Shown here: in pieces, positions 1 through 15,135 of the stretch
Position numbering within the stretch: position 1 is the first letter of the stretch
Layout of the letters: every line of letters begins with the position of its first letter
IMG/VR virus record: IMGVR_UViG_2721755498_000002
Strand: one strand, 5' to 3'
DNA length: 15,135 nucleotides
Source of the DNA: a virus
Lineage: Duplodnaviria > Heunggongvirae > Uroviricota > Caudoviricetes
Translations under genes and position numbers: made by a program
The notes under the pieces: model-generated
Database searches by the model: none
Seen by the model: the letters and a program-made list of their open reading frames with translations, nothing else
What the model was told of the DNA's origin: nothing

Positions 1-996
1 TTAACGAACCAGCCAGACCAGCATCAGGATAATCGCGACTAACAGTATCCACAGCGCGGGACGCGTTGCCATATTTTGCAACGTGTCCATCATCGGTGGA
101 AAAGGATTAAGCAGCGGTTGCATAACACGCGGATCAATCCCTTTAACCCGCCGTTGATAAAGCTGATTAAGAATATCCTCGGCCTGGGCAGAAGAAAGCG
201 ATGATTGCGCAGAAAGACCATATTTTTGCTGGATATATGCCGATAACGCCGCCAGTTCACTGGCATCTAAAGGTTGTTTTAGCGTCATCTGTAGTGATTC
301 CAGCGTCGGCGTATTTTGCTGGCTTAGCGTCTGACGCGCCTGTAGCCAGGTCACCAGATGGTTAAACAGTTTCGCTGGAATTAACTCGCCATCTTTCACC
401 CCGGAAAGTTCCAGCATCGATTGCCAGATCTGTTTGCTGGGTTCCCCCGTTGCCGCCGCAAGTTTGGTCACCAGCTGTTTTAGCGCATTGTGCTCCGCCG
501 GTAATAAAGGACGGTCGGTCGCCTCGCGCTGCTGTGGTTGCGGAATAACCATCTTCCCTTCCTGCAACAGGGTGAGAATGGTTTTTAATTGCTCCGGTGA
601 GAGCTGATTCAGCGGCGTCTGACCAAAGTTATGACGGATATAATCCGTGACCGCCTGACGATTATTCCCCAGACGTAAATACTCCCCTAATTGCGCTAAA
701 AGCTGGCGGGCAGAATGGCTTTTTTGCGCGGCCAGCAGACGTTGCGCCAGATTATGCTCAGCGGCAGGGAAGTGACGCGAAAGCAGCGGTGAATCTCCCG
801 ACAGACCAATATCGTGCCTGATACCCGCCCACAGTTCTGCTCTTTGCTGTTGCGTCAGTGAGGTCACTTTCGTCATTAAGCTTTCCAGCGAAGTACGTTG
901 CTGACTGGATAAAGGCTGATTGCCCGTGCCAGACGGCAGATTATCTCCCTGACCTGGTGGTTGCCCAGGAGGAGGGCCGGAAATAGGTTGTATCAT
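1..996 (-). CDS. hypothetical protein: Pro/Gln-rich N-terminus (PPPGQPPGQG), Gln/Leu-rich middle, C-terminal hydrophobic tail anchor (ALWILLVAIILMLVWLV)
   Basis: 331-codon ORF whose stop codon is the first 3 nt of the window (TTA on + = TAA on -). GC-rich, host-like composition. No family recognised from memory. Confidence 0.6.
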   Translation of the reverse strand: MIQPISGPPPGQPPGQGDNLPSGTGNQPLSSQQRTSLESLMTKVTSLTQQQRAELWAGIRHDIGLSGDSPLLSRHFPAAEHNLAQRLLAAQKSHSARQLLAQLGEYLRLGNNRQAVTDYIRHNFGQTPLNQLSPEQLKTILTLLQEGKMVIPQPQQREATDRPLLPAEHNALKQLVTKLAAATGEPSKQIWQSMLELSGVKDGELIPAKLFNHLVTWLQARQTLSQQNTPTLESLQMTLKQPLDASELAALSAYIQQKYGLSAQSSLSSAQAEDILNQLYQRRVKGIDPRVMQPLLNPFPPMMDTLQNMATRPALWILLVAIILMLVWLVR

Positions 997-1192
997 TACG
1001 TATCCTTATACCTGAAATCTTCGCAAGTATGCCTGGCCGCGAGATTATGGCACACTTGTCCGGTTAACTCTCGTCTCATACAGGTAACACAAACGTGAAA
1101 ATCCTTGTTGATGAAAAAAATGATGATTTAATTTATTGATATAAAAGGATTTATATCAGCACGTGTCCACGTAGTGACCACATTTTCGAGTT

Positions 1193-1236
1193 ACAGATAA
1201 CACAAAGCCCGTTTTCACGGGCTTTGTGTTATCTGT
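1193..1236. terminator. perfect 19-bp inverted repeat (ACAGATAACACAAAGCCCG / CGGGCTTTGTGTTATCTGT) with a 4-6 nt loop; possible bidirectional terminator or protein-binding palindrome
   Basis: Arms at 1193-1211 and 1218-1236 are exact reverse complements. Lies just downstream of the - strand cassette ending at 1264. No strong U-tract on either strand, so terminator function is uncertain. Confidence 0.35.
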
Positions 1237-1263
1237 GATTGTGGCTAAGCCACATGATTTATG

Positions 1264-2156
1264 CTATTTCCAGTTACAAGCAGCTTGAAGTGGTTTTAGC
1301 GCGTTTGACAGGCCGTTTAAATTGAAAGTTGCACTTACAGGGCTCTCATTATAAGGAGTTATTTTTGTATACATTTTGTTTGAGTTGGCTAGTTTTCGGA
1401 TGAAATCAATGTCATTACCTTTATAAAAAACAGCCTTTGTATCTGTAGATACTAGCCAGTTTCGCTCAACTGCTTTCTGTTTATCAAGACGATAAAGCAT
1501 GCTGGTTTGTTCAAGGCCTAAATATACATCCCAACTAAGAAATACTTCGGTTTTCTTTTCTCGGCAAGCTATAAACAGAGTGGGAGTAACCGCTTCTCCA
1601 AATGGAGTTCTGATATAATCATCACTTTCTAACGATAAAATTACATTTTTCGAATCATCAATTGGCGATGTAGTAATGGATGTGTGCCATTTTCCTACAT
1701 CTGTGGCTTTCTCTAATTTTGATTCAGCTTGAACAGCTTTATCCTGTGGGAATAGTTTATCGTAGCAGTTTAGTCTGGCTTCTTTATCATTTTCTGCTCG
1801 GCATTTAGATATCTCAGAAAGATTTGGTTGCTGAGCCTCTGTTGTTACTGGCTTTTCCGTTTTAGATTTTGAGTTTACAGATGGAGTAAATGTTGGAGAA
1901 AAAAACGATCATAACAAGATAAACGTCTGTCATCATCTTTCTCATCAGGGCATTGATCTCTGCTTTCGAATTTTTCAGCAACTTTCGTTCGAGTCGGTTG
2001 TATTGACTTATCGTAACAAGAAAGTCTGTCTTTATTATTTTCTATTGCTCGGCACTGGAGTACTGCATTGAAGTTATTATGTTCAGTTGCTGCGTGAACA
2101 GGCAGTACACTAATTGATATAAATGATGCACCTATAGAAAAAATTATATTTTTCAT
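1264..2156 (-). pseudogene. secreted Cys-repeat protein gene split by a frameshift in an A7/T7 homopolymer (ORFs 1875..2156 and 1264..1908)
   Basis: The 93-aa ORF starts with a signal-peptide-like MKNIIFSIGASFISISVLPVHA. Its frame stops at 1875-1877, while a second frame is open from 1908 down to 1264 with no start codon until 1500. The two frames overlap across the A7 run at 1899-1905; one extra base would fuse them into about 297 aa. The motif RL[SN]CYD[KR] occurs three times across both halves, which supports a single original gene. Confidence 0.5.
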
Positions 2157-2160
2157 TTTG

Positions 2161-2493
2161 TTATCCTTTTGGTTTAGTAAGAAATACTAAAATTCCGATA
2201 ATGATATCGCCAATAACCCATAAACTTCCAATGGTAATTAAACCTAAGCCTGTACCAATAACTGCACCGGCTTTTTCGGCATCGGATGTAGCATTATTTA
2301 TTATTTCACTAGTGCCTCCCAGTCCAACTAAAAGCGTATAGATCATAAAAATATTAAATAATATAAATATCCACTTAATGAGCTTTCCAAAAAATGAACG
2401 CTTAAGTTTTTTTATTTGTTTACCGCAAGCAGGGCAATACAATGCTGAATCGCTCACCTCTTTCTGGCATTCAGGACATTTGATTAATGCCAT
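2161..2493 (-). CDS. zinc-ribbon domain membrane protein (N-terminal CPEC-x13-CPAC, then two hydrophobic glycine-rich helices)
   Basis: 110-aa ORF with a strong RBS (AAGGAGG) upstream of the ATG at 2493. Stop is 4 nt from the start of the downstream signal-peptide ORF, suggesting an operon. AT-rich. Confidence 0.6.
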   Translation of the reverse strand: MALIKCPECQKEVSDSALYCPACGKQIKKLKRSFFGKLIKWIFILFNIFMIYTLLVGLGGTSEIINNATSDAEKAGAVIGTGLGLITIGSLWVIGDIIIGILVFLTKPKG

Positions 2494-2753
2494 GTAATCC
2501 GCCTCCTTTGGATCAATACGAGTTGATATTTGTTACAAAACATTTTGATTTTATCAGATTTTTTTTATTGATAAGTGTCAATTGATTAGCTGGTATAGAG
2601 TGAGACATATAGAAGGGCAGATCTGTATCAGTAGTGATGCAAAAATCCCACAGTTTCATGGAATTTTTGCATTTAGAGCCGTGAGATAGGGTGCCTTATC
2701 GACCTTACCCTGGCAACCGATTGACGGGGGATTACTCCCCCGTCGCGGTTTCC

Positions 2754-2894
2754 TTACTGCTTACACTGTAAGAACGCCGCAAACTCCGCTCCCCAGAAAC
2801 TCATCCGTATTTCGCACAGCGAACCGTGCAACATCCAGATGATGAGGATTACCGTCACGCAGAACGTGATGGCTGTAAGCGATTTTTGCGACAT
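2754..2894 (-). CDS. hok: Hok/Gef-family type I toxin (46 aa: MSQKSLTAITFCVTVILIIWMLHGSLCEIRMSFWGAEFAAFLQCKQ)
   Basis: Hand translation of the - strand. Single N-terminal transmembrane helix followed by the SLCE[IL] and E[LFV]AAF[LM] motifs typical of Hok proteins (compare HokA ...WMIRDSLCELHIKQESYELAAFLACK... as recalled). AAGGAG RBS 8 nt upstream. GC-rich hairpin (2723-2744) just downstream. Not in the ORF track because it is under 60 aa. Confidence 0.7.
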   Translation of the reverse strand: MSQKSLTAITFCVTVILIIWMLHGSLCEIRMSFWGAEFAAFLQCKQ

Positions 2895-3084
2895 AGCACT
2901 TGCTCCTTTTCCGGAGAGGCGCTAACCTTTCACTTGCTTAGGGTAGACGGTTAGGGCCTCGGTTAAACAAAAGTGTTTTCCGGGGCCTTTCCACATCTGG
3001 CCTTCGGGTATTCCCTCCGACCATCAGCCGAAAGGCACCCGCGCGTAATCTATCGCTTTTTTGTTACTCCGGCAATTCTGCTTG

Positions 3085-3345
3085 TTAATTCTGAGGTAAA
3101 GGCAAACTCATCTGATTGTTTCCCCTGTGTGAAGCTGGTAGCACATGCCACGGGATACCTTCTGAAGAGTGAACGCCGGAGGCGTGTTTCGATGTGAATT
3201 TATGGAAAGCTTCCAGTGTTGAGAAGCATACGCCGCATTCCAGATTGTTACACTGGTAATACTTTTGCCGCACGGTGTTTGAATCATTTTCCGGACGACT
3301 TGTGCGGATACGGGCAGATGCGCCACAAAGCGGACAACGGAACAT
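3085..3345 (-). CDS. ogr: Ogr/Delta-family zinc-finger late transcription activator
   Basis: N-terminus MFRCPLCGASARIRTSR...YYQCNNLECGVCF matches the C-x2-C-x22-C-x4-C Ogr zinc finger (P2 Ogr begins MFHCPLCQHAAHARTSR as recalled). AGGGAGG RBS 5 nt upstream of the ATG. Confidence 0.85.
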   Translation of the reverse strand: MFRCPLCGASARIRTSRPENDSNTVRQKYYQCNNLECGVCFSTLEAFHKFTSKHASGVHSSEGIPWHVLPASHRGNNQMSLPLPQN

Positions 3346-3428
3346 AGCGACCTCCCTTAACGTGGTGTTGCCGCTATTCTAGATTGTACGATCCCTAATT
3401 CCAACTAACAGCTCGCTCTGTGCGAAGA

Positions 3429-3501
3429 GTGAAAATTGAACTTTCAATAGTTGTTGAACTTCCATACATCCAATGTGAAAATTCATACGTTCATAATAGT
3501 T
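3429..3501 (+). repeat. two direct repeats (GTGAAAATT...TTCA(A/T)TAGTT) 46 bp apart in the upstream region of the 3537 ORF; possible operator or promoter elements
   Basis: Exact 9-mer GTGAAAATT at 3429-3437 and 3475-3483, each followed by a similar TTCAATAGTT / TTCATAATAGTT segment. The region is AT-rich, so chance cannot be excluded. Confidence 0.3.
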
Positions 3502-3536
3502 AAAATTTAAAATATTGTATATCAGGTGAATAAAGC

Positions 3537-4559
3537 ATGGGAAGAGATATAACGCTGTACCCTAAAAAAGCAACTAGAAACGAACTTAAAAATTACCTTG
3601 AAAATTTAGGTTTTAAAAGGTGTAAACATTTGTGGGAATGGCCCCAAGGAACGTTGAATTACTCTTGGTTTGATGATACGGACTTCAAATCTACAGATGG
3701 AGTTTCGGCTGATATATATCCTGTTTCAAATGACGAATTACACATATCTGGTAATAAATGGGCATTGCATGTGCGTAATTTATATAGCGCTAGTTGGCAT
3801 GATGTAAAAATGCTTAATGATGTTCTAAAAGGCGCAAGGAGTCTTTTTGGTGGAACACTTATAGGTGATTATGGGAAAAATAGGTACGCTCCTCTATGGA
3901 AGGATTCTAGTAGTCCGATCAGTCGTGGCATTTCTTCAATATTTAATCATGTCCATCATGAGATTTCCGCTGTTAAACATGCCTTACCTGAACCTTCTAT
4001 TAAATTAAACCTACCGGAAGATGGCGGTTTATCCGAATACTTTGATTACATGCAATGTATGGATCCCAGTAGAGTTATATATAATGGATTAGTACCTTTT
4101 GCGGTTGCTATGTTTGAATACTTTTTCTCTAGAGCTTTTCAAATACTTATAAAGTACGATCCTTTCGCAATAGCAAAAAGAACATCGTATAAGCAAAAAG
4201 TTGATTTTGATATTCTGCTTGAGATAGAGAAAGGAAATATTTCAATAGAAAGTGTTATTGCAAGAAATTACACTTTTCAAAACTTAACCCACCTAAACAA
4301 AGCATATAAAGAGTGGCTGGATATAGATGTGAGAGCGATTCTTTATAAGAAAAAAAGAATTGGAAAATCAGTTGATTTTCTTGAGAATCGAATTTCTGAA
4401 ATCATACAATATAGACATGGGATAGTTCATCACTTTGAGTTGGATAGGACCTTAAATCGGGATGGATATATTCATATATTAGATGCGATAGAAAAAAGCA
4501 TAATTGAATTTATCCATTACATAGAAGGCAAATACAAATTTAAATTAAATGCGTATTAA
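3537..4559 (+). CDS. hypothetical 340-aa protein; AT-rich cargo gene with a C-terminal HEPN-like R-x4-H motif (YRHGIVHH, residues 292-299); candidate abortive-infection or defence protein
   Basis: Long uninterrupted ORF with strongly AT-biased codon usage, unlike the flanking phage genes. Sits between ogr and D on the opposite strand. Lys/Ile/Asn/Tyr-rich composition. No family recognised by eye. Confidence 0.7.
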   Translation: MGRDITLYPKKATRNELKNYLENLGFKRCKHLWEWPQGTLNYSWFDDTDFKSTDGVSADIYPVSNDELHISGNKWALHVRNLYSASWHDVKMLNDVLKGARSLFGGTLIGDYGKNRYAPLWKDSSSPISRGISSIFNHVHHEISAVKHALPEPSIKLNLPEDGGLSEYFDYMQCMDPSRVIYNGLVPFAVAMFEYFFSRAFQILIKYDPFAIAKRTSYKQKVDFDILLEIEKGNISIESVIARNYTFQNLTHLNKAYKEWLDIDVRAILYKKKRIGKSVDFLENRISEIIQYRHGIVHHFELDRTLNRDGYIHILDAIEKSIIEFIHYIEGKYKFKLNAY

Positions 4560-4587
4560 GCAATCAACCTTACATAGGGATGACAAA

Positions 4588-4625
4588 GTCCGCTTCTGAC
4601 ACGGAGCGGACCGTCGTTTATGTTT
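4588..4625 (+). terminator. candidate intrinsic terminator (GTCCGCT-loop-AGCGGAC followed by a T-rich stretch) downstream of the 340-aa ORF
   Basis: 7-bp stem at 4588-4594 / 4605-4611 with a 10-nt loop, followed by CGTCGTTTATGTTTAATT. Located between convergent genes. Confidence 0.35.
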
Positions 4626-4679
4626 AATTCTATACTGTAAACTTGCCAGTTTAAGTTTGAGCTAATATGTCTAAGTTGC

Positions 4680-5789
4680 TCACTCTGTTTCTGCTATCCA
4701 TTCCGGGATTTTTGCCTCAAGCTCAAGCTGTGTGGTAAAGCCGCTGTTATCAATGGTGTGCTCGGCTTTCGCAATAATCCAGTCCTGATTATCAATCTCG
4801 CTTTTAAATCCTGTTACCGTGCCATGCATTTCGGGGTAGAGTTCTGCACGTCCACGCACCAGCGTGATGGAAAATAATGCGGCTCCGCGTTGTAGCTGCT
4901 GCCACTTTGCCGCCGCTGCGCGTCTTGCTGCCTGCTCGTTCTGATAAGTCTTGCGTAACACAAACACATTGCCTTCCGCGCCTTCCATATAATCACCTTC
5001 ACGGCTGCTGCTTTTCTCCTTTTTGGGTTTTGGCGGTTTGCGGCGTTTCACGCTGACTTTTTTCTTTTTCCCGTAATTAAGATCAAGCCAGTAAGCGCGT
5101 ACCCCCGTATACGCCTCGCGGTCAGCAATGCGGAACTGATGGCGATCGCCGCTGCTGCGTGTGATGGCGAACGATGGCAACGGCTGGCCCTGTGCGTTCA
5201 CGCCACCGCCGGGCATGATGAATAACAGATTACCGCTTTTTACCGTGGTGATTGCGCCCAGCATTTCCGCCATGCGCGTAAGGAAGGACATGTCGCTTTC
5301 TTCAGTCTGGTCGGCGTGGTCGATTTCGATATCCATCAGCATTTCGCTGATTTGCGGTTTCAGGCTGTACCGATGAGCGATGGCGGATACCACACGTTCA
5401 ACGTTCACATCATGCCAGGACGCCTCACGTTTAACATTAAATTCATCCCGAAAATCTGCGCTTCTGGCTGAAACAGTCAGCCTGTCCGGCGGTCCTTCGT
5501 GAGCGATTTCATCAACAATGTAAGTGCCTTTTTCTGTCAGCGGTTCCCCTTTCCAGCCAATGAGAACCGTCAGACGCGCGCCCCGTGGCGGTAGCTGCAA
5601 CTGGCCATCGGCATCATCCAGCGTGATGGTGAGCTGGTCCGCCTCAAATCCCCGGTTGTCGGTCAGTGACAGGCTCATCAGGCGTTCTGCCACGCCGGAC
5701 AGCGTTTTACCCTCGGCGAGAATATCAAAATCCGGCATTTTCACGGGGTCTGTGCCCTGACTGAGCAATTGCATGGTGGTGTCGGTCAT
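4680..5789 (-). CDS. D: P2 gpD-like tail protein (late control gene D family)
   Basis: The 413-aa ORF is trimmed here to the ATG at 5789-5787 (MTDTTMQLL...), which has a GGGAGGG RBS. Size of about 370 aa, the C-terminal GFKSEIDNQDWIIAKAEHTIDNSGFTTQLELE region, and the context next to a P2-like tail module fit gpD. Assignment is from memory of the family, not alignment. Confidence 0.75.
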   Translation of the reverse strand: MTDTTMQLLSQGTDPVKMPDFDILAEGKTLSGVAERLMSLSLTDNRGFEADQLTITLDDADGQLQLPPRGARLTVLIGWKGEPLTEKGTYIVDEIAHEGPPDRLTVSARSADFRDEFNVKREASWHDVNVERVVSAIAHRYSLKPQISEMLMDIEIDHADQTEESDMSFLTRMAEMLGAITTVKSGNLLFIMPGGGVNAQGQPLPSFAITRSSGDRHQFRIADREAYTGVRAYWLDLNYGKKKKVSVKRRKPPKPKKEKSSSREGDYMEGAEGNVFVLRKTYQNEQAARRAAAAKWQQLQRGAALFSITLVRGRAELYPEMHGTVTGFKSEIDNQDWIIAKAEHTIDNSGFTTQLELEAKIPEWIAETE

Positions 5790-5946
5790 CTGTTCCCTCC
5801 CTGTGCGGCATGGTCGCATGTGCGTGCGGAGGGGGTTACTGCTTTTTGTTGTCGCCGTGGCGGGAGAATAGCGCAGGGGTGAGATTACGCGCGTGGTGGG
5901 TGATGATTGTTGCTGAATCATTTAACGGATACAAGGGGCTGAAGCT

Positions 5947-7131
5947 ATGAGTGAAACTCGTTTTCATGGTGCCCGTGTTACGGAAAATACCGACCTGGTA
6001 ACAGCGATTAACGATGTTGATTCCAGCGTTATCGGTATCGTGGCAACGGCGGATGATGCGGACGCGAAGCTGTTCCCGCTGAACAAGCCCACATTGCTGA
6101 CCCGCGTCAATGACGTGCTGGGAAAATGCGGAACAACGGGGACGCTTTATCGTGCGCTTAAGGCCATCGCAGACCAGGTGAGCACAAAGGTGATCGTCGT
6201 TCGCGTGGCTGAACACAAAGAAGAAGACGGAAAGACGCAGGATCAACTGGTTATCGGTGGTTCTGAGGATGACGGCAGCTATACGGGGATGTATGCGCTG
6301 CTTGTTGCAGAGCAGGATGAAAGCATCGGATACCGTCCGCGTATTCTGGCCGCGCCAGAGCTGGACACGGAGGCTGTAACAAAATCCCTGTGCGTGATTG
6401 CAGGTAAACTGCGCGCGTTTGTGTATGCCTCATGTCACGGCTGTAACACGATGGCTGAGGCGATTACCTATCGCCAGAAATTCAACGAACGTGAGGTGAT
6501 GCTCTTATGGCCGGACTTCATCGCCTACAACCCGAAAAGTGGCAAAAACGAAACGTTCTCCGCGCCTGCCTATGCGTGCGGCCTTCGTGCGTACATTGAC
6601 CATGAGCAGGGGTGGCACAAATCACTGTCCAACGTTCCGGTTAAAAATGTGCTGGGGATGTCGAGGCATGTGTTCTGGTCGTTGCAGGCCGAAGACAGCG
6701 ATGCCAACAGCCTCAACAACAAAGAAATCACGACCATTATTCGTCGCAACGGGTTCCGCTTCTGGGGCAACCGCACACCGGAAACGAACGCCTACATCTT
6801 TGAGGTGTATACCCGAACCGCACAGGTGCTGGCTGATTCAATTGCGGAAGCGCAGTTTGAAACCATCGACAGTCCACTGACGCCTGCGAACGTGAAGGAT
6901 GTTATCAGTGCCATCAGGGCAAAACTGGATTCGCTGGTTACTGCCGGGAAACTGATTGGCGCGGAGTGCTGGTATGACGTGGTGGATAACGGCACCACGG
7001 ATTTACGTCAGGGGCGTGTGCGTATTCGCTACAAATATACGCCCGTTCCGCCACTGGAAGACATGGAGCTTTACCAGACGTTTACTGATGAATTCTTTGG
7101 TCCCGCATTTGCGGTGCTGGGAGGTGCCTGA
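5947..7131 (+). CDS. FI: contractile tail sheath protein (P2 gpFI family)
   Basis: 394 aa. Motifs DADA..FPLNKP, KLRAF, QGWHK, IRRNGFRFWGNRT, YTRTAQV and YTPVPPLE match the P2 FI sheath as recalled. Stop overlaps the FII start (ATGA). Confidence 0.9.
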   Translation: MSETRFHGARVTENTDLVTAINDVDSSVIGIVATADDADAKLFPLNKPTLLTRVNDVLGKCGTTGTLYRALKAIADQVSTKVIVVRVAEHKEEDGKTQDQLVIGGSEDDGSYTGMYALLVAEQDESIGYRPRILAAPELDTEAVTKSLCVIAGKLRAFVYASCHGCNTMAEAITYRQKFNEREVMLLWPDFIAYNPKSGKNETFSAPAYACGLRAYIDHEQGWHKSLSNVPVKNVLGMSRHVFWSLQAEDSDANSLNNKEITTIIRRNGFRFWGNRTPETNAYIFEVYTRTAQVLADSIAEAQFETIDSPLTPANVKDVISAIRAKLDSLVTAGKLIGAECWYDVVDNGTTDLRQGRVRIRYKYTPVPPLEDMELYQTFTDEFFGPAFAVLGGA

Positions 7132-7643
7132 TGGCTGTACCAAAACATCTTCGCTTTTTTACGTTGTTTGTGGATGGTGAAAACGAAGTGGGTAAAGTGA
7201 CATCCGTCACGCCGCCCAAACTGACGCGCAAAACCGACAGCTATCGTGGTGGTGGCATGATGGGGGCGGTAAGTATTGATCTCGGTCTGGACGACTCCGC
7301 GCTTGATGCGAGTTTTGTTATGGGGGGAGCTGTTCGTGCGCTGTTCCTTAAATATGGCGGCACGATTGACGGCACGCTGCTGCGTTTTGCGGGTGAATAC
7401 TACACCGATGCAGAAAGCGATCTGTATGAAATCGAGATGCGCGGACGTGTGACGGAAATTGATATGGGGGAAGCCAAACAGGGCGAAGCCACATCACACA
7501 CTTACGCTGTCAAAAACACCTACTACAAGCTGAGCGTTAACGATCGCCCGCTGTGGGAAATCGACCTGTTGAACCACATCTACCGGAAGGACGGCAAGGA
7601 CATTGTGCCTGACCGTATCCGTTCCGCGCTTGGGCTTGGCTGA
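7131..7643 (+). CDS. FII: tail tube protein (P2 gpFII family)
   Basis: 170 aa, immediately after the sheath gene with a translationally coupled start. Size and position are typical of FII. Confidence 0.85.
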   Translation: MAVPKHLRFFTLFVDGENEVGKVTSVTPPKLTRKTDSYRGGGMMGAVSIDLGLDDSALDASFVMGGAVRALFLKYGGTIDGTLLRFAGEYYTDAESDLYEIEMRGRVTEIDMGEAKQGEATSHTYAVKNTYYKLSVNDRPLWEIDLLNHIYRKDGKDIVPDRIRSALGLG

Positions 7644-7698
7644 TAAGTAATATGCAGGCGGCGCAGTGCGTCGCCTCTGACTGAAAAGGAGACAACTG

Positions 7699-8073
7699 AT
7701 GAAAGACATCGATACTGAAACCCGGAATAACACCGTGGCGGATGATGTGACGGCAGGTGAGGATATGGCTGTCGAACGTGGCGTAAAACTGACCCGACCA
7801 ATTGAGCGTGGTGGCGAAAAAATCACGTATGTGGAGATCACCGGGGCTATTGAGCAGGCTGGATCCCTGCGTGGTCTGTCGCTGTCTGATGTGCTGAATC
7901 TGAAAGCGGATACCATGTTCACGCTGTTGCCTCGCGTGACCTCGCCACGACTGGATGAAGTGATGATTAAAAAAATGTCGTCACGCGATTTTATTCAGTT
8001 GTGCGCTGTGGCTGTAAATTTTATGAGCGAGCCAGACTCTGGCGCGAAGAGCGTGCAGGAGACGGCAGCGTAA
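7699..8073 (+). CDS. E: tail assembly chaperone gpE
   Basis: 124-aa ORF with AAGGAG RBS, located between the tube and tape-measure genes. An overlapping -1 frame ORF follows, as in P2 E/E'. Confidence 0.8.
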   Translation: MKDIDTETRNNTVADDVTAGEDMAVERGVKLTRPIERGGEKITYVEITGAIEQAGSLRGLSLSDVLNLKADTMFTLLPRVTSPRLDEVMIKKMSSRDFIQLCAVAVNFMSEPDSGAKSVQETAA

Positions 8074-8237
8074 TCACCCTGGTGTGCTTTGAGCACATCG
8101 AAGATCTGGTGGCGGATATTGCCGCCATTTTTAACTGGTCGCCCGCCGAAATCTTCATGATGACGCCCGGCGAAGTGGTTAGCTGGCGCGAGCGGGCGGC
8201 ACTTCGCAGCGGGAATGCAGATAATGAAGACTCTTGA
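7699..8237 (+). CDS. E+E': tail assembly chaperone E+E' made by programmed -1 ribosomal frameshift (candidate slip sites A7 at 7969-7975 or AAATTTT at 8016-8022)
   Basis: The -1 frame opens at 7971, right after a TAA at 7968-7970, and runs to the TGA at 8235-8237, overlapping the T start. The E frame stops at 8071-8073. Both heptamer-like sites fall in the overlap. P2-like phages make E+E' this way. Confidence 0.6.
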
Positions 8238-11031
8238 TATCCGGGTCGCTTTCAGCGCCGTTGACAGGCTGACCCGGCCTGCCGAAAACGCCCGCCGCCT
8301 GATGGGGCAGTTTGGTGACTCCATCCAGCGAACGCAGGGGGCGCTCAAAAATCTCGAGCGTCAGGCGCGTTCATTTGAGCGCGCCCGTGACGCTGTCAGT
8401 AAAGCGGATGCGGGCATCGTGAAAGCACGACGCCAGCTTAACGCCCTTAATCAGTTACAACGCACGGGTACAGTGCTCAGCGAAAAACAACAAAAGCTGA
8501 TGCAGCAGTTAAGCACCCGGCTTGAACGCCTGAATGAATCGCGCACACGGGAAATTCAAAAAATGCGGGAGCTTGGCGGAGAGCTGAAACGCCACGGCAT
8601 TTCCCTGACAGGCAGCGATAACACCATCCAGCAGGCCATCAGACGCACCGAACAGTACAACAACCAGCTTGAACGCGAACGGCAGGCGCTTGCGCGTGTA
8701 ACGCGGGCGCGTGAGCGGTATTCGCGCGCGCAGGAAACAGCGGGAAAACTGAAAACAGGTGGTGCACTGGCAATTGGTGCGGCAGCGGCGGGCGGCTATG
8801 CTGCCGGGCGTTTTTTGCAGCCTGCGATCGGGTTCGGCAAAGAGATGTCCCGCGTTCAGGCACTGACGCGAATCGACAAAAACAGCCCGCAGTTTAAGGC
8901 GCTGCGTGAGCAGGCGTTAAAACTTGGCTCTGAAACACAGTTTACTGCGAGTGATGCCGCCAGTGGGCAGAGCTTTCTGGCAATGGCTGGTTTTACTCCG
9001 CAGGCCATTCAGGCCGCATTGCCCGGTGTTCTTAATATGGCGCTGGCAGGTGGCGTCGAACTCGGCGAGACGGCTGATATAGGCTCCAATATCCTCACAC
9101 AGTTCAACCTGACAGCCGATCAAATGGACCGGGTTGGCGATACGCTGACAGCGGCATTCACCCGGACCAATACTGATTTACGCGCGCTGGGCGAAACCAT
9201 GAAGTATACCGGTCCGGTTGCCGCAAAACTTGGTATCAGTCTTGAAGAAGCGGCAGCCATGGCCGGGATGCTTGCCAATAATGGTCTTCGCGGAAGCGAT
9301 GCTGGTACGGCCATGCGCGCAAGTCTGTCCCGCCTTGCATCACCGCCAAAAGCTGCGGCTGATGCGCTGAAAGAGCTGGGAGTGTCAGTTGCTGACGCCA
9401 GAGGCAAAATGCGCCCGATGGAGGATGTGCTGCTTGATCTCTATAAGGCGACACAAAAATACGGACAGGTGGACCAGGTTTCCTTCTTCAAGGACATCGC
9501 CGGAGAAGAGGCGTTCGTTGGTTTGCAGACGCTTGTTGCGGCGGCTGGTTCAGGAGAGCTGCAAAAACTGACCAGAGAATTGCAGGGGGCAAGGGGAGAG
9601 GCCGATCGCGTCGCAAAAGTAATGGCCGATAATCTTGATGGGGACCTGAAAAATCTCGATAGCGCATGGGAAGGTCTTCGTATTCGCATCAGTGATCTGG
9701 TTGACGGTCCGCTGCGTTCTGTCACGCAGTGGCTCACGCGGGTGCTTGAAAAAAGCACCTCGCTGGCGCAGGCCCATCCGGTACTGACGCGCCAGCTACT
9801 GATAGCAGGCGGTGCGTTGCTGGCAATGACTGCAACGATTGGCTCGTTGTCGCTGGTTATTGGGGTGCTTTACGGGAAGCTGGCCACCCTGCGTCTTGGT
9901 TTTGACATTCTTACCCGGTCAATGAATGTCGTCAGGGTGTTGCCTGCGCTGTGGGGAATGGTGACGGGTTCCGTTTCTTTGCTGGGAGGCGCTATCGGGG
10001 CGCTGTTCAGTCCGGTTGGTCTTATCGTGGCTGCGCTTGCCGGAGCTGCCGTTCTTATCTGGAAATACTGGGATCCCATCAGGGCATTTTTTGCCGGGGT
10101 GTTCGGCGGGATTATGGAAAGGCTGACCCCGTTGCGTGAAACCTTTGAACGGTTTGGTCCTGTTTTTGACGCAATCGGAAGCGGGATCAGCCAGGTGTTT
10201 AACTGGTTTAAATCGCTGCTGTCACCGATGGAGTCCAGCAAGGAAACGCTGGATAAATGTACCAGTGCTGGCGAGATATTCGGTAACGTTCTTGGTGGCG
10301 CGCTACAGCTTGTTCTGACGCCTGCAAAAATGTTGCTGGATACGCTGGCGTGGATACTTGAAAAACTCGGTGTGCTTCCGGATGAAGCGGAAAGGGCGAG
10401 AAAGAAAATCGAAGACGCACAGCGTGCGGCCATTCTTCAGGACAAGGTTGCTCTGTTTCAGGGAGACATTGCGAAAATCAATCCGCCGAAGTCTGCGGAA
10501 AATGGCAATGGCACCGGAGGCGATAAACCCAAAGACAACAAACCGCTCACAGACAGCAATACCGGCACGCTACGCAGACTCAGCAAAATTGCTGATAACA
10601 CAGGTAAGCTGGTTGATGAGACAAAAAAACGTGTTGGCCCCGGCGATATTGTCTTTAAGAACCTGCCCCGCGCACTTGCTGTTCGTGGGGAGTGGCAGGA
10701 GCGGAAGATTGCGCAGGTCAGTAAGCCTGCTTCCGCAATCAACATCACACCCGTGGTCCCGGCTCTGCTGCCTCCGGCGCTGGTCCCTGTTGTTGCGGCC
10801 AGCTCCCGCCCGGTGGCGGAGGCCATACGATCGCCAGTGGCATCAGTTCCTGCAACTTCCCGTAACCGGGAGCCTGTTGTCTCCGGATTTGGCGGTGAAA
10901 TTCATGTTCATCTGCATAACGTTGTTACGCAGAATCCCCGCGAACTGGCGAAACTGGTCGGTGAAATGGTCAGGGCAGAGGTGGAACGGCGTGCTCGTGC
11001 CGGACGTGGCAGTTTTTACGATAAAGATTGA
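8215..11031 (+). CDS. T: tail tape measure protein (P2 gpT family)
   Basis: 938-aa ORF with a coiled-coil-rich N-terminal part, a central hydrophobic/Gly-Ala-rich segment and a long C-terminal part. Sits between E/E' and U. The start could be the ATG at 8215 or at 8224. Confidence 0.9.
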   Translation: MQIMKTLDIRVAFSAVDRLTRPAENARRLMGQFGDSIQRTQGALKNLERQARSFERARDAVSKADAGIVKARRQLNALNQLQRTGTVLSEKQQKLMQQLSTRLERLNESRTREIQKMRELGGELKRHGISLTGSDNTIQQAIRRTEQYNNQLERERQALARVTRARERYSRAQETAGKLKTGGALAIGAAAAGGYAAGRFLQPAIGFGKEMSRVQALTRIDKNSPQFKALREQALKLGSETQFTASDAASGQSFLAMAGFTPQAIQAALPGVLNMALAGGVELGETADIGSNILTQFNLTADQMDRVGDTLTAAFTRTNTDLRALGETMKYTGPVAAKLGISLEEAAAMAGMLANNGLRGSDAGTAMRASLSRLASPPKAAADALKELGVSVADARGKMRPMEDVLLDLYKATQKYGQVDQVSFFKDIAGEEAFVGLQTLVAAAGSGELQKLTRELQGARGEADRVAKVMADNLDGDLKNLDSAWEGLRIRISDLVDGPLRSVTQWLTRVLEKSTSLAQAHPVLTRQLLIAGGALLAMTATIGSLSLVIGVLYGKLATLRLGFDILTRSMNVVRVLPALWGMVTGSVSLLGGAIGALFSPVGLIVAALAGAAVLIWKYWDPIRAFFAGVFGGIMERLTPLRETFERFGPVFDAIGSGISQVFNWFKSLLSPMESSKETLDKCTSAGEIFGNVLGGALQLVLTPAKMLLDTLAWILEKLGVLPDEAERARKKIEDAQRAAILQDKVALFQGDIAKINPPKSAENGNGTGGDKPKDNKPLTDSNTGTLRRLSKIADNTGKLVDETKKRVGPGDIVFKNLPRALAVRGEWQERKIAQVSKPASAINITPVVPALLPPALVPVVAASSRPVAEAIRSPVASVPATSRNREPVVSGFGGEIHVHLHNVVTQNPRELAKLVGEMVRAEVERRARAGRGSFYDKD

Positions 11032-11037
11032 GGAGTC

Positions 11038-11532
11038 ATGGCCATGATGATGATCTACGGCATGTTTGTTTTTGAGCTGCGCACATTGCCGCATCAGCAG
11101 TTACAGCAAAACAAAAGCTGGCGGCATGTGAAAAATGAACGCGTTAACCGTTCAGCAAGCTGGCAGTATATCGGCGCAGGTGATGATCGCATCGTGCTTT
11201 CCGGCGTGCTTTATCCTGAAATTACAGGTGGCGAAGTGTCGCTTTCGTTGCTGACCACACAGGCATATACAGGACGCCCCTGGCCTCTGATTGATGGTGT
11301 CGGGCAGATTTACGGCATGTATGTACTGACTGAAACGAATACGACCCGTTCCGAGTTTGATCGCTACGGTAAGGCGAAAAAGATAGAATTTTCACTGACC
11401 CTTGAACGCTGTGATGAGGATTTGCGGGAGCGTCTGCAATCCTCATCGTTCAGTGATATGCTGTCCGGCTTCAAAGATAAGGTCACATCATCCCTTAACA
11501 GCGCGGCCAGTTCAGTTAAAGGACTGTTCTGA
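11038..11532 (+). CDS. U: tail protein gpU
   Basis: 164 aa. MAMMMIYGMFVFELRTLPHQQ...AGVLYPEITGG...WPLIDG..IYGMYV matches P2 gpU as recalled. GAGGAG RBS. Confidence 0.85.
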   Translation: MAMMMIYGMFVFELRTLPHQQLQQNKSWRHVKNERVNRSASWQYIGAGDDRIVLSGVLYPEITGGEVSLSLLTTQAYTGRPWPLIDGVGQIYGMYVLTETNTTRSEFDRYGKAKKIEFSLTLERCDEDLRERLQSSSFSDMLSGFKDKVTSSLNSAASSVKGLF

Positions 11533-11628
11533 TTTTACATTGCCGCTAATACCCTCATATTGGGTAATGGGCGGCTTGTTGTTATATAATATATCGTAGG
11601 TCCTGATAAAACTGTTGAGGTTTCTACT

Positions 11629-12837
11629 TTATAAAGAATTGCTACTTTCTAATTCTGGGTTTCTGGATCTATTTTTACAACCTAAATCCGAGTGGTAATT
11701 CGGTATATCGTTTGTCAAATCTTGTTTGATAGCATTAATTAAGATCATTATGTCGAATTTATGCATATCGTCGCCCCCTTCAGACCTTAGATGTTCGGAT
11801 GTGGTGAGTTGAGTCGCTAATTTGCTGTTTGGCCCCCACACAATATTATTTTCGAATTTTCCTTCATGCATTCTGTTATTATATATACAGTATTGTCTAA
11901 TGTTTAATGCACTGGCTAAATGTACAATGGCAGTATCTACAGTTATAACAAAATCAGCATGGCGAACCAATGCAAATGAACATCCGGCATCAGAAAATGG
12001 AGATAGAGACACATTATCCAATCCATTGTGATTAATCTGTTTTCCCATATTAAAAACTATTGTGTGATATCCCTTAAGGTTATTAAGGTAAGCTAGTACT
12101 TTGTTTATCTGTTCATCAGATAAGGTTCTGCTATTCTGAGAGCCATAAGGGTTAAATATAACTAATTTTTTGTTTTTCTTCCTGAATTCATTTGCAACAA
12201 TATTTGCTGGTTCATATATTTTGTTGTCAAAATTAAGCGCTGCAGCATAATTATTATTTTTTATCTTTAGTAAAGATAAAACTTTTTTCATTCTTTCAGA
12301 TGTGTGAATGGAACGATTATCGATTATATTTGTATCAAAAATAGTTACGGCAGGATGATTAAAACAGATAGAGTGTTTAGGTCTAAGTAAATGTAGTGTT
12401 TGCAATCTGGTTATCGCTGTGTTATCAAAATTTGAGAAGTCAACAACAAGATCTACATTCAGTTTTTTTATCTTTGCTTTTAGTTCGTTAAATTTATTTT
12501 TCTCGTAAGATATAAAGGCATCCACGCCAACAATATCAGTAAAGAGGAATGATACTCTTGAAGGTGCTATCACATATACCACCATACCGGATTTTTGAAG
12601 TTGTTTAATAAACCCTGAGGTAACGATGCCGTCACCAATGGCTTGCATGTGCATGAAAATGCACACTGTTTTATAACTATCCGGCTGTAATGATGTTTTC
12701 CTTCTGTATCGCATTTTTAGAAATGCCAGTCTGGCCTTCGTCTTTATCTTTTTTGTTTTAATATTTCGCTGTCTGTTAAGCTGTTTTAATGATGAAATAA
12801 CATTCATAATGGTACCCTGAAATTCCAAATCACACAT
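11629..12837 (-). CDS. glycosyltransferase family 9 (heptosyltransferase-like) protein with a ~45-aa Lys/Arg-rich N-terminal extension; AT-rich cargo gene
   Basis: GT9 hallmarks: N-terminal Gly-Asp motif (MQAIGDGIV), central KKLVIFNPYGSQNSRTLSDEQ, and C-terminal VITVDTAIVHLASAL (compare WaaC VVSVDTGLSHLTAAL as recalled). Strong AT bias. The true start may be the internal ATG (MNVISS...) at about 12807. Confidence 0.65.
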   Translation of the reverse strand: MCDLEFQGTIMNVISSLKQLNRQRNIKTKKIKTKARLAFLKMRYRRKTSLQPDSYKTVCIFMHMQAIGDGIVTSGFIKQLQKSGMVVYVIAPSRVSFLFTDIVGVDAFISYEKNKFNELKAKIKKLNVDLVVDFSNFDNTAITRLQTLHLLRPKHSICFNHPAVTIFDTNIIDNRSIHTSERMKKVLSLLKIKNNNYAAALNFDNKIYEPANIVANEFRKKNKKLVIFNPYGSQNSRTLSDEQINKVLAYLNNLKGYHTIVFNMGKQINHNGLDNVSLSPFSDAGCSFALVRHADFVITVDTAIVHLASALNIRQYCIYNNRMHEGKFENNIVWGPNSKLATQLTTSEHLRSEGGDDMHKFDIMILINAIKQDLTNDIPNYHSDLGCKNRSRNPELESSNSL

Positions 12838-12901
12838 GTCATCCGAAATGAGCAGGGTACTATATAAAAAACTGGACTACAATGGTTTGAAATGAAAGCC
12901 T

Positions 12902-13501
12902 TTATGCTTGTTTACTCCTTGATTCCACTGGGGAAGCTGGCCACTCAATATCCGGTGCTCTTGATGTATCAACACGGTTCAGCAGCACTCGATACTTCTT
13001 CCAGGCTTCCAGCAACGAGATTTCTTCCTCCGTTGCGATTTCCAGATCTACAGCATCCTGAAGTGGCGCAATATGCTCACTGGCTACCTGCATCAGGCTG
13101 TTTTTTGTTTCTTCTGCCTCCCGGATCCGGAACAGTTTTTCTGCTTCCGTATCCTTCACCCAGGCTGTGCCGTTCCACTTCTGATATTCCCCTTCCGGCG
13201 ACGACCAGGTAACATTTTCCGGTAACGGACCGAGTTCAGAAATAAATAACGCGTCGCCGGAAGCCACGTCATAAACCGTTTTACCACGATGATCTTCAAC
13301 GAGATGCCAAGACGCCCCATCACTGTTGAAAACAGCCACGAAGCCAGCTGGAATATCTGGCGGAGCAATATCAGTACTATTTGCAGGCAGACCTGTATGA
13401 GGTGGAATGTATGCATCACCTTCACCAATAAATTCATTGGTTCCGACCAGCAGATTATAAATTTTTATGGTTCGTGGTTGTTCACTCATTCTGAATGCCA
13501 T
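12902..13501 (-). CDS. tfa: tail fibre assembly protein (Tfa / P2 gpG-like chaperone)
   Basis: 199 aa with the conserved Tfa C-terminus ([30 protein letters not shown]). Start overlaps the stop of the upstream tail-fibre fragment (TAATG). Confidence 0.85.
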
Positions 13502-13744
13502 TATGCAAGCCTCACAATATAGTTAAATGCGATGTTTTTTACGGTGTTTTCCGCGTTGCCATAAGCGGCAATGGTAATGGTGTGTGTGTGCGAACCAATA
13601 GCGAGCGTATGTGTATGCGCACCTATTGCTACTGTGTGAGTATGAGCTCCTGCGCTTAATACGCGATTACTTGCTGTCTTGCTTGTGTTAGTTGCATGCA
13701 TTCCACCACCGGTACCGGGAGTTTCTGCGTATGCTGAAGTATTG
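13501..13744 (-). pseudogene. tail fibre gene, C-terminal fragment only (His-x-His repeats [24 protein letters not shown]); 5' part replaced by IS1
   Basis: The reading frame runs into the IS1 left end at 13745 and the listed Met lies inside IS1. The C-terminal HTHT repeat region is typical of phage tail-fibre distal domains. Confidence 0.8.
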
Positions 13745-13799
13745 GGTGATGCTGCCAACTTACTGATTTAGTGTATGATGGTGTTTTTGAGGTGCTCCA

Positions 13800-14075
13800 G
13801 TGGCTTCTGTTTCTATCAGCTGTCCCTCCTGTTCAGCTACTGACGGGGTGGTGCGTAACGGCAAAAGCACCGCCGGACATCAGCGCTATCTCTGCTCTCA
13901 CTGCCGTAAAACATGGCAACTGCAGTTCACTTACACCGCTTCTCAACCCGGTACGCACCAGAAAATCATTGATATGGCCATGAATGGCGTTGGATGCCGG
14001 GCAACAGCCCGCATTATGGGCGTTGGCCTCAACACGATTTTACGTCACTTAAAAAACTCAGGCCGCAGTCGGTAA
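13800..14075 (+). CDS. insA: IS1 InsA (transposition repressor / N-terminal part of the InsAB' transposase)
   Basis: 91 aa; [43 protein letters not shown] is the canonical InsA sequence. Confidence 0.9.
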
Positions 14076-14497
14076 CCTCGCGCATACAGCCGGGCAGTGA
14101 CGTCATCGTCTGCGCGGAAATGGACGAACAGTGGGGATACGTCGGGGCTAAATCGCGCCAGCGCTGGCTGTTTTACGCGTATGACAGGCTCCGGAAGACG
14201 GTTGTTGCGCACGTATTCGGTGAACGCACTATGGCGACGCTGGGGCGTCTTATGAGCCTGCTGTCACCCTTTGACGTGGTGATATGGATGACGGATGGCT
14301 GGCCGCTGTATGAATCCCGCCTGAAGGGAAAGCTGCACGTAATCAGCAAGCGATATACGCAGCGAATTGAGCGGCATAACCTGAATCTGAGGCAGCACCT
14401 GGCACGGCTGGGACGGAAGTCGCTGTCGTTCTCAAAATCGGTGGAGCTGCATGACAAAGTCATCGGGCATTATCTGAACATAAAACACTATCAATAA
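13994..14497 (+). CDS. insB: IS1 InsB reading frame (expressed as the InsAB' transposase by -1 frameshift at TTAAAAAAC, 14049-14057)
   Basis: 167-aa frame matching canonical IS1 InsB ([27 protein letters not shown]...KHYQ). Confidence 0.85.
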
Positions 14498-14512
14498 GTT
14501 GGAGTCATTACC

Positions 14513-15135
14513 TGAATCGGTTATCCGGAATGTTTACCGTGCTGAAAAAAATAGGTCTTTGGGATGCAGAACATCCAGTAAGGGGAATTTCTATTCTTTA
14601 TGTATCTCCACGAGAAATGGCGTTCCTGTCACAGAAGGAAGTGGCGCTATTGCTCGATACACTGGAGGGCGACTACTGGCGTGTTGCGCTTTTGTGTTTA
14701 AGCACAGGGGCGCGCTGGAGTGAAGCTTGTAAGCTTCGTGGTGAACAGATAGTTCATAACCGTGTAACGTTTCTTGAAACCAAAAATGGCCGGAAGAGAA
14801 CAGTGCCAATTTCGCAGGCAGTTTGTGAGGCGATCAAAACCAGAGAAACAGGCGGCTTGTTTGAGGTGAAGTACCGGGAATTCTGCCTGGCGCTGAAAAG
14901 AGTTAAGCCCGATTTACCAAAAGGCCAGGCTGCACATGTGCTGCGGCATACGTTCGCCAGCCATTTTGTGATGAACGGAGGAAACATTATTGCGCTTCAG
15001 AAGATTCTTGGTCACGCAACCATTCAGCAAACAATGGCATATGCGCATTTTGCACCGGATTACCTGCAGGATGCGGTGGCCCTTAATCCGCTGAAAGGTG
15101 GCGTAAGTGTCCACGCAGTGTCCACGGGGGATTAA
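14513..15135 (+). pseudogene. int: tyrosine recombinase (phage integrase) C-terminal catalytic-domain fragment; N-terminal part removed at the IS1 junction
   Basis: The frame is open straight out of the IS1 right end. It contains the catalytic R (GARWSEA), H-x-x-R (HVLRHTFAS) and Tyr (TMAYAHF) motifs. About 207 codons, where an intact integrase would be around 330-400. Stop is at the window end. Confidence 0.8.

Follow-up and report, generated by a model that had tools for sequence, protein, structure and literature searches.

A pair of adjacent genes in a 15,135-nt stretch of viral DNA (hereafter, the window), encoding a small zinc-ribbon membrane protein (ZnR) and a secreted protein of the VasI/TagO family, is best read as a prophage accessory ("moron") operon that would act at the interface of inner membrane and periplasm. 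The pair exists as described, is widespread and has been annotated before; its novelty is modest. In E. coli it is the last cargo unit of a P2-like prophage with the order gpD-ogr-(hok)-ZnR-VasI-attR. This prophage, P88-like and of the Peduoviridae, is integrated in the 5' end of pdxB. The features on which the analysis rests are as follows.

1095–1117, plus strand: first 23 nt of pdxB (GTGAAAATCCTTGTTGATGAAAA), where chromosomal homology stops and the prophage has its attR-side junction (genome matches and sequence)
1199–1228, minus strand: GC-rich hairpin acacaaagcccg-tgaaaa-cgggctttgtgt, 36 nt past the VasI stop, likely the cassette terminator (read from the sequence)
1264–2156, minus strand: VasI/TagO-family gene, broken in the window, 297 aa in the intact allele (family match and alignment)
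1899–1905, minus strand: A7 homopolymer (T7 on the coding strand; 8 in intact alleles), site of a -1 frameshift (alignment to L001)
2161–2493, minus strand: ZnR gene, 110 aa, CPxC...CPxC zinc ribbon and two-helix membrane hairpin (Pfam, NCBIfam, AlphaFold2)
2502–2508, minus strand: Shine-Dalgarno sequence AAGGAGG, 8 nt ahead of the ZnR ATG (read from the sequence)
2548–2581, minus strand: candidate promoter, TTGACA (2581–2576), a spacer with A8, and TCTGAT / TGATAAAAT (found by eye, function putative)
2754–2894, minus strand: hok/gef-family type I toxin gene between ogr and the cassette (Pfam HOK_GEF, 30.1 bits; phrog_251)
3085–3345, minus strand: ogr/Delta late-gene activator, marking the conserved flank of the cargo slot on the phage side (Pfam Ogr_Delta, 52.3 bits)

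An earlier note, made from the sequence alone, had placed the two genes next to a prophage, in a compositionally foreign, AT-rich island starting at 1040. They lie instead inside the prophage, between ogr and attR, and also occur in the genome records of Escherichia phages 500465-2 and PhiR44_2, Citrobacter phage phiSM, Xuanwuvirus P884B11 and Klebsiella phage 3LV2017. The foreign composition is confirmed: GC content is 0.36 (0.358) at 1118–2700 against 0.51–0.54 in the flanks (0.51 at 1–1117 and 0.544 in the phage tail genes at 4680–11500). The boundary needs correcting. Cassette-free E. coli genomes that match the window here number 5,189 (5,425 genomes with any window match minus the 236 holding the cassette), and all sampled ones match only at 1000–1117, a stretch that overlaps the pdxB start. 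Because this homology ends at 1117 within pdxB, the foreign DNA begins at about 1118, and the ~78 nt from 1040 are chromosomal flk-pdxB DNA.

The cassette occurs in 236 of 5,426 complete E. coli genomes. It is absent from the genome of the close relative P88, and in phage Chuche the same slot is filled by a DNA methyltransferase and com genes, indicating that it is dispensable for the phage. Its position within the att limits, odd composition, and presence or absence among close relatives are those of P2-like moron cargo; the promoter and terminator of its own that we assign to it are putative. Like the P2 accessory genes old, tin and fun(Z) and the P2-like defence hotspots, it is variable, compositionally odd cargo between conserved genes, present in some close relatives and absent from others. 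P2-like phages bear anti-phage cargo at such variable hotspots (PMC9122126, PMC13586616), which lie at gpA-gpQ or in the tail region, whereas the slot described here runs from ogr to attR and joins these known variable cargo sites. The two hotspot papers (PMC9122126, PMC13586616) make no mention of this slot, ogr, TagO, VasI or zinc-ribbon genes. Searches against the PADLOC anti-phage defence library gave no match for ZnR or the VasI-like protein (E ≤ 0.01), nor for the neighbouring AT-rich ORFs. An HEPN-like ORF lies near the cassette.

A consensus scan for promoters and terminators found sites no more numerous than in shuffled sequence, and none upstream of ZnR. Near the VasI stop, a simple scan gave only a smaller adjoining hairpin at 1240–1254, and the terminator role of the hairpin at 1199–1228 is therefore presumptive.

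The description of the first protein in the earlier note, 110 residues with a zinc ribbon and two transmembrane helices, was borne out. The cysteine knuckles are CPEC (residues 6–9) and CPAC (residues 20–23), the match to Zn_Ribbon_1 (PF13240) scores 31.2 bits over a cut-off of 25, and in the family alignment C6, C20 and C23 are invariant and C9 nearly so. In an AlphaFold2 model a small beta ribbon leads into two long helices at 34–66 and 71–105, and the C-terminal end is an invariant T-x-P-K motif (T106, P108 and K109 invariant across the family). ZnR is predicted to be a small inner-membrane protein with the ribbon and both termini in the cytoplasm and a periplasmic loop of ~18 residues. It belongs to phrog_6586, a phage family without known function, and a PDB sequence search found no solved relative of either the ZnR or the VasI family.

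Neither protein family had been recognised in the earlier note; the secreted protein belongs to Pfam VasI (RefSeq TagO), and the membrane protein combines the zinc ribbon with a hairpin resembling that of the E. coli division protein DrpB (YedR). The membrane part of ZnR appears from sequence comparison to be distantly related to DrpB. Both share a two-helix inner-membrane hairpin with a short periplasmic loop, the motif RS..GKL..W.F ahead of the first transmembrane helix, and T-R-P-K/R past the second, including the conserved Thr of the T-R-P motif; a family profile aligns ZnR 30–109 with DrpB 12–92 and sets T106 of ZnR opposite T89 of DrpB. The NCBIfam DrpB model (NF038392) matches 28 of 36 ZnR family members at E ≤ 0.01 (best E 5e-7), although ZnR itself reaches 22.1 bits against the curated cut-off of 50, and weak precomputed matches to PF28000 (DrpB) are recorded. 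Comparison of the ZnR family with the single K-12 DrpB sequence was not significant (hhalign probability 6%, hmmsearch 5 bits), so the link to DrpB is carried by the 28/36 NCBIfam matches and the common motifs. DrpB has no N-terminal zinc ribbon, and ZnR differs further in being phage-borne and paired with a secreted protein. DrpB localises to the septal ring, suppresses an ftsEX deletion and activates Rcs (PMC7648144, PMC11709261); its T89 is needed to activate Rcs on overexpression, which also induces Psp (PMC11709261).

The second ORF starts at 2156, 4 nt past the ZnR stop, with a Sec-type signal peptide ending ...VLPVHA before ATEH, and the three RL[SN]CYD repeats described in the earlier note are all present. 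The protein consists of the signal peptide, three C-x11-C RLxCYD helical hairpins, which the model shows as helix-turn-helix modules, and a C-terminal IalB-like beta-sandwich. The hairpin cysteine pairs (35/47, 69/81 and 119/131) share the C-x11-C spacing, and together with a further pair in the C-terminal domain, C198/C294, they are invariant or nearly invariant in the alignment. The conserved hairpin pairs could in principle form disulfides, and the layout of an N-terminal Cys-pair hairpin with a C-terminal domain that has its own Cys pair is that of a probably exported protein. Pfam VasI (PF11319) matches at 89.6 bits against a cut-off of 26.5, in three separate stretches, the best of which (residues 118–296) covers the whole 184-position model; these three matches and the identical C-x11-C spacing argue that the three modules are not due to chance.

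VasI/TagO proteins (PF11319; V. cholerae VCA0118) share with the phage protein family membership, probable export and the C-terminal domain with its Cys pair, yet they have one C-x11-C RLxCYD hairpin where the phage protein has three, a rare architecture: none of 148 VasI-family representatives (clusters at 50% identity, where the three-hairpin form is this protein's own cluster) carries three RLxCYD motifs and one carries two. Unlike VasI/TagO, the phage protein, named TagO in RefSeq, falls under the cut-off of the T6SS-associated equivalog TIGR03360 (75.9 bits against 124.2), and its gene lies in a P2-like prophage beside that of a zinc-ribbon membrane protein. Its C-terminal domain gave a structural match to the IalB-like fold (PDB 3dtd) and is modelled as a binding-type beta-sandwich; against Bartonella IalB (PF06776), which lacks the RLxCYD hairpins, the sequence score of 20.6 bits is just under the Pfam cut-off of 22.1. 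The likely fold gives no mechanism, because the molecular function of IalB itself is unresolved. The protein belongs to phrog_1848, again a phage family without known function, and a Foldseek search of viral structures matched only uncharacterised phage proteins.

The pairing of the two genes recurs well beyond the window, as the earlier note's operon-like reading would have it; the condition that the note had set for its own refutation, a pair that never co-occurs in other genomes, does not hold. ZnR-VasI pairs, mostly 4 nt apart, are found at this position in P2-like phages from seven or more enterobacterial genera (represented by E. coli, Klebsiella, Raoultella, Enterobacter, Citrobacter, Pectobacterium and Dickeya). 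VasI lies directly downstream of ZnR in 55 of 101 evaluable ZnR loci, and P2-type markers (gpD, ogr or hok) are near all 55. Among 64 intact pairs the gap is 4 nt in 49 and there is a 4-nt overlap in 8 (together 57/64). The order gpD-ogr-ZnR-VasI is kept down to 42% VasI identity, in Pectobacterium, and dN/dS values of 0.12–0.38 for ZnR and VasI indicate that both genes are under purifying selection. A zinc ribbon and a VasI domain are also joined in single polypeptides: zinc ribbon-TM helix-VasI domain fusions were found in P0121, P0223 and P0299, although P0121 is known from one contig alone and may have arisen through an accidental in-frame deletion. In another E. coli P2-like prophage a VasI-like gene adjoins a different zinc-ribbon two-TM protein, of the TM2 family. 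Where VasI proteins are anchored in the membrane, the RLxCYD hairpin is missing, as though anchor and hairpin stood in for one another.

The coupling is not obligate, and either gene is also found alone. ZnR is solitary in 31 of 35 species-level loci. It stands alone in Pantoea, where it lies between cueR and copA, in Haemophilus and in many further Proteobacteria, and solitary VasI occurs in P2-like prophages of Salmonella and Pantoea; at ZnR loci without VasI, unrelated secreted proteins come next in 16 of 46. In Pantoea, ZnR adjoins a P2-like prophage integration site in a compatible orientation, and its capture from a Pantoea-like chromosome through aberrant excision is plausible. A large enterobacterial branch of VasI thus has its home in P2-like phages instead of T6SS clusters, and its members nearly always come with a zinc-ribbon membrane anchor, as a coupled gene or as a fusion. 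Of the VasI-subfamily contexts, 9 of 10 sampled were at the right end of a P2-like prophage, and 0/10 had T6SS genes in or beside them.

As our best explanation of the whole, which we hold tentatively and rate a little below even, we propose a terminal P2-like cargo operon whose two products act in envelope protection of the lysogen. ZnR and the VasI-like protein would be co-translated from their own promoter and act together at the periplasmic face of the lysogen's inner membrane, ZnR as the constant membrane partner and the VasI-like protein as a periplasmic effector or specificity module placed at the membrane by its hairpins. They would thereby protect the lysogen envelope against contractile injection devices, that is, superinfecting phages and/or T6SS attack, one possible route being a DrpB-like triggering of Rcs and Psp envelope stress signalling. 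Envelope-level protection is, with low certainty, the most likely purpose, and an exclusion or envelope function is the most plausible guess for the pair. T4 Imm and Sp, encoded by adjacent phage genes, are an inner-membrane and a periplasm-facing protein that guard the infected cell against injection by contractile-tailed phages; the analogy with ZnR-VasI is one of architecture only. Against this explanation stand the separability of the genes, the PADLOC result, a similarity to DrpB that is under every curated cut-off, and a promoter assigned by eye; moreover, DrpB is a distant relative whose effect on Rcs is seen on overexpression, and V. cholerae VasI promotes attack, not defence. A bolder version, which we think unlikely, makes the pair a new class of phage envelope defence in which ZnR would position a VasI/IalB-fold protein at the periplasmic face, where it would intercept the tips of P2-like tails and T6SS spikes and/or switch on Rcs/Psp. 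If that were true, T6SS-armed cells would be using this very device in the form of TagO/VasI, a protein without an assigned role since at least 2011, and other P2-like phages, with their combination of zinc ribbon, two TM helices and variable secreted partner, would exemplify a general modular exclusion system.

The window contains no T6SS genes, and the cassette does not belong to a T6SS apparatus. It could still be a phage-supplied helper that, by lysogenic conversion, boosts T6SS killing by the host, with ZnR unrelated or auxiliary. The PF11319 score well over its cut-off and the RefSeq name fit such a role, as does the requirement for the exported V. cholerae VasI (VCA0118) in full T6SS killing but not in Hcp/VgrG secretion (PMC3166118), and the phiSM copy has been counted as a T6SS-related virulence cargo gene (PMC6456863). 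We nevertheless consider this improbable in view of the TIGR03360 score, the sampled contexts at prophage right ends away from T6SS genes, and the tight ZnR coupling and zinc-ribbon fusions, which have no counterpart in T6SS clusters. A "TagO / type VI secretion" label on prophage genes should accordingly be read with caution and is not evidence of T6SS function or virulence. Since VasI/TagO is a T6SS accessory protein whose function is still given as unknown in a 2026 review (PMC13584744), the ZnR-VasI pair offers a simple, testable two-gene system for the function of the VasI domain.

Lying downstream of gpD-ogr in the same orientation, the two genes could also be late lytic genes rather than expressed in the lysogen, and during lytic growth they would then act on the envelope or divisome, for instance in lysis timing, a division block, or stopping progeny from injecting into lysing cells. 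An ogr-ZnR spacing of ~110 nt in Klebsiella, Pectobacterium and Dickeya, long retention at one position across divergent P2-like lineages, the DrpB-like membrane part, which points to the divisome, and VasI/IalB-fold proteins in strictly lytic T4-like phages are all consistent with this. The composition of the cassette, atypical against the phage backbone, its dispensability in P88 and Chuche, and in E. coli the hok locus and candidate promoter between ogr and the cassette argue the other way, leaving a life-cycle role with a small chance. We give similarly little weight to the idea that two independent cargo genes with separate roles share one slot and that their adjacency is an inherited accident: the solitary ZnR and VasI genes and the unrelated secreted proteins that follow ZnR speak for it, whereas the 4-nt spacing or overlap held across deep divergence, the recurrent fusions and the analogous pairing with a TM2-family protein speak against it. 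Coupling and a prophage-linked, non-housekeeping role, which the earlier note had suggested, stand, while its toxin/immunity alternative, like an abortive-infection pair, is very improbable. A small membrane protein beside a secreted protein on a mobile element, with hok and an HEPN-like ORF nearby, invites that reading, which we rejected for want of a supporting domain: the pair showed no toxin, nuclease, pore-former or immunity domain, PADLOC gave no match, the VasI-like fold is of a binding type, and each gene also occurs by itself with no sign of addiction.

The practical message of the window is modest, as the cassette is common and annotated and its VasI gene is broken here. RLSCYDK (2007–2027) and RLSCYDR (1905–1925) lie in one frame and RLNCYDK (1756–1776) in another. 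The intact E. coli allele (297 aa, WP_000789404) differs by exactly one extra A at 1899–1905 (A8 rather than A7), so the repair proposed in the earlier note, the addition of one A in this run, was correct. If the frameshift is real and not a homopolymer sequencing error, the window yields only ZnR and a 93-aa N-terminal VasI fragment. The intact pair is WP_001173927 plus WP_000789404. The T7 run occurs in 7 of 17 sampled VasI copies, and among 234 complete E. coli genomes the exact T7 version is present in only 2 and the T8 version in 57. A second 1-nt difference from the intact copy lies in a homopolymer ~65 nt upstream of ZnR; the run in the candidate-promoter spacer is A8 at 2559–2566 and A9 in most copies, its length differing among copies. 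Phase variation at the two homopolymers may occur, but the rarity of the exact T7 version and possible homopolymer sequencing error weigh against it. The lengths of the two runs vary independently between near-identical copies, and the plasmid remnant pCss165 likewise carries T7, on a roughly 92%-identical haplotype.

The zinc-ribbon membrane protein (ZnR) and the secreted VasI-like protein are encoded by a gene cassette that is part of a P2-like prophage, in the local order gpD, a 340-aa AT-rich ORF, ogr, hok, ZnR, VasI, attR and flk. The earlier note had described an accessory pair next to a prophage; its operon-like coupling was borne out, while the placement beside the prophage was not. 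GC content is 0.36 at ~1118–2700, compared to 0.51 in the chromosomal flank and 0.54 across the phage tail genes, and the homology of the window to sampled E. coli genomes that lack the cassette stops at 1117, 23 nt into pdxB.

1–996, − strand: flk
2161–2493, − strand: ZnR ORF, 110 aa, with a good Shine–Dalgarno sequence

The VasI ORF starts at 2156, four nt past the ZnR stop, and in the window encodes a Sec-type signal peptide followed by two RLSCYD motifs, with a stop after 93 codons; the remainder, with RLNCYDK and the C-terminal domain, lies in another frame and extends to 1264. The prophage insertion point lies at 1095–1117, 23 nt into pdxB, and the copy of the pdxB start at this junction continues into phage sequence, with a stop after 14 codons. 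The functional pdxB must be restored at the opposite prophage end, where it follows phage DNA.

Aligned with the intact copy in strain 266917_2, the window differs at only two positions in 1.75 kb, both of them single-base homopolymer shortenings: A7 instead of A8 at 1899–1905, and a second run ~65 nt upstream of ZnR. The ORF pair was therefore correctly described in the earlier note, as was its repair of the VasI frame by one A added at 1899–1905. The corresponding T8 run on the VasI coding strand is T7 in the window, strain 504211 (where the VasI copy is annotated "frameshifted"), several older viral contigs and a diverged plasmid remnant; the exact T7 version occurred in only 2 of 234 complete E. 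coli genomes, versus 57 for T8. The upstream run (2559–2566) is A8 or A9; it falls within a candidate promoter's spacer and varies independently of the coding run among near-identical copies, with promoter/coding lengths of 9/8 five times, 9/7 twice, and 8/8 and 8/7 once each. Each −1 difference may represent a genuine inactivating or phase-type mutation or a sequencing error; likewise, the independent variation in run length could reflect contingency-type variation or sequencing error.

The same 2.3 kb was found at 93–99.8% identity in Escherichia phages 500465-2 and PhiR44_2, Citrobacter phage phiSM and Xuanwuvirus P884B11. Klebsiella phage 3LV2017 has it at 67%, with the pair placed between ogr and an annotated attR. 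In 2019 the VasI-family gene of phiSM, a functional temperate phage, was classed as a "virulence" cargo gene from annotation alone (PMC6456863). Phage P88 lacks the cassette and phage Chuche has a DNA methyltransferase and com genes in its place; the site is therefore a variable cargo slot. The cassette is present in 236 of 5,426 complete E. coli genomes and on eleven E. coli plasmids. The one plasmid examined, pCss165 of ETEC (L189, NC_022333), carries at 7047–9063 a decayed ogr-hok-ZnR-VasI remnant of a P2-like prophage end at ~92% identity, with VasI frameshifted at the same run and conserved residues mutated in both genes; the ten other plasmids match the cassette at the same ~92% identity.

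Co-occurrence of the two genes, a check proposed in the earlier note, was found well beyond the window: VasI lies directly downstream in 55 of 101 evaluable ZnR loci, all 55 with P2-type marker genes (gpD, ogr or hok) nearby and a ZnR at least ~66% identical to the window's. Intact pairs (n = 64) are separated by 4 nt in 49 cases and overlap by 4 nt in 8, and dN/dS is 0.12–0.38 for both genes. When one genome per species was sampled, VasI was adjacent in only 3 of 35 ZnR loci; L054, where the gene is cut, is probably an additional case. Solitary ZnR genes occur in Pantoea (between cueR and copA), Haemophilus, Pseudoalteromonas, Psychrobacter, Brucella, Rhodobacteraceae and others, and a different signal-peptide ORF directly follows ZnR in 16 of the 46 loci without VasI. 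In P2-like contexts this ORF often encodes an Excalibur-domain protein or a ~110-aa protein with a duplicated "PRYDVExHC...GG" motif and no Pfam match, which is an alternative periplasmic partner. In P2-like phages of other Gammaproteobacteria (L047, L048, L172, L182, L183) the gene for this ~110-aa secreted protein begins 3–10 nt past ZnR or overlaps it by 3 nt. We read the ZnR–VasI coupling as real and selected, yet not obligate.

The Pantoea ZnR genes (L008–L012; L010 7001–8846) are chromosomal, and in one strain the integrase end of a P2-like prophage directly adjoins ZnR, in an orientation that fits capture by aberrant excision. Elsewhere in Pantoea, a P2-like prophage (L194) carries VasI without ZnR.

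Viewed outward from VasI-like proteins, nine of ten contexts were the right end of a P2-like prophage. Five had the order ogr-ZnR-VasI, with the number of hairpins (C-x11-C RLxCYD helical modules) in VasI being three in Klebsiella, two in Pectobacterium, and one in Klebsiella/Raoultella, Enterobacter and Dickeya. One context held a zinc-ribbon–TM–VasI fusion, one (E. coli, tamB/ytfP site) a VasI adjoining a different zinc-ribbon two-TM protein of the TM2 family, two (Salmonella and Pantoea) VasI alone, and one, in Photobacterium, was chromosomal. In a P2-like prophage at tamB/ytfP (L017), the TM2-domain protein is a 98-aa zinc-ribbon protein (6830–7126, − strand) convergent with a two-hairpin VasI-like gene. 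Our reading is that the VasI-domain N-terminus is repeatedly either partnered or replaced by a membrane anchor with a cytoplasmic zinc ribbon.

ZnR combines a CPEC...CPAC zinc ribbon (Pfam Zn_Ribbon_1) with two long helices (34–66 and 71–105). Basic residues border the helices at their N- and C-terminal ends, and the loop carries acidic ones; the ribbon and both termini are accordingly predicted to be cytoplasmic. The NCBIfam DrpB/YedR model matched 28 of 36 ZnR family members, all below its cut-off (best E 5e-7). In the family profile, ZnR 30–109 aligns with K-12 DrpB 12–92; both share an RS..GKL..W.F motif and a terminal T-R-P-K/R motif, and invariant ZnR T106 lies opposite DrpB T89. An hhalign comparison with the single DrpB sequence was not significant, and the relationship is remote. 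[quoted passage not shown]

The repaired 297-aa VasI protein matches Pfam VasI (PF11319) at 89.6 bits in three stretches. An exhaustive profile search shows this family to be large: it gave no fewer than 3,503 clusters (50% identity) at E ≤ 1e-10. Among its top 148 representatives, single-hairpin secreted proteins account for 107, a zinc-ribbon-plus-TM anchor occurs in two and multi-TM anchors in seven, the anchored forms all lacking the hairpin. Among distant VasI-domain proteins (P0166, P0174, P0175, P0180, P0286), some are fused to N-terminal cytochrome c (CxxCH) domains and others have two or three TM helices ahead of the domain; the VasI domain therefore serves several periplasmic architectures unrelated to type VI secretion (T6SS).

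As phage cargo, the cassette codes for one inner-membrane and one exported protein; the pair is conserved, is under purifying selection and lies outside T6SS loci, and this structural part of our proposal is near-certain. We infer that ZnR and VasI would act jointly at the periplasmic face of the inner membrane, an architecture with an analogy in T4 Imm/Sp. Variable slots of P2-like phages largely hold genes that exclude other phages; the papers on these hotspots do not mention the ogr-attR slot (PMC9122126, PMC13586616). V. cholerae VasI (VCA0118), an exported protein, is required for full killing, its loss leaving Hcp/VgrG secretion unaffected (PMC3166118). Taken together with the Rcs and Psp effects of DrpB, the P2 slot cargo and the V. 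cholerae role make envelope-level exclusion or defence of the lysogen our best, though weak, guess at the purpose; the proposal as a whole, cargo pair and purpose combined, falls a little short of an even bet. Neither protein matched catalogued defence proteins (PADLOC).

There are four rival explanations. The RefSeq name of the 297-aa protein, "type VI secretion system-associated protein TagO", would suit a phage-supplied T6SS helper; the T6SS-linked equivalog model TIGR03360 scored it at 75.9 bits, under the 124.2-bit cut-off, and T6SS genes were near the VasI-like gene in none of the ten contexts. A role in the phage's own lytic cycle would agree with the position of the pair downstream of gpD-ogr in the same orientation. 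The two genes might also be unrelated neighbours merely sharing a slot, a view that their frequent separation across species favours and their conserved spacing speaks against. The toxin/immunity-like role raised in the earlier note found no support.

RefSeq already lists both proteins by family name, and a VasI gene carried by a phage has been mentioned in a publication. The DrpB-like nature of ZnR, the conserved ZnR–VasI operon in the ogr-attR slot, the series of one to three hairpins and the absent T6SS linkage of the P2-phage VasI branch appear undescribed in the literature searched. A 2026 review still lists TagO as unknown (PMC13584744), and the pair is mainly of value as a manageable way into what VasI/TagO does.

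Two further AT-rich islands lie in the prophage. The 340-aa ORF between ogr and gpD (3537–4559, + strand, GC 0.34) has a weak Pfam HEPN_RiboL-PSP match (22.5 bits, under the 28.4 cut-off) and no PADLOC or PHROG match, and could be an abortive-infection-type moron. Just past the tail gene gpU, a 402-aa ORF (11629–12837, − strand, GC 0.33) has a very strong match to phrog_36326, a family of unknown function, and occupies another of the prophage's cargo slots. An IS1 element (insA/insB, 13800–14497) adjoins truncated tail-fibre genes, and a tyrosine recombinase (integrase)-like ORF (14530–15135) runs off the window; here (13800–15135) the prophage appears to be rearranged or in decay.

Follow-up and report, generated by a model that had tools for sequence, protein, structure and literature searches.

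The tagO gene of the window (the whole stretch of DNA that was analysed, 15,135 nt) is probably a true and very recent frameshift pseudogene that arose at a mutational hot spot. A run of eight T residues would have lost one T through replication slippage (T8 to T7), after which translation would pass out of frame beyond Phe86 and stop seven codons on. The product would be a 93-aa precursor carrying the signal peptide and two Cys/RLxCYD repeats, without the third repeat and without the VasI domain, and the gene would be inactivated, as the downstream 214 codons lack a usable start. The whole VasI domain is encoded beyond the shift, and from the sequence we infer a loss of tagO function. Unprogrammed -1 slippage of ribosomes on U_UUU_UUU, or slippage of RNA polymerase, might at most supply a trace of full-length protein. 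The locus bears the marks of a pseudogene, with intact single-ORF orthologues and a lesion that alters a mononucleotide run by one nucleotide. Such a lesion is ordinary, is already present in public genomes and partly annotated there, and calls for no new mechanism. Indel rates in E. coli are reported to climb exponentially with homopolymer length (PMC8510543).

The split frame and the intact protein

The following features, all on the minus strand, make up the split gene.

1264..2156, minus strand: tagO (VasI-family, secreted), with a -1 frameshift; intact length 894 nt, 297 aa
1875..2156, minus strand: ORF1, 93 aa; Sec-type signal peptide MKNIIFSIGASFISISVLPVHA, two RLSCYD repeats, seven out-of-frame residues and a stop
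1899..1905, minus strand (A7 on the plus strand): T7 run, comprising codons Phe85-Phe86 and the last base of Arg84
1264..1908, minus strand: downstream frame, 214 codons; third RLNCYD repeat and the entire VasI domain

The N-terminal region of ORF1 begins with the signal peptide and reads MKNIIFSIGASFISISVLPVHA followed by ATEH...RLSCYD; its C-terminus ends in ...RLSCYDRFFLQHLLHL, followed by the stop codon TAA at 1877-1875. The downstream frame is closed on its 5' side by TGA at 1911-1909 and runs to a stop at 1264-1266, with its first ATG, GTG or TTG at 1500. Re-examination of the ORF and frame listing bore out the positions given in an earlier note on this DNA for the stop of the signal-peptide ORF (1875-1877) and for the downstream frame (open from 1908 to 1264, first start at 1500). 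The earlier note had also placed the overlap of the two frames exactly on the homopolymer. The T7 run does lie inside the overlap, but the overlap itself covers 34 nt (1875-1908), and the run is the spot within it where orthologues differ.

Ten A7 runs were found in the window against 7.7 expected, so that the run by itself is not above chance and the site is informative through orthologues with exactly one more T. Every intact orthologue has exactly one extra T at the run; intact alleles read CGT TTT TTT TCT, encoding R F F S (T8). With one T added to the window's run, the reading frame encodes 297 aa and contains three C-x8-9-RLxCYD repeats, as had been predicted (one extra base, about 297 aa, three RLxCYD repeats), and this repaired translation is 100% identical to an annotated TagO, WP_000789404.1 ('type VI secretion system-associated protein TagO') of E. 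coli 503025. The exact 297-aa sequence occurs on at least 1000 public contigs, and the two halves are parts of one VasI-family protein, which proves the proposal that a single gene has been split.

The alternative that two independent, unrelated genes merely abut here has practically no probability left. PGAP does annotate two separate CDSs in a diverged allele described below, but in more than 180 complete genomes both parts form one 297-aa protein. ORF2 has neither an RBS nor any ATG, GTG or TTG ahead of codon 220, and PGAP needed an ATA to start it. The two-gene reading is already refuted by the intact single-ORF orthologues.

In the repaired protein, the Sec-type signal peptide is followed by the three Cys-x8-9-RLxCYD repeats, and Pfam VasI (PF11319) is matched over aa 118-296 with 89.6 bits (gathering cutoff 26.5; E 2.6e-25). 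The NCBIfam equivalog model TIGR03360 gave 75.9 bits, under its cutoff of 124.2. By these profile scores the repaired TagO is classed as a member of the family but as no equivalog of Vibrio cholerae VasI. The C-terminal domain matches phrog_1848 (E 2e-37), a phage family with no known function, and a PDB sequence search with TagO returned no meaningful match. The function of TagO/VasI is given as unknown in a 2026 review (PMC13584744). With the VasI/TagO proteins of T6SS clusters (VCA0118; PF11319, TIGR03360) the protein shares the C-terminal VasI domain of 180 aa above the Pfam threshold; it differs from them in being prophage cargo, in falling below the TIGR03360 cutoff and in having two extra N-terminal Cys/RLxCYD repeats. 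No T6SS core genes were found in the 15-kb window or in related loci, where the neighbours are flk, the zinc-ribbon gene, hok, ogr and P2 tail genes.

Tract length in public genomes and sequence quality

Tract states were counted with allele-specific queries of 80 or 81 nt, retaining exact matches. Counting by BLAST identity bands over all alleles was discarded, since local alignments were trimmed and only the exact-match band was reliable. The earlier note had suggested comparing run length at orthologous loci; intact alleles were found to have T8, and in the window's exact 80-nt context complete genomes gave 56 with T8 and two with T7. These two are E. coli 504211 (CP025865.1, CXX09_RS27005) and O55:H7 DEC5A (CP038394.1, E3155_RS26960), in both of which the same gene at the flk-adjacent locus has undergone the T8 to T7 change within an identical 80-nt context and is marked 'frameshifted' by PGAP. 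Strain 504211 differs from the window at 11 of 82 variable sites of the 3.4-kb ogr-flk segment, and DEC5A is unlike the window in having a second frameshift (T6 to T5 at codons 5-6).

Loci sampled through the neighbouring zinc-ribbon protein, and thus at any tract length, were intact in 10 of 10 cases, and length-independent pattern scans of metagenome and viral contigs gave T8 in 11 of 12 and T7 in one. The exact 93-aa ORF1 product is found on 53 public contigs, and the 'RFFLQHLL' truncation on at least three other protein alleles (57, 22 and 7 contigs), so that T7 is present on at least four protein alleles overall. Exact look-ups of hypothetical products found T9 in one allele (four short contigs) and no T6 product. 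The tagO locus is carried by about 235 of 5426 complete E. coli genomes, and at least 44 of these (about 19%) have T7: 41 have a diverged allele, one has allele C (Arg77Lys) and the two named above have the window's context. When haplotypes were defined by the 82 variable sites of the ogr-flk segment, 11 distinct T7 assemblies were spread over at least eight haplotypes, and three of these haplotypes had T8 twins at 0 SNPs; the T8 to T7 event is therefore recurrent. As judged from these alignments, the intact state is T8, and T7 has arisen repeatedly as a derived and presumptively loss-of-function allele.

Over 10,156 nt the window is 100% identical to ENA ERZ27318586 contig k141_210709, from a MEGAHIT-style metagenome (24 kb). 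The T8 relatives closest to it (L023 and L024) are 3-4 SNPs away over 3.4 kb. The window gene is otherwise identical to the intact allele, which means either that the event was very recent or that the run was miscalled. The latter reading, an assembly or sequencing artefact in which the true state is T8 (with A9 in a second run upstream) and both long homopolymers were under-called, is unlikely but well within reason. The second run is as follows.

2559..2566, minus strand: second homopolymer (A8 when read on the coding strand); the first ATG of the operon lies 66 nt downstream

Relative to close relatives the only private indels are single deletions in the two longest runs, 8 to 7 and 9 to 8, which is the signature of homopolymer under-calling as well. 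tagO shows no other change, the source is a fragmented 24-kb metagenome contig, and at least three of the 11 public T7 assemblies have other homopolymer errors in core genes. Against an artefact, the flanking core genes are all intact, with no private indel beyond the two longest homopolymers. Short reads rarely miscall 7-9-mers by majority, and the MEGAHIT 'k141' contig name, which we take to indicate short reads of at least 141 nt, points to such data. The upstream A8 is a genuine natural variant, found exactly in 10 complete genomes (A9 exactly in 64). T7 is also present without any other indel in three apparently short-read assemblies (L010, L015 and L016), and it is demonstrably real in DEC5A and in the 41 diverged-allele records.

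Three of the public assemblies, L012, L013 and L014 (CP164765.1, CP163857.1 and JBQMUY010000001.1), have a G5 to G4 change in the core gene mnmC, A9 to A7 in the upstream run and split tail genes, and appear to contain uncorrected long-read homopolymer errors. Errors of this type make tagO T7 look more frequent in public data than it is.

The upstream A-run is polymorphic (A7-A9) and is one residue shorter in the window than in the nearest relatives. It lies, within region 2548-2581, between a perfect TTGACA and an extended -10-like TGaTAAAAT, 22 nt apart. A role as promoter-spacer switch was considered and is unlikely, the spacing being 21-23 nt for A7-A9 and never near 17 nt; a promoter scan found nothing at the TTGACA/TGnTAAAAT region. 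All four short-read-like T7 assemblies have a shortened upstream A-run, an association that is not significant among apparently short-read assemblies (Fisher p=0.24). With A8 genuine in complete genomes, the link was rejected, and it was used neither as evidence of error nor as evidence of a mutator.

Decay of T7 lineages, with phase variation and recoding as improbable alternatives

This -1 event has recurred within E. coli, and genes in which it is old have decayed further. In a 92%-identical allele of the zinc-ribbon/tagO module, T7 was found in 41 complete-genome records (32 chromosomes at flk and nine ETEC plasmids of different replicon types, pCss165Kan among them) and T8 in only about five. 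The split gene of ETEC O6:H16 chromosomes and virulence plasmids (pCss165Kan NC_022333.1: WP_016607956.1 and WP_071594475.1) resembles that of the window in having the same T7 frameshift at the same codon, a 93-aa ORF1, the zinc-ribbon/tagO module and ogr and hok remnants. It differs in being about 8% diverged, with T7 in the majority, a lost conserved Cys (C47Y), a lost stop codon and partly plasmid-borne carriage. PGAP annotates this allele as two CDSs and starts ORF2 at ATA. Orthologues showing two ORFs with independent starts had been named in the earlier note as evidence that would speak against a split gene; this one lineage of 41 records has that arrangement superficially, with an ORF2 that lacks a canonical start and with extra lesions. 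Loci inspected for the diverged allele include L043 5338-6248 (pCss165Kan), L044, L045 5786-6696 and L047 2786-3678.

On the two T7 branches of the diverged allele the ratio of nonsynonymous to synonymous changes (N:S) was 10:4, against 18:36 in comparisons among intact alleles (odds ratio 5, p=0.015); branches were assigned with the intact allele as outgroup, and these small numbers are indicative only. The tagO of the DEC5A lineage (L005 7786-8677, and L037) carries T6 to T5 at codons 5-6 in addition to T8 to T7. This double frameshift is repeated in an independent IMG/VR record that is identical without gaps over 4.4 kb, and the lineage is a clear case of progressive decay after a first lesion.

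The run itself varies among homologues that encode the same RFFSP: in PhiR44_2 it reads TTTCTTTT (CGT TTC TTT TCT) and in Klebsiella phages it is a T5 (AGA TTT TTC TCG). By this comparison the homopolymer is not conserved where the amino acids are. Since the uninterrupted state of the tract is not kept, no structure accompanies it and T7 lineages are decaying, the pattern is that of a mutational hot spot yielding pseudogenes and not of a maintained switch or a programmed frameshift. The earlier note had left three explanations side by side; the recent pseudogene is the best supported, a sequencing error is possible, and the evolved slippage-prone switch is unsupported, because the tract is not conserved and the older T7 lineages are decaying.

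Phase variation of the contingency type, with the T-run as a selected and reversible on/off switch for TagO expression, is accordingly highly improbable. It would account for repeated alteration of one site on many backgrounds, for the T9 variant (four short contigs) and for a second polymorphic run upstream of the operon. The diverged allele, moreover, comprises two T7 sub-lineages and one T8 lineage in a near-trichotomy, so that one T7 to T8 reversion is as parsimonious as two independent losses. As in the contingency loci of Haemophilus, Neisseria and Campylobacter, a coding mononucleotide run sets the frame and is changed recurrently. Unlike those loci, the tagO run is short (8 nt) and is not conserved: close homologues that encode the same residues (PhiR44_2, Klebsiella phages) have it interrupted or lack it, so that it is not kept free of synonymous interruption, and its OFF alleles decay. 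T7 far outnumbers T9, and T6 was not found. Outside the run, the OFF alleles of DEC5A and of the diverged lineage are not intact, although the window's copy is; T7 lineages gather further inactivating changes at a near-neutral N:S, which is the behaviour of a dead gene and not of a switchable one. To our knowledge, E. coli has no reputation for homopolymer contingency loci, and the tagO alleles compared gave no evidence of high-rate reversible switching. A weaker version, in which the T8/T7 run, together with the A7-A9 run, is a slow, evolutionarily reversible on/off site and T7 might leak full-length TagO, is also very unlikely. If it were true, selection, and not decay alone, would lie behind the T7 share of about 19% and the T7 majority in an ETEC-associated allele.

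Recoding, in which T7 would yield full-length TagO beside the 93-aa product through programmed -1 frameshifting or transcriptional slippage (for the general principle of the latter, see Baranov 2005, PMC1088944), would be most unexpected here. The T7 run does provide an in-frame X_XXY_YYZ heptamer (CG U_UUU_UUU C) on which a -1 shift restores wild-type RFFSP exactly, and the two-ORF form is the majority state of the diverged allele (41 records against about five). In E. coli, U_UU.U_UU.U belongs to the motifs on which more than 0.1% of frameshifting occurs even with no stimulator (PMC4066793), and trace read-through is therefore plausible. Beyond the slippery heptamer the expected features of a programmed site were missing: the 99 nt downstream of the run have no unusual structure (-10.3 kcal/mol, z = -0.36), no SD-like (GGAGG-like) element was seen upstream of the run, and neither conservation nor downstream purifying selection was found. 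A plain single ORF is both the ancestral arrangement and the most frequent one; in the T7 lineages constraint is relaxed and a second frameshift is present. Seven nt is also short for efficient transcriptional slippage, the bacterial cases of which known to us use 9 or more nt.

The P2-like prophage remnant and its cargo

tagO lies between a chromosomal gene and a set of P2-like prophage genes, with the following neighbours.

1-996: flk, chromosomal gene, the other flank
1199..1230, minus strand: 13-bp perfect inverted repeat AACACAAAGCCCG-tgaaaa-CGGGCTTTGTGTT, 34 nt past the tagO stop
2161..2493, minus strand: zinc-ribbon membrane protein gene, 110 aa (phrog_6586, E 7e-43)
2754-2894, minus strand: hok/gef toxin gene (Pfam HOK_GEF)
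3085-3345, minus strand: ogr, P2 late activator (Pfam Ogr_Delta)

The stop of the zinc-ribbon gene is 4 nt from the tagO ATG, the two genes adjoin in all relatives and phages compared, and they are probably co-transcribed. The inverted repeat at 1199..1230 is likely to be the operon terminator; a terminator scan did not list it, because no T-run follows the repeat. The zinc-ribbon gene and tagO thus look, from their arrangement, like a two-gene operon with tagO last, for which reason no polar effect would be expected from the frameshift.

Upstream on the coding strand follow hok/gef, ogr, a 340-aa ORF, gpD and the P2 tail genes FI, FII, E, T and U, and past these the genes for a GT9 glycosyltransferase and for tail-fibre assembly. 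A tail-fibre stub truncated by IS1 comes next, and an integrase fragment closes the window. In region 13501-15135, IS1 (13745-14513) truncates the tail-fibre gene and abuts the phage integrase fragment (14530-15135). The prophage lacks head, lysis, baseplate and early genes and is therefore a remnant of about 14 kb. The window thus holds a degraded, IS1-truncated P2-like remnant beside flk in E. coli. In a P88-like phage (Xuanwuvirus P884B11) the order is D, ogr, hok, ..., zinc-ribbon, tagO, integrase, and in PhiR44_2 the zinc-ribbon/tagO module stands at the genome end. From this gene order, the module is assigned as cargo between ogr and attP of P2-like Peduoviridae. The record 'Escherichia phage 500465-2' was set aside as evidence of phage carriage, as it has chromosomal flanks (flk, fabB) and is only a predicted prophage.

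Three further genes of the remnant were noted. The 340-aa ORF between ogr and gpD (3537-4559, plus strand) is missing from both PhiR44_2 and the P88-like phage, in which gpD directly adjoins ogr. Its match to HEPN (RiboL-PSP) is weak and below threshold (22.5 bits); it has no PHROG, NCBIfam or PADLOC match and could be an uncharacterised prophage cargo or defence gene; a PADLOC search with the cargo genes likewise gave no match. The glycosyltransferase family 9 (heptosyltransferase-like) gene at 11629-12837 (minus strand), between gpU and the tail-fibre assembly gene, occupies the position of the P2 Z/fun cargo slot and may be an LPS-modifying lysogenic-conversion gene. The P2 gpE homologue (124 aa; 7699-8237, plus strand) is overlapped by a -1-frame ORF (8001-8237) with a GpE-family extension, an overlap that resembles, by analogy, the conserved E/E' tail-chaperone programmed frameshift of P2-like phages.

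The window is a routine case of repeated single-base deletion at an 8-nt homopolymer, here in a dispensable cargo gene of a prophage, and at such sites true deletions are easily confused with sequencing errors. In annotation, a single 'tagO, frameshifted' pseudogene should replace the two ORFs. PGAP is inconsistent on the same lesion: some genomes receive a 'frameshifted' pseudogene, others two CDSs with an ATA start. For the family, a 'T6SS-associated' VasI-family protein is a common cargo of P2-like phages that is recurrently lost, and the broken tagO predominates in an ETEC-associated allele, where it is also found on virulence plasmids.

Follow-up and report, generated by a model that had tools for sequence, protein, structure and literature searches.

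A hok/sok-type module just beyond ogr in a P2-like prophage of Escherichia coli, from a Hok subfamily without a conserved mok frame

Does the short minus-strand reading frame beside ogr in this phage sequence belong to a hok/sok-type type I toxin-antitoxin locus, as an original prediction made from the sequence alone had proposed, and, if so, which of the elements that control such toxins accompany it? Within the window, the whole stretch of 15,135 nt that was analyzed, region 2500-3400 shares 99.8 to 99.9% identity with many E. coli chromosomes and with predicted Peduoviridae (P2-like) prophage records. The gene order on one of these chromosomes (NZ_CP134716) is flk, “TagO,” a zinc-ribbon gene, a gene for a “Hok/Gef family protein,” Ogr/Delta, a hypothetical gene, and tail gene D, and the order D, ogr, hok is kept in Salmonella P2-like prophages. 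We consider it highly probable (roughly 0.88) that the locus, as accessory cargo just beyond ogr in an E. coli prophage of the P2-like (Peduoviridae) group, constitutes a type I toxin-antitoxin module of the hok/sok kind. The proposal of a hok/sok-like locus at this place is borne out by a match of the toxin to profile HMMs, by the hok architecture of the predicted mRNA, and by the homology of the predicted Sok to sokB and sokC. The “TagO” frame is broken in the window and intact in relatives.

The module is carried by 1741 of 5426 complete E. coli genomes (~32%), with up to nine copies per genome, and conserved homologues retrieved by database searches number in the hundreds. Among the matches listed for the complete E. 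coli genomes, the coding sequence is annotated as a Hok/Gef family protein, and no RNA feature is found at the module under any of them. Copies of the P2 type and copies from Stx phages are homologous over exactly 2689..3061, from the promoter −10 through fbi, and the DNA of the Stx-phage relative is 82% identical to that of the window. The P2-like copies occupy a cargo region after ogr, close to one end of the prophage. This position is consistent with the reported enrichment of hok in prophages (10.1101/2025.08.07.668861), and prophage stabilization, phage exclusion, and lysis timing are candidate roles consistent with it. A PADLOC search gave no match for Hok or its neighbors.

Sequence comparison identifies the 46-aa product of the frame, MSQKSLTAITFCVTVILIIWMLHGSLCEIRMSFWGAEFAAFLQCKQ, as a Hok/Gef membrane toxin. 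The frame lies exactly where it had been predicted, with the GGAG of its ribosome-binding site (RBS) 8 nt upstream of the ATG. The peptide scores 30.1 bits against Pfam PF01848 (HOK_GEF; gathering cut-off, 22 bits), with residues 7-44 on profile positions 5-42 of 42, and 82.8 bits against PHROG 251 (E = 2.5e-23). The narrower NCBIfam models remain below their cut-offs (HokA, the best NCBIfam match, at 35.8 versus 89; Hok at 23.6 versus 73). Hok-family signatures had been claimed, and alignment with the family had been suggested as a check; HokA of K-12 proved to be the closest named Hok (43% identity, E = 2e-11), and the conserved Cys, Thr, L-C-E, and E..A are all kept. When the peptide is aligned with R1 Hok, HokA, HokB, and HokC, all five sequences agree at C12, T14, L26, E28, E37, and A39, whereas C27 is common to R1 Hok, HokA, and HokC and is replaced by Tyr in HokB. 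The conserved residues of a published Hok catalogue (C16, T18, L30, C31, E32, and E41) match the conserved positions of the window peptide.

The relatives form a 46-aa subfamily with the C terminus AEFAAFLQCKQ and members in E. coli, Shigella, Salmonella, Citrobacter, and Klebsiella oxytoca, and where a source names them, they are called Hok/Gef family protein or HokA. The dN/dS ratio of hok between the window and 22 aligned homologues is 0 to 0.36, and judged from these sequences, the frame is intact and under purifying selection.

The gene had also been called unannotated, which is true only of the view from which that prediction was made: RefSeq (WP_000078920.1), PHROGs, and a published catalogue all list it. 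RefSeq phage records label the coding sequence “MokW-like host killing,” which is also the name of PHROG 251. The exact peptide is entry 1628 in Files S1 and S3 of the 2026 bioRxiv Hok catalogue (Escalera-Maurer et al., 10.1101/2025.08.07.668861), and Hok cluster 72 of that work, WP_000078920.1, and PHROG 251 correspond to one another, with a protein identical to that of the window. Two representatives of cluster 72, 72_1621 (one residue different from the window peptide) and 72_1589, were chosen for toxicity testing (Table S2 of that work); 42 of the 45 tested homologues were toxic, and neither representative is among the three nontoxic constructs (10.1101/2025.08.07.668861). The locus is therefore a real, apparently intact hok/sok-type module that was already known, and its discovery value is small, given a toxin gene that is routinely annotated, carried by roughly one in three complete E. 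coli genomes, and catalogued with toxicity tests. The authors of the catalogue explicitly place mok, Sok, and the mRNA elements outside their analysis (10.1101/2025.08.07.668861), and for this reason the catalogue contains neither the RNA anatomy nor the absence of mok described below. Annotation of Sok and of the mRNA switch elements is likewise missing from the RefSeq entries that were inspected. The features assigned to the module are collected in Table 1.

Table 1. Features of the hok/sok-type module, with positions in the window
Feature	Position	Strand	Basis
Predicted hok promoter: −35 TTGCCG 3075-3070, 17-nt spacer, −10 TAGATT 3052-3047	3047..3075	-	Read from sequence
hok mRNA, 5' end GGGUGCCUU to just beyond fbi	2686..3040	-	Rfam RF01794, MFE fold, pairing in 24 homologues
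tac, 5'-terminal element	3026..3040	-	Pairs with fbi or with ucb
24-codon leader ORF: SD-like GAAGG 3005-3001, AUG 2996, UAG 2924-2922	2922..2996	-	Not conserved
ucb, upstream complementary box GAAAGGCCCC	2982..2994	-	Inverted repeat I5, 90% complementary
Sok target (sokT) hairpin GAGGCCCUAACC...GGUUAGCGCCUC, loop CCCUAAGC	2916..2960	-	Fold of truncated RNA, covariation
hok SD GGAG 2906-2903 and conserved anti-SD CUCC 2916-2913	2903..2916	-	RNAalifold, helix 6
hok CDS, 46 aa and stop	2754..2894	-	Pfam PF01848, PHROG 251, RefSeq WP_000078920.1 at same coordinates, dN/dS
GC-rich 3'UTR hairpin, arms 2723-2731/2736-2744	2722..2745	-	Inverted repeat I4, covariation
fbi, fold-back inhibitory element	2689..2704	-	Pairs with tac in full-length mRNA
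AU-rich 14-bp hairpin downstream of fbi	2637..2672	-	Inverted repeat I1
Predicted sok promoter: −35 TTGCTC 2900-2905, 17-nt spacer, −10 TAACCT 2923-2928	2900..2928	+	Positional homology to K-12 sokB
Predicted Sok RNA: single-stranded 5' tail GCUUAGGGUAGACGG, terminator hairpin 2953-2989, UUUCC	2936..2995	+	sokB/sokC homology

The frame would be expressed from a stable minus-strand mRNA of ~355 to 400 nt with a predicted start at G3040, 7 nt beyond the −10. A consensus sigma-70 scan of region 2500-3400 returned no site, and both the hok and the sok promoters fall below its threshold; both were called from positional homology or conservation and not from consensus strength. A −10-like hexamer (TAGATT, TAGAAT, TAAATT, or TAGAGT) 6 nt ahead of GGGTGCC is kept in nearly all homologues, and the −35 falls outside the module shared with Stx phages. 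Rfam model RF01794 matches 3040..2881 on the minus strand over its full length from position 1, with 51.9 bits (E = 1.2e-10), which is 7 bits short of its gathering score of 59; hokC and hokB of K-12 score 118 and 110 bits and the Stx-phage homologue scores 33.1 bits. Although named “sok,” this model describes the sense-strand hok leader, since in K-12 it matches the hok strand, opposite to the annotated sokB and sokC. Clearly homologous yet divergent, the match in the window accounts for the missing RNA annotation at the locus; for this subfamily, the model falls short by those 7 bits. Subthreshold Rfam matches to sR1, CsrC, and Flavi SL6 (E = 0.13 to 8.8) were dismissed as chance.

Folding of the predicted transcript (3040..2685) gives a minimum free energy (MFE) of −160.1 kcal/mol (z = −8.0) with the two ends paired. 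Homologous modules were gathered from genome, viral, and assembly collections, and 24 diverse ones from E. coli, Salmonella, Citrobacter, and Klebsiella were aligned. When the full-length fold is mapped onto these homologues, 91.9% of the cells are paired, compared with 39 to 45% when the partners are slid. RNAalifold, which was not seeded by the fold of the window, also finds the end pairing, the ucb pairing, the anti-SD pairing, and a helix that buries the AUG.

The end pairing was the starting point of the original prediction, which had noted long-range complementarity of the kind expected of hok transcripts. It is exact, in that GGGTGCCTT (2689-2697, plus strand) is the reverse complement of AAGGCACCC (3032-3040, plus strand), with 334 nt between the arms. 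This 9-mer and its reverse complement occur only twice in the window; shuffles of the window average 0.13 occurrences, and 1 of 200 contained at least two matches. By a rough estimate, ~0.4 inverted repeats of 9 nt are expected within 440 nt, and finding one of this length is not unusual. The end pair is nevertheless real, because it extends to 15 bp, sits at both ends of the conserved module (2689..3061), and covaries. Across the 24 homologues, the 15 pairs of the tac/fbi helix are 95.4% paired, and four of them are changed on both sides (e.g., UA:13/CG:11 and CG:13/GC:11). The 12 pairs of the tac/ucb helix are 96.7% paired, with three changed on both sides.

Folding had been suggested as a means of looking for tac/fbi architecture, and covariation in both helices now accompanies the paired ends of the MFE structure. 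Columns 10-11 of the alignment change in step with fbi (UA:13/CG:11) as well as with ucb (UA:13/CG:9), and covariation of one set of 5' columns with two partners marks pairings that exclude each other. Such pairings are the defining logic of hok mRNAs in the R1 model (PMC9841398). A 3'-truncated RNA (3040..2720; fold z = −6.8) refolds so that tac pairs with ucb and hairpin 2960..2916 forms. In the predicted full-length mRNA, then, tac at the 5' end is paired with fbi at the 3' end, ucb is paired with 2955-2962, and the SD and AUG of hok are buried; in the predicted truncated form, tac is able to switch to ucb, and the Sok target hairpin can then form.

Downstream of the hok stop, a GC-rich hairpin had been reported at 2723-2744 and is found exactly there, with arms that are 100% complementary. 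It is 98.6% paired among the 24 homologues, with compensatory changes in five of its nine pairs, and it is likely to mark the 3' end of the processed, active mRNA; the equivalent 3' stem-loop of R1 stabilizes the truncated mRNA (PMC9841398). The 3' end of the full-length hok mRNA probably lies further downstream of 2686. Most other homologues have a strong intrinsic terminator ~20 to 35 nt past fbi, whereas the lineage of the window, including L016 and L080, has the AU-rich hairpin in place of a canonical terminator. This hairpin is without a U tail and is the sole candidate transcription stop in that lineage.

The comparisons also point to a cis-encoded Sok gene with its own predicted promoter and terminator opposite the hok leader. 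The original prediction had placed Sok on the plus strand at around 2900-3040; the strand is upheld by homology to sokB and sokC, but the extent is smaller, with an RNA of ~60 nt whose 3' end is uncertain by ~5 nt and a promoter immediately upstream of it. A sigma-70 promoter for sok had also been anticipated, and although no site emerged from the consensus scan, a weak one can be placed by homology. Its hexamers are weak matches to consensus (the −10 of K-12 sokB is TAAGAT, and that of other subfamily members is TATCCT), and the annotated 5' end of K-12 sokB aligns to G2936. A terminator of the form GGCCUCGG...CCGGGGCC followed by U-rich sequence is common to the window and to K-12 sokB and sokC. 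The predicted Sok folds with −23.2 kcal/mol (z = −2.8), and its terminator hairpin is 93.6% paired, with seven pairs changed on both sides. An invariant U·G in this hairpin corresponds to a C·A mismatch on the mRNA strand, and this strand-specific pair indicates that the Sok hairpin is selected on the plus strand. A plus-strand ORF in the same region (2973..3197) had been called spurious; it is present, is antisense to the hok leader and to the 3' end of ogr, and has no match in a Pfam search.

On the mRNA, the target hairpin has a loop, CCCUAAGC, complementary to the 5' tail of Sok (GCUUAGGG...); in our reading of the alignment, this loop appears to hold a YUNR-type motif that is kept across variants. 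The hairpin is 94.7% paired in the 24 homologues, with two pairs changed on both sides, and one homologue (L103) carries a three-way change: C>U in ucb, GAGGCC>GAGACC, and GCGCCUC>GCGUCUC. The SD of hok is paired with CUCC and its flanks in every modeled state of the mRNA. Within these flanks, AGCGC forms pairs with G(U/C)GCU immediately ahead of the hok AUG, and RNAalifold pairs columns 123-127 with columns 148-152 (helix 6, 93.2% paired). Even in the truncated form, the SD stays mostly paired in the models, with an unpaired probability of 0.15 and an opening energy of ~9 kcal/mol. Differences in SD unpaired probability among the mRNA states are small and inconsistent, and the RBS opening energy is more informative. 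Its medians are 13.0 kcal/mol for the full-length RNA, 9.2 kcal/mol for the truncated RNA, and 14.0 kcal/mol for the truncated RNA with the Sok site masked, where masking is a crude proxy for Sok binding. The energy falls upon truncation in 23 of the 24 homologues and rises again with masking in 22 of them.

In K-12 hokB and hokC, mok starts 7 to 8 nt past a GAGG box and overlaps hok, and R1 mok starts at the same position. The GAGG box is invariant in the subfamily described here, and no start codon follows it; in the window, the canonical position is not occupied by ATG, GTG, or TTG. For the majority of 25 homologues, the two alternative frames that cross the hok start likewise contain no initiation codon ahead of the hok SD. 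Two candidates were dropped: a GUG 5 nt ahead of the hok AUG, which opens a 14-codon ORF only in the window and in L010, and a GUG at mRNA nucleotide 3 in the Salmonella clade, which falls within the tac stem and is not preceded by an SD. The overlapping mok frame for which a search had been proposed is thus absent after examination of all frames with canonical starts. As far as sequence comparison goes, the absence of a conserved mok frame is a real departure from the model established for plasmid R1, and it is the only point about the locus that is mildly new.

If the R1 model is carried over, slow 3' trimming would take off fbi and trigger the tac/ucb form, the 5' tail of Sok would then touch the target loop, and RNase III would cut the resulting hok/Sok duplex. 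Once sok transcription halts, the unstable Sok would decay and Hok would be made; possible triggers would be prophage loss, transcription shut-off, or induction. Because the subfamily has no conserved mok frame, Sok would probably exert its control directly at the hok RBS. Less certain is how this would be done: the 3' arm of the target hairpin may double as an extended anti-SD, and Sok bound to the 5' arm may free the 3' arm to resequester the hok SD. The modeled RBS opening energies fit such direct control through competition between the target hairpin and the extended anti-SD. We offer tentatively, as something we would not yet wager on, the broader reading that the 46-aa “QCKQ” Hok subfamily (cluster 72) is a naturally mok-less branch of hok/sok in which Sok may serve as a structural switch that closes the hok RBS. 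If true, it would represent a second regulatory logic within the best-studied type I toxin-antitoxin family. A subfamily without an element that textbooks treat as integral would also be a handy natural system in which to ask whether hok/sok can do without mok.

Alternatively, the 24-codon leader ORF, which stops 28 nt before the hok AUG, could act as the functional mok. Ribosomes that end at its UAG would melt the anti-SD (2916-2913), and Sok would block the ORF, since the Sok duplex starts 2 nt past the leader AUG. An SD-like GAAGG lies 4 nt upstream of that AUG, which is kept in the E. coli/Stx-phage clade, and in three homologues (L010, L080, and L084) the leader frame runs for 61 to 79 codons across hok, as a true mok would. 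The pairing of the hok SD in all folding models also favors this alternative, as does the finding that what counts in R1 is that ribosomes translate mok as far as the hok SD (PMC9841398). However, the leader AUG is confined to the E. coli/Stx-phage clade and is missing throughout the Salmonella/Klebsiella clade, and the position of the stop drifts between mRNA nucleotides 104 and 284. The ORF also lies off the position that mok takes in K-12 hokC and hokB, and its peptide has no family match in Pfam. We regard a functional stand-in for mok at this place as possible, and on this mixed evidence the alternative as a whole seems rather doubtful.

A second alternative, that the locus is a decaying, nonfunctional relic hitchhiking on the prophage in the manner of the IS-disrupted hokA, hokC, and hokE of K-12, is very improbable. 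The promoters are weak relative to consensus, mok is missing, the canonical terminator has been replaced in the lineage of the window, and degraded relatives do exist (L097 without tac and promoter, and L012 with a deletion in the leader). Decay is nevertheless hard to reconcile with an intact ORF under purifying selection and with the preservation of all RNA helices by compensatory changes. It also sits poorly with the number of complete E. coli genomes that contain the module (~1741 of 5426, with the gene labeled as a Hok/Gef family protein in the matches listed) and with the one-residue variant 72_1621, which was selected for toxicity testing and is not one of the three nontoxic constructs of the catalogue. 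Chance coincidence of an ORF and an inverted repeat in ordinary intergenic DNA, for which one could cite our own estimate that a lone 9-nt repeat within 440 nt is not rare, is already refuted by HMM matches at curated thresholds, the covariation of several helices, a fold z of −8, and hundreds of conserved homologues.

As a hok/sok-type module, the locus shares with the R1 system (parB) a Hok-family toxin, the tac/fbi and tac/ucb pairings, a target hairpin recognized by the 5' tail of Sok, and a sok promoter within the hok SD region with a −10 of the form T-A-x-C-C-T. The stabilizing stem-loop of the 3'UTR is a further point of likeness to the R1 model (PMC9841398). In contrast to R1, the module resides on a prophage rather than on a plasmid, has no mok AUG after the conserved GAGG, and, in the lineage of the window, has no canonical terminator after fbi; the toxin is only ~30% identical to R1 Hok and has 46 rather than 52 aa. 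Compared with K-12 hokA, hokB/sokB, and hokC/sokC, it matches the same Rfam leader model, and the Sok terminator and 5' end align. It differs in its lower RF01794 score (51.9 bits versus 110 to 118 bits), in the C terminus of its Hok subfamily (...AEFAAFLQCKQ), and in lacking the mok frames that are annotated in K-12.

Another prophage system, hokW/sokW of the Stx2 prophage Sp5/933W, is toxic, is neutralized by Sok, and speeds lysis and phage release after induction (PMC8621323). By analogy, a similar role in lysis or phage release is plausible for the locus in the window. An identity with hokW/sokW of Sp5 was considered and ruled out, since hokW encodes a different paralogue of 51 aa (MKQQKAM...) and belongs to a lambdoid rather than a P2-like phage. 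The Stx-phage relative of the module is a second locus, separate from hokW/sokW. Outside the family, the proposed mechanism resembles aapA/IsoA of Helicobacter pylori, in which alternative mRNA folds hide or expose the SD of the toxin itself and 3' processing activates the mRNA (PMC9841398); this likeness is purely a functional analogy between systems with no sequence relationship.

The Rfam family RF01794, although named "sok," is a model of the sense-strand hok mRNA leader, extending from the 5' end of the transcript to the hok AUG. In E. coli K-12, matches to this family lie on the opposite strand from the annotated sokB and sokC genes; matches are seen at positions 502-654 of L004 and 567-718 of L005. 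Matches to RF01794 therefore flag the leaders of hok genes and not the antisense Sok RNAs.

Several of the collected loci carry variant forms of the hok module. Two Salmonella loci (L101 and L102) contain tandem pairs of complete modules approximately 490 nt apart, and in a further Salmonella copy (L097), the promoter and the 5'-terminal tac element of the mRNA are gone but the remainder is kept. A locus from Citrobacter braakii (L013, about 1207-1572) has a leader ORF of 34 codons whose UGA stop overlaps the hok AUG (UGAUG), which is the classic arrangement for translational coupling and is unique to this locus among the members. This enterobacterial hok (protein identity, 74-100%) was also found on contigs labeled as Planococcaceae bacterium UBA3378, Vagococcus sp. 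WN89Y, and Xanthomonas pisi (L007, L008, and L011); these most likely represent enterobacterial contamination of those assemblies.

Coordinates of features in the window and of the tandem hok modules
Feature	Coordinates	Strand	Remarks
Broken TagO gene	1264-2156	-	297 aa in close relatives; two ORF fragments in window
Zinc-ribbon protein	2161-2493	-	110 aa; C-terminal membrane segment; phrog_6586
AU-rich inverted repeat	2637-2672		14 bp; downstream of hok, in place of usual terminator
340-aa ORF	3537-4559	+	Between ogr and tail gene D
Tandem hok modules, L101 (Salmonella)	1501-1641 and 1991-2131
Tandem hok modules, L102 (Salmonella)	1501-1641 and 1995-2135

In the related phage record PhiR44_2, both the zinc-ribbon gene and the TagO-like gene follow hok, and thus the prophage cargo reaches past hok. 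The TagO counterpart in PhiR44_2 and in NZ_CP134716 is annotated as a "type VI secretion system-associated protein TagO." The window's copy is probably a pseudogene: the full frame is interrupted by 15 stops, leaving fragments at 1264-1500 and 1875-2156 (- strand). The zinc-ribbon protein has a weak DrpB-like match in NCBIfam.

PhiR44_2 lacks the 340-aa ORF, and its ogr gene directly adjoins gene D. No match to this ORF was found in PADLOC, PHROG, or NCBIfam, and a weak similarity to RiboL-PSP-HEPN was below the threshold (22.5 bits versus 28.4). The ORF may represent an uncharacterized defense or accessory gene within a variable region of P2-like phages. Elsewhere in the window, Rfam IS009 (RF02111) has a full-length match at 12960-13158 (- strand), scoring 218.5 bits versus a gathering score of 117. 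One arm of the AU-rich repeat, GCAAAAATC (2639-2647, + strand), additionally shows perfect complementarity to codons 2 to 4 at the start of hok (2881-2889).

Follow-up and report, generated by a model that had tools for sequence, protein, structure and literature searches.

A HEPN-domain gene in a variable cargo slot of P88-like prophages is a candidate single-protein abortive-infection system

Between the late-activator gene ogr and the tail gene D of an E. coli prophage, we identified a gene for a 340-aa protein that, as judged from its sequence, combines two domains, an N-terminal one not described before and a HEPN domain at the C-terminus. The best explanation of this gene, and one we consider probable, is that it is a moron cassette encoding a self-contained single-protein abortive-infection HEPN RNase. 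Our genomic comparisons show that the slot between ogr and D is variable, that the gene moves on its own and that it is co-located with defence genes.

The DNA analysed here is a 15,135-nt stretch, referred to below as the window. A preliminary description had assigned it to a P2-family prophage; the family assignment stands, and the window can be placed more specifically in a P88-like (Xuanwuvirus) E. coli prophage. The copy of this prophage in strain H1 is an IS1-truncated remnant lying between flk and pdxB. An ORF at positions 1..996 had a weak Pfam match suggesting 'GemA', which we dismissed, as RefSeq annotates it as chromosomal flk.

An AT-rich gene transcribed against ogr and D

The preliminary description had pointed to a long, clean, AT-rich ORF that lies between ogr and D and is transcribed against them. 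Both an ORF scan and the base composition agree with this (Table 1). The ORF is the sole long one in 3346..4680, where the remaining ORFs are of 47 aa or fewer, and it runs antiparallel to both ogr and D. Over its full length the GC content is 0.34, lower than the 0.48 of the whole window and the roughly 0.50-0.55 of the flanks, and local values of 0.31-0.38 along the gene compare with 0.48-0.59 in ogr and D. The start codon at 3537 is fixed by the N-terminal residues MGRD, which do not vary among the 40 close homologues. The coordinates used for D are those of the maximal ORF, of which the RefSeq annotation covers only 4680..5480.

Table 1. Features of the ogr-D region, in window coordinates
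Feature	Position	Strand	Details
ogr (Ogr/Delta zinc-finger late activator)	3085..3345	-	PF04606, E = 5e-14; left border of the slot
Promoter-like site TTGGAA-17-TAGAAT	3376..3404	-	just upstream of ogr
Left copy of the short repeat bracketing the insert	3378..3386	.	TCTAGATTG
Leader travelling with the 340-aa gene	3420..3536	+	conserved in some relatives
Candidate promoter of the 340-aa gene	3454-3459 (-35), 3474-3482 (-10)	+	-35 TTGAAC, 17-nt spacer, extended -10 TGtGAAAAT
Shine-Dalgarno sequence of the 340-aa gene	3524-3529	+	AGGTGA
340-aa ORF	3537..4559	+	complete with stop codon; RefSeq WP_000532200.1, 'hypothetical protein'
N-terminal α+β domain	3537..3872	+	residues 1-112; no sequence family
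GKNRY loop and long helical linker	3873..4076	+	loop 113-117, conserved; linker 127-180
C-terminal all-helical HEPN domain	4077..4535	+	residues 181-333; RiboL-PSP-HEPN type; E194 invariant
Putative catalytic R-x4-H motif	4413..4430	+	R293-H294-G-I-V-H298
Terminator-like hairpin between gene and D	4588..4611	.	G+C-rich; 9-bp stem with 6 G-C pairs
Right copy of the bracketing repeat	4670..4678	.	TCTAAGTTG; immediately before the D stop codon
D (tail/baseplate hub)	4680..5921	-	PF05954, E = 3e-16; right border of the slot

About 125 nt upstream of the gene are kept in Hafnia, Mixta, a Pantoea lambdoid prophage and a viral contig (L021), in all of which the flanks are unrelated. A comparison of upstream regions found no such leader conservation in distant hosts, and the downstream non-coding DNA was also not conserved across distant hosts. 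The candidate promoter scores 8/12, below the 9/12 that the consensus scan needs, and the scan called no confident σ70 promoter. At the other end, the terminator-like hairpin anticipated by the preliminary description is real, with a fold z-score of -3.9, and it could act in both directions. It is kept 3' of the gene in Mixta and in a second viral contig (L020), and it is also found in a variant of the slot with a different occupant, bSEFIR. The promoter-like site upstream of ogr falls within approximately 60 bp that are common to all occupied slot variants. A short repeat brackets the insert on both sides (Table 1), and the P88 junction without an insert reads ...GCTATTCTAAGTTCCTCACTCTG. Finally, the direct repeats upstream of the gene, which the preliminary description had listed among the marks of a prophage-borne moron, are 9-16 nt long. 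About 13% of composition-matched simulations produce an exact repeat 9 nt long or longer, so these repeats are not above chance and carry no weight.

The ogr-D junction is a variable cargo slot

About one in four complete E. coli genomes contains a P88-like prophage, and a conserved framework flanks the ogr-D slot on both sides. The 340-aa gene occupies the slot in 65 of the 1,241 E. coli genomes having these flanks; in most flank-bearing genomes the slot is empty and spans 707-709 bp. A sample of 60 rows drawn evenly from 1,244 E. coli records contained 34 empty slots, 4 slots with the 340-aa gene and 6 with other single genes. Overall, the slot was found in at least seven states, comprising the empty junction, the 340-aa gene, bSEFIR, an α/β hydrolase, four unknown genes and IS2, and the occupied variants that were sampled hold single genes only. 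The ogr-D junction is thus a real variable cargo slot with unrelated alternative occupants, and the gene, rather than being present in essentially all relatives, is missing from most P88-like phages. Further, one alternative occupant, bSEFIR (PADLOC PDLC03957, E = 1.2e-43), is a known defence system, in line with the earlier suggestion that the slot carries defence cargo. It is the sole occupant that could be so recognised, the others being unannotated.

Hotspots of the P2 family have a fixed position at which unrelated cargo, including known defence systems, is exchanged between conserved flanks (PMC9122126). The preliminary description had named two of these, old/tin (between gpA and gpQ) and Z/fun, as precedents. 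The logic of a fixed P2-family position with interchangeable cargo holds here, but the locus is a different one: the ogr-D slot belongs to the P88-like Xuanwuvirus, carries single genes in the variants sampled and is mostly empty. Two papers on such hotspots that were searched do not mention the ogr-D junction.

A C-terminal HEPN domain joined to an N-terminal domain without a sequence family

In the profile searches that the preliminary description had suggested, Pfam returned a match to PF18735 (RiboL-PSP-HEPN) over residues 181-329 with E = 1.2e-4 and 22.5 bits, below the Pfam gathering score of 28.4, and PADLOC returned no match at E ≤ 1. Pfam held nothing else at E ≤ 0.1, NCBIfam and PDB sequence searches gave nothing significant, PHROG gave a non-significant match only, and none of the BFVD viral structures matched at E ≤ 0.001. 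However, PF18735 matches 32 of 42 divergent relatives at E ≤ 0.01 (best E = 5e-9), and most close homologues have a precomputed PF18735 match.

The motif R293-x4-H298, noted earlier as fitting the HEPN signature within a helical region, lies in the sequence QYRHGIVHHF (R293 codon 4413-4415, H298 codon 4428-4430). Among 42 sequences at 20-62% identity, R293, H298 and E194 never vary and H294 is kept in at least 90%; in the deep family as a whole, N183 and the pair F247-Q248 vary little or not at all. This pattern of conservation at R293, H298, H294, N183, E194 and F247-Q248 is as expected for catalytic HEPN domains (PMC3710099). The C-terminal domain also has the all-helical core fold of HEPN proteins, with an AF2 pLDDT below 50 at the R-x4-H motif. 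At the level of the family, the profile matches and the invariant putative catalytic residues show membership of the HEPN group.

The N-terminal 200 aa had been described as unrecognisable. This holds for residues 1-112, which are followed by the linker and, from about residue 181, by the PF18735 match. The fold of the N-terminal domain is ZipA/KA1/RnlA-NRD-like and is similar to that of the KA1-type RNA-binding modules in METTL16 and TUT1. G55 and D89 are invariant, and S86, N94, G105 and G106 are near-invariant. Within the close family, identity is 0.76 in the N-terminal domain, 0.69 in the HEPN domain and 0.52 in the linker, the least conserved part, and both domains are under strong purifying selection.

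A patchily distributed gene without a conserved partner

The architecture of approximately 340 aa is fixed across a family that keeps 56-88% identity over at least 6 phyla, with members in E. coli, Bacteroidota, Spirochaetia and Patescibacteria. The distribution is clearly patchy and horizontal, and the GC content of the gene was below that of its own locus in 25 of 25 loci. All-against-all clustering of neighbours found no family common to more than two of these 25 loci, which rules out a conserved partner gene and bears out the earlier reading of a single-gene system. A small antitoxin ORF or a Tha-like antisense inhibitor was likewise rejected, as the only other ORFs are of 47 aa or fewer and none is conserved. 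We also rejected an RNA antitoxin, whether of type III or AbiF-like, and any conserved regulatory RNA, because the non-coding DNA is unconserved across distant hosts, Rfam gave no match and the repeats are at chance level.

Several copies lie beside defence genes. In Pantoea the gene is in a lambdoid prophage beside PDC-S11 and SIR2/PDC-S25, the Halovibrio copy starts 98 nt after SIR2/PDC-S25, the Patescibacteria copy is directly 3' of Hachiman HamB and a spirochaete copy adjoins a type I restriction-modification HsdM gene. Other copies were found in an integrase/AlpA/DUF927 island of Pseudomonas, in the tail-fibre region of another P2-like phage and in chromosomal islets with no defence genes beside them; a recognisable defence gene was lacking in about half of the neighbourhoods sampled.

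Comparison with known HEPN systems

The RiboL-PSP-HEPN family takes its name from fusion to endoRNase L-PSP or from operons with ParB (PMC3710099). The 340-aa protein shares with this family the C-terminal profile match and the R-x4-H motif but has no endoRNase L-PSP fusion, and no ParB operon was found in the 25 loci; its subfamily has instead its own N-terminal α+β domain and the fixed length of approximately 340 aa. It also differs from RnlA/LsoA (RNase LS, E. coli) in having one N-terminal domain rather than two, and no RnlB/LsoB-like gene lies downstream, where every ORF before D is shorter than 50 aa. Neither sequence nor profile comparison gave significant similarity to RnlA (pairwise BLASTP E = 3e-4 over 68 aa; hhalign E = 0.39), and Pfam gave no RnlA match.

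Single prophage-encoded HEPN proteins acting by abortive infection have precedents in HepS (PMC13043305), Tha (PMC11087260) and DARNA (10.64898/2026.02.22.705581). HepS, a 218-aa protein of the Gifsy-1 prophage, is triggered by the siphovirus tail-tip protein J and cuts tRNA anticodon loops (PMC13043305); it lacks the N-terminal domain of the 340-aa protein. Tha, from S. aureus prophages, is kept in check by an inhibitor gene that overlaps it in antisense (PMC11087260), whereas no such antisense ORF is present here. Neither has detectable sequence similarity to the 340-aa protein. In E. coli, validated HEPN defences whose RNase is controlled by a non-catalytic domain or partner include DARNA (PD-T7-3), PD-T4-2, DS-11 and a GNAT system (10.64898/2026.02.22.705581; PMC9519451; PMC13092281). 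Both PD-T4-2_B and the HEPN protein of the two-gene GNAT system are labelled RiboL-PSP-HEPN. The catalytic Arg and His and the helix-1 Glu of these proteins align with those of the 340-aa protein, its R293-H298 motif falling on RNHLVH of a validated defence protein, at a non-significant hhalign E-value of 0.026. Neither RnlA nor a validated RiboL-PSP-HEPN defence protein could be established as a homologue, although the alignments are co-linear at the catalytic residues. In architecture, DARNA has an N-terminal HEPN domain and a C-terminal helical ssDNA sensor, DS-11 (CBS-HEPN) carries a CBS domain, and PD-T4-2 and the GNAT system have two genes each, whereas no partner gene lies beside the 340-aa gene; the PD-T4-2 models of PADLOC did not match it. 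AbiD/AbiF (Abi_2) gave no Pfam or PADLOC match, and no AbiF-type upstream RNA or Rfam match was found. A literature search found no publication or experiment on WP_000532200 or its relatives; the DefensePredictor supplements were included, some of them incompletely.

Discussion

We propose that a cassette consisting of a candidate promoter of its own, one ORF and a hairpin was inserted into the ogr-D cargo slot of a P88-like prophage. The 340-aa protein would be made from the lysogen and held inactive until an infection cue, which may be a phage protein, a nucleic acid or a small ligand, is received via the N-terminal domain. This cue would activate the HEPN RNase, which would probably dimerise to form a composite active site, and cutting of tRNA or another RNA would stop translation and thereby halt replication of the incoming phage. 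In this proposal expression, RNase activity, dimerisation, trigger and protection are inferences. Several of the results given above count against it, namely the negative PADLOC and literature searches, the Pfam score below the gathering threshold, the low pLDDT at the catalytic motif, the non-significant alignment to validated RiboL-PSP-HEPN defence proteins, the neighbourhoods without defence genes and the promoter that the scan did not call. In addition, the N-terminal domain is as conserved as the effector HEPN domain, which is unusual for an arms-race sensor, and 56-88% identity between phyla is more than a defence gene usually shows.

The gene might instead be a selfish toxin or addiction module, in which the HEPN domain is restrained in cis by the N-terminal domain or by a labile antitoxin and serves to stabilise the mobile element or to compete with others, with no dedicated role against phages. 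We think this unlikely, as the 25 loci revealed no conserved partner gene, no conserved small ORF or upstream RNA was found, and most relatives have an empty slot, which shows that prophage maintenance does not require the gene. Toxin-antitoxin and abortive-infection roles do overlap, RnlA being an example, and for this reason the addiction module is not fully separate from the abortive-infection RNase that we favour. Rather less likely is a role in RNA processing or regulation instead of immunity, with the RNase working for the prophage or the host, for instance by tuning transcripts in lysogeny (lysogenic conversion). The likeness of the N-terminal fold to the modules of METTL16 and TUT1, the purifying selection on both domains and the copies in islets without defence neighbours would all suit such a role, but a gene with patchy horizontal spread and foreign GC in every locus sampled, which is missing from most P88-like phages, is interchangeable with bSEFIR and adjoins Hachiman, restriction-modification and SIR2 genes, does not fit it well.

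We give very little credence to a HEPN-like domain that is not a nuclease and instead binds a ligand or nucleotide or acts as a scaffold, in a protein of some unrelated function. Some HEPN domains are indeed non-catalytic, such as those of sacsin and the C-terminal domain of kanamycin nucleotidyltransferase, and both the poorly modelled active-site segment in AF2 and the score of the window protein under the Pfam gathering threshold would allow it. The invariance of R293 and H298, together with H294, N183, E194 and F247-Q248 as near-invariant or invariant positions, follows instead the catalytic pattern (PMC3710099). A weapon directed against P4-like satellites, competing prophages or plasmids rather than lytic phages also seems improbable, if slightly less so. 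The gene adjoins ogr, the late activator exploited by P4-type satellites, and P2-family hotspot cargo takes part in conflicts between mobile elements (PMC9122126; 10.64898/2026.02.27.708500), but nothing satellite-specific was found, and lambdoid prophages and integrative islands carry the gene too, as do phyla that lack P2/P4-type elements.

More tentatively than the abortive-infection function itself, we suggest that the 340-aa protein could be the founding member of an unrecognised, multi-phylum immune family, with its N-terminal domain a new trigger-sensing or RNA-selecting module and the ogr-D slot an additional, undescribed hotspot. Under this reading, the conservation of the N-terminal domain and the high cross-phylum identity would imply that what the protein senses in an infection is invariant and hard to mutate, for example a perturbed host process or a universal phage product, and not a fast-evolving phage protein. 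The question of the trigger is attractive because this high conservation makes the sensed cue likely to be a general one. If the reading is true, the ogr-D hotspot would hold at least five more unknown single-gene candidates.

The slot of P88-like prophages already offers a short, cheap list of candidates, namely bSEFIR and several uncharacterised single genes. If not protective, the 340-aa gene would still be a clear case of a widely transferred HEPN toxin-like cassette. If protective, it would be a compact HEPN immunity module, complete from promoter to terminator and made up of a single protein with a new sensor domain, present in many phyla including Patescibacteria and Spirochaetia and missed by current defence-finding tools, as none of the PADLOC models matches it.

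A solitary AT-rich gene with its own putative promoter and hairpin

The 340-aa gene is the sole long ORF in the window region 3346..4680, where all remaining ORFs are at most 47 aa. Its GC is 0.31-0.38, compared with 0.48-0.59 in the flanking genes (0.34 for the gene overall versus 0.48 for the whole window), and because ogr and D both lie on the minus strand, it is antiparallel to both. ORF call, composition and the Pfam matches of the flanks thus agree with the preliminary description of a clean AT-rich ORF set against its neighbors, and the terminator-like hairpin proposed there was also recovered. The direct repeats taken as a sign of a promoter region did not hold up: they are only 9-16 nt long, and exact 9-mer repeats arise in about 13% of composition-matched simulations, so they carry no evidential weight. 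Comparing close relatives in unrelated contexts points to a candidate promoter. Approximately 125 nt of upstream sequence, including a −35 TTGAAY and an extended −10 TGtRAAAAT, is conserved between the E. coli P88-like phage, Hafnia, Mixta, a Pantoea lambdoid prophage and a P2-like viral contig, and the 3' hairpin is also kept in Mixta and a second viral contig, so promoter, ORF and hairpin move jointly as a cassette. An RNA antitoxin is disfavored, as the leader is not conserved in distant hosts and Rfam gave no match within 3300..4720.

Table. Coordinates of the features in the window and in related loci.
Feature	Location	Strand	Details
340-aa ORF	3537..4559	+	
RHGIVHH segment	4410..4433		residues 292-299
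Hairpin	4588..4611		G+C-rich, 9-bp stem; fold energy 3.9 sd below shuffled sequences
ogr	3085..3345	-	PF04606, E=5e-14
D	4680..5921	-	PF05954, E=3e-16
AT-rich stretch	1264..2493	-	GC 0.31-0.39
TagO/VasI-like pseudogene	1264..1500, 1875..2156		T6SS-associated, frameshifted
Zinc-ribbon protein	2161..2493	-	110 aa, phrog_6586
Hok/Gef family toxin gene	2754..2894	-	
Glycosyltransferase family 9	11629..12837	-	402 aa, heptosyltransferase-like; GC about 0.28-0.37; phrog_36326, E=7e-243
Tail-fibre assembly gene	12902..13501		
Rfam IS009 (RF02111) match	12960..13158	-	218 bits
IS1A-truncated prophage end	~13500..15135		strain H1 locus (L016) 21502..23136
Slot occupant, α/β hydrolase	L012:1004-1762		252 aa
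Slot occupant, unannotated	L013:796-1461		221 aa
Slot occupant, unannotated	L014:807-1412		201 aa
Slot occupant, unannotated	L015:854-2008		384 aa
Slot occupant, unannotated	L009:979-1377		132 aa, phage 520873
Copy in another P2-like phage	L021:637..1659		81% identity, tail-fibre region

A probable HEPN protein with a new N-terminal domain

RefSeq lists the identical protein as WP_000532200.1, a 'hypothetical protein'. It had no match in PADLOC, NCBIfam or PDB sequence searches and only a non-significant one in PHROGs, and its sole Pfam match is HEPN_RiboL-PSP (PF18735) over residues 181-329 (E=1.2e-4), whose 22.5 bits fall below the gathering score of 28.4. A word-indexed search returned 295 proteins; nearly all of the 120 listed are about 340 aa and 64-99% identical, with sources including Pantoea, Proteus, Shewanella, Aeromonas, Pseudomonas, Methylococcaceae and Halochromatium. 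When 1.84 billion cluster representatives were searched in full with a HMMER profile, 343 clusters passed E<=1e-3; their full-length members share the same N-plus-C architecture in 310-370 aa. In a deep alignment of 42 members (20-62% identity), G55, D89, E194, R293 and H298 are invariant, and S86, N94, G105, G106, G113, N183, F247, Q248 and H294 nearly so. PF18735 matches 32 of these members at E<=0.01 (best 5e-9), placing the C-terminal domain in the RiboL-PSP-HEPN group at the family level, a group with a distant relationship to AbiD/AbiF according to Anantharaman et al. (PMC3710099). The proposed R293-x4-H298 motif lies within the peptide QYRHGIVHHF, its two residues four apart, and the HEPN-like C-terminus is likewise supported. 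A HEPN RNase-type assignment is very likely.

The first 200 residues had been called unrecognized, which holds for the N-terminal domain, covered by no sequence family, but not for the whole stretch, as PF18735 starts at residue 181. In fold the N-terminal domain resembles the ZipA C-terminal domain (8.3), SZT2, Med20 and PH1012 (7.6), SirA (7.3), KA1 domains (about 7; among them the KA1-like modules with which METTL16 and TUT1 bind RNA), and the RnlA N-repeat domain (6.9). Its conservation is no lower than that of the HEPN domain (0.76 versus 0.69 identity in the close family, 0.31 versus 0.30 in the deep family), and the variable part is the linker. AlphaFold2 pLDDT is lowest (<50) exactly at the invariant RHGIVHH segment and again falls below 50 at the conserved GKNRY loop (residues 115-122), a region averaging about 95 in a model of the N-domain only; the two segments may touch each other, a partner or a protomer in the real structure.

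The ogr-D junction as a cargo slot

The flanks match in 1,241 of 5,426 complete E. coli genomes, and 65 have the 340-aa gene. An even sample of 60 rows from the 1,244 ranked records bore out the suggestion that the slot is variable: 34 were empty (a 707-709 bp span, like phage P88), 4 held the HEPN gene and 6 a different single gene, while 14 matched at one flank only (one of these with IS2) and 2 were tiny matches. One alternative occupant, a TIR/SEFIR protein, is the known defence gene bSEFIR (PADLOC E=1.2e-43); the α/β hydrolase and the 221-, 201-, 384- and 132-aa proteins had no PADLOC or NCBIfam match. Alternative occupants occur in both orientations. Common to occupied variants are about 60 bp beside ogr, including a promoter-like TTGGAA-17-TAGAAT on the ogr strand, and about 90 bp beside D, and a short repeat (TCTAGATTG / TCTAAGTTG) flanks the insert on both sides and is single-copy at the empty P88 junction. 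The junction has the anatomy of a cargo-exchange hotspot. The P2-hotspot papers searched describe the gpA-gpQ (old/tin) locus without mention of ogr, and the P88-like cargo slot holding the 340-aa gene has no description in them.

Compared with E. coli strain H1 the window shows 100% identity, and with Escherichia phage 500465-2 it shows 99.8%; the backbone is that of the P88-like phages (genus Xuanwuvirus, family Peduoviridae). In H1 the prophage survives between flk and pdxB as an IS1-truncated remnant, which still has its tail module, ogr and hok/gef along with two AT-rich cargo genes. Its left end abuts flk; at the other end, IS1A splits the tail-fibre gene and borders a truncated integrase beside pdxB. 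The HEPN gene is nevertheless intact, fitting reports that defective P2-like elements retain defence cargo (10.64898/2026.02.27.708500). The second cargo gene has tail gene U on one side and the tail-fibre assembly gene on the other; it encodes a glycosyltransferase and plausibly serves in lysogenic conversion by LPS modification or in receptor masking. The Hok/Gef gene directly adjoins ogr in the window and was found in all P88-like slot variants examined (L011-L015, P88, phage 520873); Rfam called no hok/sok RNA at the gathering threshold. Between flk and hok lies the AT-rich stretch with the pseudogene and zinc-ribbon protein. The IS009 match falls inside the tail-fibre assembly gene, which suggests that this Rfam family may in fact represent coding sequence conserved among P2-like phages. 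The start of D is ambiguous (413 aa as maximal ORF, 266 aa in RefSeq strain H1 at 4680..5480, 366 aa in P88). P88-like phages also differ from P2 in having D and ogr inverted with respect to the tail genes FI-FII-E-T-U.

Distribution and genomic neighbors

Scanning one genome per species, we found copies of 56-88% identity in Hafnia, Mixta, Halomonas, Endozoicomonas, Marinobacter, Alloalcanivorax, Halovibrio and Moraxellaceae as well as Desulfuromusa, Desulfobacterales, Ulvibacter, Winogradskyella, Kapaibacterium, Gemmatimonadaceae, a Patescibacteria MAG and a spirochaete. One 100%-identical copy, assigned to a 'Planococcaceae' MAG (L024) and lying on a short contig, is probably binning contamination. 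The gene is a solo mobile unit: clustering all ORFs of at least 60 aa within ±5 kb revealed no neighbor family common to more than 2 of 25 loci, and its GC is below that of its own locus in all 25.

The gene adjoins PADLOC candidates PDC-S11 and SIR2/PDC-S25 in the Pantoea lambdoid prophage, lies 98 nt past SIR2/PDC-S25 in Halovibrio and directly 3' of Hachiman HamB (E=0) in the Patescibacteria genome, and has a type I HsdM two ORFs upstream in the spirochaete. Other copies adjoin a UvrD-type helicase in an integrase/AlpA/DUF927 island (Pseudomonas), DUF4160/DUF2442 genes (Halochromatium), a CBS-domain protein (Aeromonas) or umuDC-like cargo (a 39-kb viral contig). In the P2-like phage contig L021, at a cargo position different from the ogr-D slot, the copy lies inside the tail-fibre region, flanked by oppositely oriented copies of the tail-fibre C-terminal part and the assembly gene. 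No recognizable defence gene was seen in the Shewanella, Hafnia, Desulfuromusa and Alloalcanivorax neighborhoods, so the association with defence genes is clear yet not universal.

A candidate abortive-infection protein

Single-protein abortive infection is the best-supported reading. The lysogen would make the protein from the gene's own promoter, with the N-terminal domain, GKNRY loop and linker holding the HEPN site off; binding of an infection cue would release the site, and the active HEPN domains, probably dimeric, would halt translation by cleaving tRNA or other RNA. There are close precedents: HepS, a single HEPN protein of Gifsy-1 that is triggered by tail tip J and cleaves tRNA anticodons (PMC13043305), the tail-activated HEPN system Tha (PMC11087260), DARNA (PD-T7-3), in which a HEPN domain is joined with an ssDNA/SSB sensor (10.64898/2026.02.22.705581), and DS-11 (CBS-HEPN) and the GNAT+HEPN pair, both validated in E. 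coli (PMC13092281). The GNAT-system HEPN protein gave a co-linear but non-significant profile alignment (E=0.026), in which its helix-1 Glu aligns to E194 and its RNHLVH to R293/H298. The nearest architectural analogue is RnlA, with α+β N-domains followed by HEPN and the same 'RHxxxH' motif form, although it has an antitoxin and the sequence relationship is not significant. More speculatively, late transcription from D to ogr may silence the gene during the prophage's lytic cycle, resembling the Tha switch-off; this is conceivable because the gene is antisense to both, though the hairpin and the promoter that ogr itself has make it uncertain.

Identity to the E. coli copy is 56-68% in the Patescibacteria MAG (L040), Spirochaetia (L044), Flavobacteriia (L035/L041) and Gemmatimonadaceae (L036), unusually high for a mobile defence-type gene in such distant phyla. 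Defence genes do not usually show such cross-phylum conservation, nor an N-domain that equals the HEPN domain in this respect, which leaves room for a selfish toxin instead of a dedicated defence gene, or for an RNA-regulatory role. An anti-phage function seems moderately probable to us.

The original observation is confirmed, and its defence interpretation is supported as a candidate: a HEPN abortive-infection protein of known HEPN kind with a new N-terminal domain. Current defence databases miss this candidate, and the five other occupants of the ogr-D slot become candidate defence genes because of their position.

Follow-up and report, generated by a model that had tools for sequence, protein, structure and literature searches.

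The window analysed here, a stretch of 15,135 nucleotides, is a decayed P88-like prophage (Xuanwuvirus-type, Peduoviridae) located between flk and pdxB. Its tail genes FI to U are inverted, by strand comparison, relative to the H/G side and to D/ogr alike, and this P88-type order is normal and fixed throughout an entire clade of phages related to P2. We are confident in the joint reading of the window as a P88-like remnant with a clade-fixed gene order, which most likely goes back to one old inversion, and with a probable bidirectional late promoter.

Genes were called from the list of open reading frames and from Pfam and PHROGs profile searches. The main features outside the D-FI spacer are as follows.

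3085-3345, minus strand: ogr, Ogr/Delta-type zinc-finger late-gene activator (Pfam Ogr_Delta, E 5e-14; 99% identical to the P88 homologue)
3382-4669, plus strand: cargo insertion between ogr and D, not present in P88 (blastn against P88)
4588-4611: GC-rich hairpin where the ends of D and the cargo ORF converge, resembling a terminator on either strand (terminator scan)
4680-5789, minus strand: gpD, tail/baseplate hub protein, "late control D", 369 aa (Pfam Phage_GPD; phrog_52, 4e-162; 98% identical to P88 D)
5947-7131, plus strand: FI, tail sheath (Pfam sheath domains; 99% identical to P88, 46% to P2 FI)
7131-7643, plus strand: FII, tail tube (Pfam Phage_tube, 2e-45)
7699-8237, plus strand: tail assembly chaperones E, ending at 8073, and E', the -1 frame being open to 8237 (phrog_103, 1e-36; sequence and ORFs; GpE-family CDS annotated in the related loci L001 and L002)
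8215-11031, plus strand: T, tape measure protein (Pfam PhageMin_Tail, 2e-57)
11038-11532, plus strand: U, tail protein, closing the F operon in this order (Pfam Phage_P2_GpU, 5e-39)
11537-11579, plus strand: terminator-like hairpin and U-rich stretch right behind U (RNA fold -19.7 kcal/mol, z -1.9)
11629-12837, minus strand: GT9-family glycosyltransferase cargo gene (Pfam Glyco_transf_9, 26.8 bits against a cutoff of 22; phrog_36326, residues 62-402)
12902-13501, minus strand: tfa (Pfam Caudo_TAP, 1e-43, the entry spanning 12902-13758; ORFs)
13501-13758, minus strand: C-terminal end of the tail-fibre gene, cut off by IS1 (ORFs)
13760-14527: IS1 (IS1 ORFs at 13800-14497; IS1 annotated in the related locus L002)

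The divergent layout pointed out in a preliminary description of this DNA is thus confirmed, with FI-FII-E/E'-T-U at 5947-11532 on the plus strand and D, ogr, the GT9 gene, tfa and the fibre fragment on the minus strand. The start of D is placed at 5789 according to annotated homologues, and the 413-aa ORF reaching to 5921 is an over-extension. A slippery heptamer, A_AAT_TTT, lies at 8016-8022 within E, and by analogy with P2 and 186 we infer an E/E' frameshift. The only match of an Rfam scan of the window is IS009, inside tfa.

The surviving phage genes are ogr, D, FI to U, tfa, the fibre fragment and part of int. The baseplate, head, lysis and replication modules of a complete genome, on which the ICTV genus criterion of whole-genome identity relies, are gone, hence the window is the remnant of such a phage and no complete member. 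Compared with P88, the losses due to IS1 cover the greater part of the tail-fibre gene, a portion of int, and the genes for baseplate, lysis, head and replication. The integrase is just 50% identical to that of P88 and targets the flk-pdxB site. Since the prophage is defective, the promoters in it may no longer matter.

In a blastn comparison of the window with P88, homology is limited to 2683-3381 and 4670-11539. The insertion between ogr and D holds a low-GC ORF of 340 aa (3537-4559) that weakly resembles HEPN (RiboL-PSP; Pfam 22.5 bits, below the cutoff) and has no match in PADLOC, PHROGs or NCBIfam. At the other end the homology stops at 11539, and in P88 the equivalent place behind U is taken by a clean bidirectional terminator. 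The GT9 gene, with a GC content of about 0.33 and a true start probably near 12650, occupies the slot which in the relatives P88 and L001 holds an invertase and an invertible fibre segment.

Between these limits the window and P88 (KP063541), a plaque-forming phage (PMC5285337), form one colinear block from D to U, 92.8% identical over 6880 bp (window 4670-11539); the hok-ogr part is 94.7% identical over 700 bp. A phage database search gives 93.3% identity to P88. The P88 genome reads V W J I H G / G' H' / invertase / U T E' E FII FI (opposite strand) / D / ogr. The order and strands of ogr, D, FI, FII, E/E', T and U are the same in the window, as are the 157-bp D-FI spacer with a dyad within it and the position of hok beside ogr. 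The window thus follows the P88 arrangement, H and G side, then U to FI on the opposite strand, then D and ogr, with the GT9 gene in place of the invertase. Citrobacter PhiSM, which forms plaques and lysogenises (PMC6456863), matches the ogr-to-U stretch of the window at 94.7%, and the other records of Xuanwuvirus, a genus that includes P884B11 and PhiR44_2, are colinear with the window over ogr to U.

The order also extends to more distant phages, namely SEN5 (Senquatrovirus), Kp4848-1 (Reipivirus), Kp4878-3 (Reginaelenavirus) and Serratia KSP20, where FI is 55-71% identical to that of the window. SEN4/SEN5, the Klebsiella phages of Reipivirus and Reginaelenavirus and KSP20 share with the window the inverted order and one central dyad in the D-FI spacer, while they differ from it in cargo, and SEN5 has no invertase. 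Xuanwuvirus, Senquatrovirus, Reipivirus and Reginaelenavirus are ICTV-classified genera with this order. The preliminary description had offered, as one option, a distinct and undescribed P2-like gene order; distinct it is, but in the databases it is not undescribed.

The D-FI junction, probed with window positions 5400-6400 and counted when at least 80% of the probe was covered in one place, is present in 1355 of 5426 complete E. coli genomes, about a quarter. A synthetic colinear U-to-D junction is found in none of the 1412 genomes that carry both halves. Among IMG/VR loci, 77 of the 79 informative ones are inverted, with FI 54-100% identical to the window, and the sole two colinear loci have an FI that is 50% identical. 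The presence of the junction in 1355 finished genomes means that the order is neither chance nor an assembly artefact.

These counts bear on the explanation put forward at the outset, namely that in this remnant the FI-U block was recently inverted in place and D thereby lost its late transcription. It draws on an order unlike that of P2 and 186 and on a prophage otherwise decayed, with IS1 and deletions. We consider it very improbable, since functional phages and the 1355 complete E. coli genomes have identical junctions, and a colinear version is absent among the close relatives (0 of 1412 genomes). Many functional phages with the divergent order are just what the preliminary description had itself named as telling against a local inversion, and the check for the arrangement in relatives which it proposed finds it in P88, PhiSM, the more distant genera and 77 of 79 IMG/VR loci. 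The boundaries carry no inverted repeats either: between 5790-5946 and 11533-11628 the longest exact match is 6 nt, equalled in 192 of 200 shuffles. The related claim that D is stranded without a late promoter is at odds with a conserved Ogr-type dyad and a -10 element which are predicted next to D. Misassembly of the contig across repeats has nothing in its favour except the unusual order; it can practically be dismissed, with the order recurring in isolated phages and in over 1300 genomes that were finished independently, and with no repeats at the block boundaries.

The FI-U block might also be switchable, flipped by the neighbouring Hin/Cin-type DNA invertase of the relatives, whose serine invertase gene immediately adjoins the U end in P88 and L001. 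However, the crossover sites of P88 number exactly two (0 and 2 mismatches to each other), and it is the tail-fibre segment that they bracket. A search for a Hin/Gin/Cin/Pin-type pair of inverted crossover sites of about 26 bp at the block ends finds none, the best matches, with 11-13 mismatches in 26 positions, being no better than background. Both orientations would be expected among close relatives of a switching block, but none is colinear and a single orientation is seen (1355 against 0 genomes; 77 of 77 close IMG/VR relatives), and the window holds no invertase. We therefore give such switching hardly any weight and retain the clade-fixed order.

This order is known from databases and ordinary, and no local rearrangement is involved. 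Neither the papers on P88, PhiSM, SEN4/5 and the Serratia PP4 prophage nor a survey of P2-like viruses from 2026 mention inversion, orientation or gene order, and a broader literature search on rearrangement returned unrelated cases alone, such as Smp131.

The most likely origin of the clade order is a single old inversion of pF-FI..U at the base of the clade. We suggest one event because the split by sheath identity is clean and there are three colinear outgroups, P2, 186 and Burkholderia phi52237, which would have kept the ancestral order. The inversion would have split the F operon of P2, so that FI-FII-E/E'-T-U would now close at the terminator behind U, while D and then ogr would form a separate transcription unit in the opposite direction. 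Both units would start from one compact bidirectional late promoter, which is predicted in the 157-bp D-FI spacer from the following elements.

5810-5818, minus strand: predicted pD -10 with TGn extension, TGcGACCAT (dyad-anchored alignment)
5850-5867: Ogr-type activator dyad TGT-N12-AGA, TTGTTGTCGCCGTGGCGGGAGA (comparison with P88 and P2 sites)
5902-5907, plus strand: predicted pF -10 hexamer GATGAT (offset equal to that of P2 pF and pO, which have annotated starts)

The consensus of the activator site is TGT-N12-ACA, and the P2 promoters PP, PO, PV and PF depend on Ogr (PMC3931495). An exact search of the window for TGT-N12-ACA gives three matches, at chance level, none of them in the D-FI spacer. 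The dyad was found by way of the P88 P-O spacer and the annotated P2 sites, allowing A(C/G)A; it agrees with five of the six consensus positions, with AGA in place of ACA. The longer form TTGTTGT-N12-AGA occurs once in the window, and in the 35.8-kb P88 genome it is limited to the P-O and FI-D spacers. One TGT-N12-A(C/G)A dyad is present, with the geometry kept, in 70 of 71 distinct D-FI spacers; the exact consensus is found in 27 of the 71, against 3% of shuffles, and five of six positions in 43.

The -10-like hexamers begin 35 nt from each edge of the dyad. The predicted start sites lie at about 5803 leftward and about 5914-5920 rightward, 111 bp apart if counted from about 5914, with the dyad centre about 55 bp upstream of each; the predicted leader of D is short, about 14 nt. 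A generic sigma-70 scan finds nothing in the spacer, as expected of activator-dependent promoters without a -35 element. This one dyad (5850-5867) probably serves both divergent promoters, as predicted from motif, conserved spacing and homology with the mapped P2 promoters.

Alternatively, D may be driven by a promoter of its own, independent of Ogr, or by read-through, with the dyad acting for pF alone. The TGn extension of the D-side element, able to work without an activator, and the asymmetric extension of the left half of the dyad (TTTTGTTGT) are in line with this. We regard it as unlikely, given that the D-side hexamer keeps the 35-nt offset of the mapped pP of P2 even in relatives with FI 54-83% identical, that the annotation of P2 pP/pO shows the same two-way layout around one site, and that D is a structural late protein required along with FI to U. 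Returning to the shared dyad, we somewhat favour the idea that the old inversion was tolerated, or became fixed, because the symmetric pF dyad was recruited both ways, which would give a pP/pO-like pD/pF pair controlling D apart from FI to U in several genera of Peduoviridae. No description of such a pD/pF architecture was found in the literature searched.

It follows that P2 and 186 should not be the sole annotation templates for P2-like prophages. As roughly one in four complete E. coli genomes carries the P88-type order, a divergent D/FI pair is no flag for rearrangement or misassembly. The clade is also a naturally occurring case of an operon broken up by inversion, with both divergent promoters apparently served by a single symmetric activator site.

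The F operon of P2 and 186 runs FI FII E E' T U D, then ogr/B, under pF/pJ, with D directly 3' of U and co-transcribed. In the window, by contrast, D diverges from FI and the U end (11532) faces the GT9 gene instead of D. The proteins of P88 and P2 are nevertheless homologous (FI 46%, FII 42%, U 46% and D 49% identical), and the window shares with P2 and 186 the predicted E/E' frameshift arrangement, an Ogr-type activator and a putative promoter element of the TGT-N12-ACA type with equal spacing. The closest likeness for the predicted pD/pF pair is P2 pP/pO, where the annotated starts (3016 and 3127) flank one activator site, each 47 nt from the dyad edge and 111 bp from one another. A single dyad between divergent late genes, a -10 element 35 nt from each edge and starts 111 bp apart are common to both; in P2 the site lies between P and O and the starts are annotated, whereas in the window it lies between D and FI and the starts are predicted.

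The map of the window, built from the ORF listing and profile searches, is as follows.

1-996, - strand: flk
1264-2156, - strand: TagO/VasI-like gene, frameshifted
2161-2493, - strand: zinc-ribbon gene
3085-3345, - strand: ogr
3537-4559, + strand: HEPN-like ORF, low GC
4680-5789, - strand: gpD
5947-7131, + strand: FI, sheath
7131-7643, + strand: FII, tube
7699-8237, + strand: E/E'
8215-11031, + strand: T
11038-11532, + strand: U
11629-~12650, - strand: GT9 glycosyltransferase, GC about 0.33
12902-13501, - strand: tfa
13501-13758, - strand: tail-fibre C-terminus, cut by IS1
~13760-14527, + strand: IS1
14530-15135, + strand: int, C-terminal part (201 codons)

Hence, the strands were described correctly in the preliminary description, with FI-U opposite to D and ogr. 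The D start at 5789 is the equivalent one in annotated homologues, and the 413-aa ORF reaching 5921 over-extends the gene. In E, the slippery heptamer A_AAT_TTT at 8016-8022 and the -1 frame, open to 8237 and encoding a GpE-family C-terminus, fit the E/E' frameshift that is conserved in P2-like tails.

The divergence of D and ogr from FI-U had been read as a local inversion or a possible misassembly. The arrangement is not local: functional phages normally have this order, and many E. coli chromosomes carry it as well. A search of the phage collection found P88 (Xuanwuvirus), Citrobacter PhiSM, P884B11, PhiR44_2, Chuche and 500465-2 to be colinear with window positions 3000-11540. P88 is annotated as V W J I H G (+), G' H' (-), DNA invertase (+), U T E' E FII FI (-), D (+), ogr and hok, and its positions 34443-27593 align by blastn with 4670-11539 of the window as a single block of 92.8% identity. 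Both P88 and PhiSM form plaques; for P88 the burst size has been measured and the tail is contractile (PMC5285337), and PhiSM is also able to lysogenise K-12 (PMC6456863). The order is also common to the more distant SEN5 (Senquatrovirus; FI identity 55%), Kp4848-1 (Reipivirus; 71%), Kp4878-3 (Reginaelenavirus; 68%) and Serratia KSP20 (68%).

The entire window has matches of 97-98% identity, in the identical arrangement, between flk and pdxB of many E. coli chromosomes. The D-FI junction, counted when at least 80% of a 1-kb probe was covered in one place, occurs in 1355 of 5426 complete E. coli genomes, ST131 and O157:H7 among them. An artificial colinear junction, made by fusing the final 400 nt of U with the initial 400 nt of D, was covered as one place in none of the 1412 genomes that hold both halves. 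The orientation is therefore fixed, which rules out both a misassembly and a flip-flop switch. A Hin/Cin-type invertase directly adjoins U in relatives, so that an invertase-driven flip of the FI-U block was worth a test. In P88 there are just two crossover sites, TTATCGAATACCTCGGTTTACAGGAA and a second that differs from it by 2 mismatches, both at the edges of the tail-fibre segment; at the boundaries of the FI-U block the best matches differ at 11-13 of 26 positions, no better than background. As the boundaries hold no crossover sites and the orientation is fixed, we reject the invertase switch. The inverted repeats that might have linked the two boundaries are also absent, the longest exact match being 6 nt, equalled or beaten in 192 of 200 shuffles.

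In a survey of IMG/VR loci with a sheath alignment, the inverted order is seen in 77 of 79 informative loci, with FI 54-100% identical to that of the window; FI of the only 2 colinear loci is just 50% identical to it and closer to P2. P2, 186 and Burkholderia phi52237 are colinear, and with these three outgroups giving the polarity, the simplest reading is a single ancient inversion in the common ancestor of this sheath clade.

In P2, FI-U and D are transcribed from the late promoter pF, and all four late promoters have TGT-N12-ACA and need Ogr (PMC3931495; P2 annotation). The divergent P2 pair pP and pO has one annotated activator site for both, a dyad at 3063-3080 lying 47 nt from each start (3016 and 3127, 111 bp apart). 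The 157-bp D-FI spacer of the window holds, at 5846-5867, the motif TTGTTGT-N12-AGA, which P88 has at two sites only across its entire genome, in the P-O and FI-D spacers. One dyad is present in 70 of 71 distinct D-FI spacers of IMG/VR relatives (27 exact TGT-N12-ACA, 43 at 5/6 positions), at a distance from the FI start codon that varies little (72-86 nt), and an exact dyad appears in only 3% of shuffled spacers. L042 (IMGVR_UViG_2850808358_000008) stands alone among the relatives: its D-FI gap is 513 bp, with no central dyad detected, and this locus may carry an insertion or a truncated D. With all spacers anchored on the dyad, -10-like hexamers start 35 nt from both its edges: GATGAT or GAATAT on the FI side, at the offset of GAAAAT in P2 pF, and GACCAT or AACCAT, usually preceded by TGn, on the D side. 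By homology, the window starts are predicted at ~5803 (D, -) and ~5914-5920 (FI, +), 111 bp apart as in pP/pO. This conserved geometry suggests that D is probably expressed from a shared promoter region, with leftward pD and rightward pF. A terminator-like hairpin 3' of U (11537-11579, -19.7 kcal/mol, z -1.9) closes the FI operon, and the equivalent place in P88 is occupied by a clean bidirectional terminator. In this clade, leftward pP and pD have an alternating (CG)4-5 block at ~22-30 nt from the edge of the dyad (about -25 to -17), as seen in the D-FI and P-O spacers of the comparison loci L003, L005, L006, L007 and L008 and of IMG/VR loci; rightward pO and pF do not have it, and it is degenerate in the window (5818-5832) and in P88 pD (CCGCACGCAC).

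Other features are specific to this window. The HEPN-like cargo gene between ogr and D is an insertion relative to P88 (3382-4669). Its low-GC ORF of 340 aa weakly resembles RiboL-PSP HEPN (22.5 bits, under the Pfam cutoff), has no match in PADLOC, PHROG or NCBIfam, and could encode an uncharacterised defence or toxin function carried by the prophage. Phage record 500465-2, which matches the window here without a break, appears to have the gene too. The low-GC GT9 gene (phrog_36326; region 11540-12890) replaces the invertase and invertible fibre segment of P88 and of L001, an annotated relative. It may serve lysogenic conversion by modifying LPS, and its slot is topologically equal to that of the P2 Z/fun gene. 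The TagO/VasI-like gene, whole in strain PEC389 (298 aa), is split into two ORFs by a frameshift after ...CYDRFF. An Rfam IS009 match (RF02111, 218 bits, 12960-13158, -) lies wholly within the tail-fibre assembly gene. The tail-fibre gene is cut short by IS1, which also directly adjoins int, everything from the fibre gene to mid-int being deleted; the integrase is just 50% identical to that of P88. As the window was found to lack baseplate, head, lysis and replication genes, the remnant is unable to make particles. Many E. coli strains retain a flk-pdxB remnant with full-length FI-U, D and ogr, and P88-type tail modules occur in 1379 of the 5426 complete genomes, in up to 3 copies per genome.

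Public databases already contain annotated genomes with this gene order from phages that are classified and active in experiments, and the finding is therefore an ordinary one. The papers on P88, PhiSM, SEN4/5 and PP4/KSP20 and the 2026 P2-virus survey leave the order without comment, so that a small new part lies in the proposed shared pD/pF promoter. We identify the locus as the remnant of a Xuanwuvirus-type prophage. It is not a canonical P2 F operon, because its D is not downstream of U, and it agrees with the P88-like phages in both gene order and identity.

Follow-up and report, generated by a model that had tools for sequence, protein, structure and literature searches.

A WaaU-clade glycosyltransferase gene beside the tail-fibre genes of a P2-family prophage remnant in Escherichia coli: a candidate modifier of lipopolysaccharide

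Phages of Shigella and Salmonella can bring about serotype conversion through GtrABC/Oac-type systems, which modify the O-antigen, for the most part on the periplasmic side and with bactoprenol-linked sugar. In phage P2, variable cargo is found at the Z/fun locus, which lies between G and FI, with operons that are all co-directional. Among the enzymes of glycosyltransferase family 9 (GT9), TibC has a conserved Cys cluster that binds iron, and, to our knowledge, those that have been characterised act either on lipid A-core or, in the case of Aah/TibC, on proteins. WaaU of E. coli K-12 (RfaK of K-12, b3623) adds HepIV onto GlcIII of the outer core in K-12, the site at which the O-antigen is attached (PMC13293308). 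It is listed in K-12 as 'putative' only. Here, we compare with these systems a glycosyltransferase gene carried by an E. coli prophage; such cargo is as such unsurprising, and the function proposed for it below is deduced from homology and gene context.

The window, i.e., the whole stretch of 15,135 nucleotides that was analysed, contains a degraded P2-family prophage remnant of E. coli that is cut by IS1. The longest ORF of the glycosyltransferase gene in the ORF list encodes 402 aa on the minus strand (11629-12837), as the first-pass annotation had reported, while the interval given there (11533-12901) is the entire gap between gpU and tfa and not the ORF. Translation probably begins with the ATG at 12807, since the RefSeq entry WP_001100987.1 (labelled 'glycosyltransferase family 9 protein') uses it and the equivalent Met begins most homologues; the coding sequence would then occupy 11629..12807 on the minus strand (392 aa, stop codon at 11629-11631), and a start at the other ATG, further upstream at 12837, would lengthen the protein by 10 aa. 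The gene has a GC content of 0.33, lower than that of the window (0.48) and of the tail genes (0.52-0.58), in agreement with its initial description as AT-rich, foreign prophage cargo beside the tail-fibre genes. A chance ORF is excluded by the 34 homologue clusters found in a 90% database, by the 118 representative clusters retrieved in a family profile search at E≤1e-30, and by a dN/dS of ~0.16 (0.158/1.01) relative to a 76%-identical copy; judging from these comparisons, the ORF is a real gene. It is under purifying selection. The protein was assigned to PHROG 36326, for which the function annotation is unknown.

On profile and modelling evidence, the encoded protein is a divergent GT9-type enzyme. 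It matches Pfam PF01075 just over the cutoff (26.8 bits, gathering score 22, E 3.9e-6), and this match covers only a part of the 247 profile positions (100-212, aligned with aa 218-322). A GT-B fold was predicted in the AF2 model (pLDDT 87.5, pTM 0.83), for which the top Foldseek matches were 3tov (GT9), 6dfe, 2h1h and 1psw, with WaaC and WaaF among them (E 7e-14 to 1e-10; TM 0.55-0.62 by query length). The GT9 assignment made from the letters alone was thus upheld, and both motifs that had been quoted for it, 'AIGDG' and VITVDTAIVHLASAL, are present. The Gly-Asp pair of the first motif (G68-D69 in the 402-aa numbering, which is used for all residues of the two motifs; 12631..12636, minus strand) is invariant in 27 sequences, aligns with the GD of WaaU and WaaQ, and stands in the AF2 model directly after strand E57-61, at the start of helix alpha-1. 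It is presumed to be the catalytic base site, with D69 taken by us as the equivalent of WaaC Asp13.

The second motif, VITVDTAIVHLASAL, is the GT9 sugar-nucleotide-binding motif (aa 297-311; 11905..11949, minus strand) and was aligned to WaaC V258-D272, taking in D261/T262/H266; its residues D301, T302 and H306 are invariant. Across the same 27 sequences, N229, P230 and R237 are invariant as well, and the C-terminal residues align with WaaC K192, D261, T262 and H266, a Lys or Arg being shared at WaaC position 192. The protein therefore carries the residues of a GT9 enzyme (GD, D-T-(G/A)-x-x-H and the basic R237), in alignment with WaaU, WaaQ and WaaC. All the conserved Asp and His residues are retained and no motif is lost, which speaks against an inactive remnant.

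Among characterised enzymes, the closest relative by sequence is clearly the outer-core heptosyltransferase IV, WaaU, of E. coli K-12. Alignment of the family profile to WaaU by hhalign reached 99.5% (E 4e-22) over 305 columns (residues 32 to 349), and the profile similarity was lower for WaaQ (E 7e-9), WaaC (2e-6) and WaaF (1e-3). By BLASTP, the prophage enzyme and WaaU are 23% identical over 334 aa (E 3e-17); this is consistent with membership in the same clade, but such an identity does not demonstrate orthology, and donor and acceptor cannot be carried over from WaaU at this level. The NCBIfam heptosyltransferase equivalogs lay far under their cutoffs (TIGR02193, 22.8 versus 185.3; NF007742, 21.3 versus 467). 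The features shared with WaaU are the GT-B/GT9 core with its GD and VDTA.VH motifs, an NN/WGPN-type C-terminal block, a basic N-terminal extension of ~45 aa and a high AT content (GC 0.31 for waaU and 0.33 for the prophage gene). In contrast, waaU resides in the waa cluster whereas the prophage gene resides beside tail-fibre genes, and the R3-type host of the window encodes no K-12-type GlcIII-HepIV structure. The E. coli prophage copy also differs in having an extra C-terminal tail of 25 aa (11632..11706, minus strand), which is predicted to be disordered (pLDDT <50 for residues 378-402) and is confined to E. coli copies, being missing from Providencia and other homologues in the alignment.

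The inner-core heptosyltransferases WaaC, WaaF and WaaQ (PDB 2H1H, 6DFE, 1PSW) share with the prophage enzyme the GT-B fold and the D-T-(G/A)-x-x-H motif; they differ from it in their weaker profile similarity and in having no N-terminal basic helix. In the prophage enzyme this segment comprises aa 1-45 of the 392-aa protein (12673..12807, minus strand), as delimited by charge count, DSSP and alignment. It contains 14 K/R and 1 D/E (net charge ~+13), compared to 10:1 in WaaU, and was modelled as a single long helix ahead of the first Rossmann strand (DSSP helix 3-43, 402-aa numbering). The segment is kept family-wide, also in most of the distant representatives, with N21, R22, N25, K29, K32 and R45 invariant or nearly so. 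Since the hhalign alignment to WaaU spans it (K-12 WaaU residues 14-45), the extension is a feature of the WaaU clade. The first-pass annotation was thus right that a Lys/Arg-rich extension of ~45 residues exists and that it is unlike WaaC and WaaF, but it is not unusual, given that WaaU has one.

We also considered a protein heptosyltransferase of the Aah/TibC type (PDB 4RAP), which would glycosylate either an autotransporter or the tail fibre of the phage itself. As distant GT9-like GT-B enzymes, these proteins share the broad fold family and the approximate length (~390 aa) of the prophage enzyme, Foldseek does retrieve TibC (4rap) with an E of 1.6e-6, and the gene adjoins tail-fibre genes in several phages. 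However, TibC came only at rank 26 with a TM of 0.46, well under WaaC, WaaF and 3tov (TM ~0.6, E 1e-11 to 1e-14), and no TibC match in PDB sequences was obtained at E≤10 with either the protein or the family profile. A conserved Cys cluster like that of TibC is missing: the prophage enzyme has 5 Cys, none of which is invariant in the family. The partner autotransporter is likewise missing: no autotransporter gene was found in the window, where the neighbours are tfa, an H fragment, IS1 and gpU, and the chromosomal homologues are found in LPS clusters that hold no phage or adhesin genes. This identity, which had been put forward on first inspection, was therefore rejected, and we regard a protein target as very unlikely.

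The gene is located in a cargo slot between tfa (G, minus strand) and gpU (plus strand), which converge, in a P88/Gemsvirus-like order where the H-G operon and the FI-U operon meet. On one side lie the tail-fibre assembly protein gene (gpG/Tfa; 12902..13501, minus strand; Pfam Caudo_TAP, 149 bits; PHROG 105) and the last 85 codons of tail-fibre gene H, truncated by IS1 (13501..13758, minus strand), of which a full-length version exists in strain 165 (L002, 17969-20080). On the other side lies gpU (11038..11532, plus strand; Pfam Phage_P2_GpU, 133 bits), with which the convergent tail operon FI-FII-E-T-U ends and which borders the slot; the match to P88-like phages stops at window position 11539. 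Thus, the earlier placement of the gene directly 3' of tfa on the same strand stands, but not its placement before the sheath/tube block: the sheath/tube genes are at 5947-7643, away from the gene, and the other neighbour is the convergent 3' end of gpU.

The contents of the slot are variable, as at P2 Z/fun, where the cargo also comes right after G: P88 and 500465-2 carry a DNA invertase and an alternative fibre tip, E. coli 55989 and others carry a hexapeptide acetyltransferase, and the GT9 gene is missing from the related phages that were compared. An identity with Z/fun (G-to-FI), as first proposed, was not retained; G and FI are co-directional in P2, while G and U converge here as in P88/Xuanwuvirus and Gemsvirus, so that the two slots are analogous and not homologous. 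We also rejected an inversion of the FI-U block relative to H-G and D, by which the slot would be a Z/fun locus after rearrangement: the search for flanking inverted repeats was negative, and the D(-)/FI-U(+) layout matches P88, Xuanwuvirus P884B11, 500465-2 and Shae_phiSM contiguously, indicating that genes are natively arranged in this way in these genera.

A variable prophage cargo slot could also harbour an anti-phage defence that does not work via the surface receptor, for example by glycosylation of an intracellular target. We consider this scarcely probable. PADLOC assigned no known defence system to the glycosyltransferase (no match at E≤0.01), and the proposed link between the slot and a defence hotspot was not borne out. 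The P2/P4 hotspot survey concerns a different locus, old/tin, and never mentions glycosyltransferases (PMC9122126). Moreover, the cargo is a single gene with a clear kinship to a family of LPS enzymes.

The genomic contexts of homologues (43-57% identity) fall into three kinds of place, namely core-type LPS genes, the edge of the O-antigen locus, and prophage fibre genes. A homologue with 55% identity (P0009) closes a waaQ-like GT9 / GT4 / Kdo-kinase-family / GT4 / GT8 / GT8 operon that adjoins waaA-coaD-like genes, a slot which is that of waaU or waaK; it is the only one so placed, the window gene itself being outside any such operon. Core-type neighbours were also observed for the Gilliamella homologue (a GT9 paralogue and two GT8 genes) and the Orbus homologue (GT2, GT9 and two sulfatase-family genes), and a further homologue (P0017) adjoins a GT25 gene. 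Two homologues (P0027 and that of Citrobacter sp. JGM124) have asmA on one side and galF on the other, where the O-antigen locus begins, and one is an orphan by context.

These last three homologues mean that the acceptor could be other than lipid A-core. The same type of enzyme may act on an undecaprenyl-linked glycan (O-antigen unit, ECA or capsule precursor), resulting in serotype conversion; the asmA-galF position of the two homologues fits this, and so do the hexapeptide acetyltransferase and GT2 genes found as co-cargo in the phage contexts, both typical O-antigen modifiers, as well as the acetyltransferase that fills the slot in E. coli 55989. We consider this acceptor unlikely, given that the nearest characterised relative, WaaU, is a core enzyme and that the most informative homologue contexts are core clusters with waaQ/G/P/GT8/waaA-type genes. 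A core acceptor is accordingly the one favoured by the contexts, and the LPS-core modification suggested at the outset is still the best-supported function.

In phages, homologues are found directly 3' of tail-fibre/tfa genes in at least three unrelated prophage types. They follow co-directional tail-fibre/Caudo_TAP genes where the prophage ends in Providencia stuartii, P. alcalifaciens, P. rettgeri and Providencia sp., where the carrier prophages are E217/Pam3-like and Mu-like myoviruses; another is 3' of a fibre C-terminus in a degraded prophage, and one is 3' of a tfa fragment (locus L074). The P. stuartii module is similar throughout (33% identity for the H C-terminus, 43% for the tfa preceding the homologue and 53% for GT9). 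In E. coli 55989, a tfa with 89.5% identity is paired with the acetyltransferase and not with the GT9 gene, which shows that this gene is not bound to one fibre specificity; that fibre tip, tfa and GT9 form a strict cassette is only partly supported. Searching a phage genome collection by tblastn revealed no close homologue, the sole match being an ORF of 23% identity from two Campylobacter phage records, and only distant phage GT9 proteins were retrieved from BFVD. In the literature searched for GT9 or heptosyltransferase genes of phages or prophages close to tail-fibre genes, nothing relevant was found.

Within E. coli, the gene is carried by 49 of 5426 complete genomes (0.9%), and the U-GT9-tfa arrangement is intact in 46 of these 49 carriers. 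Its chromosomal location varies, with at least two integration sites among the carriers. The window's host strain, H1, possesses an R3-type waa cluster and no waaU, and at least six carriers were observed among the 60 listed genomes that share its R3 segment.

The spacer between the tfa stop and the GT9 start (94 nt; 12808..12901, minus strand) contains a part, TTGTAG..ATATAGTA.CCTG, that is common to the 76%-identical copy; when the upstream spacers from six loci were aligned, conservation was seen with this closest copy only. A promoter and terminator scan of 11400-13100 gave no convincing minus-strand sigma-70 promoter or terminator upstream of the gene. Given that the spacer contains no recognisable sigma-70 promoter, the gene may be expressed in the lysogen but could also be read from the late operon only. 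Such a spacer would also suit a silent hitch-hiker that came with tail-fibre DNA from a Providencia-like source and is either unexpressed or devoid of a suitable acceptor in E. coli. The gene's rarity, its GC content, its nearest relatives outside E. coli (Providencia and Orbaceae) and the state of the window prophage, an IS1-cut remnant, all agree with this explanation, which is nevertheless improbable in our view: the ORF is intact with a normal CDS annotation in every carrier among those listed, the sequence is 94-100% identical across unrelated strains at the different integration sites, the dN/dS is low, and the set of catalytic-motif residues is complete.

Taken together, these observations are best explained, with a probability that we put at roughly 0.58, by a prophage 'moron' encoding a WaaU-clade GT9 enzyme that would modify LPS, probably in the outer core, and cause lysogenic conversion. 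The gene has the attributes of a lysogenic-conversion gene, being an accessory of a temperate phage, foreign in GC content and absent from related phages, and it would be dispensable for phage growth. We propose that the product is a cytoplasmic, membrane-associated GT-B glycosyltransferase, whose strongly basic N-terminal helix may anchor it to the inner membrane on its anionic inner side. Catalytic base would be the Asp of the GD motif, and the C-terminal domain (R237, D301-T302, H306) would bind the nucleotide sugar, most likely ADP-L-glycero-D-manno-heptose. The sugar would be added to a distal lipid A-core residue, ahead of export and O-antigen ligation, and ligation could also be affected. 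In a host with an R3-type core and no waaU of its own, the outer core of the lysogen's LPS would be altered. Probably, then, the enzyme remodels LPS at the cell surface, where it serves phages as receptor, and masking or alteration of this receptor might lead to lysogenic conversion or superinfection exclusion.

The resemblance to the GtrABC/Oac-type systems lies in the position of the prophage cargo at the edge of a structural or integration module, in the expected LPS change and adsorption block, and in the acetyltransferase and GT2 genes that stand beside GT9 homologues or in the same slot. The prophage GT9 differs from these systems in being a predicted soluble or peripheral, cytoplasmic enzyme of the core-biosynthesis type.

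More broadly, temperate myoviruses may have in common, at their tail-fibre end, a docking site for genes that edit receptors, with the WaaU-clade GT9 moving among unrelated phages and causing conversion at the core level; we hold this wider reading only tentatively, as a possibility well short of even odds. The GT9 gene would be transferred between P88-like, E217-like and Mu-like phages through recombination in the 3' part that is conserved at the end of tfa/fibre genes, and in each phage the enzyme would rewrite an outer-core epitope of LPS that is recognised by its own or a rival's fibres. Conversion would take place at the level of the core and not of the O-antigen, and could redirect O-antigen ligation. 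No description of core-level conversion by a phage GT9 was found in the literature searched.

If an outer-core sugar is indeed added, this would be phage-driven conversion at the LPS core by a cytoplasmic biosynthetic-type GT9. It could help to explain strain differences in sensitivity to core-docking phages, and core typing based on the waa locus only would miss the change made by a prophage GT9. The gene would also provide a function-linked handle on the poorly studied GT9 clade to which its ~118 representative clusters belong. Differences of this kind in phage sensitivity would matter for phage therapy and phage typing, since several carrier strains bear names in the style used for carbapenem resistance (AR_0118, AR_0119, AR_0128, CREC-591 and FXCREC004).

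The GT9 gene, a glycosyltransferase ORF of the WaaU clade, spans 11629-12837 on the minus strand and encodes 402 aa; the second Met (12807; 392 aa, WP_001100987.1) is the start used in RefSeq and in most homologues. Both motifs quoted in the first-pass annotation, GD and VITVDTAIVHLASAL, were found in the ORF, and its description of the gene as AT-rich was borne out: at 0.33, the GC content is below that of the window (0.48) and of the tail genes (0.52-0.58). The gene is carried by 49 of 5426 complete E. coli genomes, is annotated as an intact CDS in every carrier among the matches listed, and lies in a complete U-GT9-tfa arrangement in 46 genomes. At least two chromosomal sites are occupied, flk/pdxB in strain H1 and one beside ihfA in strain 165. 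Moreover, comparison with a 76%-identical metagenomic copy gave a dN/dS of 0.158/1.01. An intact CDS across genomes and sites, together with this ratio, indicates a real gene under selection. One rival reading is that of a silent passenger, and no clear promoter was found for the gene by promoter scan or upstream spacer alignment. Strain 165 has a fuller prophage with the same GT9 gene. This copy too is defective: pieces of tail gene I and of the major capsid gene are fused side by side at L002 20083-21057, through a deletion that takes out the baseplate and head-completion genes.

To assign the protein to a family, we used profile, structure and pairwise comparisons. Pfam Glyco_transf_9 scored 26.8 bits, just above its threshold of 22 and over the C-terminal domain only, while the NCBIfam WaaC and WaaQ equivalogs scored far under their cutoffs. 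A sequence search of the PDB gave no significant match for the protein or its family profile, the best relevant one being WaaC (E 0.06, across the VDT..H motif). The AlphaFold model is confident (pLDDT 87.5, pTM 0.83, 27-sequence alignment) and consists of a long N-terminal helix (residues 3-43 in the 402-aa numbering), two Rossmann-like domains and a disordered tail from 378. GT9 structures came top when it was compared with the PDB by Foldseek, namely 3tov (E 7e-14), WaaC (6dfe/2h1h/2gt1) and WaaF (1psw). The alternative that the protein is a TibC-like protein glycosyltransferase, also raised earlier, fits this ranking poorly, TibC (4rap) appearing only at rank 26 (E 1.6e-6, TM 0.46).

Among the heptosyltransferases, hhalign gave the strongest alignment with WaaU of K-12 (E 4e-22, probability 99.5%), over 305 columns (residues 32-349) that include the basic N-terminal segment. 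It was followed by WaaQ (E 7e-9, 277 columns, from the GD motif onward), WaaC (E 2e-6, 189 columns, residues 116-319, with the GD region outside) and WaaF (E 1e-3, 34 columns round the VDT..H motif). Pairwise BLASTP with WaaU gave E 3e-17 and 23% identity over 334 aa. WaaU is heptosyltransferase IV; it places HepIV onto GlcIII in the outer core of K-12, and this is where the O-antigen is attached (PMC13293308). The conserved residues are kept (R237, D301/T302, H306 and G68/D69, all invariant), including the Asp and His that an inactive remnant would have lost; K192, D261/T262 and H266 of WaaC are the equivalents of the first three positions. Judged from its sequence, the enzyme looks catalytically competent.

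The first 45 residues are basic (14 K/R, 1 D/E), and this extension had been considered odd for the family. WaaC and WaaF indeed have their first strand and GD motif right at the start, whereas WaaU possesses a comparable basic leader (10 K/R, 1 D/E), which the hhalign alignment spans; the extension is thus a feature of the clade. It is almost invariant in the close family, and in a family-profile search (118 clusters at E<=1e-30, 760 at E<=1e-10) most of the distant representatives among the matches listed align from profile positions 1-10. A probable role of the basic helix is to anchor the enzyme at the inner membrane, the site of lipid A-core assembly.

The close family comprises 34 clusters at 90% identity, mainly from Providencia, Orbaceae (Orbus, Gilliamella, Schmidhempelia), Symbiopectobacterium and one Citrobacter species, and its members lie in LPS core clusters, at the edge of the O-antigen locus, or in prophages. 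A 55%-identical homologue (P0009) is last in an operon with GT9 (WaaQ-like), GT4, Kdo-kinase-family, GT4, GT8 and GT8 genes, and is followed by Glycos_transf_N (waaA-like), CTP_transf_like (coaD-like), GT2, Fapy-glycosylase (mutM-like) and L33/L28 ribosomal protein genes; this is the place of waaU or waaK in Enterobacterales. Also in the core-cluster group, Gilliamella copies have as neighbours a GT9 paralogue plus two GT8 genes whose C-terminal domain is of the RfaI/J type, and the Orbus copy lies beside GT2, GT9 and two sulfatase-family genes. The homologue P0027 and the Citrobacter sp. JGM124 copy sit between asmA and galF, at the O-antigen locus edge, a position consistent with the rival proposal that the acceptor is O-antigen or another undecaprenyl-linked glycan. 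The Symbiopectobacterium purcellii homologue (L007 8001-9085; 50% identical) is probably decaying, given its shortened longest ORF (319 aa) and the several transposase genes around it.

Prophage copies always share the orientation of the last tail-fibre or tfa gene and lie 85-140 bp downstream of it. They occur in E217/Pam3-like myoviruses of P. stuartii, P. alcalifaciens and Providencia sp. PROV039, with a hexapeptide acetyltransferase gene next in P. alcalifaciens, and in a Mu-like prophage of P. rettgeri, followed by GT2 and an integrase. One copy follows a fibre C-terminus in a degraded prophage, another (locus L074) has a tfa fragment upstream, and two more have integrase, DinI or SocA genes as neighbours, one of these copies with a GT25 gene as well. 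No similarity to the gpU, sheath or gpD of the window was detectable in these unrelated phage tails, indicating that the gene was acquired or moved at the fibre end in at least three phage lineages. In the phage genome collection, tblastn matched only two Campylobacter phage records, A11a and A18a, both unannotated and ~174 kb long, each with a GT9-like ORF at 23% identity (MG065691.1 142249-143205; MG065686.1 30918-31874).

We also examined the host LPS genes. The strain H1 waa cluster reads waaQ-G-P-waaO(I)-Y-J-'GlcNAc transferase'-waaL and lacks waaU, an order that we take to be the R3 core type. The R3-specific segment is present in 1364 of 5426 genomes, and at least six GT9 carriers (H1, STEC409, ETEC1746, L6-21, ET729 and PEC389) are among the 60 R3-segment matches listed, an overlap that is suggestive only because these matches are ranked by similarity to H1.

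The best-supported reading is that the GT9 gene is a lysogenic-conversion gene encoding a WaaU-clade GT9 enzyme. The enzyme would add a sugar, most likely heptose, to distal LPS, most likely the outer core, which would alter a receptor for phages and perhaps O-antigen ligation too; the least likely of the rival readings is a defence function that does not act via the receptor. The gene is already named in databases ('glycosyltransferase family 9 protein' at NCBI; PHROG 36326, unknown function) and LPS-modifying cargo of phages is a known theme. Our literature search found no description of a core-type GT9/WaaU-like enzyme as such cargo, or of the repeated placement of such GT9 genes after tail-fibre genes.

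The window is 100% identical to the flk-pdxB interval of E. coli strain H1 (NZ_CP010160) and contains a P2-family (Peduoviridae) prophage remnant. From left to right it holds flk, a frameshifted TagO-like gene, a zinc-ribbon gene, hok, ogr, an AT-rich 340-aa ORF, gpD (-), FI, FII, E/E', T and U (+), the GT9 gene (-), tfa/gpG (-), the last 85 codons of H (-), IS1, and an integrase fragment adjoining pdxB. The remnant has lost the genes for baseplate, head, lysis and replication and is therefore non-inducible. An inversion of FI-U was considered and rejected, as 4600-11539 aligns in one piece to related phages, at ~91-96% identity to P88 and P884B11 (Xuanwuvirus), 500465-2 (Gemsvirus), Shae_phiSM and others. 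The order D(-)/FI-U(+) ... G,H(-) is the same in both annotated relatives inspected, P88 and 500465-2, whose U-G interval holds a DNA invertase, an alternative fibre tip and tfa, together a host-range switch of the Gin/Cin type. In E. coli 55989, as in many others, this slot is filled by a hexapeptide 'serine acetyltransferase' of 190 aa, encoded on the opposite strand; the GT9 gene occupies it in 49 genomes. With three alternative contents, the gpU-tfa interval (window 11533-12901, compared with L062 8216-10427, L063 13924-15386 and L072 3491-4262) is a genuine variable slot for cargo downstream of tfa. Convergent operons border it, in a P88-type order, so its equation with the P2 Z/fun locus does not hold. 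The tfa of 55989 is 89.5% identical to that of the window and accompanies other cargo, indicating that cargo varies independently of the fibre.

Several further features were observed in the window. At the right end (13501-15135), IS1 (transposase ORFs 13771-14497) interrupts H, leaving 85 codons, and borders the truncated tyrosine integrase beside pdxB. The 340-aa ORF between ogr and gpD (3537-4559, +; GC ~0.35), whose gene is also carried by phage 500465-2, appears to be a second item of cargo, with a possible role in defence; it gave a sub-threshold Pfam HEPN_RiboL-PSP score (22.5 bits, cutoff 28.4) and no match in NCBIfam, PADLOC or PHROG. The gpD ORF (4680-5921, -; 413 aa) is intact, and in 500465-2 the annotation covers its full length; RefSeq gives strain H1 a gpD of just 266 aa (4680-5480) with a small opposite-strand pseudo fragment, which suggests inconsistent annotation and not a lesion. 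Between flk and hok, the AT-rich segment 1264-2493 (-) encodes a zinc-ribbon protein of 110 aa (2161-2493, -), for which a weak DrpB-like match was obtained. The same segment contains a TagO/VasI-like (type VI secretion-associated) gene that a frameshift splits into ORFs 1264-1500 and 1875-2156 (-).
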